DNA of 64,000 nt from assembly GCA_963745835.1 (NCBI GenBank), contig CAVUZH010000003.1:640001-704000 (forward strand), in the 5' to 3' direction. Position numbers and translations under genes: made by a program. Origin of the DNA: an uncultured delta proteobacterium. Its GTDB lineage: Bacteria; Desulfobacterota; Binatia; UBA9968. Positions 1-64,000 of this stretch are shown here, piece by piece. The notes beneath the pieces were generated by a model, which saw only the letters and a list, made by a program, of their open reading frames with translations, ran no database searches and had not been told where the DNA came from. Every line of letters begins with the position of its first letter. The stretch's first letter is position 1.

Positions 1-212
1 TCGATTTGTCTTTTACGGTCCTCATATTCTTCGCGGCCTATGCGACCAGCTCGAAAATCGTCTTCGATCTTATCCATTTGCCGTTTGTTATTGTATTCGT
101 AGCCTCCGCCGGCGCCCAGAGCACCGACCGCTGTTCCTCCCCAGAATTGCGGACTACACCCTACCTGGGCTAGTGCGGCGGTAAACAACAATGCGTAAAT
201 AGCATTTTTCAT
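1..212 (-). CDS. small lipoprotein with Gly-rich segment and SHOCT-like C-terminus (3' end runs off window)
   Basis: Not in ORF track. Manual translation from ATG at 212 gives MKNAIYALLFTAALAQVG-C-SPQFWGGTAVGALGAGGGYEY...GRIGREEYEDRKRQI: lipobox VGC, upstream RBS AGGAAAGGAG. Confidence 0.75.
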   Translation of the reverse strand, partial: MKNAIYALLFTAALAQVGCSPQFWGGTAVGALGAGGGYEYNNKRQMDKIEDDFRAGRIGREEYEDRKRQI

Positions 213-249
213 ATTGGTCTCCTTTCCTGTTTCTTGCTGTTCGTCAAAA

Positions 250-265
250 GGCAATTCTTATGCCG
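250..265 (-). promoter_or_regulatory. putative sigma54 (-24/-12) promoter
   Basis: Minus strand CGGCATaagaaTTGC with exact GG-N10-GC spacing, ~40 bp upstream of the lipoprotein ATG. Confidence 0.55.
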
Positions 266-440
266 CATTGGCTTTTTAAAAACTTTTTGGCTTAGCGCGT
301 TGCACATGTCGCATTTCTGTTGCACTGTTTGAACCCGTTCTCAGCGTTAGGACAGAGCTCACAATGACTTCACCTGCGACTTCCGCTACGGTGTAGGTGA
401 GAGCATGCAATCAGTATTGACTAGGAAGAGAAGGGATACC

Positions 441-974
441 ATGACATTAGCTGCTGAACTTGCCGCACGTAGAAGCGACCGTTTCCTTGCCCTTATTTTG
501 GACAATGAAGTCACGGTGGGAGAATTTGTCACGCAACCGCCGCTTCATTGGACTCGCTGTATTCAGCGCAATGACGTATTTCAAGTCGCAGAAGGTTATC
601 CAACTCTACTGACTGAGGCACAAGCCACTTTGGAAATGAGAAACTGGGATGATGTCTCATTAAAAGCTATCATCGCTGCATTGCCGGCGCTTGGTGAATC
701 CGTCGATTACATCATCTTCGGCAATAATGCAGGACAGGGCCTACCGCTGGCGCAGAGCTTATCCAGTAATCTGATGGCCGATCGTGCCGCGGTAATTTAC
801 GCCGAAAGCCTGCCGCAGATGAGCAGGTACCAACAGATTGGCTTTCGCAATTTTTTTCGTAGAAGCGAGGCTGCCACGCGGCTTGTCGATCTGGCAACGA
901 AATCTCAGCGTCCTTTAGAGCTCTTGTTCATCAACACTATTCAACATGATGAGACGAACTACCATGATCCGTAA
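441..974 (+). CDS. hypothetical protein
   Basis: Single long ORF (405..974). ATG441 follows a purine-rich RBS. No family recognised. Confidence 0.6.
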   Translation: MTLAAELAARRSDRFLALILDNEVTVGEFVTQPPLHWTRCIQRNDVFQVAEGYPTLLTEAQATLEMRNWDDVSLKAIIAALPALGESVDYIIFGNNAGQGLPLAQSLSSNLMADRAAVIYAESLPQMSRYQQIGFRNFFRRSEAATRLVDLATKSQRPLELLFINTIQHDETNYHDP

Positions 975-1144
975 TGCCGATCTGCAGCATTGGATCTTAG
1001 CGCGTGTGATTGAACAGCGCTGAACGCGAACAGCGGCCTCTGTACGTTCCAATCCCACTGATGCTTGTTCGCTAACGACTGGCAGTTTTTTGAGTTCGTC
1101 AGGAAAACTGTTACGTTGGTAAATTACGCTGACGTCGACAACGG

Positions 1145-3055
1145 ATGCCTTTATTACGCCTAGATAATATTTCGCTATCTTACGGCTATTTGCCATTGCT
1201 CGCTCATGTTCAGTTTCAGATCGATGGCGGCGAGCGGGTCTGTCTTGTCGGTCGAAACGGAACTGGAAAGACGACGTTATTGCGTGTCATCACGGGCGAC
1301 GCTGTTCCGGAAGCAGGCGAGGTTTGGATTCAGGAGGGTTTGCGGGTTGCGCATTTAGAGCAAGAAGTGCCGCCGGACAAGGAGCAAACGATCTTCGAGG
1401 CGGTTGCTTCCGGTTTGGGTGAACTGGGAAAGCTCTTATTCGAATATCATCAGGCGACGCAAAAGGCTGCTGCGAGGGAACGCCCCTCGCTCGATGAATT
1501 AGCAAAACTGGACTCGCGTATCGAATTGGCGGGCGGCTGGAACCTGAACCGGAAGGTTGAAACGGTACTGACCCGGCTGTCACTTCCTCCTGACAAGCCG
1601 ATGAAGGCTTGTTCCGGCGGTGTCCGTCGTCAGGTAATGCTGGCCAAGGCCCTAGTTGGCGAGCCCGATCTCCTGTTGCTGGATGAACCTACTAACCACC
1701 TTGATATCAGCACGATTATTTGGCTCGAGAAGTTTCTCCTAGGTTTTCGCGGCGCATTGATGTTTATCACTCACGATCGAAGCTTTCTGCGCCACTTGGC
1801 TACGCGCATCGTCGAGCTTGATCGCGGTTTGTTGAATTCGTATCCCGGCGATTTCGACGCCTACCTGCGGAAAAAAGACGAGCTTCTGGCGGTCGAAGAA
1901 CGCGCCGCCGCGAAGTTTGACAAGAAACTGGCCGAGGAAGAAGCCTGGATCAGGCGCGGTGTCAAAGCACGGCGGACGCGCAATGAGGGACGCGTGCAGG
2001 CTCTTCAGGAGTTGCGCCGGGAGCGTAGCCAGCGTTTGGACGCCCTGGGTAAAGCCAGTTTTGGTATTGATGCCGGCACTTTGTCAGGAAAGCTGGTGGT
2101 CGATATGCGTCGTGTAAGTTTCGGCTATGGCAATGATCTGGTTGTTCGGAAGTTGTCGACGCGCATATTACGCGGTGATCGAATCGGCATTATCGGCCCA
2201 AACGGTTCCGGCAAGACTACGCTGCTCAAGCTGATGTTGGGTGAGATAACGCCAACCAGCGGAGAAGTCGTCTTGGGCACGCGCCTCCAGTTGGCCTACT
2301 TTGATCAGCATCGGCGTATTCTGGATCCCGAGAAGACGGTGCGCGAAAATCTCAGCGACTCCGATTACGTTTCAGTTCAAGGCGGTTCGCGTCATGTAAT
2401 CGGATATTTGAAAGATTTTCTGTTCCCGCCGCAACGGATCGACTCGCCGGTAAAGGCTTTGTCTGGCGGCGAACGCAATCGATTACTGCTGGCCAAAATT
2501 TTCACCCAACCCGCCAACCTGATAGTGCTCGATGAGCCCACCAATGATCTCGATGTCGATACACTAGAGCTGCTGGAAGATCTGCTAGCCGACTTCCAAG
2601 GAACACTGTTGCTTGTAAGCCATGATCGCACGTTTCTAGATAATATCGTTACCAGCACATTGGTCTATGAAGGCGCTGGAAGGTTTGTCGAATATGCCGG
2701 CGGCTACTCGGACTGGGTACGTTGCCAGGAACTGAGCCGAGCAAGCCCTGCTAAGACGCAGCGCCGAAGTCCTGTGGCCGCAATCGCCGCCCAGCCTGAT
2801 CGGCCCGGCAGAAATAATGGTAAGTTGTCGTACAAGGAGAGGCGCGAGCTTGAATCGCTACCGGCTAGAATTGAAGCACTGGAGGCAGAGCAGTCAGAAC
2901 TACAACTTAAGATGGCACAGACTGATTTCTACCGGCAACCCGGCACGACAATTACCTCGGCTCTCGAGCGACTCGAGGCGCTCGGAAATCAATTGGAAGA
3001 ATGCTACGCGCGGTGGCAATCGTTAGAATCCCAGCTGAGTGCCCGCGGCGATTGA
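1145..3055 (+). CDS. uup: ABC-F family ATPase Uup
   Basis: Two ABC domains (GRNGTGKT, GPNGSGKT; LSGGE; DEPTN), linker EEAWIRRGVKARRTRNEGRV, C-terminal KLSYKERRELE coiled coil. Confidence 0.93.
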   Translation: MPLLRLDNISLSYGYLPLLAHVQFQIDGGERVCLVGRNGTGKTTLLRVITGDAVPEAGEVWIQEGLRVAHLEQEVPPDKEQTIFEAVASGLGELGKLLFEYHQATQKAAARERPSLDELAKLDSRIELAGGWNLNRKVETVLTRLSLPPDKPMKACSGGVRRQVMLAKALVGEPDLLLLDEPTNHLDISTIIWLEKFLLGFRGALMFITHDRSFLRHLATRIVELDRGLLNSYPGDFDAYLRKKDELLAVEERAAAKFDKKLAEEEAWIRRGVKARRTRNEGRVQALQELRRERSQRLDALGKASFGIDAGTLSGKLVVDMRRVSFGYGNDLVVRKLSTRILRGDRIGIIGPNGSGKTTLLKLMLGEITPTSGEVVLGTRLQLAYFDQHRRILDPEKTVRENLSDSDYVSVQGGSRHVIGYLKDFLFPPQRIDSPVKALSGGERNRLLLAKIFTQPANLIVLDEPTNDLDVDTLELLEDLLADFQGTLLLVSHDRTFLDNIVTSTLVYEGAGRFVEYAGGYSDWVRCQELSRASPAKTQRRSPVAAIAAQPDRPGRNNGKLSYKERRELESLPARIEALEAEQSELQLKMAQTDFYRQPGTTITSALERLEALGNQLEECYARWQSLESQLSARGD

Positions 3056-3084
3056 ACTGTCCGCATCCTTTCACTTTTTCTCTA

Positions 3085-3112
3085 TTAAAGATATTGCCTT
3101 AAAGATATTGCC
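3085..3112. repeat. 14-bp tandem duplication TTAAAGATATTGCC x2
   Basis: Units at 3085-3098 and 3099-3112. The duplication covers the stop codon of the 3099 gene. Confidence 0.9.
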
Positions 3113-3815
3113 GCCCCTGAATAGGATCAGGCACTCTCAACCCTAGTTTTTCAATGAGCGGGTCAACCTCGCGCATGAATTCCTGCCGCGCTTGGGCGTT
3201 GGTTCTACGTTTTAACCCCCAATAAATGTATCGCCTGTCGCGGGTCGAGTCCGATCGGCCGAACATATCCAGGGCTTTGACATACCACCTATCTAGCGCC
3301 GCTTGCACTTTCTCTCTCGATTCTTCTCCTTTACCGGCGAGCTCGGCTGTTTTGCTTTCGCCGTAACCCACGTGGCCAATCTCTTCTTTGATGATGGTCG
3401 GCAGAATCTCAGTTAGCGGCTGATAGCTGCAACCAAAGAACTCTTCGAGTTGGTAACGTCCCACACGATCGATTAGGAATCCGAAGACTGCGAAATCCTC
3501 CCAGGTGTTGATGGTTCCCCGGAATGCCTCCAGGTAACGCTCCTGGTTGGGCCAGCTTAATACGAACGACACATCGACGCCGAAATCTCCAGCTACGCGC
3601 GCGATCTTGCGGTAATGGTCAAGCTCTTCAGATGCGGTGCGCGCAACAAGTAATTGGTCGGTCTTCGTCGGAGCGGACGGCAAAATATCCTTTGCATAAA
3701 GATGCGGCCCGCCAATTTCGCAATCCGCTTGGATTGTCACGACTCGGGTTAGAAGATCGCGATACTCAGGGTCCAGTTGTTCAAGATCTTTAAGCTCAAC
3801 TTTTTCACGAAACAT
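3099..3815 (-). CDS. ferritin-like di-iron protein, PaaA/PaaC (phenylacetyl-CoA epoxidase-like) family
   Basis: ADCE, EELDH and EEIGH carboxylate/His motifs; W..KALDMFG and WGLKRRTN segments typical of PaaA. ATG3815 has RBS AGGGAGGA. Confidence 0.75.
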   Translation of the reverse strand: MFREKVELKDLEQLDPEYRDLLTRVVTIQADCEIGGPHLYAKDILPSAPTKTDQLLVARTASEELDHYRKIARVAGDFGVDVSFVLSWPNQERYLEAFRGTINTWEDFAVFGFLIDRVGRYQLEEFFGCSYQPLTEILPTIIKEEIGHVGYGESKTAELAGKGEESREKVQAALDRWYVKALDMFGRSDSTRDRRYIYWGLKRRTNAQARQEFMREVDPLIEKLGLRVPDPIQGRQYL

Positions 3816-4054
3816 TCGTCCTCCCTTTTTCCTCTCCATTGCTTCCGAGGTATTCAGAATTCGGGTATGAGGTCACAAGCGTTCGTTTGAATTAGTACCA
3901 GACAGCATTTGCGCTGGTTTAAATCGCGGTGATGTGCCTGTTCTATCGGTATCGCGAATTGGAAAAACGCAGCTTCTATGCCACGCGGTAGCGCCTGTCA
4001 AGTTTATCTGCAGCACCACGTCAATCGATGATATAGAGAGCGTTCGCATTCAAC

Positions 4055-4088
4055 CAAGGCTTAGCTATGAACAAGGCTTAGCTATGAA
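4055..4088. repeat. 17-bp tandem duplication CAAGGCTTAGCTATGAA x2
   Basis: Exact units at 4055-4071 and 4072-4088. Confidence 0.9.
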
Positions 4089-4363
4089 GAAGGGACGGCG
4101 GGTTCCGGGATGATTCGAACCGGATCTCACATCTGGAACAGGTGGTTGCACTTAAGCATGGTTGTTAATGGAGTTACGGAGGATCGAGTTGGAAGACACC
4201 ATAATAAACTGCTCGCGTAGATAAATTATCCATTAAAAGGACGTGCTAAATGTTTGTTCTTACGAACGTTATAAGCTTCAATTTGGCTGCCAAATTCCTG
4301 TGGAGTGCAATCTATATGGTTGATGATTTCATTGGGATCCGACGCTAATTCGAAGACAAATAT

Positions 4364-4455
4364 TGTCTCGCAACTGATACAGCGCAAGGGCATTTGTCCG
4401 AACATAGAGACGGTAAATCATACGTACGGAACAATTTTGCTGGTACAAAATTTGC
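4364..4455 (+). promoter_or_regulatory. putative sigma54 promoter with two upstream activator-like sites
   Basis: TGGTAC-AAAAT-TTGC at 4441-4455 (GG-N10-GC). Imperfect palindromes TGTCTC-N6-GATACA (4364-4381) and TGTCCG-N6-GAGACG (4395-4412), 31 bp apart. Confidence 0.6.
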
Positions 4456-4557
4456 GCCACTTTCGGGAGCAACTCGCCATCCTCCAGTGACTACGATAGT
4501 AGGGCCTGATCATGTGAGAATTTAGATAGATTAAAAAATAAAGAGGGAGGTGAAATT

Positions 4558-5034
4558 ATGTTCGTTGAAACCTACAGGCAGGAAAACAGCGGATCCATAA
4601 TGGCAGGAGGGGACGCGAGACCGATACCCTATCCGAAGATCTCTCAGGAGGATTGGCGCGTCTGGACTCTATTTCTTCCAGTCCGATCAGCCAACATCAA
4701 TCGAATTTCCGCTCGGGCCATCAAGGAAGAGTCCCTGCATTTTTCTTACGGAATTCCGTACGCTCTCACAGAAGAGGTGCAGAAAGCTACGGAGTTATTC
4801 GACAAGGTCGAGGTATGGCGCAAACGCGATGTCAGTAAGGATCCGATCGCGGTTGGCGTGCTTGATGGCGAGCGCTATCTGATTGCCCGATGGGGAATGG
4901 AAAAGTTATTGCCGTTTGAGACTATCAAGAAAGCCGTCCCGCTTATCCTGGCTTGGAAGTACGCGACCGGGCCTGCGGGTGCCATGGCCGGTTTAGTCGG
5001 CATGGGTTTTCTCGCGTGGGGAATGCTTTTCTAG
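4558..5034 (+). CDS. hypothetical protein with C-terminal membrane anchor
   Basis: Strong RBS GGGAGGTG; soluble domain containing DPIAVG..YLIARWG; hydrophobic C-terminus. Confidence 0.8.
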   Translation: MFVETYRQENSGSIMAGGDARPIPYPKISQEDWRVWTLFLPVRSANINRISARAIKEESLHFSYGIPYALTEEVQKATELFDKVEVWRKRDVSKDPIAVGVLDGERYLIARWGMEKLLPFETIKKAVPLILAWKYATGPAGAMAGLVGMGFLAWGMLF

Positions 5035-5059
5035 TCTTCGATTGACTAGTTTGAACGAT

Positions 5060-5104
5060 GAAAGCGGTTAGAGTGATTTTCCCTGGATCTCTCTAACCGC
5101 TTTC
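5060..5104 (+). terminator. hairpin / probable intrinsic terminator
   Basis: 14-bp perfect stem GAAAGCGGTTAGAG / CTCTAACCGCTTTC just after the 5034 stop. Confidence 0.6.
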
Positions 5105-5349
5105 GATAAGTTATAATCCTTTACTACTTAAGTAAGAGGCCCGGATCGTCACGTCAGCTGTGCGGACGGATGCTCTCTCATCCTCGTTGCGGTTTGTATG
5201 CCCACCAATAATCGCCACCCTTTTATTTATTCACAGCGGCCGGTCTAAATCTACGATCCTGTTTAGCAGACAATCTGACTATTGATGGGCCAGAGAATAT
5301 GCTACTTTCGGCAAGATTTTCCCTGTAATCCTAGGAGGACATCTTGCAG

Positions 5350-6267
5350 ATGCGCATTGCAGCAGTCGACCTGATTAGCAACACATGTTTCCCGGCGTTG
5401 GCTGCAGATGAGCTAGGTTTCTTCAAGGCGGAGGGTCTGGATGCGCGAATCGAGTTGGTCGCATCGTTAGGCGCCACAAAAGCGTTACACGACGGTAGTG
5501 CCGATGCAATGATCGCGGGCTCGGTGCATGACGTGTTAACGGAGTTTCCTCAATGGAAAGGAGTCAAGATAGTCGTGGCTCTTTCGAAAGGGACTCCTTG
5601 GCTGCTCGTCGTACGTGCTGACCTTACCGCCAAACGTGGCGACCTCAGCGCAATCAAGGGACTTCGTCTTACGGCTGCCGAAGGCCCCGACCTTGCGCTT
5701 CGGCAAATGCTGATCGGCGCGAAGATTGATCCTGATCGAGATTTACAAATCATCGAATTGCCCGGCGCCAAAGCGCGTGACGTCTCGTTCGGGGTGTTTG
5801 CCGCCCGGGCATTGGAGGCAGGACAAATTGATGGTTTCTGGGCCAATGCGATGGGTGCTGAGACTGCGGTTAGCCGTGGAGTCGGCAAAGTTCTCGTCGA
5901 TGTGCGCCGGGGTGACGACCCAGGAGAAGTCCGGCGCTTCACTTTCGCGGGAATGGTGACGAGCGATATTTTCAGCGAAAGTAACCCAGCCGCCGTGTCT
6001 GCCGCTGTGCGTGCCATAGTGAAAACGCAAAAAGCTTTGAAAGCAGATCCCAGGCTTGCCGCGGAAGTTGGGCGGCGTAAGTTTCCCAAGGAAGCCGCAG
6101 ACTTGATAAGCACAGTTGTTAAACGAGATCTGGTATTTTATGACCCGGTCATCTTGCAAGAAGAGGTTGAAGCCATGAACCGATTTGCCCAAGCGGTGGG
6201 GCACTTATCCGGCGCTGTACCCTATGATGAGGTCGTTGCCACGCGTTTTCGCGACTCGTGGCAGTAG
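5350..6267 (+). CDS. NMT1/THI5/SsuA-like substrate-binding fold protein without signal peptide
   Basis: A.ELGFFKAEGLD, LEAGQIDG motifs; RBS AGGAGG; no N-terminal hydrophobic segment. Confidence 0.8.
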   Translation: MRIAAVDLISNTCFPALAADELGFFKAEGLDARIELVASLGATKALHDGSADAMIAGSVHDVLTEFPQWKGVKIVVALSKGTPWLLVVRADLTAKRGDLSAIKGLRLTAAEGPDLALRQMLIGAKIDPDRDLQIIELPGAKARDVSFGVFAARALEAGQIDGFWANAMGAETAVSRGVGKVLVDVRRGDDPGEVRRFTFAGMVTSDIFSESNPAAVSAAVRAIVKTQKALKADPRLAAEVGRRKFPKEAADLISTVVKRDLVFYDPVILQEEVEAMNRFAQAVGHLSGAVPYDEVVATRFRDSWQ

Positions 6268-6461
6268 GTGATCCGGGATAGAAAAACAGCAGCTCTCTGT
6301 GAACCAGAAAGCAGGCCACCCCCCCTCAACAATCTTGGTCCGTCATGGCCAGTGGAGACCAACGCCTATCTCGCTGAAAAAATCGATTGCGCACAATACC
6401 GTACTGCGGTAATTCTCGACCCGATTCCGGTTGTATCCGATGCGATGCGAGGAACCGAACC

Positions 6462-7250
6462 ATGGGAAACCGAACCTACAGCAGATTTCCGGTTAAGCGA
6501 TCCTTGCTAATTTTTGCCGCCGCCATTTGTATCTGGCCCGTCATGGCATTGGCCGAGACCGACAAAGTTCCAAATGAACTTGTCAATCAGGCGGCGAATG
6601 CCGGGAAAGTACTTGTGCTCGTTGGCCTGAACGTTCCCTGGACTCTAGAAGGGACGCTAACGGAGAATGAGATCGTCACCCAGCGTCAGGCCATTGGGTT
6701 GGCGCAGAACGATCTGCTTACCCAGTTAGCCGGCACAGAGTTCAGGATCGTTCGCGTTTATGACTCGATTCCCGGGATCGCCTTGGAGGTGGGGAACGAT
6801 GCATTGGCGGTGCTCAGGAAATCCAACAGCGTCAGCAATGTCTTGCCGGATCGCCCGATCAACCCCGCGGCGTCCCCGGGTGAAATCGAGGGGGCCTCGA
6901 CGAAGACACCGGTTAGAGACCCGCCGCTGAATCCTGGAGTGGTTCCAACCGACCTTTTTATCGAGGCAGCGAACTCAGGCGCAGTCCTTGTGCTAGTCGG
7001 TTTGAAAACACCATGGAGCCCGGAAGGGCCTCTCAGCAAAGAAATGGTGGCCGCGCAAAGAGGGGCGATTGCCGCGGCGCAAAATTATCTATTAACGGAA
7101 CTGGGTGATACAGAATATAGAATCACCCGCCGTTACCGAGCTATTCCCGGCATCGCCTTGGAAGTAGGGCTGGACGCGTTGAAAGTTCTGGCCCGCTCAG
7201 TAGCCGTCACTAACGTATTGCGCGATCGACCAGCGATCTCCGCGAGGTAG
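6462..7250 (+). CDS. secreted protein with two tandem subtilase-propeptide (inhibitor I9-like) domains
   Basis: Signal peptide LLIFAAAICIWPVMALA; two 97-aa repeats (6567-6857, 6942-7232) each with VLVLVGL...Y..IPGIALEV..DAL.VL.....V..V..DRP. Confidence 0.65.
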   Translation: MGNRTYSRFPVKRSLLIFAAAICIWPVMALAETDKVPNELVNQAANAGKVLVLVGLNVPWTLEGTLTENEIVTQRQAIGLAQNDLLTQLAGTEFRIVRVYDSIPGIALEVGNDALAVLRKSNSVSNVLPDRPINPAASPGEIEGASTKTPVRDPPLNPGVVPTDLFIEAANSGAVLVLVGLKTPWSPEGPLSKEMVAAQRGAIAAAQNYLLTELGDTEYRITRRYRAIPGIALEVGLDALKVLARSVAVTNVLRDRPAISAR

Positions 7251-7531
7251 GAGTCTTCTTCCGGGCGTTACTTTTTCACTTTCTTGCAGGCAAGTTCCTT
7301 CACGCGATCGCAGAGTCCCTTCTGCTGTATCAGGTCGCCACACCCAACAATCTGCACGAAAACACGGCGGCAGCTCTATCAGGAGATTTTGAAAAGTCAG
7401 TAAAAAGCGGCTATGACTGAGACAGTTCGCCCGTTCAATTTCCATATTCGCATAGATGCGTTAGCGGAGGCATATGTTCTTGGACAACTCGAAGTGCTCT
7501 TCGAAAACTTCCTGGCACAGTAGAGGGAATT

Positions 7532-7837
7532 ATGCTCGTAGTATCGAATAGAATTCAGGTCTCCCGGGGTTTCGAAAAAGAATTTGAGGAACGATTCGCC
7601 GGTAGAGCAGGACTAGTGGACAAAATGCCTGGGTTCATTCGGCTTGAGATTTTGCGGCCGATCAAGAGCGACTACTACATCGTGCTCACCCACTGGCAAG
7701 ACGAGGCATCCTTTCGACGGTGGACCGACAGCAAAGAGTTTCAGGAAGCGCACAGGAACCGGCCGCGCGCCGAGATATTTGCCGGCCCTAATGTTTTCGA
7801 AATGCACGAAGTCATCCAGCAGTCGGAGAAGAGCTAA
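7532..7837 (+). CDS. antibiotic biosynthesis monooxygenase (ABM)/IsdG-HmoA-like heme-degrading monooxygenase
   Basis: N-terminal Asn (VSNRI), FEERF..R, PGF, W....F..W..S..F..AH pattern of the IsdG/HmoA family. Confidence 0.8.
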   Translation: MLVVSNRIQVSRGFEKEFEERFAGRAGLVDKMPGFIRLEILRPIKSDYYIVLTHWQDEASFRRWTDSKEFQEAHRNRPRAEIFAGPNVFEMHEVIQQSEKS

Positions 7838-7860
7838 ATCAGACGTCTACAACTGGAAGA

Positions 7861-8094
7861 ATGTCATCCTGCTCCCACACCACGCTCGAGTTACTGCCTG
7901 AGGCTGCAAGTCGACTGCGTTGCCGCCACTGTCATTTGACCCTTCCTCGCGACGATTTGAAAGATGGTTTCTGTCCGGAATGTTTCGATAATTCGGGATT
8001 AAAGCGATACGAGTTCGAGGAATTGGTCGAGGAAAAGAGCGGCGTTGCCCGGTACCGCTGCGAGAAGTGCGGAGTCATCATCAACAGCCGCTAA
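7861..8094 (+). CDS. small multi-CxxC zinc-ribbon protein
   Basis: 77 aa with CxH, CRHCH, CPEC and CEKC; no signal peptide; 23 bp after the ABM gene. Confidence 0.7.
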   Translation: MSSCSHTTLELLPEAASRLRCRHCHLTLPRDDLKDGFCPECFDNSGLKRYEFEELVEEKSGVARYRCEKCGVIINSR

Positions 8095-8158
8095 GAAATA
8101 GCGCTCCCTTGATCCGAATTTGCCGTTGGTTGCCGATCTTACCATTCGCCCAGCCAGC

Positions 8159-8188
8159 TTGACACTTCTTTCCGCCAGTTGATAAGGT
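8159..8188 (+). promoter_or_regulatory. putative sigma70 promoter
   Basis: TTGACA (8159-8164), 18-bp spacer, TG-A-TAAGGT extended -10 (8180-8188). Confidence 0.45.
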
Positions 8189-8285
8189 CCGCGTCAGCGT
8201 GGTTCGTCAGATCGGCATAAGTATATCTACTAACCAGGTAACCAGGGTTCGATTACCCTTCTACCAGCGTCCAAGGAAGAGACAG

Positions 8286-9272
8286 ATGATTAAAATAATG
8301 TATGCATTGGTTTGTACCGTGGTCGTTTGTATTGCCTCGGTTAACGCGGCATCAGCGAGAGATAATCTGCCCATCGGCTATACCGCGATCACCGGCATCA
8401 AAGCGGGGTTGTGGGTGGCCGAAGAGGCGGGAATTTTCGAAAAATACAATATCCAGCCGCATCTTATTTTGATCACCTCGGGATCAAAGATGGTCCAGGC
8501 AATGCTGGGGGGTGATTTACCCCTGGCAGGAGCCGCCGGCAATGCTGCCGTGGATGCTGCTCTGGCGGGCGCGGATATTGTAATGATCGGTGCTCTAGCC
8601 AAAGTGCCCGCTTTTTATATTATGGCGCTGCCGGAGATCAAATCGATTGAGGACCTGCGCGGCAAGCCCGTTGCCGTTACCCGGTTCGGGTCTTCAACCG
8701 ATTTCACAATGCGCTATCTGTTGCGTAAACACGGCATGAATCCTGACCGTGACGTTACCATGGTCCAGACCGGCGATATCTTCGCCGCCGCCGCGATGAT
8801 GAAGACCAAGGCCATTGTCGCCGCCCCATTTTCCAGCCCGGCGAACTTAAGAGCACAGGAGGCGGGTGCTCGTGTGTTGATGAATATGGGTAAAGCGGGA
8901 ATCTACTTTCCGCATGACGCCTGGATGGCCAGCCGGTCCTATATCAATGCGAACGAAGATCTCATTCGTCGATTCATGAAGGGCTATTCCGAAGGAGTCG
9001 CCAAACTTTTCAGCGACCCGGATCTCAGTCGCAGAGCAATCAGGAGATTTACGCGGGCGACGGATCCAAAAATCGTCGATGCTGTTTATCAGTATGCCGT
9101 GGATTATGTCGAGAAGATTCCCTACAACACCCGCGAGGGTATCCAGGAGGTATTGAATCAAGCGGCGGCTAGAAACCCTAAAGCCAAAGACGCGAAGCCC
9201 GAAGCTTTTTACGATGATCGCTTTGTCAAGGAGTTAGATAGCCAGGGATTTTATAAACAGTTATGGAAGTAA
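8286..9272 (+). CDS. ABC substrate-binding protein, NMT1/SsuA family
   Basis: Signal peptide; WVAEEAGIFEKYNI, DLRGK.VAVTRFGSSTDF, C-terminal DDRFVKELDSQGF. Confidence 0.85.
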   Translation: MIKIMYALVCTVVVCIASVNAASARDNLPIGYTAITGIKAGLWVAEEAGIFEKYNIQPHLILITSGSKMVQAMLGGDLPLAGAAGNAAVDAALAGADIVMIGALAKVPAFYIMALPEIKSIEDLRGKPVAVTRFGSSTDFTMRYLLRKHGMNPDRDVTMVQTGDIFAAAAMMKTKAIVAAPFSSPANLRAQEAGARVLMNMGKAGIYFPHDAWMASRSYINANEDLIRRFMKGYSEGVAKLFSDPDLSRRAIRRFTRATDPKIVDAVYQYAVDYVEKIPYNTREGIQEVLNQAAARNPKAKDAKPEAFYDDRFVKELDSQGFYKQLWK

Positions 9273-9289
9273 AGCTCGACGGAGGGTCT

Positions 9290-10807
9290 ATGAACCGACG
9301 ATCGATAGCCGTTGTCCTTCTCGCCGTCTTCGTCATTGCCGCTCCGAAACAACTGCTTCAGGCGGCAGAGACGCGCATCTCCATCGGCGTTACCGAAACC
9401 ATGGATACCTTCAATCCGTACGCTGACAGTGTTTCGCTGATGTATAGCGTTTGGTGCCAGGTGTTGGGTTGTCTCGGCACGTATGATTTCGATAAAGGCC
9501 AGCCGGTTGGCTTATTGGTTGATCGTTGGGAAGTTAAGGATCCCAACAACTGGATTTTTCACCTGCGCAAGGATATCAAATTTCACAACGGTGCGCCGCT
9601 CTCCGCCGAGGATGTCGTGCATTCAATCAATCGAATTCGCACCGATCCGTTAAGCAAGCAGCGCCAGAACATCGCAGCCATCGCCAGCGAGACGGTCATC
9701 GATAAGCACACTGTGAAAATTACCACTAAGGAGCCGACCGCTCCGCTGCTCGATTATCTATTCGATCGGATCATGATTACCAACAAGGCGATCTACGACA
9801 AATACGGTCCGGAGATTGCTGATCGCCAACATCCAGTAGGCGCCGGTCCGTTCAAGTTTCGCGAGCTAATTCCCGGGCAGCGGCTGGTGATCGGCAAAGA
9901 TCCCAGCCATCCCATTTGGAAACAATACAAACAGGCTCCTGACGAAATTGTTTTTCGCATCATGCGGGAGCCCGAACAGCGGGTTACCGCCTTGCTCAAT
10001 AACGAAATCCAGATCGCGCAGTTCGTGCCGCCTCATTTACGGGAGCGAGTCGAGAGAAGCCCTAATCATAAGATCACCACTTTTCATACCGCAGAAATCA
10101 TGTTTTTGGGAATGATGCCGAAGGTCAAACCTTGGGATAACAAGCTGGTGCGCCAGGCGGTGGCTTATGCGATCGATAGGGACACTCTCATCAAGACGAT
10201 CCTCCGCGGAGAAGCGTCGCGGCTCGATGGACCTATCGGTGTCGGGCAATACGGCTACGATCCCAATCTGCAACCGAAGTACACCTACAACCCGGAAAAA
10301 GCCAAGGAGCTGCTAAAGCAAGCGGGTTATCCCAACGGAGTCGATGTAGAACTGCAAACTCCCGTAGGGCGATACACGTTGGACAAACAGCTGACTGAGG
10401 CGATGGTGCCGATGCTCAACGCGGTAGGCATCAGGACCAAGCTTTTGACCCCGGAATGGGCGACGCTCTGGGCCAACGTGCAAAATGGCAAGGTGCCGTT
10501 CTATTACATGGGTCGCGGCGGTGTGGTTGACCCTAGCGCCGCCTTATCCCAATATTTTGAAACCGGAGGATCGCCTCGTATTGGATATTCGAATCCGAAG
10601 GTGGACGAACTACTCTCGGCGGAGCGGCAAGCCTTCGATCCAGCGAAACGCAAGAAGGTTCTCGCCCAAGTGATGAGCCTCATTACGGAAGAAGTACCGG
10701 CGCATTTTCTCTGGCGTCACCAGTTGCTGTTCGGCATGGCTAAAAATATCGACTATCGGCCGTTACCGAGCGAGCGTATCTATGGATGGAATATGAAAGT
10801 GAAGTAG
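9290..10807 (+). CDS. ABC substrate-binding protein, family 5 (DppA/OppA-like)
   Basis: Signal peptide; F.LRKDIKFHNG.PL.AEDV, PVGAGPF, VRQAVAYAIDR, YNPEKAKELLKQAG. Confidence 0.9.
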   Translation: MNRRSIAVVLLAVFVIAAPKQLLQAAETRISIGVTETMDTFNPYADSVSLMYSVWCQVLGCLGTYDFDKGQPVGLLVDRWEVKDPNNWIFHLRKDIKFHNGAPLSAEDVVHSINRIRTDPLSKQRQNIAAIASETVIDKHTVKITTKEPTAPLLDYLFDRIMITNKAIYDKYGPEIADRQHPVGAGPFKFRELIPGQRLVIGKDPSHPIWKQYKQAPDEIVFRIMREPEQRVTALLNNEIQIAQFVPPHLRERVERSPNHKITTFHTAEIMFLGMMPKVKPWDNKLVRQAVAYAIDRDTLIKTILRGEASRLDGPIGVGQYGYDPNLQPKYTYNPEKAKELLKQAGYPNGVDVELQTPVGRYTLDKQLTEAMVPMLNAVGIRTKLLTPEWATLWANVQNGKVPFYYMGRGGVVDPSAALSQYFETGGSPRIGYSNPKVDELLSAERQAFDPAKRKKVLAQVMSLITEEVPAHFLWRHQLLFGMAKNIDYRPLPSERIYGWNMKVK

Positions 10808-11053
10808 AAGATGTAGGGCCGGCCAGCCGATCCGTATACCAAACCGATGTGCTCGGGCAATCACCATCGCCTCTTAGACAAGGTGCACATTGTCTCATGA
10901 GCCTAATCCGATGCATCTTCGTATTTCAGCTTTCTTCACGCCGAGTAAATCCCCTGCGTTGACAGTCCAGTCGCGTTCGTCTAGGAATCAGACTATAATT
11001 TTTGCTCGAATCCGATCACCGGAATCACATGCAATACTTGGAAGGAGTTTTTG

Positions 11054-12073
11054 ATGGCGCAAGGTAGAGTGGGTTACGCACTCGGGTACGGCAAGTTTAC
11101 CAATGTCAGAGAGATGGCCGAGGTCATGCAGCAGGCTGAGGATCGCGGCTTTGAGATGGCTTTTTTCTCGGAGACCATCGAGTTGATGCGCGACTCGGTG
11201 AGCTCGCTTGCCGCAATCGGCTTGGCGACGAAAAAGCTGAAGTTAGGAACTACTCAAATCGTTCGCTTGCGCGGTCCGGTAGTGATGGCGCAGTCGCTGG
11301 CGACATTGGATGAATTGACCGGCGGGCGCATGACCATCGCCCCTGGAGCATGCACTAAAAGCCATGCGCGCGTCCATGCTTTGCCTCAGGATGTCGGGGC
11401 GACGCCTACGGAGGTGCTAAGGGATTATGTCGAATCGATTCGCTTGCTGCTCAAAGGCGAGAAGTGCTCGTACCACGGTAAGTATGTAAATTTTGATAAT
11501 GTCGGTTTGGGGTGGAAGCCGATCCGTTCAAACATTCCAATCTATCTTCCCGCCACCGCGACAGTTGGCTTGCGTTTGGCCGGAGAGATTGCCGACGGAG
11601 TTGTCCTCAACGCGGTGTGCTCACCGGAATACACCGTCAATGCGTTAAAAATTGTTAAGGATTCGGCGGAAAAGGCCGGGCGCGACTTTTCCCGCTTCCA
11701 AGTCGCGCAGATCATCAACTGTTCCGTGGAAGACGATCATAAAAAGGCTCTCGATGCGGTCAGATGGGAAGTTGCGACCAAGCTCGATCCGGTTCAGATT
11801 TCGTTTATCGCAGCGCCAAAAATGCGCGTCGGCGAGCCCTATATCAGAAAGGAAGACATTCCGCTTTTCGAGAAGGCACATGCCGAGGGCGGCATGGACG
11901 GGCTGATCAAGGCAATTCCAGATTCCTATGTGGAAGGCATGACCGCCAGCGGCACGCCGGACGAAGTACAAAAGCGAGTGCAGCAGTACCGTGACGCGGG
12001 TGTGCAAATCCCTCTCCTGAGACCGGCGGCGGCGCATCAAACCCAACGCTTGTTGGATTTGTTTGCGCAGTGA
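11054..12073 (+). CDS. LLM-class (luciferase-like) flavin/F420-dependent oxidoreductase
   Basis: AT.KLKLGT, A.SLATLDELTGGR, LAGEIADGV, GTPDEV..R...Y.DAG. Confidence 0.85.
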   Translation: MAQGRVGYALGYGKFTNVREMAEVMQQAEDRGFEMAFFSETIELMRDSVSSLAAIGLATKKLKLGTTQIVRLRGPVVMAQSLATLDELTGGRMTIAPGACTKSHARVHALPQDVGATPTEVLRDYVESIRLLLKGEKCSYHGKYVNFDNVGLGWKPIRSNIPIYLPATATVGLRLAGEIADGVVLNAVCSPEYTVNALKIVKDSAEKAGRDFSRFQVAQIINCSVEDDHKKALDAVRWEVATKLDPVQISFIAAPKMRVGEPYIRKEDIPLFEKAHAEGGMDGLIKAIPDSYVEGMTASGTPDEVQKRVQQYRDAGVQIPLLRPAAAHQTQRLLDLFAQ

Positions 12074-12165
12074 CAAGTCAATTCAGGTTCAATCTAAAAG
12101 GCAGGAAAGCTGCTCCTGAGCATTGGCTAAGCCAACGCTTGGGCAAGCAGCTTCTGTGTTGAGTT

Positions 12166-14241
12166 ATGTATCGGGTGGGCATCGATATTGGCGGCACGTT
12201 TACCGACATGCTGCTGGTGGGTGAAGACGGCACGGCGGTGATCGGCAAGACCTTAACCACTCCGGGCGATCCCAGCTTGGCGGTGGAGAATGCTCTCAAA
12301 CCGGCGCTGCAAACCGAGGCTGTAAACCCCCAACAACGCGGCACCTTGATTCATGGCACGACCTTGGTGACAAACGCGCTGATTGAGCGCAAAGGCGCGC
12401 CCACAGCCTTGCTTACCACATTGGGGTTCCGTGATGCCGTCGAGATCGGCCGCGAGCACCGTTATGAACTTTATGACTTAAATTTGGAATTGCCTAAACC
12501 GCTGGTGCCGCGCCACTTGCGCTTCGATGTCCCGGAACGGATCGCCGCCGACGGCAGTGTTCTGCAGCCGCTCGATGAAGACTTCGTGCGCCGGCTGGTC
12601 GCAGAGTTGCGCGACAAAGGAGTCAAAGCCATCGGTATCAGCTATCTCAATAGCTACCGCAATCCGGCCCACGAACGCCGTACCGGGGAAATCGTTGCAG
12701 AAGTCGCGCCGCAAATCCGCGTCTCGCTCAGCTCAGAAGTCGTTGCTGAAATCCGCGAATTCCAGCGCACCAGCACGACACTGGCAAATGTTTACGTCCA
12801 GGAGCGAGTGTCGGATTATCTCGCGCAATTGGAGGCGCGGTTAAAGGCGATCGGTTTTAGTGGAAGCTTCTTTGTGATGCTCTCGAGCGGCGGGATCGCA
12901 ACCCGAGATACTGCGTCACGTTTCCCGGTGCGGCTGCTTGAATCCGGCCCGGCGGCAGGCGCACTCGCTGCGGCGCAGGCCGGCATGCTTTCCGGTCACC
13001 GAGATTTGCTATCGTTTGATATGGGTGGCACCACCGCGAAGCTTTGTGTGATTGAGGATGGCCGGCCGCTCAAGACTCATGAATTCGAGGTGGATCGGGT
13101 TTATCGTTTCAGAAAAGGCAGCGGGCTACCTGTGCGCATTCCGGTGATAGATATGATCGAGATCGGCGCCGGCGGCGGCAGTATGGCGCGAATCGATTCT
13201 CTCGGGCTTCTGAAAGTGGGTCCGGAAAGTTCCGGCGCCGATCCGGGGCCGGTCTGTTACGGACAAGGCGGCACCGAACCAACGGTTACCGATGCGGATC
13301 TGATTCTCGGCTACCTTGATGCGCGCTATTTTCTCGGCGGTAAGATGCAGCTGGACGTCGATGCCGCGCGCAACGCTCTTGGGCGATTTGGCCGGCGACT
13401 CGGTATGACAGTGGAACAAGTCGCCTGGGGCATTCATCAAATTGTCAATGAGAATATGGCCAATGCAGCGCGCGCCCATTTAGGAGAAAGGGGCAAAGAT
13501 CCGCGCCGGCTGCCGATGTACGCGTTCGGTGGCGCCGGCCCGGTTCATGGCTATGGTGTGGCCGAGATCCTCCGGCTGCCGGCGCTGATTTCTCCGGTCG
13601 GCGCAGGGGTGGGATCGACGTTCGGTTTACTCGCCGCGCCGCTAGCTTTCGATTTTGTCCGCAGTGCATACAGTCGTTTGGACGAGCTAGACTGGCAATT
13701 CGCTAACAGCTTGCTCAACGAAATGGCGGCAGAGGGGCGAAAAGTATTGGAAAGCTCTGGACTGTCGGAAGAAGATATCTCGTACCAACGTACTGCAGAC
13801 ATGCGTTATGTGGGGCAGGGGCACGAAGTCTCGGTGTCTCTGCCGGATGGGACGTTGGGGGTGAAGCATTTGGAGACAGTCATTGCGACATTCGAAAACA
13901 CCTACCAAGCGCTGTACGGCCGCAAAGGACCTGACGTGCCGCTCGAAATCATTAATTGGCGCGTGGTTGCCCGGGGCCCGCAACCGCAACTGAATATGAA
14001 GTTGCAGCGCGAATCAACGAAAGCGGGCAATGCCATCAAGGGAGCGCGCCCAGCCTACTTTTCTGCGCGCGGTTATAGCGAAACTCAGGTCTATGACCGT
14101 TATGCCCTGAAGCCAGGAATGACGTTTGCCGGACCCGCGATCGTCGAGGAACGCGAGTCCACTTTGATCATCGGTGCGCGGGGACGCGCTCGGGTGGACG
14201 AGCGACTGCAGATCGTGGTGGAATTAACTAATGAAGGATAA
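12166..14241 (+). CDS. hydantoinase/oxoprolinase subunit A (HyuA-like)
   Basis: GIDIGGTFTD, HGTTLVTNA, ESGPAAG, DMGGTT, IGAGGGS, AFGGAGP.H. Confidence 0.92.
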   Translation: MYRVGIDIGGTFTDMLLVGEDGTAVIGKTLTTPGDPSLAVENALKPALQTEAVNPQQRGTLIHGTTLVTNALIERKGAPTALLTTLGFRDAVEIGREHRYELYDLNLELPKPLVPRHLRFDVPERIAADGSVLQPLDEDFVRRLVAELRDKGVKAIGISYLNSYRNPAHERRTGEIVAEVAPQIRVSLSSEVVAEIREFQRTSTTLANVYVQERVSDYLAQLEARLKAIGFSGSFFVMLSSGGIATRDTASRFPVRLLESGPAAGALAAAQAGMLSGHRDLLSFDMGGTTAKLCVIEDGRPLKTHEFEVDRVYRFRKGSGLPVRIPVIDMIEIGAGGGSMARIDSLGLLKVGPESSGADPGPVCYGQGGTEPTVTDADLILGYLDARYFLGGKMQLDVDAARNALGRFGRRLGMTVEQVAWGIHQIVNENMANAARAHLGERGKDPRRLPMYAFGGAGPVHGYGVAEILRLPALISPVGAGVGSTFGLLAAPLAFDFVRSAYSRLDELDWQFANSLLNEMAAEGRKVLESSGLSEEDISYQRTADMRYVGQGHEVSVSLPDGTLGVKHLETVIATFENTYQALYGRKGPDVPLEIINWRVVARGPQPQLNMKLQRESTKAGNAIKGARPAYFSARGYSETQVYDRYALKPGMTFAGPAIVEERESTLIIGARGRARVDERLQIVVELTNEG

Positions 14242-15961
14242 AACCATCGATCCGATCACTCTGGAGGTGATTTGGAATCGTTTTCTTTCGGTCGCAAACG
14301 AGCAGCAGGATGCGTTGATTCGTACCGCCTTCAGCACCATCGTGCGGGAAAGCCAGGACTTGGCGTGCGGCTTGTTCGACACCAAAGGGCGAATGATCGC
14401 GCAGTCTCTGAGCGGCACGCCGGGGCACATCAACGCAATGGCCACATCGATGCAGCACTTTCTCGCTGCTTTTCCAGCCGACCGGCTCTCCCCGGGCGAC
14501 GTTTTGATTACCAATGATCCATGGCAAACCGCTGGCCAGATCAACGACATCACGATTACCACGCCGGTGTTTAAGCAGGATCGCTTGGTCGCGTTGTTTG
14601 CGAATACCTGTCATAGCGCCGATATCGGCGGCCGGATACTTTCCGCTGAAGCACGCGAGGTTTTCGAAGAGGGGCTACGGATTCCGATTATGAAGTTGTT
14701 TGATCGGGGCGAGCCCAATCGGATACTGATGCAGATTGTTCGTACCAATGTACGACAGCCTGACGAAGTCATCGGTGATTTCTACGCGCAGACCGCCTGC
14801 AACGATGCCGGTGGCCGTGCGCTTCTTGAAATGATGGAAGAATTCGAGCTCGACAGCATCGACCGTGTCGCTGACGAGATCATCCGCCGTTCCGAGACTG
14901 CAGTGCGCGGGGAAATCGCTAAATTGCCAAGCGGCGAATGGAGCAACGAAACCTGGAGTGATGGTTTCGAAGAACCGATTGTGGTTCGCTGCCAGGTGAA
15001 GGTGAAGGGAGACGAGATCTTCATCGACTTCACCGGCTCTTCGCCGCAGAGCACCCGCGGCATTAACGTAGTGCTCAACTACACTCATGCTTACGCCAGT
15101 TTCGCCATCAAGGCGGCAATCTGTCCCGACGTGCCGCACAACGAAGGAAGTTTCCGGCCGGTGCATGTCAGCGCGCCACCGGGAAGTATTCTTAACGCAC
15201 TGGAGCCCGCGCCGGTGGCCAGCCGTCAAGTGATCGGTCACTTTATCCCCAGCGCGATTTTCGCGGCACTCTCGGGGGCGATGCCGGGGCGTTTGATGGC
15301 GCCGGGAGCCGATCCCATCTGGCTGAGCGTCTGGCGAGGTCAGAATCCGCCGTTTACCTTGACGCTGTTTCAAGTCGGCGGCACCGGCGCCCGTCCTTCA
15401 AAGGACGGCTTGAACGCAGTCGGTTTCCCCAGTGGCGTTGCCGGGGTTCCGGCTGAAATCATCGAAAGTCTCTCGCCAGTGGTTATGCGGCGCCGCCAGC
15501 TTCGTCCTGATTCGGGCGGCAGCGGCAAGTGGCGCGGCGGCCTCGGGCAGTTGACGGAGTTCACGCGCCATGGCGATGGCAAATGGAGTGTCAGTTCCAT
15601 CGCCGACCGAACGGTCTATCCTGCGCCCGGGCTCTTGGGTGGGCAGGCCGGAGCTACCGGAGAGGTTTTTTTGGGCGATGGAACGCGTCTTCACGCAAAA
15701 GCGCTTGTCGATCTCAAACCGGGCGATGTCGTTCACATCAACTTACCCGGCGGCGGCGGCTATGGCCATCCGTTCGAGCGCGATGCTGAAAAAGTGCGCT
15801 GGGACGTGATCGAAGGCTACATCACGGCCGAAGAGGCAGAGCGAGAATACGGTGTGGTAATTCGTTACAACGGTAATCTCGATGAATTAGTAAAGTTGCC
15901 CGACCGATGGCAGATCGATCGCAATGGAACTGCGGAGCTACGGCAAGCCAAGCGCGCCTAG
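14231..15961 (+). CDS. hydantoinase/oxoprolinase subunit B (HyuB-like)
   Basis: RTAFSTIVRE..D, TNDPW, H.ADIGG, FEEGLRIP, DSGG.G..RGGLG, PGGGGYG.P.ERD; overlaps the A subunit. Confidence 0.92.
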   Translation: MKDKTIDPITLEVIWNRFLSVANEQQDALIRTAFSTIVRESQDLACGLFDTKGRMIAQSLSGTPGHINAMATSMQHFLAAFPADRLSPGDVLITNDPWQTAGQINDITITTPVFKQDRLVALFANTCHSADIGGRILSAEAREVFEEGLRIPIMKLFDRGEPNRILMQIVRTNVRQPDEVIGDFYAQTACNDAGGRALLEMMEEFELDSIDRVADEIIRRSETAVRGEIAKLPSGEWSNETWSDGFEEPIVVRCQVKVKGDEIFIDFTGSSPQSTRGINVVLNYTHAYASFAIKAAICPDVPHNEGSFRPVHVSAPPGSILNALEPAPVASRQVIGHFIPSAIFAALSGAMPGRLMAPGADPIWLSVWRGQNPPFTLTLFQVGGTGARPSKDGLNAVGFPSGVAGVPAEIIESLSPVVMRRRQLRPDSGGSGKWRGGLGQLTEFTRHGDGKWSVSSIADRTVYPAPGLLGGQAGATGEVFLGDGTRLHAKALVDLKPGDVVHINLPGGGGYGHPFERDAEKVRWDVIEGYITAEEAEREYGVVIRYNGNLDELVKLPDRWQIDRNGTAELRQAKRA

Positions 15962-15968
15962 CGGCGCG

Positions 15969-16035
15969 CATCTCAATTCCAGAATCTCGGATAGAGCGGC
16001 CCGTTGAGATGTGAGATCTGCAGTTTGAGATTCTG
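15969..16035. repeat. REP-like imperfect palindrome built from (T)GAGAT/ATCTC(A) units
   Basis: CATCTCAA (15969) / TTGAGATG (16004) and CAGAATCTC (15980) / GAGATTCTG (16027). Confidence 0.45.
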
Positions 16036-16049
16036 AGCGGAGCGAAGAT

Positions 16050-16817
16050 ATGGAACTTCACGGCCGAGTAGCTCTGGTGACCGGCGGCGCCGGCGGAATC
16101 GGCGGCGCGGTGGCGCGTAGCTTAGCAAACGCCGGTTTGAGTGGAATGGTGGTCAATTATCGCAGTTCCGGGAAAGAAGCCGAGGCATTGGTCGGTGAGA
16201 TTGAAAGTCATGGCGTCAAGGCCGTTGCCATCCGAGCCGATATCAAATCGGACGATGAGATCCGTCGTATGGTCAGCAGGATCAAGAACGACTTCGGCCG
16301 GCTCGATGTTCTGGTCAACAACGCCGGCATAACGCACTGGGTTAAGTTGGCAAACTTAGAGGGTTTAACCGATGCGATCTGGGATGAAATTCTGGACGTC
16401 AACGTGAAAGGCTCATTTCGTTGTGCACGGGCCGCTGCCCAGATGCTGTCCGAGAATCAAGGGATGATTATCAATATATCGTCGATCTCTGGCGTGCTGG
16501 CTACTTCAACGATTTCTTCGTTAGCATATGGAACCGCCAAAGCGGCTTTGATCTACATGACCAAAGGCCTGGCCGTCGCGATGGCGCCGCGAGTCAGGGT
16601 CAATTGCGTAGCGCCGGCGTTTACCGATACGCCCTGGATGAGCCAGCACTTTGGCGCCGATTACCAACAGGTGATCGCCAACGCATCAGCAGGATATCCG
16701 CTGCAACGCATCGCTACTCCCGAGGATATTGCCGGCGCAGTGCTCGGCTTGATTACCGGCGGCGATTTCGTGACCGGCCAGACCTTGATCGTCGATGGCG
16801 GGTTGAGCTTGAGTTAG
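16050..16817 (+). CDS. short-chain dehydrogenase/reductase (FabG-like)
   Basis: TGGAGGIG, NNAG, S...YGTAK catalytic motif, VTGQTL.VDGG. Confidence 0.92.
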   Translation: MELHGRVALVTGGAGGIGGAVARSLANAGLSGMVVNYRSSGKEAEALVGEIESHGVKAVAIRADIKSDDEIRRMVSRIKNDFGRLDVLVNNAGITHWVKLANLEGLTDAIWDEILDVNVKGSFRCARAAAQMLSENQGMIINISSISGVLATSTISSLAYGTAKAALIYMTKGLAVAMAPRVRVNCVAPAFTDTPWMSQHFGADYQQVIANASAGYPLQRIATPEDIAGAVLGLITGGDFVTGQTLIVDGGLSLS

Positions 16818-16830
16818 GGACACAGAATTC

Positions 16831-17475
16831 ATGGCAAGAGCTGGGTTGATTCACGAGTTGCACAACAGTCGACTGGTTGCCGTTCTTCGCTCCCAAACCG
16901 CCGAAGAAGCGATGCTTACGGCCAAGTCTGCCGCAAGCGCCGGAGTAAAATTTGTCGAGGTCACTTTGAGTGTTCCGGGAGCTTTAGAAGTCATCGCGGC
17001 GTTGGCTAGGGAAAGCACAGTCCACGTCGGCGCAGGAACGGTGCTGTCGAAGAAACACGCTGAAGCGGCGATTACCGCCGGGGCGCAGTTCGTGGTATCG
17101 CCATCATCGGAACTCGATCTGATTGCCATTTGTCACGGGTCCGATGTTGCTTGTTATCCAGGAGCGGCGACGCCGACCGAAATCTATGCCGCCGCGCGTG
17201 CCGGCGCCGATCTAGTTAAAATATTTCCCGCGGATTGCCTTGGTGGGCCGAACTTTATCCGTCAGATGGCCGGACCTTTTCCCGAAATTCGTTTCATGGT
17301 GTCGGGCGGAGTGAGTCTTACAAATGTGAAGGAATATGTTCATGCCGGCGTGACCGGCATTTGTCTTGGCAGCGCTTTTCTCGCCAACACGTTAGCGGAG
17401 CAGGGCGAACGTGGCTTGGTGAACGAGATGAAGGAGTTCGTCAAGTTTATCGCTCGAGCCAAATCGCAGAAGTAA
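16831..17475 (+). CDS. eda: KDPG/KHG aldolase (Eda family)
   Basis: VAVLR, EVTL, VGAGTVL, GAQFVVSP, PGAATPTE, VKIFPA, SGGV. Confidence 0.85.
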   Translation: MARAGLIHELHNSRLVAVLRSQTAEEAMLTAKSAASAGVKFVEVTLSVPGALEVIAALARESTVHVGAGTVLSKKHAEAAITAGAQFVVSPSSELDLIAICHGSDVACYPGAATPTEIYAAARAGADLVKIFPADCLGGPNFIRQMAGPFPEIRFMVSGGVSLTNVKEYVHAGVTGICLGSAFLANTLAEQGERGLVNEMKEFVKFIARAKSQK

Positions 17476-17480
17476 CAATC

Positions 17481-18470
17481 ATGGCAAACATACAACTGAC
17501 CCTAGCGTGCGAGGACTATGATCGGACCCGGCCAATCAAAGATGGACGCATCAAGCCCGAAGGTATCGAGATTAACTACCTCGCGATGTCGGTGGAAGAA
17601 ATATTCTGGCGTATGATGAAGTACGAGGAGTTTGATGTTTCAGAGCTGTCGATGGGGGCTTTTTTGACGGCGGCGGCGCGCGGACGACGCCCATTCGTAG
17701 CCATACCGGTATTTCCCTCGCGGACCTTTCGCCATCGCTGCATTTTCATCAACACGGCATCCGGGATCGGCCGACCGGAAGAACTGCGCGGCAAACGGAT
17801 GGGGGTTCCTGAATACAGCATGACGGCTGCGGTGTGGTTGCGCGGGTTGTTCGAGCATGAATACGGTATTCCGCCCAGTGAAATTCATTGGATTCAAGCG
17901 GGTGAGGAACAGCCGGGCCGTAAGGATCGGGTCGATTTCGAAATGCCACCCGGAGTTCGGATGGACAGTAAAAGCGACCGAACCTTGAACGAGATGATCG
18001 TCAGCGGTGAAATCGACGCGATGATGTCGCCACGTATGCCGACCTGCTTTCTTGAAGGCGCGCCGAATGTGCGCCGACTGTTTCCCAACTATCGCCAGGC
18101 CGAGATGGACTACTTTGCCAAGACCGGCTTGTTTCCGATCATGCATGTCATTGTGATCAGGCGGGCAATCTATGAAAAGGATCCGTGGGTGGCCCAAACA
18201 CTCTATAAAGCGTTTTGTGAAGCTAAGGATCTGTGCATGCGAGAGCTTTATGACACCAATATTCTGCGTGTCAGCTTGCCATGGACTTCGGCGGAATATG
18301 AAGATACCCGCGATTTGATGACGGCGGATTACTGGCCTTATGGGTTGACCCCGAATCGAATGAACTTGGAAACCCTGCACAATTATCTTTATGAGCAGGG
18401 ATTGATCAAGCAGAAATTGAATCTCGACGAACTGTTTGCGCGCGAAACGCGCGAGGCATTTAAAATTTAG
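17481..18470 (+). CDS. 4,5-dihydroxyphthalate decarboxylase-like (Pht5; periplasmic-binding fold)
   Basis: LAC.DYDRT, FDVSELS, PVFPSR.FRH, PEYSMTAAVW.RG, FPIMH, YWPYG..N; no signal peptide. Confidence 0.8.
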   Translation: MANIQLTLACEDYDRTRPIKDGRIKPEGIEINYLAMSVEEIFWRMMKYEEFDVSELSMGAFLTAAARGRRPFVAIPVFPSRTFRHRCIFINTASGIGRPEELRGKRMGVPEYSMTAAVWLRGLFEHEYGIPPSEIHWIQAGEEQPGRKDRVDFEMPPGVRMDSKSDRTLNEMIVSGEIDAMMSPRMPTCFLEGAPNVRRLFPNYRQAEMDYFAKTGLFPIMHVIVIRRAIYEKDPWVAQTLYKAFCEAKDLCMRELYDTNILRVSLPWTSAEYEDTRDLMTADYWPYGLTPNRMNLETLHNYLYEQGLIKQKLNLDELFARETREAFKI

Positions 18471-18530
18471 CCTTTCTTGCAACTTTCCTGCGGCTGATCC
18501 TGCCTGTGCGCATTCTCACTGGCAGCGCCT

Positions 18531-19316
18531 TTATCGGTATCCTCTCATACCCCAAGGTGTAAAAACCATGATCTGCGTTGGGCTCGGCAGTGCCTCTTTG
18601 CTGAAGGCATGGCTATGATTAGGCAAATACCTATTGGGAAATCCTTTCACGAACATGTCTAAAAGCGCTGTGCTTTCGCGGTAGTGCATCGGGATTGCCA
18701 CTTTGGGTTTGAGTTGCTGCAAAACCTCGCGCGCCGTGTCCGGCGGCATAGTAAAACTGCCACCGATAGGAATCATCGCGATGTCCACTTTGCCGAAAGC
18801 CTTAATTTGCTCCGCGGTTAGCTTGTGCGCCAAATCGCCTAAGTGAGCGATGCACAGTGTGCCGAGGTCGAAGACGAAGGCAGCCCCTTTAAGAGCGTTG
18901 CCGAGTTGCTGCTGGTAAACCGGCACTGTGTAAATCAAAACGTCACGCACGGTCGTGCTGATCTTGTTCCATTCGGCGCCATAATTTCCCAAGCCACGCA
19001 GGACGACGGGGTTTCCTTTGGCAATCTCAACGTAGTTATGATTTGGATGTTCTCGCCCGACGGTGATCGCGTGAGGGCTGATGTCGGGCGTTGGGTACAT
19101 CCCCGGAGCGATGGGGTCCGTGATGATTTTTGTTCCCTTTGCCGTCGTAATCTGGAAGAAATTGTGGCCATAGAACTCGACGACGGCATCGGCTCCAGCG
19201 GCGTGAGCCGATCGTGTGAAGCCACCGGCGACATCGAGCTCTCGACAGGCGGCATACGCCGGACCGAGTAAAAGTAGCACGAACAGCGGCGCCAGCAGAA
19301 CCGATCGTGTTCTCAT
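18531..19316 (-). CDS. secreted metallo-beta-lactamase-fold protein (degenerate metal motif)
   Basis: YGH..F.I, TDP, GREHPNHN in place of SHxHxDH, HLGDL, PIGG.FTM, IPMHY; signal peptide. Confidence 0.75.
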   Translation of the reverse strand: MRTRSVLLAPLFVLLLLGPAYAACRELDVAGGFTRSAHAAGADAVVEFYGHNFFQITTAKGTKIITDPIAPGMYPTPDISPHAITVGREHPNHNYVEIAKGNPVVLRGLGNYGAEWNKISTTVRDVLIYTVPVYQQQLGNALKGAAFVFDLGTLCIAHLGDLAHKLTAEQIKAFGKVDIAMIPIGGSFTMPPDTAREVLQQLKPKVAIPMHYRESTALLDMFVKGFPNRYLPNHSHAFSKEALPSPTQIMVFTPWGMRGYR

Positions 19317-19322
19317 AAGACG

Positions 19323-20081
19323 TTAGGAGAACCTCGGTTTATGAACAATCTGTTCGGCTCGAAAAAAGTCTGAGATATAAGCGCTGGCGGGAGTGCGAAA
19401 CAGATTCTCAGCGGTATCAACTTGTTCGAACCTACCGTTTCTCATGACCGCGATCCGATCCGCCAACGCGATGCCGTCGGCTACATTATGCGTCACATAA
19501 ATCGTTGTCAGCCTGTTTTCCTGATGGAACTTCAAGATTTCGCCGCGCATTCGCAGCCGGTTGGGAGGATCGATGTTGCTCAACGGTTCGTCCATGAGAA
19601 GAATCTGCGGCGCCGTTGCCATAGCCCGTCCTACGGCAACCCGCTGCTGCTGTCCGCCGGACAGCTCCATCGGCTTGCGCCTGAAAAAACTTTCTTCGAT
19701 GCCGACCCGCCGAGCCAGGGGACGGAGCAGCTCGCCGATTTTCTCATGGGACCATTTACGCACTTTCAGTGGCAGCGACAAATTGCTGTACCGGCTTTCA
19801 TCAAAGACTCTCATGTGCGGCCACAGGGCGAAATTCTGAAAGATCATCTGCACGTTGCGTTTGCCGACAGGGATGTCATTGACGGGCATTCCGCCGATGA
19901 AGATTGTGCCGGCATCAGGTGCTTCAAGGCCGGCGATAAGTCTAAGGGTCGTGGTCTTACCGCAGCCGCTCTCGCCGACGACTACAAGAAACTCACCGCT
20001 ATGGACGTCGAGGTTGGCATGGTCAACCGCTAGGACCCGGCCGAACTTCTTGGTGAGGCCGTGTAGTGATAGAGAAACCAC
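19323..20081 (-). CDS. ABC transporter ATP-binding protein (MalK/PotA-like, no TOBE domain)
   Basis: GESGCGKTT, FQNFALWPHM, LSGGQQQRVA, LMDEPLSN, YVTH. Confidence 0.88.
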   Translation of the reverse strand: MVSLSLHGLTKKFGRVLAVDHANLDVHSGEFLVVVGESGCGKTTTLRLIAGLEAPDAGTIFIGGMPVNDIPVGKRNVQMIFQNFALWPHMRVFDESRYSNLSLPLKVRKWSHEKIGELLRPLARRVGIEESFFRRKPMELSGGQQQRVAVGRAMATAPQILLMDEPLSNIDPPNRLRMRGEILKFHQENRLTTIYVTHNVADGIALADRIAVMRNGRFEQVDTAENLFRTPASAYISDFFRAEQIVHKPRFS

Positions 20082-20204
20082 AGGGTCTTCATGCTAGTAA
20101 ACGCCGTCGAAAAAAACAATGACAAACCTGGTGGCGGCGTCCCGGCAACTTGTTTATGATGCGTCCAATCGAAAGGGGATTTCTATTCTGGAAGGAGATT
20201 TCTT

Positions 20205-20957
20205 ATGCCCGGAATGCATTCACCTGAAGAGCTGATCGCGGATCTTCAGAATACGCTACAGCAGCGCCATCCAAAACCCCACCCGATTCGCCAGCTGCTC
20301 CTGAGCGGGCGGCTGACCAGGGAGCAGCTCCAGTGGTGGGCCAAAAATCAGTTTCATGAGTTTCGCAACATTCATCGCTTTTTCGGCATTCGTTATCACA
20401 AGTGTCCGGTTCCGGAGTTACGGCGCTTGTTATTGGAAAACATGGTGGAAGAAGAAGGAGAAGATTTGTTCGGCGGCAAATATCCTAGTCATCGCGAGCT
20501 CTGGGTGCAATTTGCCGGCGGATTGGGCATTCCGGCCGATGAAATATTGAATTACGAGCCTTTGCCGGCAATTCGCGCTGCTCTGGAGATGTATGTTTCT
20601 CTGGTGCAGCAGAGTCATTGGGCCGTAGCGATCGGAACGGGACTTGTCTTCGAGGGAGGCGGGCCTAAGCGCATGAAAGAGGAGCGTGAAGCGATAGAGA
20701 AATACTATCCCTGGATTCCGACGAGCACTTTGGATTTCTTCCGTGCTCACGAGTATCACGATGAAGGTCATGGCGACATGGTGACCAAGGTGATCAAGCA
20801 ACACTGTATGGAGGAGAGGCTGCAAGCTGAAATGCGCGAAGCCGTCAAGCAGAGGGCCGACATCATGTGGTTGCAGAATGATAGCATCTACAACGCCTTT
20901 GTCCGGCCGTCGCTGGCGCCGCAAACGATTCAAGAGATCGAAGGACCCTTGCGATAG
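20205..20957 (+). CDS. heme-oxygenase-like di-metal protein (TenA/PqqC/CADD superfamily)
   Basis: HP....L.SG.L..EQL..W, LLEN..EE.G, SH.ELW, FE, FF..H...D..H ligand pattern. Confidence 0.8.
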   Translation: MPGMHSPEELIADLQNTLQQRHPKPHPIRQLLLSGRLTREQLQWWAKNQFHEFRNIHRFFGIRYHKCPVPELRRLLLENMVEEEGEDLFGGKYPSHRELWVQFAGGLGIPADEILNYEPLPAIRAALEMYVSLVQQSHWAVAIGTGLVFEGGGPKRMKEEREAIEKYYPWIPTSTLDFFRAHEYHDEGHGDMVTKVIKQHCMEERLQAEMREAVKQRADIMWLQNDSIYNAFVRPSLAPQTIQEIEGPLR

Positions 20958-21004
20958 CGCGAAGTTGAGCTCGACGAAAACCACTTAACGGTCGAAGGTT
21001 TTGC

Positions 21005-22058
21005 ATGGCTGTTAATATTAGAATGATTGACTTGCGGAGCGATACGGTAACTAAACCGTCAGCGGCAATGCGCCGTGCGATGGCCGAGGCGGAAGTCGGC
21101 GATGACGTGTTCATGGAAGATCCGAGTGTCAATCGTTTGCAGCAGCGGGCCGCGGAAATTTTTGGACGAGAAGCGGGATTGTTAGTTCCATCAGGCTCGA
21201 TGGGTAACCTGGTCTGTATCATGGCACAAACTCAGCCTGGGCAAGAAGTGATCTGCGAAGCGGCCGGGCATATCTACAATTACGAAATGGCCGCCATGGC
21301 CGCCATTGCCGGCGTTCTCCCTCGGGTGGTCAACGCCAGCAACGGGATTATGACTTGGGAACAGATATCTCAGGCGATTAGACCGAAGGCTTATTTTCGT
21401 CCGCAAACCGGCCTAGTGTCTCTGGAGAATACCCACAACATGGCCGGGGGTACGGTTTATCCGACTCGTTTGGCGCATGCAATCTGCGATCATGCTCATG
21501 AGGCGGGGCTAAGAGTCCATCTCGACGGCGCGCGAGTCTTCAACGCGGCGGTTCACATTGGTCAGAGTGTCGCAGAAATTACCAAGAAATTCGATTCCGT
21601 TCAGTTTTGTTTGAGCAAGGGATTGGGTGCTCCGGTGGGATCGATGATTGTCGGTTCACGCGAATTCATCGAACGCTGCCGTTCGATCCGCAAAATGCTC
21701 GGCGGCGGCATGCGCCAGGCCGGCGTTATCGCTGCAGCAGGTTTGATTGCGTTGGAGGACGGACCAAAGCGTCTCTACATCGATCACGAAAACGCCAAAG
21801 ATACTGGCGCAGGGACTCGCCGCGATTCCGGGCATACGCGTTGATCCGAGCTATGTTCAGACCAATATCGTGATTTACGATGTGCGGGAAACCAAGCTAA
21901 GCTCCGCCGAGTTTCTCGAAAGGATCGGTCGGCGCCAAGTTCTCGGAGTGCCGGTTGACGCAGAGCGGATTCGAATGGTGACCCATTTGGACGTAGATCG
22001 ATCCGATGTCGAGGCGGCAGTGGGTATCATTGCCGAAGCCTTACGTTGCCGCAACTAA
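21005..22058 (+). CDS. ltaE: low-specificity L-threonine aldolase (split by +1 indel at ~21797-21799)
   Basis: IDLRSDTVT, GDDV..EDP, LENTHN, HLDGAR.FNA, CLSKGLGAPVGS, GGGMRQAG; C-terminus (QTNIV...IRMVTHLD) continues in another frame. Confidence 0.88.
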
Positions 22059-22258
22059 AGTTTCCCTCGGGCAGTAATTCTCGACATTTGGCGCTCAACG
22101 TTCTATGTGCTCCTGGTGATCAGTCAGTCGCCAAACGCACAAGCCGCCCGACACCGCGCTCAAAGATCACAATCGCATGATCCTCAATCACTCGTAAATA
22201 TCAGAAGCCCGCGTAAGCTAATTGAACTCCGTTGCAGGAAAAACCCACCGTTGAAGGA

Positions 22259-23176
22259 TTAGAACGCGAGCCCGAGAAGCTTTGCCGCCGTCCCGCCGAG
22301 GATTTTTTGTTTGTCGGCATCTGAAATCCGCAGGTTCTGCACTGTATCAACGGCTCTCTTGAGGGGAAGCGGTACAGGCGGAGAATCGCTACCGAAAACG
22401 ACGTGGTCGATGCCCATGGTATCGATTGCGCATTGGACTGCCGCCGGGTGGTAGGAGACGGTGTCTACATAAAGTTGCCCGATATAACTTGCCGGCGGCC
22501 GGGTCATGACATCCGGTTCCCACGGACCGAAGCTCATGTCTTTGCGCAACTCATAGCCGACACCATAACGGCCCGGCAGCATCGGTAGAGCTCCGCCAAC
22601 ATGGGCGCAGATCATCTTCAGCTTCGGGAAGCGTTCGAAGCCTCCGGTGAAGATGAATCGTGTGAGAGCAAGCGTAGTGTCGAAAGGTCTACCGAGCATC
22701 TCCGGAAGGCGGAAAATTTCCATTTTTTCATTGCCGATGGTGAACTTCGGTGGATGCACAAAAAGCGGAACTTCAAGCTCGCTGGCCAATTCAAAAAACG
22801 GCGCCGCGCGCGGCGAATCGAGGTACTCGCCGTTCACGCTCGTGTTGATCATGATCCCTCTGAGTTTGTAGTCGCGGATCGCTTTTTCGGTTTCCTTCAG
22901 GATTTTGCCGCTATCAAATGGCACCGAACAGGCCAGACCGAGCAGCCGTTTTGGGTATTTCGCCGTCAACTCGGCGGCATGCTCGTTGAATTCTTGCACC
23001 ACGCGGAGCGGATCGGCGCCGTCGGGTGAGCGAATCCAATTGTTCCCGAAAACTGTGATATCGACCCCAGCTTCATCCTGCTCTCTGAAAAGAGCGTCGA
23101 GATCGAAAACCGTTTTGGGGGACTTGGGATCAAACCAACTTTGAGGCATCAGATGCGCATGACAATCAATGATCAT
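22259..23176 (-). CDS. amidohydrolase-2 family protein (ACMSD/decarboxylase-like)
   Basis: IDCHAH, LFVHP, AHVGG.LP, YVDT, FGSD.P, ILGG.A.KL. Confidence 0.88.
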   Translation of the reverse strand: MIIDCHAHLMPQSWFDPKSPKTVFDLDALFREQDEAGVDITVFGNNWIRSPDGADPLRVVQEFNEHAAELTAKYPKRLLGLACSVPFDSGKILKETEKAIRDYKLRGIMINTSVNGEYLDSPRAAPFFELASELEVPLFVHPPKFTIGNEKMEIFRLPEMLGRPFDTTLALTRFIFTGGFERFPKLKMICAHVGGALPMLPGRYGVGYELRKDMSFGPWEPDVMTRPPASYIGQLYVDTVSYHPAAVQCAIDTMGIDHVVFGSDSPPVPLPLKRAVDTVQNLRISDADKQKILGGTAAKLLGLAF

Positions 23177-23266
23177 AACGAGTTGACCCTTCCTGAGTAA
23201 AATTCAAACAGTCGCTATCAAATTTTTTGAGAACAGCGCGACATAGTTAATGGGAACAGTGACAGA

Positions 23267-23584
23267 TCACGGCGAAGTAAGCTTCAGGCCGATTATGCCT
23301 GCAACAATCACTGTAATGCACGCCAGGCGCGCCGGAGCAGCGGATTCACCGAACAGAATGATTCCCAAAATAGCTGTCCCGGCGGCACCGATCCCGGTCC
23401 AAATGGCGTATCCAGTTCCGACAGGAATTACCTTCAGGGCCTGGGCGAGAAAGTAGAAACTGGCAACCATTCCAGCGACGGTGAACAGATTGGGCCAAAG
23501 CCTACTAAACCCTTCGGTATATTTAAGGCTAATAGCCCAAAGAACTTCCAGAATTCCAGCTATCGCCAGATTGATCCAAGCCAT
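23267..23584 (-). CDS. sugE: SMR-family exporter SugE/Gdx
   Basis: [39 protein letters not shown]. Confidence 0.88.
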
Positions 23585-23951
23585 CGTTAGCCTAGCCTAC
23601 TTACCTAGCAGAAAAACCACGCGTTCAAGATCGATCATAATCTATGGTAAATTCGCGAGACACACAACTTTTGATTCACCCTTTTGTAATTAGCGTGAAA
23701 TGATCAGAGGATCTTATTGTCGATGGTTCCATTCGCCCACTAGTCGCCTGACATTTCGCCATGCTGCGCAAATCGACTGCGGCCCAGGATTGAGCTGAAG
23801 CTGAGTAGCCGGCTGAATGCGACGATCTCGGCCGTTGTCACCCTCCAGCGAAATATGTAGATCGCTAGCAGGAACTTCGAAGAGGAATCGATCTATGTTT
23901 TAACTCCATCAGACCACCACGGGTCTAAATAGAGTTAGCGTTCCCAAAACA

Positions 23952-23982
23952 AAAATGGGCTTGTCGTAGACAAGCCCATTTT
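23952..23982. terminator. perfect hairpin with A/T tails (bidirectional terminator-like)
   Basis: AAAATGGGCTTGTC-GTA-GACAAGCCCATTTT, 14-bp stem. Confidence 0.65.
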
Positions 23983-24141
23983 GCTTCTGAAGCTCTCGCC
24001 TTGTCTTCTGCCTAAGAACGTGGCTTCATTCTAGTGGATGTTTAAGTGGTCCGCTGGCCTCCGGCGGCGTTCTCGGTAATTTTCGCAACCGTCAACTATG
24101 TTAATGCGGGTTATTTGGATTATCGAAAGGAGCGGGCGAGC

Positions 24142-24690
24142 ATGATCGTATTGAGCCCCGAGGGAAAAGCACAGAGTTCGGGAATGCAAATGGCTGCATT
24201 GCCCCAATTTCTGGATCTCCACGGCAAGATTGTTGGCTTGTTGGATAATAGTAAACCGAATGCCGACAAATTACAGGAACGTCTGGCTGAATTGCTGAAG
24301 GAGCGCGTCGGCGTTGCAGGTGTTGTTGCTCGCCGCAAGATTACCGCGCAGCAAGGCGCACCCAAGCAATATCTTGATGAGCTGGCGGCTCAGGCGGATT
24401 TCGTCCTCAGCGGTCTGGGAGATTGAGGCTCCTGCACGTCGTGGAGTGTCCACGACTCAATCGAACTTCAGAAGCGCGGCAGATTTGCTGTCACCGTGAT
24501 CACTCATGCCTTTGAAGCATTAGCCAAGTCTGAAAGAGAAGCATTCGGGTCGCCAGATCATCCGGTGCTTATCGTTCGTCATCCGATAGGCACGATCAAG
24601 TTAGAGGAAGTTAATAGACAGGCTGAGACGGTGATCGATAAACTAATTGAGATCTTGATCGAGCCCGAGCGGAAGGTGAACGTTGCCTGA
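24142..24690 (+). CDS. UGSC-motif selenoprotein (thioredoxin-like fold), Sec at codon 95
   Basis: ORFs 24046..24426 and 24496..24690 are in the same frame, joined across TGA 24424-24426 as ...SGLGD-U-GSCTSWSVHDSIELQKRG...; N-terminal LDNSKPNAD; RBS AAGGAG; SECIS hairpin downstream. Confidence 0.88.
24421..24462 (+). promoter_or_regulatory. bacterial SECIS element
   Basis: Upper stem GTCGTGGA-[GTG]-TCCACGAC (24438-24456), G-starting loop 19 nt after UGA; lower stem GATTGA/TCAATC includes the UGA. Confidence 0.8.
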
Positions 24691-24773
24691 TCACATCATT
24701 TTAGAATTTTCCATTGAGTTTTTTGGCGCGACCATCCGGAGATATCCCGGACATTGGAATTGGGAGTAACCTC

Positions 24774-25826
24774 ATGAATCCTAGCGCGCTGCAGTCCGAA
24801 AGATTCGAAGTCGACGACGAACTCTGGGCGGCGCAAACTTACTTCGAGGAAAAGGGCTGGACCGATGGTTTGCCGATTGTACCGCCGACGGAAGAGCGCG
24901 TCTTGCAAATGCTTGCTGCGACGCAACGAGATCCTCAGGAGGTGATCGGCGTTGTTCCACCAAGGTGGGCGCCAGCGACGGTTGAGAAGATTGCGATCAA
25001 CGCAGTGATGGCAGGGTGCAAGCCCGAATATATGACGCTTTTGATCGCGGCCGTGGAAGCACTCACCGACCCCAAGTTGAATCTGTATGCTTTGCAAGCC
25101 ACCACAGGCGGGCCTGCGGTGATGATTATCGTTAACGGTCCGATCCGCAATCGACTTAAGATCAACGGCGGTTCGAATGCATTAGGCGAAGGATGGCGCG
25201 CCAATGCCACTATCGGACGCTGTGTGCGTCTGATCCAGCGCAATATCGGCGGTTCGTATCCGGGCACTACTTGCAAGGCAACCCTGGGCTGGCCGGGTAA
25301 ATATTCGATGTGCATTGGCGAAAACGAAGAGGCAAGCCCATGGGCGCCGCTCCACGTCGAGCGCGGTTTCAAAGCCGACCAAAGCACGGTAACGGCAATC
25401 AGCGCCGATGCTTCGGTGCGCGCCTCGGATCTGGACAGCACCAGAGCGGAAGGCGTGTTGATTAATTTCGCCCAAAAAATGAATGGCCCTTCGGGGCCCG
25501 AAGCGATTATGGTTATCTGCCCGGAGCATGCCAAGATCATCGCCGATGACGGTTTTAGCAAGAAAGACGTACAGAACTTCATCTGGCAGCGGGCGGCGTA
25601 CAGAATGAAAGAATTGCCCGAGGAGACTTTCTATCAACGTGTCAAACGCAGGCCTGACTTAAACCTCACGCGCGACAGCGTGATCCCCGTGACGGATAAG
25701 CCGGAAGACATCCTCGTTATCGTTGCTGGCGGCGACGGCTCGCAATCGCAATATATACACGTCTGGGGACAGAGCACCCCCGAAGGCGGCTCTACACGAT
25801 CTGTCACAAAGGTTGTTCAGAGTTAG
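24774..25826 (+). CDS. uncharacterised GWTDGLP-motif protein (usual partner of UGSC proteins)
   Basis: GWTDGLPIVPPT.ERV..ML, ATVEKIAINAVMAGC.PEY, NGP, RANATIGR, ENEE.SPW.PLHVERGF. Confidence 0.75.
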   Translation: MNPSALQSERFEVDDELWAAQTYFEEKGWTDGLPIVPPTEERVLQMLAATQRDPQEVIGVVPPRWAPATVEKIAINAVMAGCKPEYMTLLIAAVEALTDPKLNLYALQATTGGPAVMIIVNGPIRNRLKINGGSNALGEGWRANATIGRCVRLIQRNIGGSYPGTTCKATLGWPGKYSMCIGENEEASPWAPLHVERGFKADQSTVTAISADASVRASDLDSTRAEGVLINFAQKMNGPSGPEAIMVICPEHAKIIADDGFSKKDVQNFIWQRAAYRMKELPEETFYQRVKRRPDLNLTRDSVIPVTDKPEDILVIVAGGDGSQSQYIHVWGQSTPEGGSTRSVTKVVQS

Positions 25827-26414
25827 GTAAAGGCGCAATCGAATAATCCACGAGTTGATCGCGAGAGCAAACAAGGCCGTCCAGGCTCCTGACGGGAGCG
25901 ATCGATTGCGGTAGTTCTTTATTATTTCTCCAGTTTACTTAGGCCGAAACTATTCATCAGGCATAAACGGCCCGCGCCGTCCCTGATCGCTACATACGCT
26001 TTGTGTGCGGATTTGCGTATACACAAGACGAGCATCAAGGAAGCAGTTTGCGACCTTCCAAGCGCGTTTGTACGCCACTACGTGCCTAACTCGTTAAACT
26101 ACTGATCTGCTCACTGCGCCGAAGAAAAGCAAATCGGCGGCGCAATAACTTGAAAGCCCCGACACACCCCATCCCGGGCCAGGTGGCCCAGTCTTGATTC
26201 GTATCTCCCTCCGCGATATGTAACTGCCGCCGCTTACGCCGAGAGCACACATGAAGATAAGCACCGTCAGAACTCATCCCGCCATCAAAGGGACACGGCA
26301 TTCTCATTGTCTTTCGATGATGGAGGCTAGACTTGTGTGCGCAGCGCCCGGTAGAGAACGCCTCGCATCTTATACCTTGCGCCGTAGACAATCAGCACCA
26401 TTGGAGATTTCAAC

Positions 26415-27278
26415 ATGGCCCCACCGAAGCTCAATTTCGCCCTCAGCTGCCAAGATCTACGGGAATTTCAAGGGTCCGGGATCGCCGGTCCATTCCGACT
26501 GCTCGCAGATCATGAAGTTGAAGCAGTTCTCAGAAAACTGAGTATAGCTAAGGCAAAATTATTCTTTTGGCACAGGATATTATCCCGTAGCTTGTTCCTG
26601 ACAAAGTTTTTTAGAGACGCAAGATGGGGTAAAGCGACGTGGCTTAAGGGTATGCACCTGGTATCCCCAACAGCCTACGCCCTGTCTACGAACGAAGCAA
26701 TTCTCGATAAAATTCAATCCATCCTTGGCCCGAATCTCGTTCAGTGGGGCACATTGTTCATCAGCCAGAAGCCGGGAATACTACACCAATGGCACGTCGA
26801 TGCCGACTGCCTGGAATGTGAAGGCATAACCGTCTGGCTTGCTCTCGATAATCTCAATGACATGACTGCAATGAAGGTAATTAGCGGATCGCACCGCCTA
26901 CCAGTTCATCCGGCGCAACTTAGCAGTTCCTGTGGGCTGAATACCAGCGATGATGATGCAGTAGTGAAAGCAGCACGAGAACTCGATGCCACTTGCGAAC
27001 TAAGGACATTGAAAGTAAAACCGGGCGAGTTTTATATATTCTTTGGTCGGGTGTGGCACTCGATCCGAAACCGCTCCCAACAGCCACGCAGTGCCATCAC
27101 GTTTCAGTACTCCCCTACGAGAGCGAAGGTAAAAATGCCTGCAGCGGAGTACGAGTTTCCTTTTGTATGGGACTCTCGACCGGTCCCATGTTGTCTGGTG
27201 CGCGGAATTGACGAGTACGGACTGAACCTCCTGGTCAAGCCCCCGATGGCTGCAGAGCGGCCGGCGCGAGCAGAGTAA
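26415..27278 (+). CDS. PhyH-family Fe(II)/2-oxoglutarate dioxygenase
   Basis: WHVD (HxD), VWLALD, GSH, WHS..N.S..PR; RBS GGAG. Confidence 0.8.
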   Translation: MAPPKLNFALSCQDLREFQGSGIAGPFRLLADHEVEAVLRKLSIAKAKLFFWHRILSRSLFLTKFFRDARWGKATWLKGMHLVSPTAYALSTNEAILDKIQSILGPNLVQWGTLFISQKPGILHQWHVDADCLECEGITVWLALDNLNDMTAMKVISGSHRLPVHPAQLSSSCGLNTSDDDAVVKAARELDATCELRTLKVKPGEFYIFFGRVWHSIRNRSQQPRSAITFQYSPTRAKVKMPAAEYEFPFVWDSRPVPCCLVRGIDEYGLNLLVKPPMAAERPARAE

Positions 27279-27602
27279 AGGCTGGATTGTGGCTGTTCAA
27301 TCCGCAGGCATAGTGATCTGTTGTTAGGACCTTGACCAGCTACGATGCTCCAGGTTCGATTTGAGACAAATCCAATCACGATGTACATGACGGGACGGTG
27401 CGCTTAACAGTGAAGTGATCGACGATTGCAGTTTCAGAAGTCACTGGGGTCCAGATAGAGCGTAACTTGCACTAACATTTTACCGGCTATTAACGGGAGG
27501 CGCGTGTTCATGAAATTATGGTAGCTTCTCCGGGATACAATTTCTGTCGGATTCTCAACATTGAAAAGTTCTGTACCAGATGCTCCCGATAACCCGCTAC
27601 CA

Positions 27603-28624
27603 TCACTTGTACGCGACACCGGCACTTGCAGGTCCTGCCAACGGAATCACCTCGGTTCTGCTGAAGCCCGCCTCCGACACCAACCGAAGAAATCGGCGGC
27701 CGTAAAATCAAAGGCATCACCGAACTCGATCAACATATTTAGCGACATAAGTAGCCCGAAAGCGTTTTCGCGTCGCGCATCATCGATCAGGTTCTCGATT
27801 ACGACGAAAGCGCCCCCCGCAGGCAAGGCTTCGTAAGCTGCGCCGACAAGTTGCATTTTCTTCTCTAGATTCCAGTCGTGGAGGATCATGCCCATCGTAA
27901 TCACATCCGCTTTCGGCAGCGGCTCCGCGAAAAAATCAAGAGACGTTGTCGAGACGCGATCCGCAAGGCCCGCTGCCGAAATCTTTCGCTCCGCAATCCG
28001 GGTGGCCGCCGGAAGGTCGGCCGAAATGCATCGAAGGTGAGGATGTTTTTTGGCCACGAGCATTGACAACTGCCCGGTCGCGCCGCCGATATCACAGAGC
28101 GTGTGGTAACGGGAGAAATCAAATTTGTCGGCGAACGCCTGAAAATTGGCCGCGGAGATTCCACTCATCGCATCCATAAATTGTTCGAGCCGTTCTGGCC
28201 TGCTGTAGAGCTCCGCGAACATGGACGCGCCGGTGTGCTTGATTTCATTTTGCGGCTTGCCGGTCCGCAGGCCTTCGGTGAGATCACCCCAGAATCGGTA
28301 GAGGCGAGAATTGGCCATTTCCAGAAAACCGCCCATGAACTGCGGGCTGCGCCGGTCGAGGAACAACGCCGTTTCTTCGCTATTACGATAGCGCGCCTCC
28401 GGTCCATCGCCATCCCGCTGCAAAAAACGCAGTGCCACCAAGGTATCGAAGAGATCGGGGTTGGCTCTCGGGTGCAACTGAAGAGCAACCTGCAGCTCGC
28501 GCCCGGTCATGGAAGTTCCCCCGAGCTCTGTAAAAACCCCCAACTCTATGGCGGAAAGCAGGACCTTGGCCGGCCAGAAACCCAGGCCAACCTCCATGAT
28601 TCTGGCTGGCGATAAAATTTCCAT
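27603..28624 (-). CDS. O-methyltransferase (methyltransf_2 with dimerisation domain); frameshift near C-terminus
   Basis: SAIELGVF, DIGGATG, DFF.EPLP.AD, ILHDW. The expected tail EAGFSRTEVIPLAGPASAGVAYK* is in another frame after a missing base at ~27674. Confidence 0.85.
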
Positions 28625-28762
28625 AGCTGATGCTCCTTTCTCAACGATCACGGTCAGCAGCTTCTCGCCAGCAATGGTCTGGGCTTCGAAAATCGAGTGC
28701 CGTTTGATCGTTAAGAAAGATCCCGTAACTTGTCTTTCCCGTCGATGCAAGTCCCTCGGCAG

Positions 28763-29785
28763 TTACATGCCGGATTTCGTATCTCTGACGAGGACGGGGA
28801 TGGAGCACTGCGTTACGCCGTAGATGGGAACGTTACAGTCGGTGATTCTTCCAGATATGCTCATCGGCGGTGAAAAATTCGGCTGGCCCGGTGCGTTTAC
28901 GTTGGTGATGCACAATCTGGCCAGCGATTCCATGGGCCGGCATCGGTTCAGATTACCACCAATCGGAAGATCGGGAATAACGGGTATCAAGAAACAATCC
29001 TCCGGATCTTTTGGCGGGTCAGTGAATGGAGCCTTGGTCGGACCAAAGGCCTTGATGATTTCCTGTAGAACAGGGGTGTCTTGCCCATTGTTGATATTGA
29101 TACAGCTGCCAATCCCAACGGGAGGGATTGCTCCACAACTGGCTGACACCATATCTCTCATCGTATTCACGTTTGCCGAGCTTTGAGTGAAGCTCGTGAA
29201 TGCGGAATTGTCGCTTGTACTCGGGGTTTGGCTCCATGATGCGGTAAAGTTACCGACCGTACAGCCGACTATCGTAAACGGTAATTCCGGTCTCTTCTGA
29301 AGGACCGCAGTTGCCGTGACATTCAGGTTGGCTGTGGCAGGAGACGAGTATCCCATGAGGTTCAAGAGAGGTGTTAGAAAAAGCGGTGAAGCTATCGAGC
29401 TCTTCGTGTTACCCGTATAAGGATTGGTTCCGGCCGCTTCCAATCCGACTCGCACCCCATTAGCTGTGCCGTAGGATGCGGCGAGTTCGATCGAAGATCC
29501 GTTGTAGAAAATAGGAGTGATATTGGTCGCGCCCAGACTGCTGCCTGTTTGGCCGGTATAATCATTGGTCGCATTGTAGGCGGCGACTCGCGACTCGACT
29601 TCTGCTTGGCCGGATATCAGCCCGGACACGGCAGATAGGGCGGCCGCATCCACTGCGGGTTGCGCCTGGCTTCTAACGTAGCTCAGCATCCCCGTATCCA
29701 ATCCCATGCCGACCATAATTAGTAGCAGGGTTATCGCCAGCGTTACAAAAACCAAGACCGAGCCGTGGTTGTTCAAGCGAGTCAT
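28763..29785 (-). CDS. TadG-like Flp pilus assembly protein / pseudopilin
   Basis: G-SVLVFV..hydrophobic..GLD.G, Q.AVDAAAL.A; Cys-rich C-terminal domain. Confidence 0.75.
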   Translation of the reverse strand: MTRLNNHGSVLVFVTLAITLLLIMVGMGLDTGMLSYVRSQAQPAVDAAALSAVSGLISGQAEVESRVAAYNATNDYTGQTGSSLGATNITPIFYNGSSIELAASYGTANGVRVGLEAAGTNPYTGNTKSSIASPLFLTPLLNLMGYSSPATANLNVTATAVLQKRPELPFTIVGCTVGNFTASWSQTPSTSDNSAFTSFTQSSANVNTMRDMVSASCGAIPPVGIGSCININNGQDTPVLQEIIKAFGPTKAPFTDPPKDPEDCFLIPVIPDLPIGGNLNRCRPMESLARLCITNVNAPGQPNFSPPMSISGRITDCNVPIYGVTQCSIPVLVRDTKSGM

Positions 29786-29812
29786 CTTAGCTCCTTTTAA
29801 AAACGCCGGACA

Positions 29813-30313
29813 TCAGCTGCAGGAACCCGTATTCGTAAGCGCTTGGGAATCGTACCGCATGGCTGTGCTTCGGGTGATCGGCAGCGAAGTGTCTGTGACT
29901 GTACCTGGGATCAGCAGATTCAGTAGCCGGTACCAAAACAAACTGTAACTACCGCTAACGGAGACCACTACTCTTCTCATGCAAGTTGAGGTGCTGCCGC
30001 CATTTAAAGTCGCCGATACATCGGACGCCACGAACTTCCCGCCCGGAAGACGCTTTGTGGCCTCATTCTCAACCGTAGCCGCGACAAATGGATTCATGGA
30101 CGCGCCGATTCGAGCGGCTTCCCGGGTCGCATTCTGAACCATCTGGGCAGTGAAAAACGCGATGCCAAAGTCTACTGGAATATATAAGGTCGCGAGCACC
30201 AGAGGCACGATCAAAGTCAGTTCGACGATACTTTGGCCGTTTAAGCGTCGCCTGCCTGCAATCGAAAGATTGTTCGGGCGACAACTACGGTTAACAGGTA
30301 AATCCATATTCAT
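29813..30313 (-). CDS. TadE/TadF-like pseudopilin
   Basis: G-QSIVEL prepilin motif, DFG, NATREAAR. Confidence 0.82.
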   Translation of the reverse strand: MNMDLPVNRSCRPNNLSIAGRRRLNGQSIVELTLIVPLVLATLYIPVDFGIAFFTAQMVQNATREAARIGASMNPFVAATVENEATKRLPGGKFVASDVSATLNGGSTSTCMRRVVVSVSGSYSLFWYRLLNLLIPGTVTDTSLPITRSTAMRYDSQALTNTGSCS

Positions 30314-30971
30314 ACCTCATCGTAGTTGTCCGGCTGATGACAATGCTGTCAGGCGCAGAGAAGCCTAGGAGCCGTAGTAATTGATAGAAATAAAAGTTGT
30401 ACTCGCCGGCTACCGTAACCGTGACCACCTGCATATTCAGCGCCGAGTCGCATGCTGGGGGAACCACATTCGCAGTGATGTTCTTTAAAACCGCACTATC
30501 CATTCTATTCATGACCTGGGTCTGTATGTTCCCGGCGTCGAAGGGGTTTGTGGCAGCAGCCAGACGGGCCCCTTCGCGGGAGGCATTCTGCGCTAGTTGG
30601 CCGCTATAAAAAGCCAACCCAAAATCCGCAGGTATCCAAATGATGGCAAGAAAAAGTACAAACATGAGGGTAAACTCTACGAGAGCTTGCCCGTTTTGTT
30701 TGTGAGGTAGATTGTCTCGCGCCCGCTTGGAAACTGAGGGTGAACCGATCGATTTGCGGAAGCTAGGCTTAGTGGAACGAGCCCTTAGTCGGTCGCCCGA
30801 CTGGCGCCGCGATCGTTTACACGCGGGAGCAGAGATTAGGCCAGCAGATTTCCTTTCGGCGCGTTTATGAATGGCACCCAAAAGCAAATTCCCTACTACA
30901 TACGCAAGAGCAGCGACAGCCACGAGGACGAAGGCTGCAGCAATGACCAATTCCCATAGCAGTATTGCCAT
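30291..30971 (-). CDS. TadE-like pseudopilin with long N-terminal extension
   Basis: G-QALVEF prepilin motif, DFG, NASREGARLA; extra N-terminal TM segment and basic linker. Confidence 0.78.
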   Translation of the reverse strand: MAILLWELVIAAAFVLVAVAALAYVVGNLLLGAIHKRAERKSAGLISAPACKRSRRQSGDRLRARSTKPSFRKSIGSPSVSKRARDNLPHKQNGQALVEFTLMFVLFLAIIWIPADFGLAFYSGQLAQNASREGARLAAATNPFDAGNIQTQVMNRMDSAVLKNITANVVPPACDSALNMQVVTVTVAGEYNFYFYQLLRLLGFSAPDSIVISRTTTMRYEYGFTC

Positions 30972-31418
30972 GTGAGTATCTCCCGCGCTTGAATGAACAT
31001 CTGTTCAGAAGCGGCGGAGTAGATATCACAAGATTTTTTGTTTTCAAGGGGTGGTTTTTTCAAAGGTGGTATTGCGCGCTCCGTCGACATGAGCGTACGA
31101 AAAGTGATCGATCATTGGAGTGACAGTAGTTATAACATGCACTGCCATATCAGGCGTTTGTGATAACAGTTTTTTCCAGCCGCAATTACTTTAGGGGTAA
31201 GATCCTGCGAGGCCAAACTCCGACGCTTGACCCTGGAGCGGCCGACAAGCTTTAACGATTATGGCCTCCCCAAAACGCCGGTTATAGCGCAGATCGAGTT
31301 AACGAATGCAGGCCGACGAACGCATAAGGCATTTTAGCTTGTGGTTGAGAGAGGATGGATGCGGAGGAGGTCGGGGAAGGCGAGTTTTTCGCGCGACGAT
31401 CGGGGAAGCATCTCTTGG

Positions 31419-31745
31419 CTATCTTCTGATCCCGTTGCCAGTGGCGTAAACCATCAATGCAACCGTCGCTTTGCGGCGGACCTCTTCATTTTCTGATTCA
31501 ACATGAATGGTACCCCATGAACCGAAAGCAAGGTCTTCAAGAGAAGCGGCGCGCTGTCGATCAGAGCGTGAATCATCTTGTGGAGGCGCTAAGCTCGTGA
31601 CTGGGACGTCGCTCGACGGAACCGATTGTTGTTCGACCAAGCCGGTATCCACTATCCAGAGCGATAACGTGATTAGCGCGAAGGCCAGACATAGAGATAA
31701 AGGATAAGCCGAACTGCGGGATTGAGTGGGGAAAGGAGCCGTCAT
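31419..31745 (-). CDS. hypothetical membrane-anchored protein
   Basis: ATG31745 with RBS AAGGAG; one TM segment; no family recognised. Confidence 0.5.
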   Translation of the reverse strand: MTAPFPTQSRSSAYPLSLCLAFALITLSLWIVDTGLVEQQSVPSSDVPVTSLAPPQDDSRSDRQRAASLEDLAFGSWGTIHVESENEEVRRKATVALMVYATGNGIRR

Positions 31746-32052
31746 AAATATCTCCTTGTCACTTACGGGAGGATTTTTGCTCTCTAGTCGCTTGCTAGCA
31801 CCTAATTGGACAAACACAATCCGTTTAGACGAGATCCGCACAATAAAGTTAACGTTCCTTCTTGGCCGGATTTCCGCCATTCGCTACAAGCCCTTTCGGT
31901 TCGTCAGTTGTTGCGCGAGAAGATCTATCCGAGGGGTCGTGAAGCTGCGGAAGCGCATTCGGACAATTCCGCTGATTCCCCGCTTGTTGCGGTTCGAATT
32001 TTTATCTCTCGATAGCTTCGGATCTCCCAGGACGAGCTGTAGCGGGCGAGAT

Positions 32053-33570
32053 CTACTTTTGTGGCCGGGCTTGCGCACCAATGGCGTACTCGCCGAGGGC
32101 TTGGCCGAAACACGCCGCATCGAGGCCGTAGGGGCTGAAGTCACCGCTGAATGCAGCCAGCGCCCAGAGGGCTGCGTCTCGGTATCGAATGTTTTGTGTC
32201 GCTTCAGCAAGCGTCAGGAAGAACGAAGCGGCCGCGCCGTTTTGCGCAATCAAGGTCAGGCGGAACCCGGCGAGAGCAGGTCCCGGTATTTCGATATCGT
32301 AGTATCCCCCTTGAGGATTCTTCAGCCGCGCCAGAATAAATTCCGCGAGAGTCGTGGCGCCCTCGAGATATTGATTGTTTTTGGTGATTGAGTAGGCCTT
32401 TAGCAGGGCGTTTCCTACGTGGACCTGGTCGTCGAGCAATCCGGCGAGGTGCGCCGCGCCATCGAAGTAGTGAGCCATCTTACCGTTCCGGCTCCGGCAA
32501 CGTTCCCACAAAAACTCCAGGGCGTGCAGCGCGCGCGCCCGGCAGCGCGGCTCCGGGAGAGTTACCGCGGCGTCGAGATAGGCGACAATGATTTGCGCAT
32601 TGGCATCGATATAAATACAGCCATCCAGAATCGAAAAATATTCTTCTTCGGAAGACACCTCGCTGTTTTCTTTTCGGAGAAAATCTTCGCAGCCGTAGAA
32701 AGCCCCTGTAGCGGTGTCGAGAAGGTTTGCGTTCAGGTAGGCAATCAATTCTTCGGCCATGCTCGCGTAAACCGGCAGCTGCGTGATTCGCAACGCTCGC
32801 ACGCAGTTTGCCAGAATGCCGGCCTGTTCCGTGAGCAATTTCTCGCGATGCGGCCGGCTCCAGTCGCGACCGGAGCAGGTGCGGAAATAGCCGCCCGCTA
32901 GGGGATCGCGCATCGGACTTTCGCGCATGCGATCCAGGGTCAGGCAAACATGCTCCAGGTACTGAGGGTTTTTTGTTGCCTCATAACGAGCGAGCAAGAA
33001 GTCATTGACCTGCGGCTGGATGAATTTCTGGCCGTGGCCATAACCGCCGTATTCCCGGTCTGCGAGCTCGATGATTTGATTGGCGATCTTCTCGACGGCT
33101 GAAAGATCCGGCCGACGCTCATTCATGCATTGTTGTCTATCGAGACCGCTCTCTTGCGCGTTTCGATGGAGCACGCCAATCCGATCTTTCTTCTCGTGAT
33201 AAGCCGTGTACACGCGAACCAGGAGATCGCCGAACTGCTCGCTCGGAAGATAGTTTGCTACGGAGAGCAGGTCTCCGTCAGCGGTCATAAAAGCAATTGT
33301 CGGCCAGCCGTTACGGTTGTAGCGGGTGTCGATGTCGGGTCGTTGAGCATTGTCGCAGCGAATCGAAATGAAATAGGCGTTGAGGAGCGCGGTGTTTTCG
33401 TTATCGGAGAACGCTTCCTCGTCCATGCGCTGGCAGAAGCGACACCAGAATGCGGTGAGAAAAAGCATCACCGGCTTATCTTGGTTGCGAGCAAGTCGAA
33501 AAGGATCGTCGTCCCATTCACACCAGCGAACGAAGTATGCCCGGTTTAGATTGGGTGAAAAGCGAATCAT
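32053..33570 (-). CDS. DUF255/SSP411 (YyaL-like) thioredoxin domain plus alpha/alpha-barrel protein
   Basis: DKPVML...WCRFC..M..E.FSD, RPDID.RY, GWPT..F.T.DG, PH.EKLL, L.DDQ. Confidence 0.82.
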   Translation of the reverse strand: MIRFSPNLNRAYFVRWCEWDDDPFRLARNQDKPVMLFLTAFWCRFCQRMDEEAFSDNENTALLNAYFISIRCDNAQRPDIDTRYNRNGWPTIAFMTADGDLLSVANYLPSEQFGDLLVRVYTAYHEKKDRIGVLHRNAQESGLDRQQCMNERRPDLSAVEKIANQIIELADREYGGYGHGQKFIQPQVNDFLLARYEATKNPQYLEHVCLTLDRMRESPMRDPLAGGYFRTCSGRDWSRPHREKLLTEQAGILANCVRALRITQLPVYASMAEELIAYLNANLLDTATGAFYGCEDFLRKENSEVSSEEEYFSILDGCIYIDANAQIIVAYLDAAVTLPEPRCRARALHALEFLWERCRSRNGKMAHYFDGAAHLAGLLDDQVHVGNALLKAYSITKNNQYLEGATTLAEFILARLKNPQGGYYDIEIPGPALAGFRLTLIAQNGAAASFFLTLAEATQNIRYRDAALWALAAFSGDFSPYGLDAACFGQALGEYAIGAQARPQK

Positions 33571-33742
33571 AGGCGCGGTTTGTCGCAATCAAGCCGATAA
33601 ACGCTTGTTATCATCATTGCCATCGTACAAAAAGTCAGGAGGCACAAAAATTCAAAGCACCGATCGCATTGACATCCGTATTGGGCCGGGCCATAAGATC
33701 GACTTGAGCTAATTGCGCAGCTATTTACCCAAGAACAATTCA

Positions 33743-35023
33743 ATGCAGCTCTCTCTCGCACGCCATCCCGTCACCGAAATCCGCTTCGGCTTTCAGACAC
33801 GGATCGATGACACACTCCTGTTCGTCAATGCGGGGGAACTGCGCCGGCTTGTCCTTGAAGATGAGGCGCTTGCGGCTGTCGATTTCGACATAGTCCGACC
33901 GGGCGACAGTTGCCGTGCCGGGCCGATCTTCGACATAGTTGAGCCGCGCGCGAAAGCGCCGGGCTCGGGTCCTGATTTTCCCGGAATACTCGGTGCTCCC
34001 ACCACCGCGGGCATGGGCACTACCCACGTGCTTGCCGGTTCTGCGGTATCCGTTCTGGCCGAGATGTCACCCGGCGAGGGTAGAAGCGCCACCGGACGTG
34101 TTTTGGAAATGAGCGGGCCGGTGGTCTCGGGCAGCGACTACTCCTCATTACAACATCTGTTACTCATTCCGCACACCAAGCCCGGGTTGCCCCGCCAAGT
34201 GGTGTTAAAGGCTTATCGCTTGGCCGCCTTGAAGGTCGCTGTACAGATTGCTCGGTGCGCCATCGATCAAGCTCCCGCATTGACGCAAAGCTTTCCATCC
34301 GTCGACCTCTCGTCGCAAGACCGTCGTGACCTTTCACGCGTCGCCTACGTCGGGCAGATTTTTTCGCGCCAACGCAAGCCCGGTGTCGACGAGCCGATTC
34401 TCTACGGCGCCAACACCGATGGCATGCTGCCGGTGGTGCTACATCCCGACGAATGGCTCGATGGAGCTATCGTGCCATCGCTCAACTCCTGGTTTGGCGG
34501 AACCGAGACTTACTTTTATCAAAATCATCCAGTTATTCTGGAGCTTTACCGCCGTCATCAGGCTCGGGAAATTAACTTCGTTGGAACGATAGCGACCATC
34601 GCAGGTTCGGACCAATTCGATCGGGAGCGTCACTGCCGGGCGGCTGCGCATCTCGTGAAATGGAACTTTCGCGCCGACGGCGCGGTACTAACTAAATACG
34701 GCGGCGGCTTGCCCCATGCCGACCTGGCGGAAACGGCGCGCCTGCTTGAGGGCAAGGGCATACGCACCGCAGTAATGGTTTCCGATTCGTCGCGAGATCG
34801 CCGGGTTGAATCGGCGCTGCTGTTTAATTTTCCCGAAGTAAACGCGATTGTTTATAACGGTGGTAACGGCACCAAATGGGAAATCCCGCGCGTGGACCGG
34901 GTGATTACGGCAACTCCGGAGATGGCGCAACTTCTGGAGGGGCCAATGTCGATTGAGGCTTCGAATATCATTGGCGTCATGAACCAGCAGGGTGCGTCGC
35001 GCATGAGATCTCTGGTTTATTAG
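33743..35023 (+). CDS. glycine/sarcosine/betaine reductase component B proprotein-like (GrdE/GrdG/GrdI family)
   Basis: PGDS.R...I.D.VEPRAK, FPG, G.G.THVL.G, MSGP, HP.E.LDGAIV, TY..QNHP....LY.RH, ADGA.LT..G.G; directly upstream of grdB-like gene. Confidence 0.82.
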   Translation: MQLSLARHPVTEIRFGFQTRIDDTLLFVNAGELRRLVLEDEALAAVDFDIVRPGDSCRAGPIFDIVEPRAKAPGSGPDFPGILGAPTTAGMGTTHVLAGSAVSVLAEMSPGEGRSATGRVLEMSGPVVSGSDYSSLQHLLLIPHTKPGLPRQVVLKAYRLAALKVAVQIARCAIDQAPALTQSFPSVDLSSQDRRDLSRVAYVGQIFSRQRKPGVDEPILYGANTDGMLPVVLHPDEWLDGAIVPSLNSWFGGTETYFYQNHPVILELYRRHQAREINFVGTIATIAGSDQFDRERHCRAAAHLVKWNFRADGAVLTKYGGGLPHADLAETARLLEGKGIRTAVMVSDSSRDRRVESALLFNFPEVNAIVYNGGNGTKWEIPRVDRVITATPEMAQLLEGPMSIEASNIIGVMNQQGASRMRSLVY

Positions 35024-35065
35024 AAGCATCCCGGATTCGGATCGGCTTTGAGAGGGAGAGGAACG

Positions 35066-36352
35066 ATGAGAGTAGTGCATTATCTAAATCAGTTTTTTGG
35101 CGGCATTGGCGCAGAGGAGCATGCCGGCGAGCCGCTGCAGACGCGCGATGGCCCGGTGGGACCAGGCAGGCTGCTGGAGCCGTTGCTGGGCGATGGGACG
35201 CGCATCGTTATGACCCTGGTTTGTGGCGACAATCATGCGGTCGAAAATCAGGAGGCAGTTACCGCCTACGTGGTAGAGAAGATTCGCGCGCTGCAAGCCG
35301 ATTTGTTTTTCGCCGGACCCTGCTTCGATGCCGGCCGTTACGGCATGGCGGCGAGCGCGCTGTGCGCAGCGGTTCAAGCCGAATTAGATATTCCCGCTAT
35401 CACCGGGATGAATGAAGAGAACCCCGGAGTCGATCTTTACCGCGACGCTCTCTATATCATCGACTCCGGCAGCAATCCGGCCAAGATGCGTGAGGTCTTA
35501 AGCAAGATGGCCAGCCTGGGAAAAAAGCTGGTCGAAAAGCGCGCGATCGGGCTCCCCGCCCAGGAAGGTTATCTGCGTCGCGGCCTCCTGCGCGATCAGT
35601 TGGTGCAAGAGACGGCTGCGCGGCGGCTGGTGGACATGCTCGTGGCGAAACTCAACGGCACACCGTTTGAGTCCGAAATGCTGCCTGTAGCTTTCGAACC
35701 GACTCCGATGCCTGCGGCGATCAAAGATCTTTCCCAGGCTCGGGTTATGCTCGTTACGGATGGCGGGCTCGTGCCCAAGGGCAACCCGGATAGAATCCAG
35801 GGCACGGCCGCCACCCGCTGGGGTTCTTACAGTCTAGAAGGGCGGGATGACCTGCGCGGCGAAGAATACGAAATCTCGCACGGCGGTTATGATGCCCGCT
35901 TTGTTCAGGAAGATCCCGATCGTCTGGTGCCGCTGGACGTCATGCGCGAAATGGAAAAGCGCGGTGTCATCGGCAAGCTGCACGATGAATTTATTTCCAC
36001 TTCGGGCCGCGTCAATCCGCTTTCCAATACGCGGCGCATGGGCCGCGAGATGGCGCAGAAAGCTAAGAGGGATGGCGTCGATGCCGTGATTCTGACTTCG
36101 ACGTGAGGGACGAGCACGCGCAGCGGTGCTGCGATTACAACGGAGTTGGAGAAAGCCGGCATTCCCGTGGTGCAAATTACTTCGGCCTTGCCGATCGCCA
36201 AAATGATCGGATCGAACCGCGTGGTGTTGGGCAACGGCATCGTGCATGTCACCGGCGATGTCAAACTGTCGCCGGACGATGAGAAAGACTTGCGCCGCAG
36301 GCTCGTGCAAAAAGCTCTCGACGCCTTACAATCGGGCGAAACGCAAAAGTAA
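35066..36352 (+). CDS. GrdB-like selenoprotein B (Sec at codon 347; UxxSxxS)
   Basis: RVVHYLNQFFGGIG.EE.A, CGDN, AGP.F.AGRYG, VTDGG.VPKGNPD, HGGYD, DPDR.VPLD. In-frame TGA 36104-36106 gives ILTST-U-GTSTRSG, in frame with ORF 36146..36352. Confidence 0.9.
36104..36133 (+). promoter_or_regulatory. bacterial SECIS element
   Basis: CGCAGC-[GGT]-GCTGCG hairpin (36119-36133), G-starting loop 18 nt after UGA. Confidence 0.72.
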
Positions 36353-36503
36353 TTAGCTCTCCCGCATCGTCATCCGAACCGTTGTCACTTTGCCATCCCA
36401 CGCGTTTGACCCGCTTCGCCGTCTTATGACACGATCGGCGCGAACCTTTGGATCGCTGTAAGATGACTGCCGGTGAATTTCAATTGAAAGAAAGGTAACG
36501 CAC

Positions 36504-37367
36504 ATGGAGAAAACAATGACCGAGAAACGTAAAACGCTGCGTGGATTACTGCAGGGACCGGGGTGCTCGATTGCGCCCAGCTGTAATGACGGCATTCAGG
36601 CGCGGCTGGTGGAGTGGCTCGGATTTCCACTGGTCCATATTTCCGGCAGCGGCCAACATCGCGCCCTCGGTTTTGCCGATGCCGGGATGCTCACACTTAC
36701 CGAGATGATTAATCGCGCGCGCGAGATCGTCGATGCCGTCGAACTTCCGATAGTCAGCGATGGCGAGACCGGTTACGGCAACGCCGTGAACGTTGTGCGC
36801 GCGGTGCGGGAATTCGAGCGCGCCGGTGTTGCCGCCATACACATCGAAGACCAGATGACACCGAAACGCGCCGGCCACGAAGGTTTCGACGTTGGCTTGG
36901 TTTCCAAAGCTGAATTTGTTGCCAAGATCAAGGCGGCGCTGGATACACGTCGCGATGAAAATCTGGTCATCATCGCGCGCTCGGAGGCCAAGGATTCATT
37001 GCAAGAACGACTCGACCGTGTCGGCGCTTGTTGCGATGCCGGAGCCGACGCGGTCTGGTTGAGCGCTCGCACGGAGGACGAAATCAAGGCCTTCGCTAAA
37101 CTTGGCAAACCACTCGTCGGGGTTCCGCCACGCCAGCTAATGCCGATCCAGCGCTATGGCGAACTGGGCGGGCGGGTCGGTTGCATTCCCACGGTTTTGC
37201 AGGTTGCCGCGCTGCACGGCATGCGCCAGTGTCTCGAAGAGCTGAAGCGAAGCGGCACCGAAGCGCGCTATTTCACGGAAACTCCGGGTATCGACGACAC
37301 CCGCAAGTGGTACACCAATCTCGGCAACCAAGAACTTAAAGACCTCGAAGCGAAGTATGGCTATTGA
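36504..37367 (+). CDS. isocitrate lyase/PEP mutase superfamily protein (KRAGH loop)
   Basis: ISG, G.AD.G, D.ETGYG, HIEDQ..PKRAGH, IIAR, AGAD. Confidence 0.85.
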   Translation: MEKTMTEKRKTLRGLLQGPGCSIAPSCNDGIQARLVEWLGFPLVHISGSGQHRALGFADAGMLTLTEMINRAREIVDAVELPIVSDGETGYGNAVNVVRAVREFERAGVAAIHIEDQMTPKRAGHEGFDVGLVSKAEFVAKIKAALDTRRDENLVIIARSEAKDSLQERLDRVGACCDAGADAVWLSARTEDEIKAFAKLGKPLVGVPPRQLMPIQRYGELGGRVGCIPTVLQVAALHGMRQCLEELKRSGTEARYFTETPGIDDTRKWYTNLGNQELKDLEAKYGY

Positions 37368-37417
37368 GATGCTGAGTCCGATCAGGGCTAGTACCATCAC
37401 GGCAGCGGAAGCATTCC

Positions 37418-38773
37418 GTGGATAGCATCACACAGACTATCGCTGAATACGCCTCTACAGTGGTGTTCGAGCATCTCGCCGCGGAAGCGGTGCATGCCGC
37501 CAAGCAGCGGCTGATCGATTCGCTGGGCTGTGCTGTCGGCGCTCACGATTGCGAGCCGGCGCAAATCGGCAGGCGATTGGCGGGCGGTCAAACACCGGGA
37601 AAATATCCCGGCAGAGTTCTCTATTTCGGCGACCGGCTGCCGGTGGAAAGCGCGGCGTTTATCAATACGTCGATGATTCGCAATTTCGATTTCAACGATC
37701 GCTATCCCGGCGGTCACCCGAGCGATTGCCTGGGCGCACTGCTGGCAATCTCTGGAGCCATGGACATCGATGGCAAGCGCTTTCTCACTAGCATGATCGT
37801 GGCTTACGAAATTTTTGCTCGCTTGAGCGACGCCACCGCACTGAGCCGCCGCGGCTGGGATCAAGGCTATGCCATCGGCATCGCGACGGCGGCGGGAGTC
37901 TGCAATTTATTGGAAACCTCGCGCGCAGCAACGGCGCATGCCGTAGGAATCGCTGCGGCTTCCAACCTGCCATTGCGGGTGACCCGATCAGGCGAGCTCA
38001 CCCCGTGGAAGAACGCGGCCACGGCGTACGCGTCGCGCAACGGTGTGTTTGCCGCATTACTTGCCGCCGAAGGAATGAGCGGCCCGGGCAATGCGTTTGA
38101 AGGCCGCAATGGTCTCTTTGAAAAGGTAACCGGACCGTTCGAGCTCGCGCCGCTACCAAATTGCGGCGGCGCGCATCTGACGCCCAGAGTTCAATTGAAA
38201 TACTGGCCCATCGAAACCAATGGCCAGCCCGCTGTTTGGGCCGCGCTGGACTTGCGTGAAAAAGCCCGGATCGACGAGCTCAAAGAGATCGAGGTTTTTA
38301 CCTCGAAGTTCACCTGGTTCGAGATCGGCAGCGAGCCCGAGAAATGGGATCCGCAGACACGTGAGACGGCGGATCACAGCCTGCCTTACATCTTGGCCAG
38401 GACTATGGTGGACGGACCGATCAAGATTTCATCTTTTGACGATGAAGCGGTCCGCGATCCCGTATTGCGACGCCTGATGGCTAAGATCAAGGTCATACCG
38501 GATGATCGCATCGAGGCCCTGCTGCCGCAGAAGACCTTCATGCGCGTCGTCGCGACGACCCTGGACGGACGTCAGCATATCGTCGAAGTATCCAATCCAC
38601 TGGGTCATCCGGACAACCCGATGCAAGACCGCCACATCGAAGAAAAATTTATTTCCTTAGTCGAGCCGGCGCTGGGCAAGGCTCGTTGCGGCGCGGCCCT
38701 CGAGACCTGGTGGCGCCTGGAGCAAGCGACTGGAGTGAGTGCCGCGATGCAGTTGCTCGAGATTGACCGCTAA
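37418..38773 (+). CDS. MmgE/PrpD family protein (PrpD-like branch)
   Basis: IR..DFND, GHPSD, R.GELT.WK, K.WP, ETADHSLPY, GHP.NP. Confidence 0.88.
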   Translation: MDSITQTIAEYASTVVFEHLAAEAVHAAKQRLIDSLGCAVGAHDCEPAQIGRRLAGGQTPGKYPGRVLYFGDRLPVESAAFINTSMIRNFDFNDRYPGGHPSDCLGALLAISGAMDIDGKRFLTSMIVAYEIFARLSDATALSRRGWDQGYAIGIATAAGVCNLLETSRAATAHAVGIAAASNLPLRVTRSGELTPWKNAATAYASRNGVFAALLAAEGMSGPGNAFEGRNGLFEKVTGPFELAPLPNCGGAHLTPRVQLKYWPIETNGQPAVWAALDLREKARIDELKEIEVFTSKFTWFEIGSEPEKWDPQTRETADHSLPYILARTMVDGPIKISSFDDEAVRDPVLRRLMAKIKVIPDDRIEALLPQKTFMRVVATTLDGRQHIVEVSNPLGHPDNPMQDRHIEEKFISLVEPALGKARCGAALETWWRLEQATGVSAAMQLLEIDR

Positions 38774-38857
38774 GGCCGCATTGGACGTGCTTCGAAAACA
38801 ACGTTGGGGGAAGCGCGCCGCAGTGCCGTGTCAAGGCTTCACATCCAGAGGTGACTC

Positions 38858-40294
38858 ATGAACGCCGATCAAAACAATCTTTCTACGGCTGCCGAAGGGC
38901 TTAAGACAACGGCCGCCGCCGCGGCATTCATTGAGCGGGTGACTGCCGATGATTTGCCTACGAAGGCGCTGCGCATCGGCACCCGCTGTGTCCTCGACGG
39001 GCTGGGTCTCTACGTAGCTGGGTCTGAAGAGCATTCGGTTAAGCTTCTTATCGATGAAGCCGAGCACATCGGCGGTCGGGGGGAAGCGCTGTTATTAGGC
39101 GGTGGCACGACCAAAGTTCCGGCGTCGATGGCTGCCCGTGTGCTCGGAACCGCGGGCCATGCGCATGATTGGGACGATAGTCAGGTAAGCTCGGATCCCG
39201 CTCATGTCTACGGCCTACTCACTCATCCGACGATTCCACCGCTGACCAGCGCGCTGGTGATAAGCCAGCAATTGGGCAATGTCAACGGTCAAACCTTCAT
39301 GCTCGCGTTTCTTACCGGATTTGAAGTCGAGTGCAAGATCTCGGAGTGGATGTTGCCGAAGCATTATCTCAGGGGTTTCCACTCCAGCGGCACCGTTGGG
39401 ACCTTCGGCGCCTACGCGACGGCGGCGAAGCTCCTGGGCTTGAAAGGCGACAATTTGCTCAGCGGCTTTGGCATCGCCGCGAGCTTTGCGGCGGGGATCC
39501 GTTGTAACTTTGGCACTATGACCAAACCGCTGCACGTCGGACGGGCGGCGGAAAACGGTGTGACTGCCGCACTGCTTGCAGCGCGCGGTTTCACAGCCGA
39601 TCCGGATGCTCTGGATGGAACATGGGGTTTTTATACGGTGCACGGAGGTGGTGTTAGCGCTGAAAAGATTGCACAGGGCTTTGGCAAGACCTGGACGATC
39701 GTTGAGCCTGGAGTCTCGATCAAGCCTTATCCGTGCGGTGTATTGACTCATCCGACCATTGATTTGATGTTGAAGCTGGTAACCGAGCACGAAGTTAAAG
39801 CGGATGACATTGTAGCGGTTAAGGTTTATGCCGGCACGAACATTTTAAAACCCATTCGTTACCCGATTGCGCTCAATCACCTGCAAGCGAAGTTCTCGCT
39901 GCCGGCCGCTCTAGCCATGATCGCCTTAGCTCGCAAAGCTGGCAAACGCGAATTCTCCGACGAATTTGTGGGCTCTCCGGCCATGCAGTCGATGCAGCGG
40001 CGGATCTCGACCGAACTCGATCCTGAGATCGAGAAACTCGGATTCGATAAAATGCGCTCGCGTATCCGGATCGATCTCAAAGATGGACATAGGATCGAAG
40101 GCTCGGCCGATGAGCGCTACCGCGGCGGACCGGAAAACCCATTGAGTGATATCGATCTGGAAGCAAAGCTGCGCTCCTGCTGCGAAGGTGTTTTGGATGA
40201 AAACAGACAGGCGACTTTGATCGCTGCCGCATGGTCCGTTGCGCAGTTGAAGGATGCGGGGAGATTGATGGAGATTATCAATAAACTGCCGTGA
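38858..40294 (+). CDS. MmgE/PrpD family protein (IDS-epimerase/IRG1-like branch)
   Basis: GHAHDWDD, HPT, GFH..GT.G, NFGTMTKPLH.GRAA..G, KPYPCG..TH, AKFS, GGPENPL. Confidence 0.88.
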   Translation: MNADQNNLSTAAEGLKTTAAAAAFIERVTADDLPTKALRIGTRCVLDGLGLYVAGSEEHSVKLLIDEAEHIGGRGEALLLGGGTTKVPASMAARVLGTAGHAHDWDDSQVSSDPAHVYGLLTHPTIPPLTSALVISQQLGNVNGQTFMLAFLTGFEVECKISEWMLPKHYLRGFHSSGTVGTFGAYATAAKLLGLKGDNLLSGFGIAASFAAGIRCNFGTMTKPLHVGRAAENGVTAALLAARGFTADPDALDGTWGFYTVHGGGVSAEKIAQGFGKTWTIVEPGVSIKPYPCGVLTHPTIDLMLKLVTEHEVKADDIVAVKVYAGTNILKPIRYPIALNHLQAKFSLPAALAMIALARKAGKREFSDEFVGSPAMQSMQRRISTELDPEIEKLGFDKMRSRIRIDLKDGHRIEGSADERYRGGPENPLSDIDLEAKLRSCCEGVLDENRQATLIAAAWSVAQLKDAGRLMEIINKLP

Positions 40295-40309
40295 ACAGAG
40301 TAAACTGCC

Positions 40310-41302
40310 GTGTTTCGAAAAGTATCGATGGTTTGTCTTGGTATTCTTTTCGCCACGTTTAGCACCGCACCGGCCCAGGAAATTAAAAGGATTAGGATCG
40401 GCTATCCTTCGGTCAGCACGACTCAAAGTCACATCTGGGTAGGCCAGGAGCATGGACTGTTCAGAAGATATGGCATCGAGGTGGAGCCGATTTTATTGCG
40501 CGGCGGTCAGATGGCCACCCAGTCGCTGGCTGCTGGTGACCCGCCGATCGTCAACATCGGCACAGTGGTGCAGGCGAACCTGCAGGGCCACAGCATGGCG
40601 CTGGTTGCCGCCGTTCAAAGCCAGTATGATTTTCATGTCTTTGCCCGACCCGGTATCACCAGCCTGGAGCAGCTCAAAGGAAAGAGACTCGGCATCACCG
40701 GTTTCGGATCGGCTACTCACTTTGCTTCGCGCATCCTGCTCAGGCATTTAAACCTCGAAGCCAACAAGCATGTCGCTCTGGTTCCCGCGGGGCTCGATCC
40801 GGAACGGGTTGCAGCGATCGCCTCCGGCAGGATTGATGCGTCGTTCTTTACCTCGGTGGCAACACCTCTTGCTCGCAACGCGGGTTTGACCGAGCTTTTG
40901 TTTTTCGGCGACCTCGGCTTCGAAGTGCAGGGAAACGGCCTGGCGACGACCCGCTCTTACATCCAGAGCCAGCGCGAAATCGTCAAGTCGGCCGTGAAGG
41001 GATACGTCGAGGCGATTCACTTCATCCATGCCAACAAAAAAGAGGCGCAGAAGGTATTTGCCAAATTCATGCGCAATAACGATCCCGAGTTCCTCGAGTT
41101 CGCGCACCAGCTTTACGTCAAGCTGATTCCGAAGAACCTTACCCGACGCTGAAAGGAATTCAGAACCTGCTGGATTTGCTGGGGCCGCAAATGGAGCAGC
41201 CAAGAGCGCCAAACCGGAACAGTTTGTCGATTTAAGTTTTCTGCAAGAACTCGAAAAAGAAGGTTTCTACAACGAGATGGCAAAAAGGTACCGTCGAAAT
41301 AA
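40310..41302 (+). CDS. NMT1/SsuA-family substrate-binding protein with 2-3 single-base frameshifts near C-terminus
   Basis: Signal peptide, QLKGKRLGIT.FGS.TH. The conserved tail PYPTLKGIQ...AKPEQFVDLSFLQELEKEGFY is spread over shifted frames (indels ~41136, ~41195, possibly ~41292). Confidence 0.8.
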
Positions 41303-41339
41303 CGCGCTGCACGCCGCCGGCTGTGCTAGCGCAAAACAG

Positions 41340-42338
41340 CTACTTGCCGCTTAGCTTGAGCCGCTCGGTCGCTTTTTGCACGAAAGTCGGATCGACAAAC
41401 GCTTTGGCCTCGCGATTCTTTATGCCCTGCGGATTGAAGCGCTCATGGAAGCCGGTGATCATACTTTCAATGCCGAACTCCCAAGGCAGGGGAATGCCGC
41501 CAATGGCGTCGTACTGCTTAACGTAGGAGTCGTAAGTCCGCTCGAGCAAAGCGGGATTGTTTTGCCGGGTAAGATCAGTGATGGCCTTGAAGGCCGCCTG
41601 TTTGTTAGCGCGAAAAATTTTCATCCCTTCGACCATCGCAGTCATGTAGTCTTCGACGATCCGGCGGTTCTTGTCTCGGAAAGTTCGGCTGACTGTGTGC
41701 GGTACGCCGGCATAGGGCATTTTAAAATCGAGGAAGTTGGCGAATTCATGATATCCCGCGTTTTCAAGCTCGTATTCATTGGGCGGATTTACCGCAACGC
41801 CGTGAATCAGTCCTTGTCTCATCGCCGCCGCCCGACTCGGCACACCGCCGCTCAGATAGACAAGCTCAACATCCTTGCCCGGAGTAAGCTTGAGTTTTTC
41901 CAAGTAAAGCACCGTAGCATATTCGTCTAATCCGGCCCGGCCGACGCCGAGTTTTTTGCCCTTTAGATCAGCCGGGGTGCGGATCGAGGGCAGCACCATC
42001 AGGCGTAGTGGAATATAGCGGGTTTCTGTTGCAATCACGGCCAAATCGAACCCGCCCGTCGCGATCGCCCGCGATACTGCTGTGCCGCCGCCGTAGAGCA
42101 CTTGAATATTGCCGGTGGCCAGGGCAGCCATATAGGTCGATGCGCCCTGCATCAGCACCATGTCGACATCAAGATTATACTTGGCGAAGACTCCCTCGCG
42201 CCGTGCGATCCAGCCTGGACAGAAGGTCGCGGCCGGGGAAGCATAGGCCATTACCAGTTTGGTCGCCTGCGCGTTGGCCGAATCCAAATAAGCAAAAAGA
42301 GAGATGGCAAGTAACGCAAGCCAACCTTGTCGCCTCAT
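41340..42338 (-). CDS. NMT1/SsuA-family substrate-binding protein
   Basis: Signal peptide, WIARREG.FAKY.LDV, DLKGKKLGV, FVDP.FV. Confidence 0.85.
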   Translation of the reverse strand: MRRQGWLALLAISLFAYLDSANAQATKLVMAYASPAATFCPGWIARREGVFAKYNLDVDMVLMQGASTYMAALATGNIQVLYGGGTAVSRAIATGGFDLAVIATETRYIPLRLMVLPSIRTPADLKGKKLGVGRAGLDEYATVLYLEKLKLTPGKDVELVYLSGGVPSRAAAMRQGLIHGVAVNPPNEYELENAGYHEFANFLDFKMPYAGVPHTVSRTFRDKNRRIVEDYMTAMVEGMKIFRANKQAAFKAITDLTRQNNPALLERTYDSYVKQYDAIGGIPLPWEFGIESMITGFHERFNPQGIKNREAKAFVDPTFVQKATERLKLSGK

Positions 42339-42531
42339 CGGTCACCTCATTTTTTCGGTTCCACTCTGCCATGAATAAGCAATCGACGGCATCCATGGGC
42401 ACGCCTTTTCGCGCAACTTACGCTGACCAGCGGGGCGGTGTCCAGCGCGATTGTGCCGGCGCTGGCGAAAGGAGATGTTTTGGGTTATGTGCGAACGAGC
42501 GGACTGAGTCGAAAATTTCTGGAGGAAAAAA

Positions 42532-43212
42532 ATGTCAAATGAGCTCGAATCGATCAAAGACAAGCTGGTTATGGTCTGCAAGATTTTGCAGAAGCAAAGA
42601 GTCATCGACGGTTACGGTCATGTCACGGCGCGTCTGGCCGATGGGCGTATATTGAGCACCCCGCATATGCCGCCGGGAAAAGTTGCCGTGCGCGATTTGA
42701 TCATTATCGACGGTCAAGGAAACAAACTCGAAGGCGCCGGCGAACCCAACGGTGAGACGTCGATGCATACTTCTATTTATAAGGCGCGGCCGGATGTCCA
42801 ATCGATTCTCCATTATCATGCCGATGAACTCATCGCGGTGGCGGCCAGCGGACAGGGAATCAAGGTCTTATCCAACGCCGGCGTACACTTTTATCGTGGC
42901 ACGCCGATCTACGATTCGCCGTTGCTAATCCGCAATCATCAATTGGGCGACAAAGTGGCGGCGACACTCGGCGACCGCAGCGCCGTATTACTGCGCGGCC
43001 ATGGCGGTACGGTGGTGGCGAAAAATCTCGATCAGCTGGTGCGCCGCGGGTTAGATCTAGTGCGTTCTGCGAAGCTCCAGATCATGGCGTCGACCCTTGG
43101 GCCGCTCAAGACCCACAGCGACGAGGAATGCGAGCAGATGATCAAAGGGCATGAGGGAGGCGATGCTCAGCGGCGCTTTCTCGACTACTATATTTCAGAG
43201 GTCGTCGATTGA
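42532..43212 (+). CDS. class II aldolase/adducin family protein
   Basis: GHVTAR, E..MH..IYKARPDV, HYH, LLRGHG Zn ligands. Confidence 0.88.
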   Translation: MSNELESIKDKLVMVCKILQKQRVIDGYGHVTARLADGRILSTPHMPPGKVAVRDLIIIDGQGNKLEGAGEPNGETSMHTSIYKARPDVQSILHYHADELIAVAASGQGIKVLSNAGVHFYRGTPIYDSPLLIRNHQLGDKVAATLGDRSAVLLRGHGGTVVAKNLDQLVRRGLDLVRSAKLQIMASTLGPLKTHSDEECEQMIKGHEGGDAQRRFLDYYISEVVD

Positions 43213-43479
43213 GGGGCTCGAGAGCACTAGCGGCAATCTCTTCGGTCAAGATACCTTGCGGCGCCTCCTACGAGAAGCAGCCGCATATAAAAAACGCGCC
43301 GCGGGTTATATCGCGAAAGTTCGACTGGGCTTGCAGGTTCATCGTTTCCCAGATAACAAAGAATTTTCGCCCCACACTAGCAGCGCGGCAAAAGTACATC
43401 CGCAAGGAGCTGCCGCGCTGAGGTGAAAACTGCACCTGCGTAGATACTGTTTTCAGATTGAGCAGAAGGAGAATCATGC

Positions 43480-45267
43480 ATGAGCGAGTCATCGAAATCA
43501 GATAAGAGCGCTATCAAAAAATCTACCCAGCGCTGGCAATCCGACGTTATCGTTGATCTGATCAAACAATACGATTTCCCTTACATCGCGCTCAATCCGG
43601 GCGCCAGCTACCGCGGCTTACATGATTCGCTGGTCAATTATGGCGAGAACGATCCGGCGATGCTGCTCTGCAATCATGAAAAAATCGCCGTCCAGATCGC
43701 TCACGGCTATGCCAAGGCAACCGGCAAGCCGATGATGGCCATCGTTCACAATGTCGTCGGTCTTCTGCATGCGCCGATGGGAATTTACTACGCCTACATC
43801 GACCGCTGCCCGGTCTTCATCGTCGGCGCCACCGGCCCGATGGATGAGAAACTGCGCCGTCCATTTATCGACTGGATTCACACCGCGTTCGCCCAGGGCG
43901 ATGTCGTGCGCGGATTTACCAAGTGGGACTACCAGCCCGGCAGCATTCATGGCGTGCCGGATTCGTTTGCGCGTGCCTATTCGATCATGATGAGCGAGCC
44001 CCAGGGCCCGGTCTACATGGTGTACGACTCGGCGATGCAGGAAAGCCCAATGAAAGAGGAGATGGCGCTGCCGAAATTCAAAGTAAAAGTGCCATCGCGA
44101 GTCGCTCCCGAGCCGGCTGTGATCGAAGAAGCCGCGGACATGCTCATGGCGGCGGAGAACCCATTACTGCTTACTGAATACGCCGCGCGCATGCCCATCG
44201 GATTCGATTCAACGGTGGAACTGGCGGAAACGCTGGGCGCCTCGGTGTACGACATCAATAAACGCCTCGGCTTTCCCAACCGCCATCCATTGAGCGTGAG
44301 CTTTCATGGCGATGCCTTCAAGGGCGTCGATGTCGTCGCCGCGCTCGATGTCATCGACTGGACGCGCGGCTCGCACAAGCTCAACACCCAGACCCGCGAG
44401 ATCAGCGTAGTGACCGCTCCGGATTGCAAATGGATCGACGTCGGCTTTGCCGATATTGAGATCAGCAAGTGGGCGACCGATTACAACAAGCACCACAACT
44501 GGGATCTTCGGGTGCTCGGCGACAGCGCGCTCTCGCTGCCGGTATTGACGACTGCTTGTCAAAAACGAATTGACGGCAATAAGTCACTGACGACAAAGAT
44601 CGGCGAGCGCAAAAAGGCCATCGCCGAGAGACACGCGCGCCAATGGCAAAAGTGGCAGGAACAGGTCAAGGAGGAGTGGCACGAGCGGCCTATGACCGAA
44701 TCGCGCTTGGCGCATGAGGTGTGGCAAGTGATCCAGAACGAGGACTGGGTGCTCACCGCCAACACCCTCAAGGAGTGGGTCCACAAAGTATGGAACTTCG
44801 ACCGGTCGTATCGCCACGTCGGCCGTGAGCTTGGCACCGGCACTCAGATTGGCATGTCGATCGGTGTTGCTCTGGCGCACAAGGGCTCGGGCAAACTCGT
44901 TATCGATCTGCAACCTGACGGCGACTTGATGTTCGATCTTGGCGCGCTCTGGATGCCGATCAAGTATCAGATTCCAATGCTGATCGTTATGTATAACAAC
45001 CGCGCTTATTACAACGACTGGGCGCATCAGATTCACATGGCGCATCAACGCGGCACGGATCCCGCGCGCGCCTATATCGGCATGGATCTCGAAGGCCCGC
45101 CGCCCGATTTCGCGCACATTGCCAAAGGGATCGGCTGGCACGCCGAGGGTCCCATCGAAGATCCCGCCGAAGTCGGCCCGGCAGTAAAGCGAGCAATCGC
45201 ACAGGTCAAGAGCGGCAAGCCGGCGTTGGTGGATACCGTCGTTTGGCGCCGCGGCGAGAACGCGTAA
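43480..45267 (+). CDS. thiamine-diphosphate-dependent enzyme (paralogue 1)
   Basis: LNPGASYRGLHDS, HEKIAV..AHGYAK, QGPVY, (P)DGDLMF...NN ThDP motif, KPALVD. Confidence 0.88.
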   Translation: MSESSKSDKSAIKKSTQRWQSDVIVDLIKQYDFPYIALNPGASYRGLHDSLVNYGENDPAMLLCNHEKIAVQIAHGYAKATGKPMMAIVHNVVGLLHAPMGIYYAYIDRCPVFIVGATGPMDEKLRRPFIDWIHTAFAQGDVVRGFTKWDYQPGSIHGVPDSFARAYSIMMSEPQGPVYMVYDSAMQESPMKEEMALPKFKVKVPSRVAPEPAVIEEAADMLMAAENPLLLTEYAARMPIGFDSTVELAETLGASVYDINKRLGFPNRHPLSVSFHGDAFKGVDVVAALDVIDWTRGSHKLNTQTREISVVTAPDCKWIDVGFADIEISKWATDYNKHHNWDLRVLGDSALSLPVLTTACQKRIDGNKSLTTKIGERKKAIAERHARQWQKWQEQVKEEWHERPMTESRLAHEVWQVIQNEDWVLTANTLKEWVHKVWNFDRSYRHVGRELGTGTQIGMSIGVALAHKGSGKLVIDLQPDGDLMFDLGALWMPIKYQIPMLIVMYNNRAYYNDWAHQIHMAHQRGTDPARAYIGMDLEGPPPDFAHIAKGIGWHAEGPIEDPAEVGPAVKRAIAQVKSGKPALVDTVVWRRGENA

Positions 45268-45279
45268 GAACGAGATCCT

Positions 45280-45359
45280 CACCACGAAGGACAAAATTTG
45301 CACGAAGGGAAGAATTCATAAATAAGAAATTCTTCGTGACCTTCGTGCTCTTTGTGGTG
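45280..45359. repeat. REP-like palindromic element of CACGAAG/CTTCGTG units
   Basis: CACCACGAAG (45280) and CACGAAG (45301) pair with CTTCGTG (45332, 45341) and CTTTGTGGTG (45350). Confidence 0.7.
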
Positions 45360-45393
45360 CAAGACAGTTAAACGATTCAAGGAGGAAACTTTC

Positions 45394-47181
45394 ATGGCAA
45401 AGCCTGCTCCGAAAGCAGCGACAGTAAAAAAATCGGACAAACGATGGCAGTCCGACGTTATCGTCGACATGATCAAGCGGTACGATTTCGAGTACATCGC
45501 ACTCAATCCCGGCGCCAGCTACCGCGGCCTGCACGACTCGCTGGTCAATTACGGTGAGAACGACCCGCCGATGCTGCTTTGCCAGCACGAAAAAATCGCC
45601 GTGCAAATCGCCCACGGCTATGCCCGGGTCAAGGGCAAGCCGATGATCGCCATCGCTCACAATTTAGTCGGATTACTGCACACGCCGATGGGTGTTTACT
45701 ATGCCTACCTGGATCGCGCTCCGGTCTTTATCATAGGCGCCACCGGTCCATTGGCGGAGCCCAAGCGTCGACCTTTTATCGATTGGATACACACCGCCAA
45801 TGTTCAAGGAGAAGCGATTCGTAATTTCGTCAAGTGGGACTACCAGCCGAGCACTGTGGATGGCGTGCCGGGCGCATTCGCGCGAGCTTATTCGGTCATG
45901 ATGAGCGCACGACAGGGGCCGGTTTATATGTGTTACGACGCCGGTCTTCAGGAAGCGCAGTTAGATCACGACGTCGAGATGCCGCCGCCGGGAGCGATTG
46001 ACGTGCCTACGGCGCCGTCAGCCGATCCTGGGGCGCTCGAGAAAGCAGCCGATACTTTAGCCGCCGCTAAACGAGTGGCAATTATCGCCGATTTTGCTGC
46101 CCGCCCGCCGCACGGCTGGAATCATATTGTCGAGCTGGCGGAAACATTGGGGGCCTCGGTATGGGATGTGGGCTCCAGGCTTAATTTCCCGAGCAATCAT
46201 CCACTCAATCTCACTATGGATCCTGAAGGTTGCTATAAAGATGTCGACGTTGTTCTAACGCTCGACATCGCCGACTTCGAAAAACCGACTCATACACGTG
46301 ACATTTCGACTCGTACAGTTATCAGCAAGGTCCAGGAGAAGGCGACCTGGATCGATATCGGCTTTACTGACATCGAAATCAGTAAGTGGTCGATGGATTA
46401 CGCTCGCCCGTTCTATGCGCAACAGCGCATGATCGCCGACCCGGTCACCACGGTGCCGCTTCTGACCAAGCTTCTCAAGGCGCGTATCGGCAACACCAAG
46501 GGACTTAATGAAAAGATTGCCAGGCGCAAAGAAGAGATTGGCAAACGTCATGCTGAAAATCGCGCCAAGTGGAGCAAGCAGGCGCAAGAGCATTGGGATG
46601 CCAAGCCCATGACTGTGCCGCGTTTGGCGCTCGAAGTATGGGATGCGATCAAAGGCGAAGACTGGGTTTTGACAACCGGAGATTTGGGCAGCTGGGGGAA
46701 GAAGCTTTGGGATTTTGACCGGCCATATCGTCATGGCGGCCGTGAGCTCGGCACAGGGACGCAAATCGGCCTGTCGCTCGGCGTGGCGCTAGCGAACAAG
46801 GGGACGGGGCGGCTGGTGGTCGATTTGCAACCCGACGGCGATCTGATGTTCGATGCCGGAGCGCTCTGGATCGCGGCCAAATACAAGATTCCCATGCTTA
46901 TCGTCATGTTCAACAATCGCGCCTACTATAACGATTGGAACCATCAAATTGTCATGGCGAAAAACCGCGGCACGGATCCATCGCGGGCGCATATCGGCAT
47001 GGATCTTTATGATCCGGATCCTGACTTTGCTGGTCTCGCGCGTTCAATGGGCTGGTATGCCGAGGGACCGTTTGAAACCGGCGATGATCTGAAGCCCGCT
47101 CTTAAACGGGCCATCGAGCAAGTCAAACTTGGTAAACCCGCACTGATCGATGCCATCTGCGACCGTCGCAATCACGGCTAA
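45394..47181 (+). CDS. thiamine-diphosphate-dependent enzyme (paralogue 2)
   Basis: Same motifs as 43480 gene; RBS AAGGAGG before ATG45394. Confidence 0.88.
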   Translation: MAKPAPKAATVKKSDKRWQSDVIVDMIKRYDFEYIALNPGASYRGLHDSLVNYGENDPPMLLCQHEKIAVQIAHGYARVKGKPMIAIAHNLVGLLHTPMGVYYAYLDRAPVFIIGATGPLAEPKRRPFIDWIHTANVQGEAIRNFVKWDYQPSTVDGVPGAFARAYSVMMSARQGPVYMCYDAGLQEAQLDHDVEMPPPGAIDVPTAPSADPGALEKAADTLAAAKRVAIIADFAARPPHGWNHIVELAETLGASVWDVGSRLNFPSNHPLNLTMDPEGCYKDVDVVLTLDIADFEKPTHTRDISTRTVISKVQEKATWIDIGFTDIEISKWSMDYARPFYAQQRMIADPVTTVPLLTKLLKARIGNTKGLNEKIARRKEEIGKRHAENRAKWSKQAQEHWDAKPMTVPRLALEVWDAIKGEDWVLTTGDLGSWGKKLWDFDRPYRHGGRELGTGTQIGLSLGVALANKGTGRLVVDLQPDGDLMFDAGALWIAAKYKIPMLIVMFNNRAYYNDWNHQIVMAKNRGTDPSRAHIGMDLYDPDPDFAGLARSMGWYAEGPFETGDDLKPALKRAIEQVKLGKPALIDAICDRRNHG

Positions 47182-47194
47182 GCGTTACATCAAA

Positions 47195-47222
47195 TCACCC
47201 GCGCCGATTTTGGCGCGGGTGA
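47195..47222 (+). terminator. hairpin after ThDP gene pair
   Basis: TCACCCGCGCC-GATTTT-GGCGCGGGTGA, 11-bp stem, no clear U-tract. Confidence 0.5.
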
Positions 47223-47628
47223 GCTATAGATAATGCGAACGGTACTGTATTAAGTTAACGTGTTACATTAGAAAAACGTTAACTGATATGCCGTTGTTAA
47301 GGTAACAGATGAACTCGCCGCTTATCTATTCATCCTAGCAATATGAAACGGCATCATGTCGTAGGTACGGATGTAATACATGAAGTGTTTCTGGTCGCAT
47401 GTGCATCGATCATACCGGCTACGCTACCATCTTATTCTGCCGGTAAACGCGAGTTTTGCTACTTGCGTTGGATCCGATAATTCGGTTGTTACCATCGATC
47501 AGCACAATCAAGCGGCAATCAGCGAATTTGTTGGGGTACTGGCAGAGTGTACTGATCAACCCCCATCCAAGCTGATCCGTCATTGACTCGACCATGTAAA
47601 TCAGATTTCTTAAGGCGCGCCTCTGAGC

Positions 47629-47892
47629 ATGTTGAAGTTGTCGCTCACAGCAATGATCATTGCCGGCGCTCTATTTAAAGCCGCCGGCTTTCTGTTCGTC
47701 TCATTCATGAATCTCGTCTTTCGTCCTTACGGCGGGGCCTACCTCGCGTTATTGACCTCGATCTATCCCGGCTACGATCCAGTCAGCGGGCCGCTAGGAA
47801 TTCTCCTCGGAACTTTCTATTCGCTCATTGCCGGGGCGCTTGCCGGCCTGCTCTTTGGTTGGATTTATAATATCTTTGCGCCAAAGGTCTAA
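47629..47892 (+). CDS. small membrane protein (2 TM)
   Basis: Hydrophobic 87 aa with S.YPGY and G.LFGWIYN.F motifs. Confidence 0.7.
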   Translation: MLKLSLTAMIIAGALFKAAGFLFVSFMNLVFRPYGGAYLALLTSIYPGYDPVSGPLGILLGTFYSLIAGALAGLLFGWIYNIFAPKV

Positions 47893-48215
47893 GTAGCGGT
47901 CCTGAGTAATTGCCAAGAAAGTCTGCAGCGGTGATGGCGCCGAAGTTGTGCGCAACGTTGTTCTCCGTCGAACGGATTCCCTCCATTCGCGCCGGAATTC
48001 ATTCCAGAGTTCGACCGTTCATTGAGAGCAGTAGTGTGAAGCTGTTTCACAAGACTTTGTTTTTTCCCATGCGGTCAATTCCAGCCGCATGGTGTCAAAC
48101 GGCATCAACACGCAATCAGCTGCAATCTCTGGAGATTGATCCTCAATCCATTCGATCTCGGCTCGATCTAACGCATCACTTGGCATTTGCGCACGCGGGG
48201 GTATCTTAATGAGCC

Positions 48216-48893
48216 ATGCACATCTTGGTTGTTGAAGATGAAAGAAAAGTCGCCAGTTTTATCAAGCGGGGACTGGAAGCGGCTAGTTACTCAGTCGATG
48301 TCGAGTACGACGGCGCCACGGGACTGAATCGTCTCCTGGAGCATGACTATGATCTGATTATTCTTGATGTCATGCTTCCGAGGCTCGACGGCCTCACCCT
48401 GATAAACGAAATTCGTCAAAGGCAGATCAGCATTCCGGTCCTTTTGTTGACGGCACGGGTCACCGTGGCGGACAAAGTGGCAGGACTCGATCTCGGCGCC
48501 GACGACTACCTCACCAAACCTTTTGTCTTCGAGGAACTGCTGGCGCGCGTACGTGCGCTGCTGCGGCGCGGCGCTAGTGCGCCGGTCGTGCTGACTGCTG
48601 CGGACCTTCGGCTCGACCCCGCGACGCGCGAGGTGACCCGGGGCGGCAAGCGGATCGATTTGACCCCCAAGGAGTATGCGCTGCTCGAGTTCCTGCTGCG
48701 CCGGCGCGATCAGGTTCTAAGCCGTGCGGTTATCGCTCAACACGTATGGGGCGTCAACTATGATACCTTCACCAACGTGATCGATGTTTATGTGAATTAC
48801 CTGCGCAATAAGATCGACAATGGCTATCAACTTAAATTGATCCATAGCGTGCGCGGCGTCGGCTATGTCTTGAAGGTGGAGTCGTCGGTATGA
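48216..48893 (+). CDS. OmpR-family response regulator (CusR/CzcR-like)
   Basis: VVEDE, LDVMLP, LTA, GADDYL.KPF, LTPKEY.LL, NVIDVY..YLR.KID, VRGVGY. Confidence 0.93.
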   Translation: MHILVVEDERKVASFIKRGLEAASYSVDVEYDGATGLNRLLEHDYDLIILDVMLPRLDGLTLINEIRQRQISIPVLLLTARVTVADKVAGLDLGADDYLTKPFVFEELLARVRALLRRGASAPVVLTAADLRLDPATREVTRGGKRIDLTPKEYALLEFLLRRRDQVLSRAVIAQHVWGVNYDTFTNVIDVYVNYLRNKIDNGYQLKLIHSVRGVGYVLKVESSV

Positions 48894-50323
48894 TTGGTCG
48901 CCCTAGCACATTGCGCGGTCGTCTGACGCTTTGGTACACCGCTATTCTCAGTGCGACGCTTGCGTTGCTCGGCGGGACATCGGTGGTCCTGCTCGATCAC
49001 GGGCTGCGAAATAACATCGATGATTCGCTCAACTCGGTCGCGCGATCGATCGCCGAGTCGGTGCGGCGTCCGGCAATTTTCGGCTCCGATATTGACGATT
49101 CGCTGCAAGCGCTGCTTGGACCCGAGTTGGCGCAACGGTTTTTCCAACTGCTGGATCCCTTCGGCCGGCTCGATCCCAGAGTGGCGCCGTCGGGAGAATC
49201 GCGTTTGCCTCTCAGCGCCAAGGCTCATCACAATGCCGAGCGAGGCCAGCCAACCTTGGAAACCGTGGCGATCCGCCCCGGATCCAGCAAGTCATTCCGG
49301 CTCCTGACCATGCCGGTGGTGAGGAATGGCGCTACGGTGAACATTGTTCAGGTGGCGATGTCGCTGGAAAATGTCGATGCCGCCCGTTCTAAATTCCTCC
49401 TCACTCTTTTCATCCTCGCCCCGGTCGCTCTGGCCGCATCCGCACTTGGCGGCTGGTTTCTAGCGCGCCGCGCGCTCACTCCCGTGGATGCAATGGTGGA
49501 CGCAGCCCGCCGGATTGAAGCTGAGGACCTATCCAAACGCCTGCCGACGCTGTCCAGCGATGATGAATTGGGTCGGTTGGCAACGGTCCTCAATGATATG
49601 CTTGCGCGACTCGAGCAGTCGTTCGGCGCCGTACGACGTTTTAGCGCCGATGCCGCCCATGAATTGCGCACGCCCTTGACGATTATCAAGGGCGAGATCG
49701 AGGTCGCTCTCAGATCCACTCAAGATCCAGCGGAAATTCGCCAGGCACTGACAAGTTGCCTCGAAGAAGTGGACCGATTAAACGCGCTCATGGAGGACCT
49801 GCTTTTGATGGCGCGCATGGAAGCAAAGGCGTTGAGCACGCCTGCGCGCCTGGTCAATCTGGCTGACGTGGTGCAAGAGGTCGCTCCGGCATTGACCGAG
49901 TTGGCCAGCCGGGCCGGAAATCATTGCACGGTCCTTGCGACGTCGCCGCTCTGGGTCGAGGGTTACGAGTCGCTGCTTTTCCGGCTGGTTTTCAATCTGG
50001 CTGAGAACGCAATCAAATACACCCCCCGCGGCGGCACCATTGATGTCACCCTCGAGCAGCAGGGCAGCGCGGCTGTTTTGCAGGTCAAAGACAATGGAGT
50101 CGGGATTGCTGCCGAAGCGCAGCAGCATATTTTCGACCGCTTCTATCGTGGCGATCCTTCACGAGAAGGCAGCGGCACCGGGCTTGGATTGGCCCTGGTA
50201 CGCTCCATCGCTGAGCTGCACCATGGCCAAATCAGTCTGTCCAGCACGCCTGGACGGGGCACCTGTTTTCGCGTGATTCTGCCGCTTCGAGCCGCACCTT
50301 TATCTTCGCCGCCCGTAGATTAG
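48890..50323 (+). CDS. sensor histidine kinase with HAMP domain (CusS-like)
   Basis: Two TM segments, HAMP (DELGRLA..N.ML.RL), AHELRTPL, NAIKYT, D.G.GI, FDRFYR, GTGLGL. Confidence 0.92.
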   Translation: MIGRPSTLRGRLTLWYTAILSATLALLGGTSVVLLDHGLRNNIDDSLNSVARSIAESVRRPAIFGSDIDDSLQALLGPELAQRFFQLLDPFGRLDPRVAPSGESRLPLSAKAHHNAERGQPTLETVAIRPGSSKSFRLLTMPVVRNGATVNIVQVAMSLENVDAARSKFLLTLFILAPVALAASALGGWFLARRALTPVDAMVDAARRIEAEDLSKRLPTLSSDDELGRLATVLNDMLARLEQSFGAVRRFSADAAHELRTPLTIIKGEIEVALRSTQDPAEIRQALTSCLEEVDRLNALMEDLLLMARMEAKALSTPARLVNLADVVQEVAPALTELASRAGNHCTVLATSPLWVEGYESLLFRLVFNLAENAIKYTPRGGTIDVTLEQQGSAAVLQVKDNGVGIAAEAQQHIFDRFYRGDPSREGSGTGLGLALVRSIAELHHGQISLSSTPGRGTCFRVILPLRAAPLSSPPVD

Positions 50324-50329
50324 AAGATT

Positions 50330-50356
50330 CTAATTCTTTCCTCATTCTCCTCTAAT
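50330..50356 (+). promoter_or_regulatory. putative OmpR-family binding site (three 11-bp-spaced direct repeats)
   Basis: CTAAT (50330), CTCAT (50341), CTAAT (50352) upstream of degP. Confidence 0.55.
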
Positions 50357-50425
50357 CCTTGCGACTTAAACTACGCTTTGAAAGGTATTAGCGTTTTATC
50401 GTTCACAAAACGAAGGAGGAGAAGA

Positions 50426-51877
50426 ATGATAGCGAAGAGAAATTTTATCGTGGCCAGCTTGGCGGTTGCGCTGGTCGGTGGTGGATTTGCAATCGCCCGA
50501 GAGAGCCAGAACACGACATTGCCGGTCCAAGCGCGTACAGATGACCCGAGTTCTGCGTCGCGCGCTTCTTTGCCGGCGTTTGCCGATCTGGCTGAGCGCG
50601 TCTCGCCGGCAGTGGTCAATATCAAGGTGACTGCGGTTGCGAGGACCAATCTTCCGGATGAGTCTTACGGCGAGAACTTTCCGTTTCCCGGTTATCGCAG
50701 TCCTGTTCCCCAACAACCCCGTGAGTTCAGGCGGCAAGGGAGCGGATCGGGATTCATCATTCGCAAGGATGGGCTGATCCTGACTAACAACCACGTCGTC
50801 GAAAAAGCTCAGGAGATCACGGTGACTTTGAGCGACAAACAGCAGTATAAGGCCAGAATTCTAGGACGAGATCCGAAGACCGACCTGGCGGTTATCAAGA
50901 TCGATCCCAAAGCGGCAATGCCGACCGCGCCTCTCGGCAATTCCGATGAGCTCAGAGTAGGGGATTGGGTGATGGCAATCGGCAACCCGTTCGGTTTGAG
51001 CAACACGGTTACGTCGGGAATCGTCAGCGCCAAGGGAAGAACGATCGGCGCCGGGCCATACGATGATTTTATTCAAACCGATGCATCGATCAATCCCGGC
51101 AACTCCGGCGGTCCTCTTTTCAACATGGCTGGTGAGGTGGTCGGCATCAACACGGCGATTTTCAGCCAGGGAGGCGGCAATATTGGAATAGGCTTCGCCA
51201 TTCCGGTGAATCTGGTGAAGAATTTGGTTCCGGAATTGGAGACCAAGGGAACGGTCACGCGCGGCTGGCTCGGTGTGTCGGTTCAGCCGGTGACGCCGGA
51301 TCTCGCGCGCTCATTCAATTTGGATAAAGAGCAGGGCGCGCTGGTGGGTGATGTGACGGCGCAAGGCCCGGCGGAAAAAGCCGGCATCAAACGCGGTGAC
51401 GTGATCGTCAGTTACGACGGCAAGAAGATCCAGGAGACGGCGAGTTTGCCGGCGCTGGTGGCTGCCACGCCGGTGGGTAAGACCGTTGCGGTCGAGGTCA
51501 TGCGCGATGGCAAAATGCAATCGGTCAATGTCACCATTGCTAAACTCAACGAGCAGACTGCGGCTCTAGAGCCGCAGCAGGAGAAGGGCGAGTGGGGATT
51601 GGCGCTGCAGAACATCCCGCCTGAGCAGCGGCGCACAATGAACCTTCCTGGCAAAGAAGGCGTGCTGGTAACGGCTGTCGTGCCCGGTAGCCCGGCCGCC
51701 AACGCGAACATCCAAGCAGGGGATGTGATCTTGCAGGTCAACCGAGCTCCGGTGGAGTCCGTGCAAGGCATGAAAGATGAAATTGCCAAGAGCAAAGGAG
51801 ACAAGCCGCTGCTGCTATTGCTCCGGCGCGCCGATGGCAGTACGTCTTATGCCGCTTTGTCGCGCAACGTCGGATAG
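50426..51877 (+). CDS. DegP/DegQ (HtrA) periplasmic serine protease, two PDZ domains
   Basis: GSGSGF, TNNHVV, DLAV.K, IQTDASINPGNSGGPL, two PDZ domains; signal peptide. Confidence 0.93.
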   Translation: MIAKRNFIVASLAVALVGGGFAIARESQNTTLPVQARTDDPSSASRASLPAFADLAERVSPAVVNIKVTAVARTNLPDESYGENFPFPGYRSPVPQQPREFRRQGSGSGFIIRKDGLILTNNHVVEKAQEITVTLSDKQQYKARILGRDPKTDLAVIKIDPKAAMPTAPLGNSDELRVGDWVMAIGNPFGLSNTVTSGIVSAKGRTIGAGPYDDFIQTDASINPGNSGGPLFNMAGEVVGINTAIFSQGGGNIGIGFAIPVNLVKNLVPELETKGTVTRGWLGVSVQPVTPDLARSFNLDKEQGALVGDVTAQGPAEKAGIKRGDVIVSYDGKKIQETASLPALVAATPVGKTVAVEVMRDGKMQSVNVTIAKLNEQTAALEPQQEKGEWGLALQNIPPEQRRTMNLPGKEGVLVTAVVPGSPAANANIQAGDVILQVNRAPVESVQGMKDEIAKSKGDKPLLLLLRRADGSTSYAALSRNVG

Positions 51878-51905
51878 ATGCTGCAGTCCGGTCTTTCCTG
51901 AACAA

Positions 51906-51947
51906 CCAACGGGATAGGGTGGCTCTTCAGCCAGCCTATCCCGTTGG
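51906..51947 (+). terminator. long hairpin downstream of degP
   Basis: CCAACGGGATAGG / CCTATCCCGTTGG plus inner TGGCT/AGCCA. Confidence 0.55.
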
Positions 51948-52112
51948 ATCCCGCCCTCGGCGATCACAGAAAAGTTCCCCCAACCGCGCACTCATCTTGT
52001 CGCTTTTCATTGCGGCGGAAACGAAGCTCGAGAATCGCCGTTGGCAGGCCATCGAAAGATCAATGATCGTGAGAGGCGACAGACGGCTTTCCAAGTGTCT
52101 GGGTGAATTCAC

Positions 52113-52496
52113 ATGGATTTAAAGATTAAGTTACTCGAATTATTCGAGGGATCATACTATCTGATCGTCATCGCCCAGGGAATAATCGACAGTGAAGCAT
52201 TGAAACGGGTGTTTACTGACGTTCAAGAAATCACCCGGCCACTTCTCCATTGCAAGGTGTTCATCGATTTCGAAGAGGCAAGTCTCCAGGTCCGAGCTAC
52301 AGCTCTTCACGCAATTGCCAATCAACTAGAGCTTCATTCGAGAACTAGTGCTACTAAGATGGCCGTCGTTTCCTCGGAGTCCGACCGTTGCGGGCGACTG
52401 CAGCTGCTGCGTGATTCGCTCTGTAGCCGCGGCTTCAGAGTGGCCGTGTTTGATAACACCACGAGTGCCGCCGCTTGGCTCAGCGAAGAGATGTAG
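52113..52496 (+). CDS. hypothetical protein, STAS/SpoIIAA-like
   Basis: 127 aa; V.ID, K.AVV and F.....A.AWL ending typical of SpoIIAA-like small proteins. Confidence 0.55.
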   Translation: MDLKIKLLELFEGSYYLIVIAQGIIDSEALKRVFTDVQEITRPLLHCKVFIDFEEASLQVRATALHAIANQLELHSRTSATKMAVVSSESDRCGRLQLLRDSLCSRGFRVAVFDNTTSAAAWLSEEM

Positions 52497-52796
52497 CGCA
52501 CGCACAGCGTTCCGACAGGCAATCTCTTCGAAAATTTCTCATCCAATGATCATTGCCGGGCTCTGCCAACTCACGGCTTTGTTTGCGCTGCTCTAGAATT
52601 TCCTGGCGGATAATTCCGACGATCAATTCCCAAGTCGTTATGCTCTTTGCCATGAAGATGGCGCGAACTTTCGGATTGACGAGAGGGATAAAATTGAAAT
52701 AAGAGAAACGGATAATCGTAATCGCCTGGGTATCGCATCAACAACTGCGATGGCGGCTCGATTCGTATCAAAACAGGTGTTAAATCCGGAGGAAGA

Positions 52797-53228
52797 GTGG
52801 ATTGGTTATTTCAAACGACTGACTCGTTGTCCTATGTGTTTTTACGTTTTGGCTTGGCGGTGACGTTTTTTTTTCACGGTACCCAGCATGCATTCGGCTG
52901 GCACGGGGGCAAAGGCATCAAAGATCAGGTTGCTAACTGGCGCAACAAGTATCACATTCCTGTTGCCATCGGCATGTTCGGCACCTTCGTCGAACTATTT
53001 ACCGTAGTCTCGATGGCGCTTGGTTTCTTAGTCCGCCCCGCAGCTTTCTTTCTGGCGATCTTCATCGCGACGGCCATGTTCAAAAGCCATTGGGGTCACG
53101 GTTTTTTTCTGCAGCAAAAAGGCGGTGGAAGCGGCATCGAATATACCCTTGCGCTGCTGCTCATGGCGTTGGCGCTTGTGTTTGGCGGCGCCGGGGCGTT
53201 CTCAATCGACCGGATGATCAGTCGCTAG
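52797..53228 (+). CDS. DoxX family membrane protein
   Basis: LR..L...F..HG.Q..FGW.GG.G, E......LG..VR.AA, G.EY.L, G.G..S.D. Confidence 0.88.
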   Translation: MDWLFQTTDSLSYVFLRFGLAVTFFFHGTQHAFGWHGGKGIKDQVANWRNKYHIPVAIGMFGTFVELFTVVSMALGFLVRPAAFFLAIFIATAMFKSHWGHGFFLQQKGGGSGIEYTLALLLMALALVFGGAGAFSIDRMISR

Positions 53229-53339
53229 AATTCCTCAGGCCCTATTAAGAGCTGTACCATAATGGCCCAGCTCTTTCGTGAAAATTATTAAGTATTAAAT
53301 CGATGATTCATTAGCTGATCATTGAAAGGAGAGTTACGG

Positions 53340-55172
53340 ATGGAAATAGGCGGAACAAAGAGCGATCTCTCACGACGTGACTTGGTGACAACCACGGCAA
53401 CCGCGGATGACGGGGATGAGAGCTTCGGACCCGGCACCTTGGGCGCCAGCTATGGGAAGGTGCCGCAGAGCTGGGATTTTGAAGCCGACGTGGTCGTGAT
53501 AGGTTCGGGGGCCGCCGGTCTTCCCGCCGCTATCCGAGCGGTCGAAGAGGGCGCTTCAGTGATCGTGGTCGAAGCCAATTACGACGTCGGCGGCCACGCC
53601 ATCTTGAGCGGCGGCAATGTTCCGCTCGGCGGCGGCACCAGCGCCCAGAGAAAATTCGGTATCGAGGATTCTCCTGATGTGGTCTTTAGCGATCTGACCG
53701 ACTGGTCGATTGTGCAGCCGAATGGTTGGCCGGATTACCGCTACAACGATCGTGAGGTGATGCGCGCCTTTGCTGATCACTGCGCGCCGACTTATGAGTT
53801 TCTTGTCGCCAATGGCGTGGAGTTCAAGGACATCCCGCCGGACAACCAAGGGGCGCATACCACCGGCAACTCGGCGCCGCGGGAAAATCATACGTTCTGG
53901 AAGAAGGGCGCGGGGCCGGAAAGCCCTAACGCCCGCCCGGGAACCGGTCTTATCCGGCCGCTCGAGGCAAGCGCGCGCAAGAAGGGCGTAAAGTTCCTGT
54001 TAAACTATAAGATGACAAGCTTGATCCGTGAGACGCAAGGCGCGCGGCGGGTGGTCGGGATGGCAGCGTACTACCGCCCGCGGATTATGCCAGGTGAGTC
54101 GAAACCGCTGAAAAGCTTTCGCACCGATGGCAATATCGACAGCACCAAGCACAACGTGAACATTCGCGCCAAAAAGGGGATCATCGTCGCCACCGGCGGG
54201 ATGACCAGTAATTTGCCTTTCCGCCGCATGTTCGACCCGCGTCTAACCGATGTCTTGCAGGTTGCCGGAGAGCCTTACTCCTACCAGGACGCCAGCGGCG
54301 AACTGGCTGGCATGGCCATTGGCGCATCGCTCTGGGGCTTTGCCAATCAGATTTTGGAAAACGGCGATAACATCCGGACCCAACGCGCCATCGGCACAAA
54401 ATTCAACTACATGACGTGGGAGCTCGAGAGCCCGATCTTCCCGGTGGTTAAAGCCCAGGGATTGAGCGTCAAGAATTGGCACGATCTCATTTTAGTCAAT
54501 CAGGTGGGCAAGAGATTCTATGATGAGACCAAGGGTGACTACCCGCACGGCAATGTGTGCAATGATATTTGCCCTTACACGCCCAACGATTATCGCAACA
54601 ATGAGAACATAGAATTTCATCCGACGAAGTATAACTTTTTCAACGCCGCCGTGGCGATGAACGAGTATTCCCAGCCGCCGGATTATTCCCCGGGTCCGGT
54701 ATGGGCGATTTTTGACGCCGACGCGGTCAATCGTAATGGTTGGAATGTGGCGCCGCCGTACGTGGATCCCGACGGGTATTTTTTCAGCGCAAACACGCTT
54801 GCGGATTTGACCGCAGCTATAAAGAACGAGTATCAGGCCAAGCCGATGAATGGCGCAACCTTGGAAGCGACGGTGGCCCGGTACAACTCGTTTGTCGATG
54901 CCGGAGAAGATAAAGATTTCGGCAAGCCGACGCCCAAATTTAAGATTCAGACGCCGCCGTTTTACGCTGCCTGGGGAACCCCGCTGGTTCACGACACTCG
55001 CACCGGTTTACGCATCAATGCGAAATGCCAGGTGATCGACCTAAACGGAAAGCTGATCCCGGGACTCTATTGCGCCGGCGAGTCGGCAGGCGGTTTTAAT
55101 CAGCACGGCATGGGGCGCTGCGCGACTCAGGGTTTCATCGCCGGCCGGAGTGCGGCGGTGGAGAAGGCCTAG
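53340..55172 (+). CDS. FAD-binding flavoprotein (fumarate reductase/flavocytochrome c/KstD-like family)
   Basis: DVVVIGSGAAG, GG....SGG, ATGG, VNQ.GKRF.DE, PPFYA, T..GL.IN...QV, IPGLY.AGE..GG. Confidence 0.85.
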   Translation: MEIGGTKSDLSRRDLVTTTATADDGDESFGPGTLGASYGKVPQSWDFEADVVVIGSGAAGLPAAIRAVEEGASVIVVEANYDVGGHAILSGGNVPLGGGTSAQRKFGIEDSPDVVFSDLTDWSIVQPNGWPDYRYNDREVMRAFADHCAPTYEFLVANGVEFKDIPPDNQGAHTTGNSAPRENHTFWKKGAGPESPNARPGTGLIRPLEASARKKGVKFLLNYKMTSLIRETQGARRVVGMAAYYRPRIMPGESKPLKSFRTDGNIDSTKHNVNIRAKKGIIVATGGMTSNLPFRRMFDPRLTDVLQVAGEPYSYQDASGELAGMAIGASLWGFANQILENGDNIRTQRAIGTKFNYMTWELESPIFPVVKAQGLSVKNWHDLILVNQVGKRFYDETKGDYPHGNVCNDICPYTPNDYRNNENIEFHPTKYNFFNAAVAMNEYSQPPDYSPGPVWAIFDADAVNRNGWNVAPPYVDPDGYFFSANTLADLTAAIKNEYQAKPMNGATLEATVARYNSFVDAGEDKDFGKPTPKFKIQTPPFYAAWGTPLVHDTRTGLRINAKCQVIDLNGKLIPGLYCAGESAGGFNQHGMGRCATQGFIAGRSAAVEKA

Positions 55173-55322
55173 AGAGAGATCCTTCAGTGTTACCGAGAAC
55201 CAGCACAAACACATTGACGTTATTGCAGAGTACTTTGATGTGATGCCGAAGTGATCATTTTTGTTGCACACACTAAAAGCTTTACCCGCCGGTGGTTTAG
55301 TAGATAGGCAGCTCGAAACCAA

Positions 55323-55360
55323 AAAGAAGGAGGTTTCCGCCAAGGCGGACCTCCTTCTTT
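55323..55360. terminator. bidirectional terminator between convergent genes
   Basis: AAAGAAGGAGG...CCTCCTTCTTT with inner TCCGCC/GGCGGA. Confidence 0.65.
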
Positions 55361-55398
55361 CGAATGCGATCTCGAGAGACTTGCAGCTAGTTTGGCCG

Positions 55399-56262
55399 CT
55401 AAGCAGCTCGCCGAAACGTGCTTAACTGCCGGGCGATAAAATCCTTGACCATCTCGGCGGCTCGATCGGTCTGCGGTCCGGGTTCGGCGACCCACCTGTG
55501 TTCGCAGCCTGCGAAGATTTCCAGTTCACAGTCACCTCCGGCGGCGCGGTAGGATGCGGCGAACTTTTCCTGAGCCGATGGCAGCACATTGTCGTCCAAT
55601 TCACCCTGCATAATCAGCAGCGGCCGCAAGGTTACCGCCTCGCCGCGATCAAGAATTTCCTGTGGATTGCCTTCGTGGATGGTTTCCCATGGATTAAAAT
55701 AATTTTTGCTGTATCGCACCATCTCCTCGCGACCCATTTTCTCGGCGTGGTTAAACCGAGTAAAGGGATCACTTACCGGTGATCGCGTCGCCAAGTAGGC
55801 CAACGTGGCGTCGATATCTGCCGCTTCCGCCAGTGAATGCGCGCTGTAGCGCGGATCATGCGGGCGCATGGCGCAAAGTTCCATCACATGGCCTCCGCTG
55901 GAGCTGCCGAGCGCGCCGACCGTCTCCGGATCGCCGTTCCACTTGGCTGCGTTCGCTTTCAGCCAGCGCACCCCATAGTTGGCGTCTTGCACGGAAGCCG
56001 GATAAGGCGCTTCCGGCGCAACGGTCAGGTCGATGGCGACGACGAGAAGGCCGCTGGCCGCGAGTTTCTCGTCCATCGGAGCATTGGCTGTGCGGTCCTG
56101 GTTGTTCCACGCGCCGCCATGCACATCTAACAATGCCGGAAACGGCCCATCGCCTTGCGGCTGATAAATTCTTGCCATCAAGGTTCGCGCCGGAGCGCGA
56201 CGAAATTCCACTTCCGAAATCTTTACTTCAAAATTATCCGCGGGATTGTAGGCAAGACTCAT
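55399..56262 (-). CDS. alpha/beta hydrolase (HSL/Aes-like)
   Basis: HGGAW oxyanion motif, APE.PYPA...D, GSSSGGH nucleophile elbow, G..D, H. Confidence 0.88.
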   Translation of the reverse strand: MSLAYNPADNFEVKISEVEFRRAPARTLMARIYQPQGDGPFPALLDVHGGAWNNQDRTANAPMDEKLAASGLLVVAIDLTVAPEAPYPASVQDANYGVRWLKANAAKWNGDPETVGALGSSSGGHVMELCAMRPHDPRYSAHSLAEAADIDATLAYLATRSPVSDPFTRFNHAEKMGREEMVRYSKNYFNPWETIHEGNPQEILDRGEAVTLRPLLIMQGELDDNVLPSAQEKFAASYRAAGGDCELEIFAGCEHRWVAEPGPQTDRAAEMVKDFIARQLSTFRRAA

Positions 56263-56468
56263 GCTATCACCCTCCTGTGATGTTCAACGGACAAAATTCA
56301 AACGTAAATCGTTAAGGTACCAGGCCTCCACTGCTTCACACTCTCCCGGATGATACGCCGGTTAGGTTCAAAGCATCGACGAAGTTATCAATTGAGTATG
56401 GTTCCGGCGCGCTCTTAGCGCGCGCCAAACTGCCTGCGAGCAACCATTCCGAAACAGAAACTCAAAAA

Positions 56469-56663
56469 CTAGTCGTGCGCTGCTTCAGCGTTACCTCGAA
56501 TCCATTCTTTGATGCCGGTTTCTTCTTCGTCCTTGTGCGCATGGTGTGTTTTGGCGTGGAGCCATCCAAGCTCGACGACTTCGTCGATCGATCCCGAGAT
56601 GGTTACCGTGCAGCCCTGATCGCTGGGAAATTTTCTGCAATCGACTTTGTATCGATCGGCCAT
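56469..56663 (-). CDS. small DUF1059-like metal-binding protein
   Basis: MADRYKVDCRKFPSDQGCTVTISG..DEV......HA...H.H; RBS AAAGGAG before ATG56663. Confidence 0.75.
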   Translation of the reverse strand: MADRYKVDCRKFPSDQGCTVTISGSIDEVVELGWLHAKTHHAHKDEEETGIKEWIRGNAEAAHD

Positions 56664-56860
56664 TTGAACAATCTCCTTTCGCCACAGGATTGTTTTGTCT
56701 GCTTCTGCCATATTACCGGTTGTAGGGAATTGCAACCGGAATTTCGATGTGAAACGGATACAAGTTGCCTGATCTGCCAGAAAAATGGTCACTACTGTTC
56801 GGGAGCGGGAATATATGATTTGATTAGATCACGGCGAGATCTAAACTGGAGGAACGGGTA

Positions 56861-57878
56861 ATGAGGGTAAAATCTCTATTGGCTGGATTGTTGGCGCTTT
56901 GTATCGTTCTCAGTTTCAGCGCATCTGCGCCGGCGCAATCTTCGAAGCTGTCGCAGTTAAAATTGGCCGTTTCTACTGCGACTCCGCATAACACCCCGCT
57001 TTGGGTCGCTAAGGGACAAGAAAATATTCGAAAAGTATGGGCTCGATGTCCAGATGTTATTTGTCATGGGCGGATCGCTCGTTAGCCAGATGTTGGCGGC
57101 CGGTGAAATCCAGGTGGCGGCAAATGCGCCCGCCGCTCTGGTGAGTCTAATTGCCGGTGGCGCCGACATCGCCATGTTTCTGGGAATCAGCAACACGTCA
57201 CCTTTTACTTTGATCACGCAGCCTGCGATCAAGACCGCGGCAGATCTCAAGGGGAAGCGCCTCGGCACGGCACGATTCGGCGGCTCCTCCCATATTTCAG
57301 CTTTGATTGCTCTGGACCACCTGGACCTGGATCCAAAGCGAGACAGGATCATACTGATGCAAACCGGCCTGGACCCAGAACGGATGGCGGCGCTGGAGCA
57401 AAAGGGGCTCGATGCCGCGATGCTGCAGCGGCTTGCTACCAAAACGATGATTGGCAAGGGGTATACCCAACTGTTAAATCTCAATCAGGCGAAGATTCCG
57501 TACCAGAATACGGTGCTGGCCTCGCGCAGAGATCAGATGGCGGCAAATCCGAAACTCTATGACAGCTTCATTCGCGCCGTAGTCGAAGGTTACGCTTACG
57601 TGTTTAACAAAGAAAACAAGCAATCGGTTAAGGAGGTTCTGGCGAGAAATCTTAGATTGCCCAACCCGGACGCGGCCGAAGATTTCTACGCAGAGGCCCT
57701 TGAGGAACTCGATCGCAAACCTTATCCGACGGTCGAAGGAACCCAAACTGTGATCAAATACGTTGCGGAGCAAAATCCGAAAGTGGCCTCAGTCAAAGCT
57801 GAGCGGATCGTCGATTCCAGCTGGCTAAAAAAACTCGACGACGAGGGATTCTTCGATAAGGTCTATAAGAGCAAATAG
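56861..57878 (+). CDS. NMT1/SsuA-family substrate-binding protein (split by extra G at 57013-57015)
   Basis: Signal peptide and PLWVAK in ORF 56861; DKKIFEKYGLDVQ...DLKGKRLG..RFGGSSH...PYPT.EG...VDSSWLKKLDDEGF in the frame of ORF 57054. Confidence 0.85.
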
Positions 57879-58555
57879 CCGGATGTGGTTGCGGCGCACT
57901 GTTCGAGCCGTACATATCTTATAACTAAACGCGTTCTTCGAGTAAATGTCCAAAATGCCGTGCTGAGACTATGAATGTATTCTCAGTGTAAAGGGTTCCG
58001 ATGCGAACGATCGAACCGAGGCTGATGCTCTTGCCGTCAGGCGCGATGCCGTTCAGCGCCAGAGTTCTCGTCGGCGAGAAGTGAGTCTAGTTCTCATCGG
58101 TCGGCCCCGGCTTCAGTTCCCGGTACTCATCATTCCAAGAGCGATGCTCTAACGATTACAGCGGCGTCGGAAGTGACTTTGCTTACCGGTCCTATGTTGA
58201 TCGCCGACGCCGCGATCATCTTCCCGTCGATCATTCATTTACCTATCAAAATAACCAAGGTCAGCGACATTTTTCACGGATATCAATTGCGCACGTCTGT
58301 GACCCACAGCATCCGACGATAGCTTGCCTCCCCGGTTGGCGGAACGGGGACAGTTCTCGGCGGCCAGCAAAGCCACAGTCAGAAAATCTTTGCATTTTTA
58401 CTGGTCCCCTGAGTCTTAGCGGGGCGAAATGCAGTGTTTGTGCACGGAAGCTTATGCCCAGATATCCGTGCGCGCGCTTATCGGCTCCGATGCTGGAACG
58501 CCTGTAAGTCATTTTTCATCGAAACCGACCGTCGTCCCTTCTAGGAACTCACGCC

Positions 58556-58671
58556 GAGCTGTAACTTTATAACAGTAGAGCTCTACAGTATAAAATCTTC
58601 AGCTGATAGGGGCTTGCATTTGAGCTCTGGATTATGTTATCGCCAGCTCATGAGAACAACTCCGAGAGCTC
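58556..58671. promoter_or_regulatory. phased array of six S-AGCT-S boxes, exact 22-bp period
   Basis: AGCT starts at 58557, 58579, 58601, 58623, 58645, 58667 (GAGCTG, GAGCTC, CAGCTG, GAGCTC, CAGCTC, GAGCTC); spacers unrelated; ends 27 bp before the dndB ATG. The pattern is certain, the function inferred. Confidence 0.75.
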
Positions 58672-58697
58672 AGCATGCTGCGAGGTGAGGTGATTCA

Positions 58698-59807
58698 ATG
58701 AAGGTCAGTTTTCCAGTTATGAGAGGGAACATAGGCGGGCGGCAATACTACTCATTGATGATCTCGCTTTCGGAAATTCCTCGGCTTTTTAAGTTTAACG
58801 ATTGGGAACAATGCACTCCGGATTTGCGCGCGCAGAGGGTTCTTAACAAGGCGAGGGTCCCCGACATTACGAAATACATACTCGAGAATGAGGACGGCTA
58901 TCTGTTTTCGTCGATTACAGCAGCCTACTCGTGTCCAGCGAATTTCCTAGCGTCAGCGGAGGACTCCGACATCGGCACGTTGGAGATGGAGTTGGAAAAC
59001 GTCGAGTTCATTATCAATGACGGCCAGCATCGTTGCGCCGCGATTGCCGCCGCGCTTAAGGAGAACCCTGCGCTGGGGAAAGATAAAATTTCAGTGCTCC
59101 TGTTTGAAACTGAAAACTCCGAACGGCTTCAACAGATGTTTTCGGATTTAAATCGGTTCGTCCAGCAGACCTCAAAATCGCTGGGCATGCTCTACGATCG
59201 TCGAGATAATCTTTCCGCGCTCACAATGGATGTATCTGAACAGGTGCCCGTCTTTCGGAGCATGGTAGACAAGGAGAAGGTTACGATTCCGCTGAGATCC
59301 CCCAAGCTCTTTACCATTTCCGCTTTATATGAGGCGAATGAAGAACTGTTGGGAAAGAAGATCGATAAAAGGGCGACAGCGGCCTACATAGAACTCCTCA
59401 ACACTGCTGTCGAATACTGGACGGAGTTGTCAAAGATCATCGGCGACTGGCAGAGAGTCAGAAATGGAGAACTCAGCGCTTCCGAACTTCGTCAAGAGAA
59501 AATCAACACTCACGCGGTCGTTTTGCGCGCTCTCGGAGGCGTCGGAAGAACGCTGCTCGGAAGATATCCTGAGGACTGGCAAATGAAACTGAGGCTTTTG
59601 GAGAAAATCGATTGGCGGAAGTCTGTGGGTGGTAGTGCGAATCCTCTGTGGGATGACGTGTGTATCACAGCGGGTTCAGTCGTCTCCAACAGGCAGGCAC
59701 GAGCGGCTACTTTGGCCGTCTTATTAAGAGAGATTGGCGAATCGCCAAATGGAAAGGTGACACACAGAGAATCCCGGGAGGTGACTAGTGCTCAAGCAGC
59801 CGAGTAA
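58698..59807 (+). CDS. dndB: DndB-family DGQHR-domain protein (orphan)
   Basis: FP.MRG..GGRQYY, RAQR.LNK.R.P.I..YIL.N...Y.FSSITA, INDGQHR.AAI, QQMF.DLNR, YD.RD, KLFT.S, H...L.ALG, IDW.K; RBS GAGGTGA. Confidence 0.88.
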   Translation: MKVSFPVMRGNIGGRQYYSLMISLSEIPRLFKFNDWEQCTPDLRAQRVLNKARVPDITKYILENEDGYLFSSITAAYSCPANFLASAEDSDIGTLEMELENVEFIINDGQHRCAAIAAALKENPALGKDKISVLLFETENSERLQQMFSDLNRFVQQTSKSLGMLYDRRDNLSALTMDVSEQVPVFRSMVDKEKVTIPLRSPKLFTISALYEANEELLGKKIDKRATAAYIELLNTAVEYWTELSKIIGDWQRVRNGELSASELRQEKINTHAVVLRALGGVGRTLLGRYPEDWQMKLRLLEKIDWRKSVGGSANPLWDDVCITAGSVVSNRQARAATLAVLLREIGESPNGKVTHRESREVTSAQAAE

Positions 59808-61710
59808 CGGAAGGCGTCACAAAAAATCACGCGTTGCCGATCAGAAAAAATCTGCGGGCAGCAGTCAAAGTTCGATCGATAGCGAAATCACCAGTCATAA
59901 GGAAGATTTAAACACAACTCGCCTGCGGCAGTTGCTCCCGACTGCATGGAACATGATTCGACCATATTGGTCGTCGGAGGACCGCTGGGCGGCTTGGGGG
60001 CTGCTTACCGTCGTTATCGCACTCACGCTAGCGATGGTCTACATGAGTGTTCTTTTCAATCACTGGAACAACACTTTTTACACCGCTCTGCAGGAGAGAA
60101 ATCCTACAGTTTTTTTCGAGCAGCTGATCGGTCTTGCCTGGCTCGTGGGTTTTATAATCGTCTTTGCTGTTTATCAGCTTTATCTCAACCAAATGCTTGA
60201 AATTCGCTGGCGGCGCTGGCTTACCGAAAAATATCTTCGGGGTTGGCTGACTGACGGTGCCTATTATCGGATGCAGCTCATGGCGAGTGAAACCGACAAC
60301 CCGGATCAGCGCATCGCCGAAGACGTTCATCTGCTCATTTCTCATACGCTTTCGCTTGTCATTGGAGGTCTGCGTGCGCTGGTAACTTTGATTGCCTTTG
60401 TGACGATCCTCTGGGCGCTTTCGGGAACCCTGACAGTCCCGATTGGTGGATCATCCCTTACCTTGCCCGGTTACATGGTATGGGCAGCCATCCTGTATGC
60501 TATTGGCGGCACTTGGCTGACCCACTGGATCGGCCGCCCGCTCGTGCGGCTAAACTACGACAAGCAACGTTGTGAAGCCGACTTCCGATTCGGCCTGGTG
60601 CGCTTCCGGGAGAACAGCGAGGGAGTGGCGCTCTACCGGGGCGAGGCGGATGAGCTCCGTGGTTTTCGGGGACGGTTCGAGGCGGTGGTGATGAACTGGT
60701 GGGACATCATGCGCCGACAGAAGCGGCTGACCTACTTCACTTCAGGCTACCAACAAGCGGCTTGGATCTTCCCCTCGATCGTGGCGGCGCCACGCTACTT
60801 CAGTGGCGATCTTTCCCTCGGAGGGCTTATACAAACCATCGGCGCCTTCAGTCAGGTACAGGCTTCGCTTAGTTTTTTTATTGACTCGTATAAAACGGTT
60901 GCTGAATGGTGCTCGGTGGTTGAGCGGCTCTCGGGTTTCGAGCGCGCTCTTGAGCGCGTGCGCACTCAGGCGGCGACTGCTGGCGGCGTTCAGAACGTCT
61001 GCGGAGACGCGGATCTGATAATTAAGGATGTTGATCTCTATCTACCCAATGGTCAGCCACTTATCGCGGATGTGAATGTCTCCATCTTGCGCGGGGACAC
61101 CGTTCTGTTGGGGGGAGCTTCTGGTTTGGGAAAGAGTACGCTCTTCCGGGCCGTAGCCGGGATCTGGCCGTTTGGTCGCGGCGAGATCCGAGGACCTCGC
61201 GACCGCAATGTTCTCTTTTTGCCACAGAAGCCATACTTGCCGATCGGCACACTTCGGGAAGTGGTGAGTTATCCGATGCCGTCCGCGGGTGTGGACGACC
61301 TAACACTGCGCGAAGCGCTTGAGGCGGTCGGGCTCTCTCGGCTAGCGGGGAGGCTCAGCGAGGCCGGCAATTGGGCGCTCCAACTTTCGCCGGGCGAGCA
61401 GCAGCGCATCGCCTTCGCTCGAGCGTTGGTCCAGAAGCCCGATTGGCTGTTTCTCGACGAGGCGACCTCGGCGGTGGACGAGGCCACCGAGGCGCGGCTT
61501 TATCGACTGGTCGGTGAGCGACTCCCGGGAACGACGGTATTCAGTGTAGGCCATCGCGTGACACTACGTCCGTTCCACTCTCGCCATCTTTTGGTGCGGA
61601 CCAACGGGAACGGGCCCTCCTCCATCGTGGAAGTGACCGCCGTGCCTGAATCGGCTCGACGTGGCGTCGGCGTTGTTATGCGCGACGAAACAGCCGCAAT
61701 GGCTGGATAA
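59788..61710 (+). CDS. fused ABC transporter permease/ATPase, YddA / SbmA-BacA (ABCD-like) family
   Basis: RPYW.SE, W...FY.ALQ, IRWRRWLT, DNPDQRIAED, EADFRF.LVR.REN.E..A.Y.GE, GASGLGKST, PQKPYLP.GTLR, LSPGEQQR, LDEATSA. Start codon uncertain (GTG59788 overlaps dndB). Confidence 0.88.
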   Translation: MLKQPSNGRRHKKSRVADQKKSAGSSQSSIDSEITSHKEDLNTTRLRQLLPTAWNMIRPYWSSEDRWAAWGLLTVVIALTLAMVYMSVLFNHWNNTFYTALQERNPTVFFEQLIGLAWLVGFIIVFAVYQLYLNQMLEIRWRRWLTEKYLRGWLTDGAYYRMQLMASETDNPDQRIAEDVHLLISHTLSLVIGGLRALVTLIAFVTILWALSGTLTVPIGGSSLTLPGYMVWAAILYAIGGTWLTHWIGRPLVRLNYDKQRCEADFRFGLVRFRENSEGVALYRGEADELRGFRGRFEAVVMNWWDIMRRQKRLTYFTSGYQQAAWIFPSIVAAPRYFSGDLSLGGLIQTIGAFSQVQASLSFFIDSYKTVAEWCSVVERLSGFERALERVRTQAATAGGVQNVCGDADLIIKDVDLYLPNGQPLIADVNVSILRGDTVLLGGASGLGKSTLFRAVAGIWPFGRGEIRGPRDRNVLFLPQKPYLPIGTLREVVSYPMPSAGVDDLTLREALEAVGLSRLAGRLSEAGNWALQLSPGEQQRIAFARALVQKPDWLFLDEATSAVDEATEARLYRLVGERLPGTTVFSVGHRVTLRPFHSRHLLVRTNGNGPSSIVEVTAVPESARRGVGVVMRDETAAMAG

Positions 61711-61840
61711 TGGTCATCGAACGATTACGATTCTTTCACGTGAGGTCCTGGTGTGCGCGGGTTGGATTGAACTGCCTGGTGAACAGGAAAAAAGTTGAAA
61801 CTTAGGCGCAACACCCGTGTGCGTTACAGCTACCTGCGGC

Positions 61841-61866
61841 TCGACAAATAGATTCGACAAATAGAT
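61841..61866. repeat. 13-bp tandem duplication TCGACAAATAGAT x2
   Basis: Units at 61841-61853 and 61854-61866. Confidence 0.85.
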
Positions 61867-61987
61867 TCAACGTTGTCCCGCCCTCCAGTCTCCATACCTT
61901 GCCTCCACCAATGCCAAGGCGGATGGAGAAATAGCCGCGCTGCAGGCCGAAATTCCAGATCCCGTGCGGTTTTCCGCTCGACCCTGA

Positions 61988-63481
61988 TCATTTCACCTTT
62001 TCAATATCGCTCGGCTTCCAGCTCTGATCGAAGAATGCCTTGGTCGGACCGTAGAGCCGTAGGATGACGAAGAAGCCTTTGTCGGGAAGCGTCTTCAGCC
62101 AGTTTCTTCCTTCGACCGGGGAGGTCGGACCGAAATAGATATCAGTGGAGCCGTCCGGATTCGTCGCCGGCTTGTCCATGGTGTTGATCGACGGGAAAGC
62201 CTGACCGTTGTCGAGCCCGGAGCCGGTAACCGGATCGTAGACGGTAACCGACCAGAACAACGCGGCCGGAATGCCTTTGGGCAGGCTGAGTTTGTAGCTG
62301 TTAGCGCCCAGTAGGAAATCACCGTTAGCGTCGACGAAAGTCACCGGGTACTTCGCGCCAACGTTCTCCATGTTGACTGCCATCCCCGGGCTCGTGGAAT
62401 AGGCAAAGGTGAAGAAGCTCGTCCGAGGATCTATGTAGTTGAAGGTGTCCGCGGTAAACGTCGGATTGCCCGGAAAGACGTTAGCCCAGCGCCGATCCTT
62501 GTACCATAGGCGGTTGGGCACGATGGTCTGCGGCTCGTAAGCGATCGCATGACCGATGCGATAGGACGTCTTTGCCGCCTTGTCGAGAAGGTCGCGCGTG
62601 CGCGGATCAGGCTTGAAGGGTTTGCCTTTTTCGATGCCGAGCGCCGCGAGCATGCCCCGCATCTCCATGTCGGCCGGATCGGCATATTCATGCTGGATAA
62701 AGCGGTTCAACATATCGAAAGCGCTGCCGTCGCTGGGGTACAACATATTGGCCGGTACCGCGGACGCATCGGGGAATTGCATGGGCTTGGCCGCCGCCTT
62801 CTTACCAAGCGGATAAATGCGCGTCTGCTCCATCAGCTTGACCGGCTCGTTTAGTTGCTTCGGGTCCTTGAAGAAGCCGCGCCAGAACACGAATACTCCG
62901 TAGGTGCGCGACCTGAACGCGAGGTATCCCTCCGGCACTTTGCCCTTGAAGTCCGGCGGCAGCAAAAGATATCTGCCCCCCTTGCCCTTGTCGGGGCCGG
63001 GTAAACCGACGTCGCCGCACCAAACCTTGCCGCCGATTTGCCGTTCCGAACAAATCGGCCGCTGAAAGAAGTCGTTGAGAATGCCCTGAAGGCCGGGCGG
63101 CACTTCGATTACCATCGGCCCTTCGTCGTTCAGGTCGAGATAGCCCAGCGCATAGATTACGTCTGAGTTGGGAGTTGTGATCAAGGTCTTGGCGTTGAGC
63201 CGCTGCTTCCAGATCGGCAGAATGTTGTAACCCTTGCCGAAAACCTTTTCCGAACCCTCCTTCATGCCGTACATGTTCAGCACGGGCAGCGCCCAGATAT
63301 AGGACTGCACCGCGCGCTGAAATACTAGCTCCTCCTTCAACGCCGTAATCCCTTCCTTGGATAGATACCCGTTTTTGAAGGGAAGGCTCGCGAGGTCGTC
63401 GTAGCGCGACACCCCTACGATCGTGGGCGTGGCCAATCCAACAACTAGACTCAACGTAACAAACGTTCTTGGCAGCAACAT
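61988..63481 (-). CDS. secreted DUF1254/DUF1214 domain protein
   Basis: RA.Q.Y.WALP, TPNSDV.Y, GP.V.E.P, GPD.GKGG.YL, IP...FWS.T.YD, N.DGS.D.YFGP, NW..T, LRLYGP; signal peptide. Confidence 0.88.
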   Translation of the reverse strand: MLLPRTFVTLSLVVGLATPTIVGVSRYDDLASLPFKNGYLSKEGITALKEELVFQRAVQSYIWALPVLNMYGMKEGSEKVFGKGYNILPIWKQRLNAKTLITTPNSDVIYALGYLDLNDEGPMVIEVPPGLQGILNDFFQRPICSERQIGGKVWCGDVGLPGPDKGKGGRYLLLPPDFKGKVPEGYLAFRSRTYGVFVFWRGFFKDPKQLNEPVKLMEQTRIYPLGKKAAAKPMQFPDASAVPANMLYPSDGSAFDMLNRFIQHEYADPADMEMRGMLAALGIEKGKPFKPDPRTRDLLDKAAKTSYRIGHAIAYEPQTIVPNRLWYKDRRWANVFPGNPTFTADTFNYIDPRTSFFTFAYSTSPGMAVNMENVGAKYPVTFVDANGDFLLGANSYKLSLPKGIPAALFWSVTVYDPVTGSGLDNGQAFPSINTMDKPATNPDGSTDIYFGPTSPVEGRNWLKTLPDKGFFVILRLYGPTKAFFDQSWKPSDIEKVK

Positions 63482-64000
63482 CGGGCAATACTCCTCTTTA
63501 TGACTTCACTGATACACGAGCCGCGAAGCTCTGCACATCGGGCGTTTGCTGATTTTGCTTCCAAATCCCTTATAAAGAAACAAACAAGCACGAAATAGCA
63601 AGCTGTCAGCCGAATACTCCACGTAACAAATAATTACGAAGATTTATTGTGCAGCGGGAAAGAGCTGAAATTCAGATGTGACGCGTCGCGCTATAGTCAC
63701 CTGCGGATGGGCAAATTGTTAGACCATAAAACGATCGGTCATGGCCGATTTTTGAATTCAACGTTCTCGTTCACGCCTTTCGATCCGATTCTAGGGACCA
63801 CGATCTCTGTCGAAGGTGGTTGAACGGCGCCGTCAACGGAGACGCACGTTACGGCATGTCTCCACAAGTTTTGAGCGGCGTCATCCGTGTAACGACCCAC
63901 CCTCGAGTTTTCTCCAGACCCAGTGCTCTCGCCGAAGTCATCGGATTTTGTGAGCTATTACTCGCCCAACCTCATTGTGCCGTCATACACCCGGGACCGC

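Follow-up and report, generated by a model that had tools for sequence, protein, structure and literature searches.

Six copies of the word S-AGCT-S, spaced at exactly 22 bp, lie directly before an orphan dndB gene in the window, ie the whole 64,000-nucleotide stretch of DNA that was analysed. The array is conserved, it is coupled to dndB and its promoter, and its presence correlates with a helix motif in the protein. The reading we favour, with a probability of about three in four, is that the array is a cooperative autoregulatory operator of a DndB dimer of the ParB/Srx fold, and that it has been reused as a controller of varied, often defence, cargo. Judged from sequence, DndB would bind the boxes cooperatively, repress its own promoter and be gated by nucleotide. 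The features are as follows; AGCT positions are counted from the first base of the candidate -35 hexamer.

58556..58671, no strand: array of six SAGCTS boxes with a 22-bp period, proposed DndB operator
58556..58561, no strand: box 1, GAGCTG, AGCT at -57
58578..58583, no strand: box 2, GAGCTC, AGCT at -35; inside GTAGAGCTCTAC at 58575-58586
58600..58605, no strand: box 3, CAGCTG, AGCT at -13; kept in 14 of 14 aligned close relatives, the window included
58614..58619, + strand: candidate -35, TTGCAT, equivalent in position to TTGACA of the orthologues (orthologue alignment)
58622..58627, no strand: box 4, GAGCTC, AGCT at +9; within the -35/-10 spacer
58635..58643, + strand: putative extended -10, TG-T-TATCGC, with an 18-bp spacer
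58644..58649, no strand: box 5, CAGCTC, AGCT at +31; immediately 3' of the -10, at the predicted start site
58666..58671, no strand: box 6, GAGCTC, AGCT at +53; in the 5' leader
58687..58692, + strand: ribosome-binding site GAGGTG, 5 nt 5' of the ATG, read from the sequence
58698..59807, + strand: orphan dndB, 369 aa, with DGQHR at 108-112, an N-terminal ParB/Srx fold and a helical C-terminal domain
59673..59708, + strand: codons 326-337 (GSVVSNRQARAA), a loop and the N-terminal end of the last long helix; candidate for the element that reads the boxes, suggested by co-variation
59788..61710, + strand: ORF of an SbmA/BacA-like ABC transporter, sharing 20 nt with the end of dndB

The six-box array, its promoter and the gene behind it

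The AGCT cores were re-read at 58557, 58579, 58601, 58623, 58645 and 58667, where the initial annotation had placed them, and each of the five gaps is exactly 22 bp. The other details of that description also held: a G or C stands on both sides of the core in all six boxes, one box extends to GTAGAGCTCTAC, and the five 16-bp spacers are unrelated, with pairwise identities of 1-8/16. The spacers are 56-81% AT. No further AGCT box was found one or two periods past either end. The array had been described as ending just before the ribosome-binding site; the order is right and the distance is not, as box 6 ends 15 nt before GAGGTG and 26 nt before the dndB ATG.

The view that chance is an unlikely origin was borne out. 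The expected number of runs of six AGCT at periods of 8-60 is 1.5e-8 in the window, and that of six-runs of any 4-mer in the whole genome is about 3.5e-4. With tandem repeats dropped (runs with at least 60% lag identity), the window array is the sole six-run of any 4-mer at periods of 8-60 in 7.28 Mb. Likewise, the 9,480 SAGCTS sites of that genome form no other 21-23-bp chain with at least three members, so the regulon of other phased arrays that had been envisaged did not appear; seven control palindromes formed no chains in the same genome. A lone 6-bp box with 9,480 genome copies is unspecific, and specificity would thus come from the 22-bp ruler, which gives one address per genome. Among 251 class-level genomes, the three-box pattern occurred only in the window genome, at the dndB locus L006 and in one GC-rich match. 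A tandem repeat or CRISPR-like array was considered and rejected, given the low spacer identity and the lack of any Rfam match to the array region at E up to 1.

Sigma-70 promoters were scored independently of the boxes, and a usable score was obtained in 57 of 78 cases. Relative to the first base of the -35, the AGCT starts fall into two registers, one at -27, -5, +17 and +39 and the other, that of the window's clade, at -57, -35, -13, +9, +31 and +53. In both, the boxes flank the -35 and -10 hexamers and almost never cover them, a layout which is as expected for an operator that must leave its promoter working. At the site equivalent to the window -10 the orthologues mostly have TG-N-TAGAAA, TAGATA or TACAAA. 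The array does span TTGCAT at 58614, as had been claimed, and the letters were confirmed; the window promoter is weak and the blind scan chose a different weak one in the window, so the assignment of TTGCAT and TATCGC rests on homology. Four soil RNA contig sets, compared with 57800-61800, gave no cover over 58068-58871 and thus say nothing on the start site or on expression.

A leader hairpin, GAGCG-N(3-10)-CGCTC, is present in the sister clade (L022:4934-4989, L024:2151-2207, L025:4928-4984, L028:4929-4985 and about 28 other loci) and absent from the window. It sits in the 5' leader, flanked by the +39 box on one side and the last box on the other, and these two boxes can themselves pair as RNA. 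Three of its five predicted pairs have two-sided changes, in rows that were picked by pattern and are therefore biased.

The product of 58698-59807 was identified as DndB by Pfam, NCBIfam and PADLOC. Its match to PF14072 is strong (E 1.9e-103, 346.6 bits, cut-off 29.1) and is the only one in the genome; the match to TIGR03233 is marginal at 329 bits (cut-off 328; canonical DndBs score above 500). No dndC was matched in the window genome, which is 97% complete, and dndCDE are absent after the window dndB, ie the layout is not that of a Dnd phosphorothioation system. The adjacent genes are those for a solute-binding protein and the ABC transporter, with no parA or rep gene beside dndB. The initial annotation had also raised a parS- or iteron-like role, which is disfavoured by the missing parA or rep neighbour, by the single site locked to a promoter and by the conservation of 6 bp only.

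The transporter ORF is likely the second gene of the dndB operon. It starts at a GTG within dndB, behind GGAGGT, and the 20-nt overlap was found again in six relatives.

Occurrence of the array with and without dndB

Relatives of dndB numbered 275 in species-representative genomes, and the best 80 of these were used. Two without a start and two with short upstream DNA were dropped, leaving 76 loci which, with the window, made a set of 77. Four or more AGCT in 21-23-bp steps, allowing one skipped box, were present in 50 of these 77 upstream 250-bp regions; the count was 44 without skipped boxes and 53 for three or more phased AGCT. None of 2,620 control 250-bp segments from the same loci had three or more, and the 22-bp periodicity upstream of homologues, proposed earlier as a check, is thus well supported. 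When all 256 4-mers were compared, only AGCT and words overlapping it exceeded two loci.

The conserved unit is the 6-mer alone. Among 282 phased boxes, G or C occupies -1 in 98% and +1 in 100%, with a weak A/T preference further out. Successive boxes are separated by 22 (143 gaps), 23 (46), 21 (17) or 44 bp (14) and never by 11 bp, and arrays contain up to eight boxes. An alignment of 14 close orthologues showed conservation of the boxes, the -35 and the -10 only; spacer lengths were kept and spacer sequences were not. The carriers bear about 13 phylum labels, have 47-92% protein identity and are mixed on a quick tree, which suggests that promoter and gene have been transferred horizontally as a unit. 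Viral contigs yielded nine relatives only. As the same layout follows dndB through many phyla, the array is most likely a cooperative multi-site operator which derives its specificity from spacing.

In a reverse search, contigs were screened for four boxes at a 22-bp spacing with no regard to dndB. There were at least 109 matches in metagenomes and 18 in viral contigs; flanks were short at 29 loci. A match was called a tandem repeat if spacer identity was at least 0.55 or the period was 11. Among the matches listed, 111 of at least 127 were ordinary tandem repeats, none of which adjoins dndB, and 14 of the 16 non-tandem ones lay directly before dndB codon 1, two of the 14 being identical. The two exceptions in that list look like degenerate repeats. 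Within this sample a non-tandem array is therefore close to diagnostic of dndB.

These results make it very improbable that the boxes are bound by a host factor or other regulator, for example one like RptR, or that they are a decayed tandem repeat or a chance product. RptR does read an AGCT-core palindrome and most of the 22-bp AGCT arrays listed from metagenomes are tandem repeats. However, RptR requires T/A flanks together with a period of 9 bp, in the portion of PMC12255303 available, and T is found at -1 in less than 1% of the 282 boxes. The window spacers are unrelated, and the array follows dndB across phyla and not a host lineage.

Two sets of repeats without dndB were seen in passing. 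Intergenic 22-bp repeats with a CAGCTG/GAGCTG core (L097:1601-1672, L108, L134, L139, L152, L171, L172, L185, L106 and L138) stand directly behind varied genes on gut-type metagenome contigs, and resemble a dispersed family of repeats. In L164:1601-1672, L174:202-273 and L195 the 22-bp repeats are AT-rich and have a WCAGCTGTRA core, with no dndB nearby.

DndB as the candidate reader of the boxes

The window DndB was modelled with a pLDDT of 81.5, and N107-R112, containing DGQHR, is invariant in 63 sequences. For the N-terminal fold, PadC was matched at Z 8.4 (rmsd 3.0 with 100 aligned), KorB at Z 7.0 (rmsd 2.8 with 94 aligned) and sulfiredoxin at Z 6.1. The homodimer model scored 0.73, compared to 0.00 for the best of three controls; the mark applied is one that 20 of 30 solved pairs attain, as does 1 of 23 single chains. 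The dimer runs agreed in at least 77% of contacts at a pLDDT of at least 79 and placed the interface wholly within residues 6-154, although this result may stem from a resemblance to ParB-fold dimers already solved. In the model this N-terminal interface leaves both C-terminal arms free, like those in the published model of DpdB (PMC10164549). The C-terminal domain gave no clear match to a solved DNA-binding fold, and no helix-turn-helix was matched in the protein. The PDB sequence search returned no close structure, only a weak AraR match (E 0.37), and Foldseek returned nothing at E 0.001.

The residues which best separate array-bearing DndBs from the others are 330-335 (SNRQAR); the preceding loop is of low confidence (pLDDT below 50 at 325-328). 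An array is present with 52 of 63 proteins containing [SA]N[RK]Q[AS]R and with none of 24 lacking it, a contrast which is overstated because the motif was chosen post hoc and only about four independent changes are involved. L014 (L014:2428-2677), with THRQAR, has GACATC/GATGTC boxes at exactly -49, -27, -5 and +17. It lies inside the AGCT clade, keeps the standard register and, by its sequence, is a natural specificity variant. L015, with GNRQAR and inside the same clade, has one-mismatch boxes. A 10-row sister clade with NRRQNR-like motifs has words resembling GTATAC or GTAAAC, and lag-22 repeats in 5 of 10 rows compared to 0.8 after shuffling.

The motif and the array do not always occur together. 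Eleven of the 63 motif-bearing proteins have no strict array; the arrays of L020 and L032 are degenerate, and inspection by eye of seven motif-bearing loci (L031, L035, L036, L043, L045, L047 and L060) found none. In L030, whose protein retains SNRQAR, there are three copies of AGACTC at a 22-bp spacing. These cases argue against a simple helix code. The verrucomicrobial DndBs of L031, L043 and L045 (dndB at 5001, 4894 and 5001) have a C-terminal extension to about 490-510 aa; they retain SNRQAR or ANRQAR and the leader hairpin and have lost the array. The extension of the L070 DndB matches sigma-70 region 1.1.

In the mechanism we propose, DndB would dimerise through its N-terminal ParB/Srx nucleotide-binding domain, as modelled, leaving two C-terminal arms; in these the 6-bp SAGCTS would be read by SNRQAR, ie by the loop and the opening turn of the last helix. 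One dimer per palindrome, or dimers bridging adjacent boxes, would each be about 22 bp wide and would sit side by side on one helical face, presumably held by contacts with their neighbours. The resulting coat, over about 115 bp around the sigma-70 promoter, would block RNA polymerase, and, going by the DndB literature, its release would probably be triggered when ATP or GTP is bound or hydrolysed. The cassette of array, promoter and dndB would move horizontally and, as a first gene that limits its own expression, would control the genes placed behind it, often defence genes and, in the window's lineage, the SbmA-like ABC transporter. A same-face, cooperative DndB array on its own promoter had been suggested in the initial annotation; conservation, the reverse search, the register and motif co-variation all favour it, and binding and polymerisation are its putative parts.

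The likeness of the N-terminal fold to PadC and KorB could also mean that the array is a loading site, at which DndB loads, closes on nucleotide as a ParB/KorB-like sliding clamp, spreads and silences at a distance. The relative DpdB has been modelled as a DNA-encircling dimer (PMC10164549, in the part available). However, a sliding clamp needs no strict 22-bp ruler locked to the promoter hexamers, no parA is adjacent, and the fact that boxes are never 11 bp apart speaks for a static lattice. We regard the clamp as unlikely.

Genes downstream of the array and related systems

The 13 closest relatives with downstream DNA have, like the window, an ABC transporter after dndB. In the 22-row clade of the window, all nine members that are not of the Binatia type instead have an 800-aa GHKL ATPase next, with an N4/N6 methyltransferase nearby in seven of the nine. 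The GHKL ATPase had no match in Pfam or PADLOC; its Foldseek matches are topoisomerase VI B, GyrB and Hsp90 (E about 1e-9). The combination of dndB, this ATPase and the methyltransferase, which is often convergent, was seen in L013:5001-9913, L014-L018, L020, L034, L072 and L077, and is a candidate undescribed defence or restriction-type system. Next genes at other loci encode TIR, Schlafen with a caspase-helicase, metallo-beta-lactamase-fold, Old/AriA-like ATPase, UvrD or methyltransferase proteins. In a tally of the 52 array loci, made with crude ORF calls and with L013 miscounted, the next gene is co-oriented and no more than 150 bp away in 29 (often overlapping), co-oriented and more distant in 8, and convergent in 12, and 3 reach the end of the DNA. 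Given the varied cargo and the co-oriented genes, the cassette behaves as a portable first-gene controller.

The loci where dndB is alone in its unit raise the possibility that DndB itself may be an effector. The operator would then mainly restrain DndB, a nucleotide-degrading or otherwise toxic defence protein released on infection, and the downstream genes would be incidental. The 12 convergent loci and the 8 with a gap above 150 bp fit such a role, as do the many defence genes in the neighbourhood; NTP-depleting roles have been proposed for DndB in PMC10853773, the available text of which questions whether it is only a transcription factor. Against this stand the 29 loci with a closely following co-oriented gene and the retention of the transporter in 13 relatives. 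The effector role, which shares its binding model with the favoured operator and differs from it in purpose alone, is possible and less probable than not.

The presence of an N4/N6 methyltransferase near dndB in 11 loci bears on a further suggestion of the initial annotation, that the boxes are phased modification targets (AGCT/GAGC) read as an epigenetic sensor. The promoter would then sense whether AGCT carries m4C or GAGC a phosphorothioate. Phosphorothioation at GpsAGC/GpsCTC is described for a dnd-bearing member of the Lachnospiraceae in the available part of PMC12914056, and in S. lividans the expression of dndB is affected by modified sites close to its promoter (PMC6186775, in part). 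However, neither dndC nor dndD was found in the 80 loci (best 80 of 275), and dndC was absent from 10 other carrier genomes as well as from that of the window. No linked methyltransferase was present in the flanking DNA examined at 44 of 52 array loci, the array is absent from 3 of the 11 methyltransferase loci, and the window genome has no homologue of that enzyme. AGCT is not avoided there (observed/expected 1.01), modification needs no 22-bp ruler, and CAGCTG boxes contain neither GAGC nor GCTC. The sensor is disfavoured and seems quite improbable; methylation may modulate on top of DndB binding.

The nearest known relative in function is DndB (DptB) of Salmonella enterica Cerro 87, a homodimer which binds and represses its own dndBCDE promoter (PMC4507180, as far as the part available describes it). 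Both proteins belong to TIGR03233 and PF14072, contain DGQHR and are encoded by a first gene with palindromic sites over its own promoter. Unlike the Salmonella promoter, with its two TACG-N10-CGTA sites (same source), that of the window has six SAGCTS at a strict 22 bp and no TACG-N10-CGTA, and no dndCDE are present. The C-terminal helix motif is KTSTAI in the E. coli-type DndB and SNRQAR here.

RptR is the best precedent for the proposed mechanism. According to the available part of PMC12255303, it represses a restriction-modification/DarTG2 defence island, its dimers read the 6-bp TAGCTA through helix N-termini, and a single site is bound poorly and arrays cooperatively (Hill 3.4), with a missing middle site tolerated. 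It shares with DndB the position as first gene of defence loci and the AGCT-core 6-bp palindromes arrayed over the promoter, and the tolerated missing site resembles the 44-bp gaps in DndB arrays. RptR is, however, a 79-aa helical protein with no nucleotide-binding domain, compared to 369 aa and a ParB/Srx fold for the window DndB, and its three TAGCTA at 9 bp overlap the -10, whereas the S-AGCT-S boxes at 22 bp spare the hexamers. Membership of an RptR regulon was rejected on the S flanks, the 22-bp period and the 369-aa protein; RptR is an analogue only. The earlier statement that the architecture is undescribed holds for DndB in the literature searched and not for its layout, to which RptR is a close published parallel. 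Titles and abstracts searched contained no phased AGCT operator or orphan DndB regulator; the Salmonella supplement and Xia et al. 2019 may bear on this.

Other systems share single features. The parH site of plasmid TP228, coated cooperatively by ParG, is likewise a short-box array of about 100 bp with AT-rich spacers, but there the protein is ribbon-helix-helix, the boxes are non-palindromic tetramers with short spacers, and the function is partition with ParF (PMC3130281, in part). KorB, PadC and DpdB have the N-terminal ParB/Srx nucleotide-binding fold and an N-terminal dimer interface, and in DpdB the C-terminal domains are modelled as encircling a DNA-sized tunnel (PMC10164549); unlike these, the window has no helix-turn-helix match and no partition or deazaguanine genes. 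No phased operator for the three is described in the available part of that paper or in the literature consulted on them. The WYL-domain proteins BrxR and CapW, as far as the accounts available go, are also mobile first-gene repressors before varied defence systems; they differ in fold, and the CapW ligand is single-stranded DNA. BrxR and CapW operators are a single inverted repeat. Autoregulation by DndB is reportedly modulated by ATP, as Xia et al. are said to have found in 2019. A DndB-like protein bound ATP and GTP (bioRxiv 10.1101/2025.10.10.680097, in part). The portions available of PMC12345140, PMC11662687 and PMC12707154 contain nothing on operators.

Autoregulatory operators and cooperative short-palindrome arrays before defence loci are already known; the two-turn ruler, the nucleotide-binding reader and, likely, the re-codable helix are new among the titles and abstracts searched. 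The array provides a sharp operator model for DndB, consisting of a 6-bp word, a 22-bp ruler and two registers, and also a helix that is a candidate for recognition and of which natural specificity variants exist. It places DndB far beyond phosphorothioation, before GHKL ATPase-methyltransferase, TIR, helicase, nuclease/ATPase and transporter genes. It also offers a compact, possibly nucleotide-gated cooperative switch which bears on the disputed role of DndB as transcription factor or nucleotide-degrading effector (PMC10853773, in the part available).

A wider proposal is made tentatively. Orphan DndB might be a widespread, mobile, nucleotide-gated master switch of defence cargo which, by polymerising along the two-turn ruler, locates a unique site although its word has only 6 bp. 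It would sense the NTP pool and derepress defence genes on infection, and the whole family might share the geometry of about 22 bp and a re-codable C-terminal helix (SNRQAR for SAGCTS, THRQAR for GATGTC, and other motifs for GTATAC, ACGT or ACTTCC). If true, the operator published for Salmonella would have to be seen anew, as one portion of a phased lattice.

Canonical-type promoters were compared on this point. Canonical dndBCDE promoters are rare in the genomes scanned (2/126, 4/401, 2/351 and 1/301), so the comparison rests on 22, 20 of them with dndC seen. Left out were L242 (AGCT type), L092 and L251 (Acinetobacter, no dndC seen), and the distant L252-L254 and L233-L238. Direct 5-mer repeats at a lag of 21-23, with words such as ACGTA and ACTTCC, occurred in 11 of 22 compared to 4.4 when shuffled (0/300 shuffles). 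At lag 22 the figures were 7 of 22 and 1.6, with a best-lag P of 0.027, a modest effect inflated by related loci. There was no excess in inverted-repeat spacing in these promoters (7/22 compared to 5.0). Together with the repeats in the sister clade, the 21-23-bp repeats make the spacing look like a family property which the orphan clade has extended. The E. coli-type L082:2385-2440 has TACG-N10-CGTA once, ie two ACGT palindromes 12 bp apart, and TTACGTAA is repeated 31 bp upstream of it. In the 130 bp before dndB of nine canonical-type loci (L085, L089, L090, L230, L232, L239, L247, L249 and L250), GGAAGT/ACTTCC recurs in direct orientation at 10-12 or 21-22 bp and also forms inverted repeats of the type GGAAGT-N10-ACTTCC.
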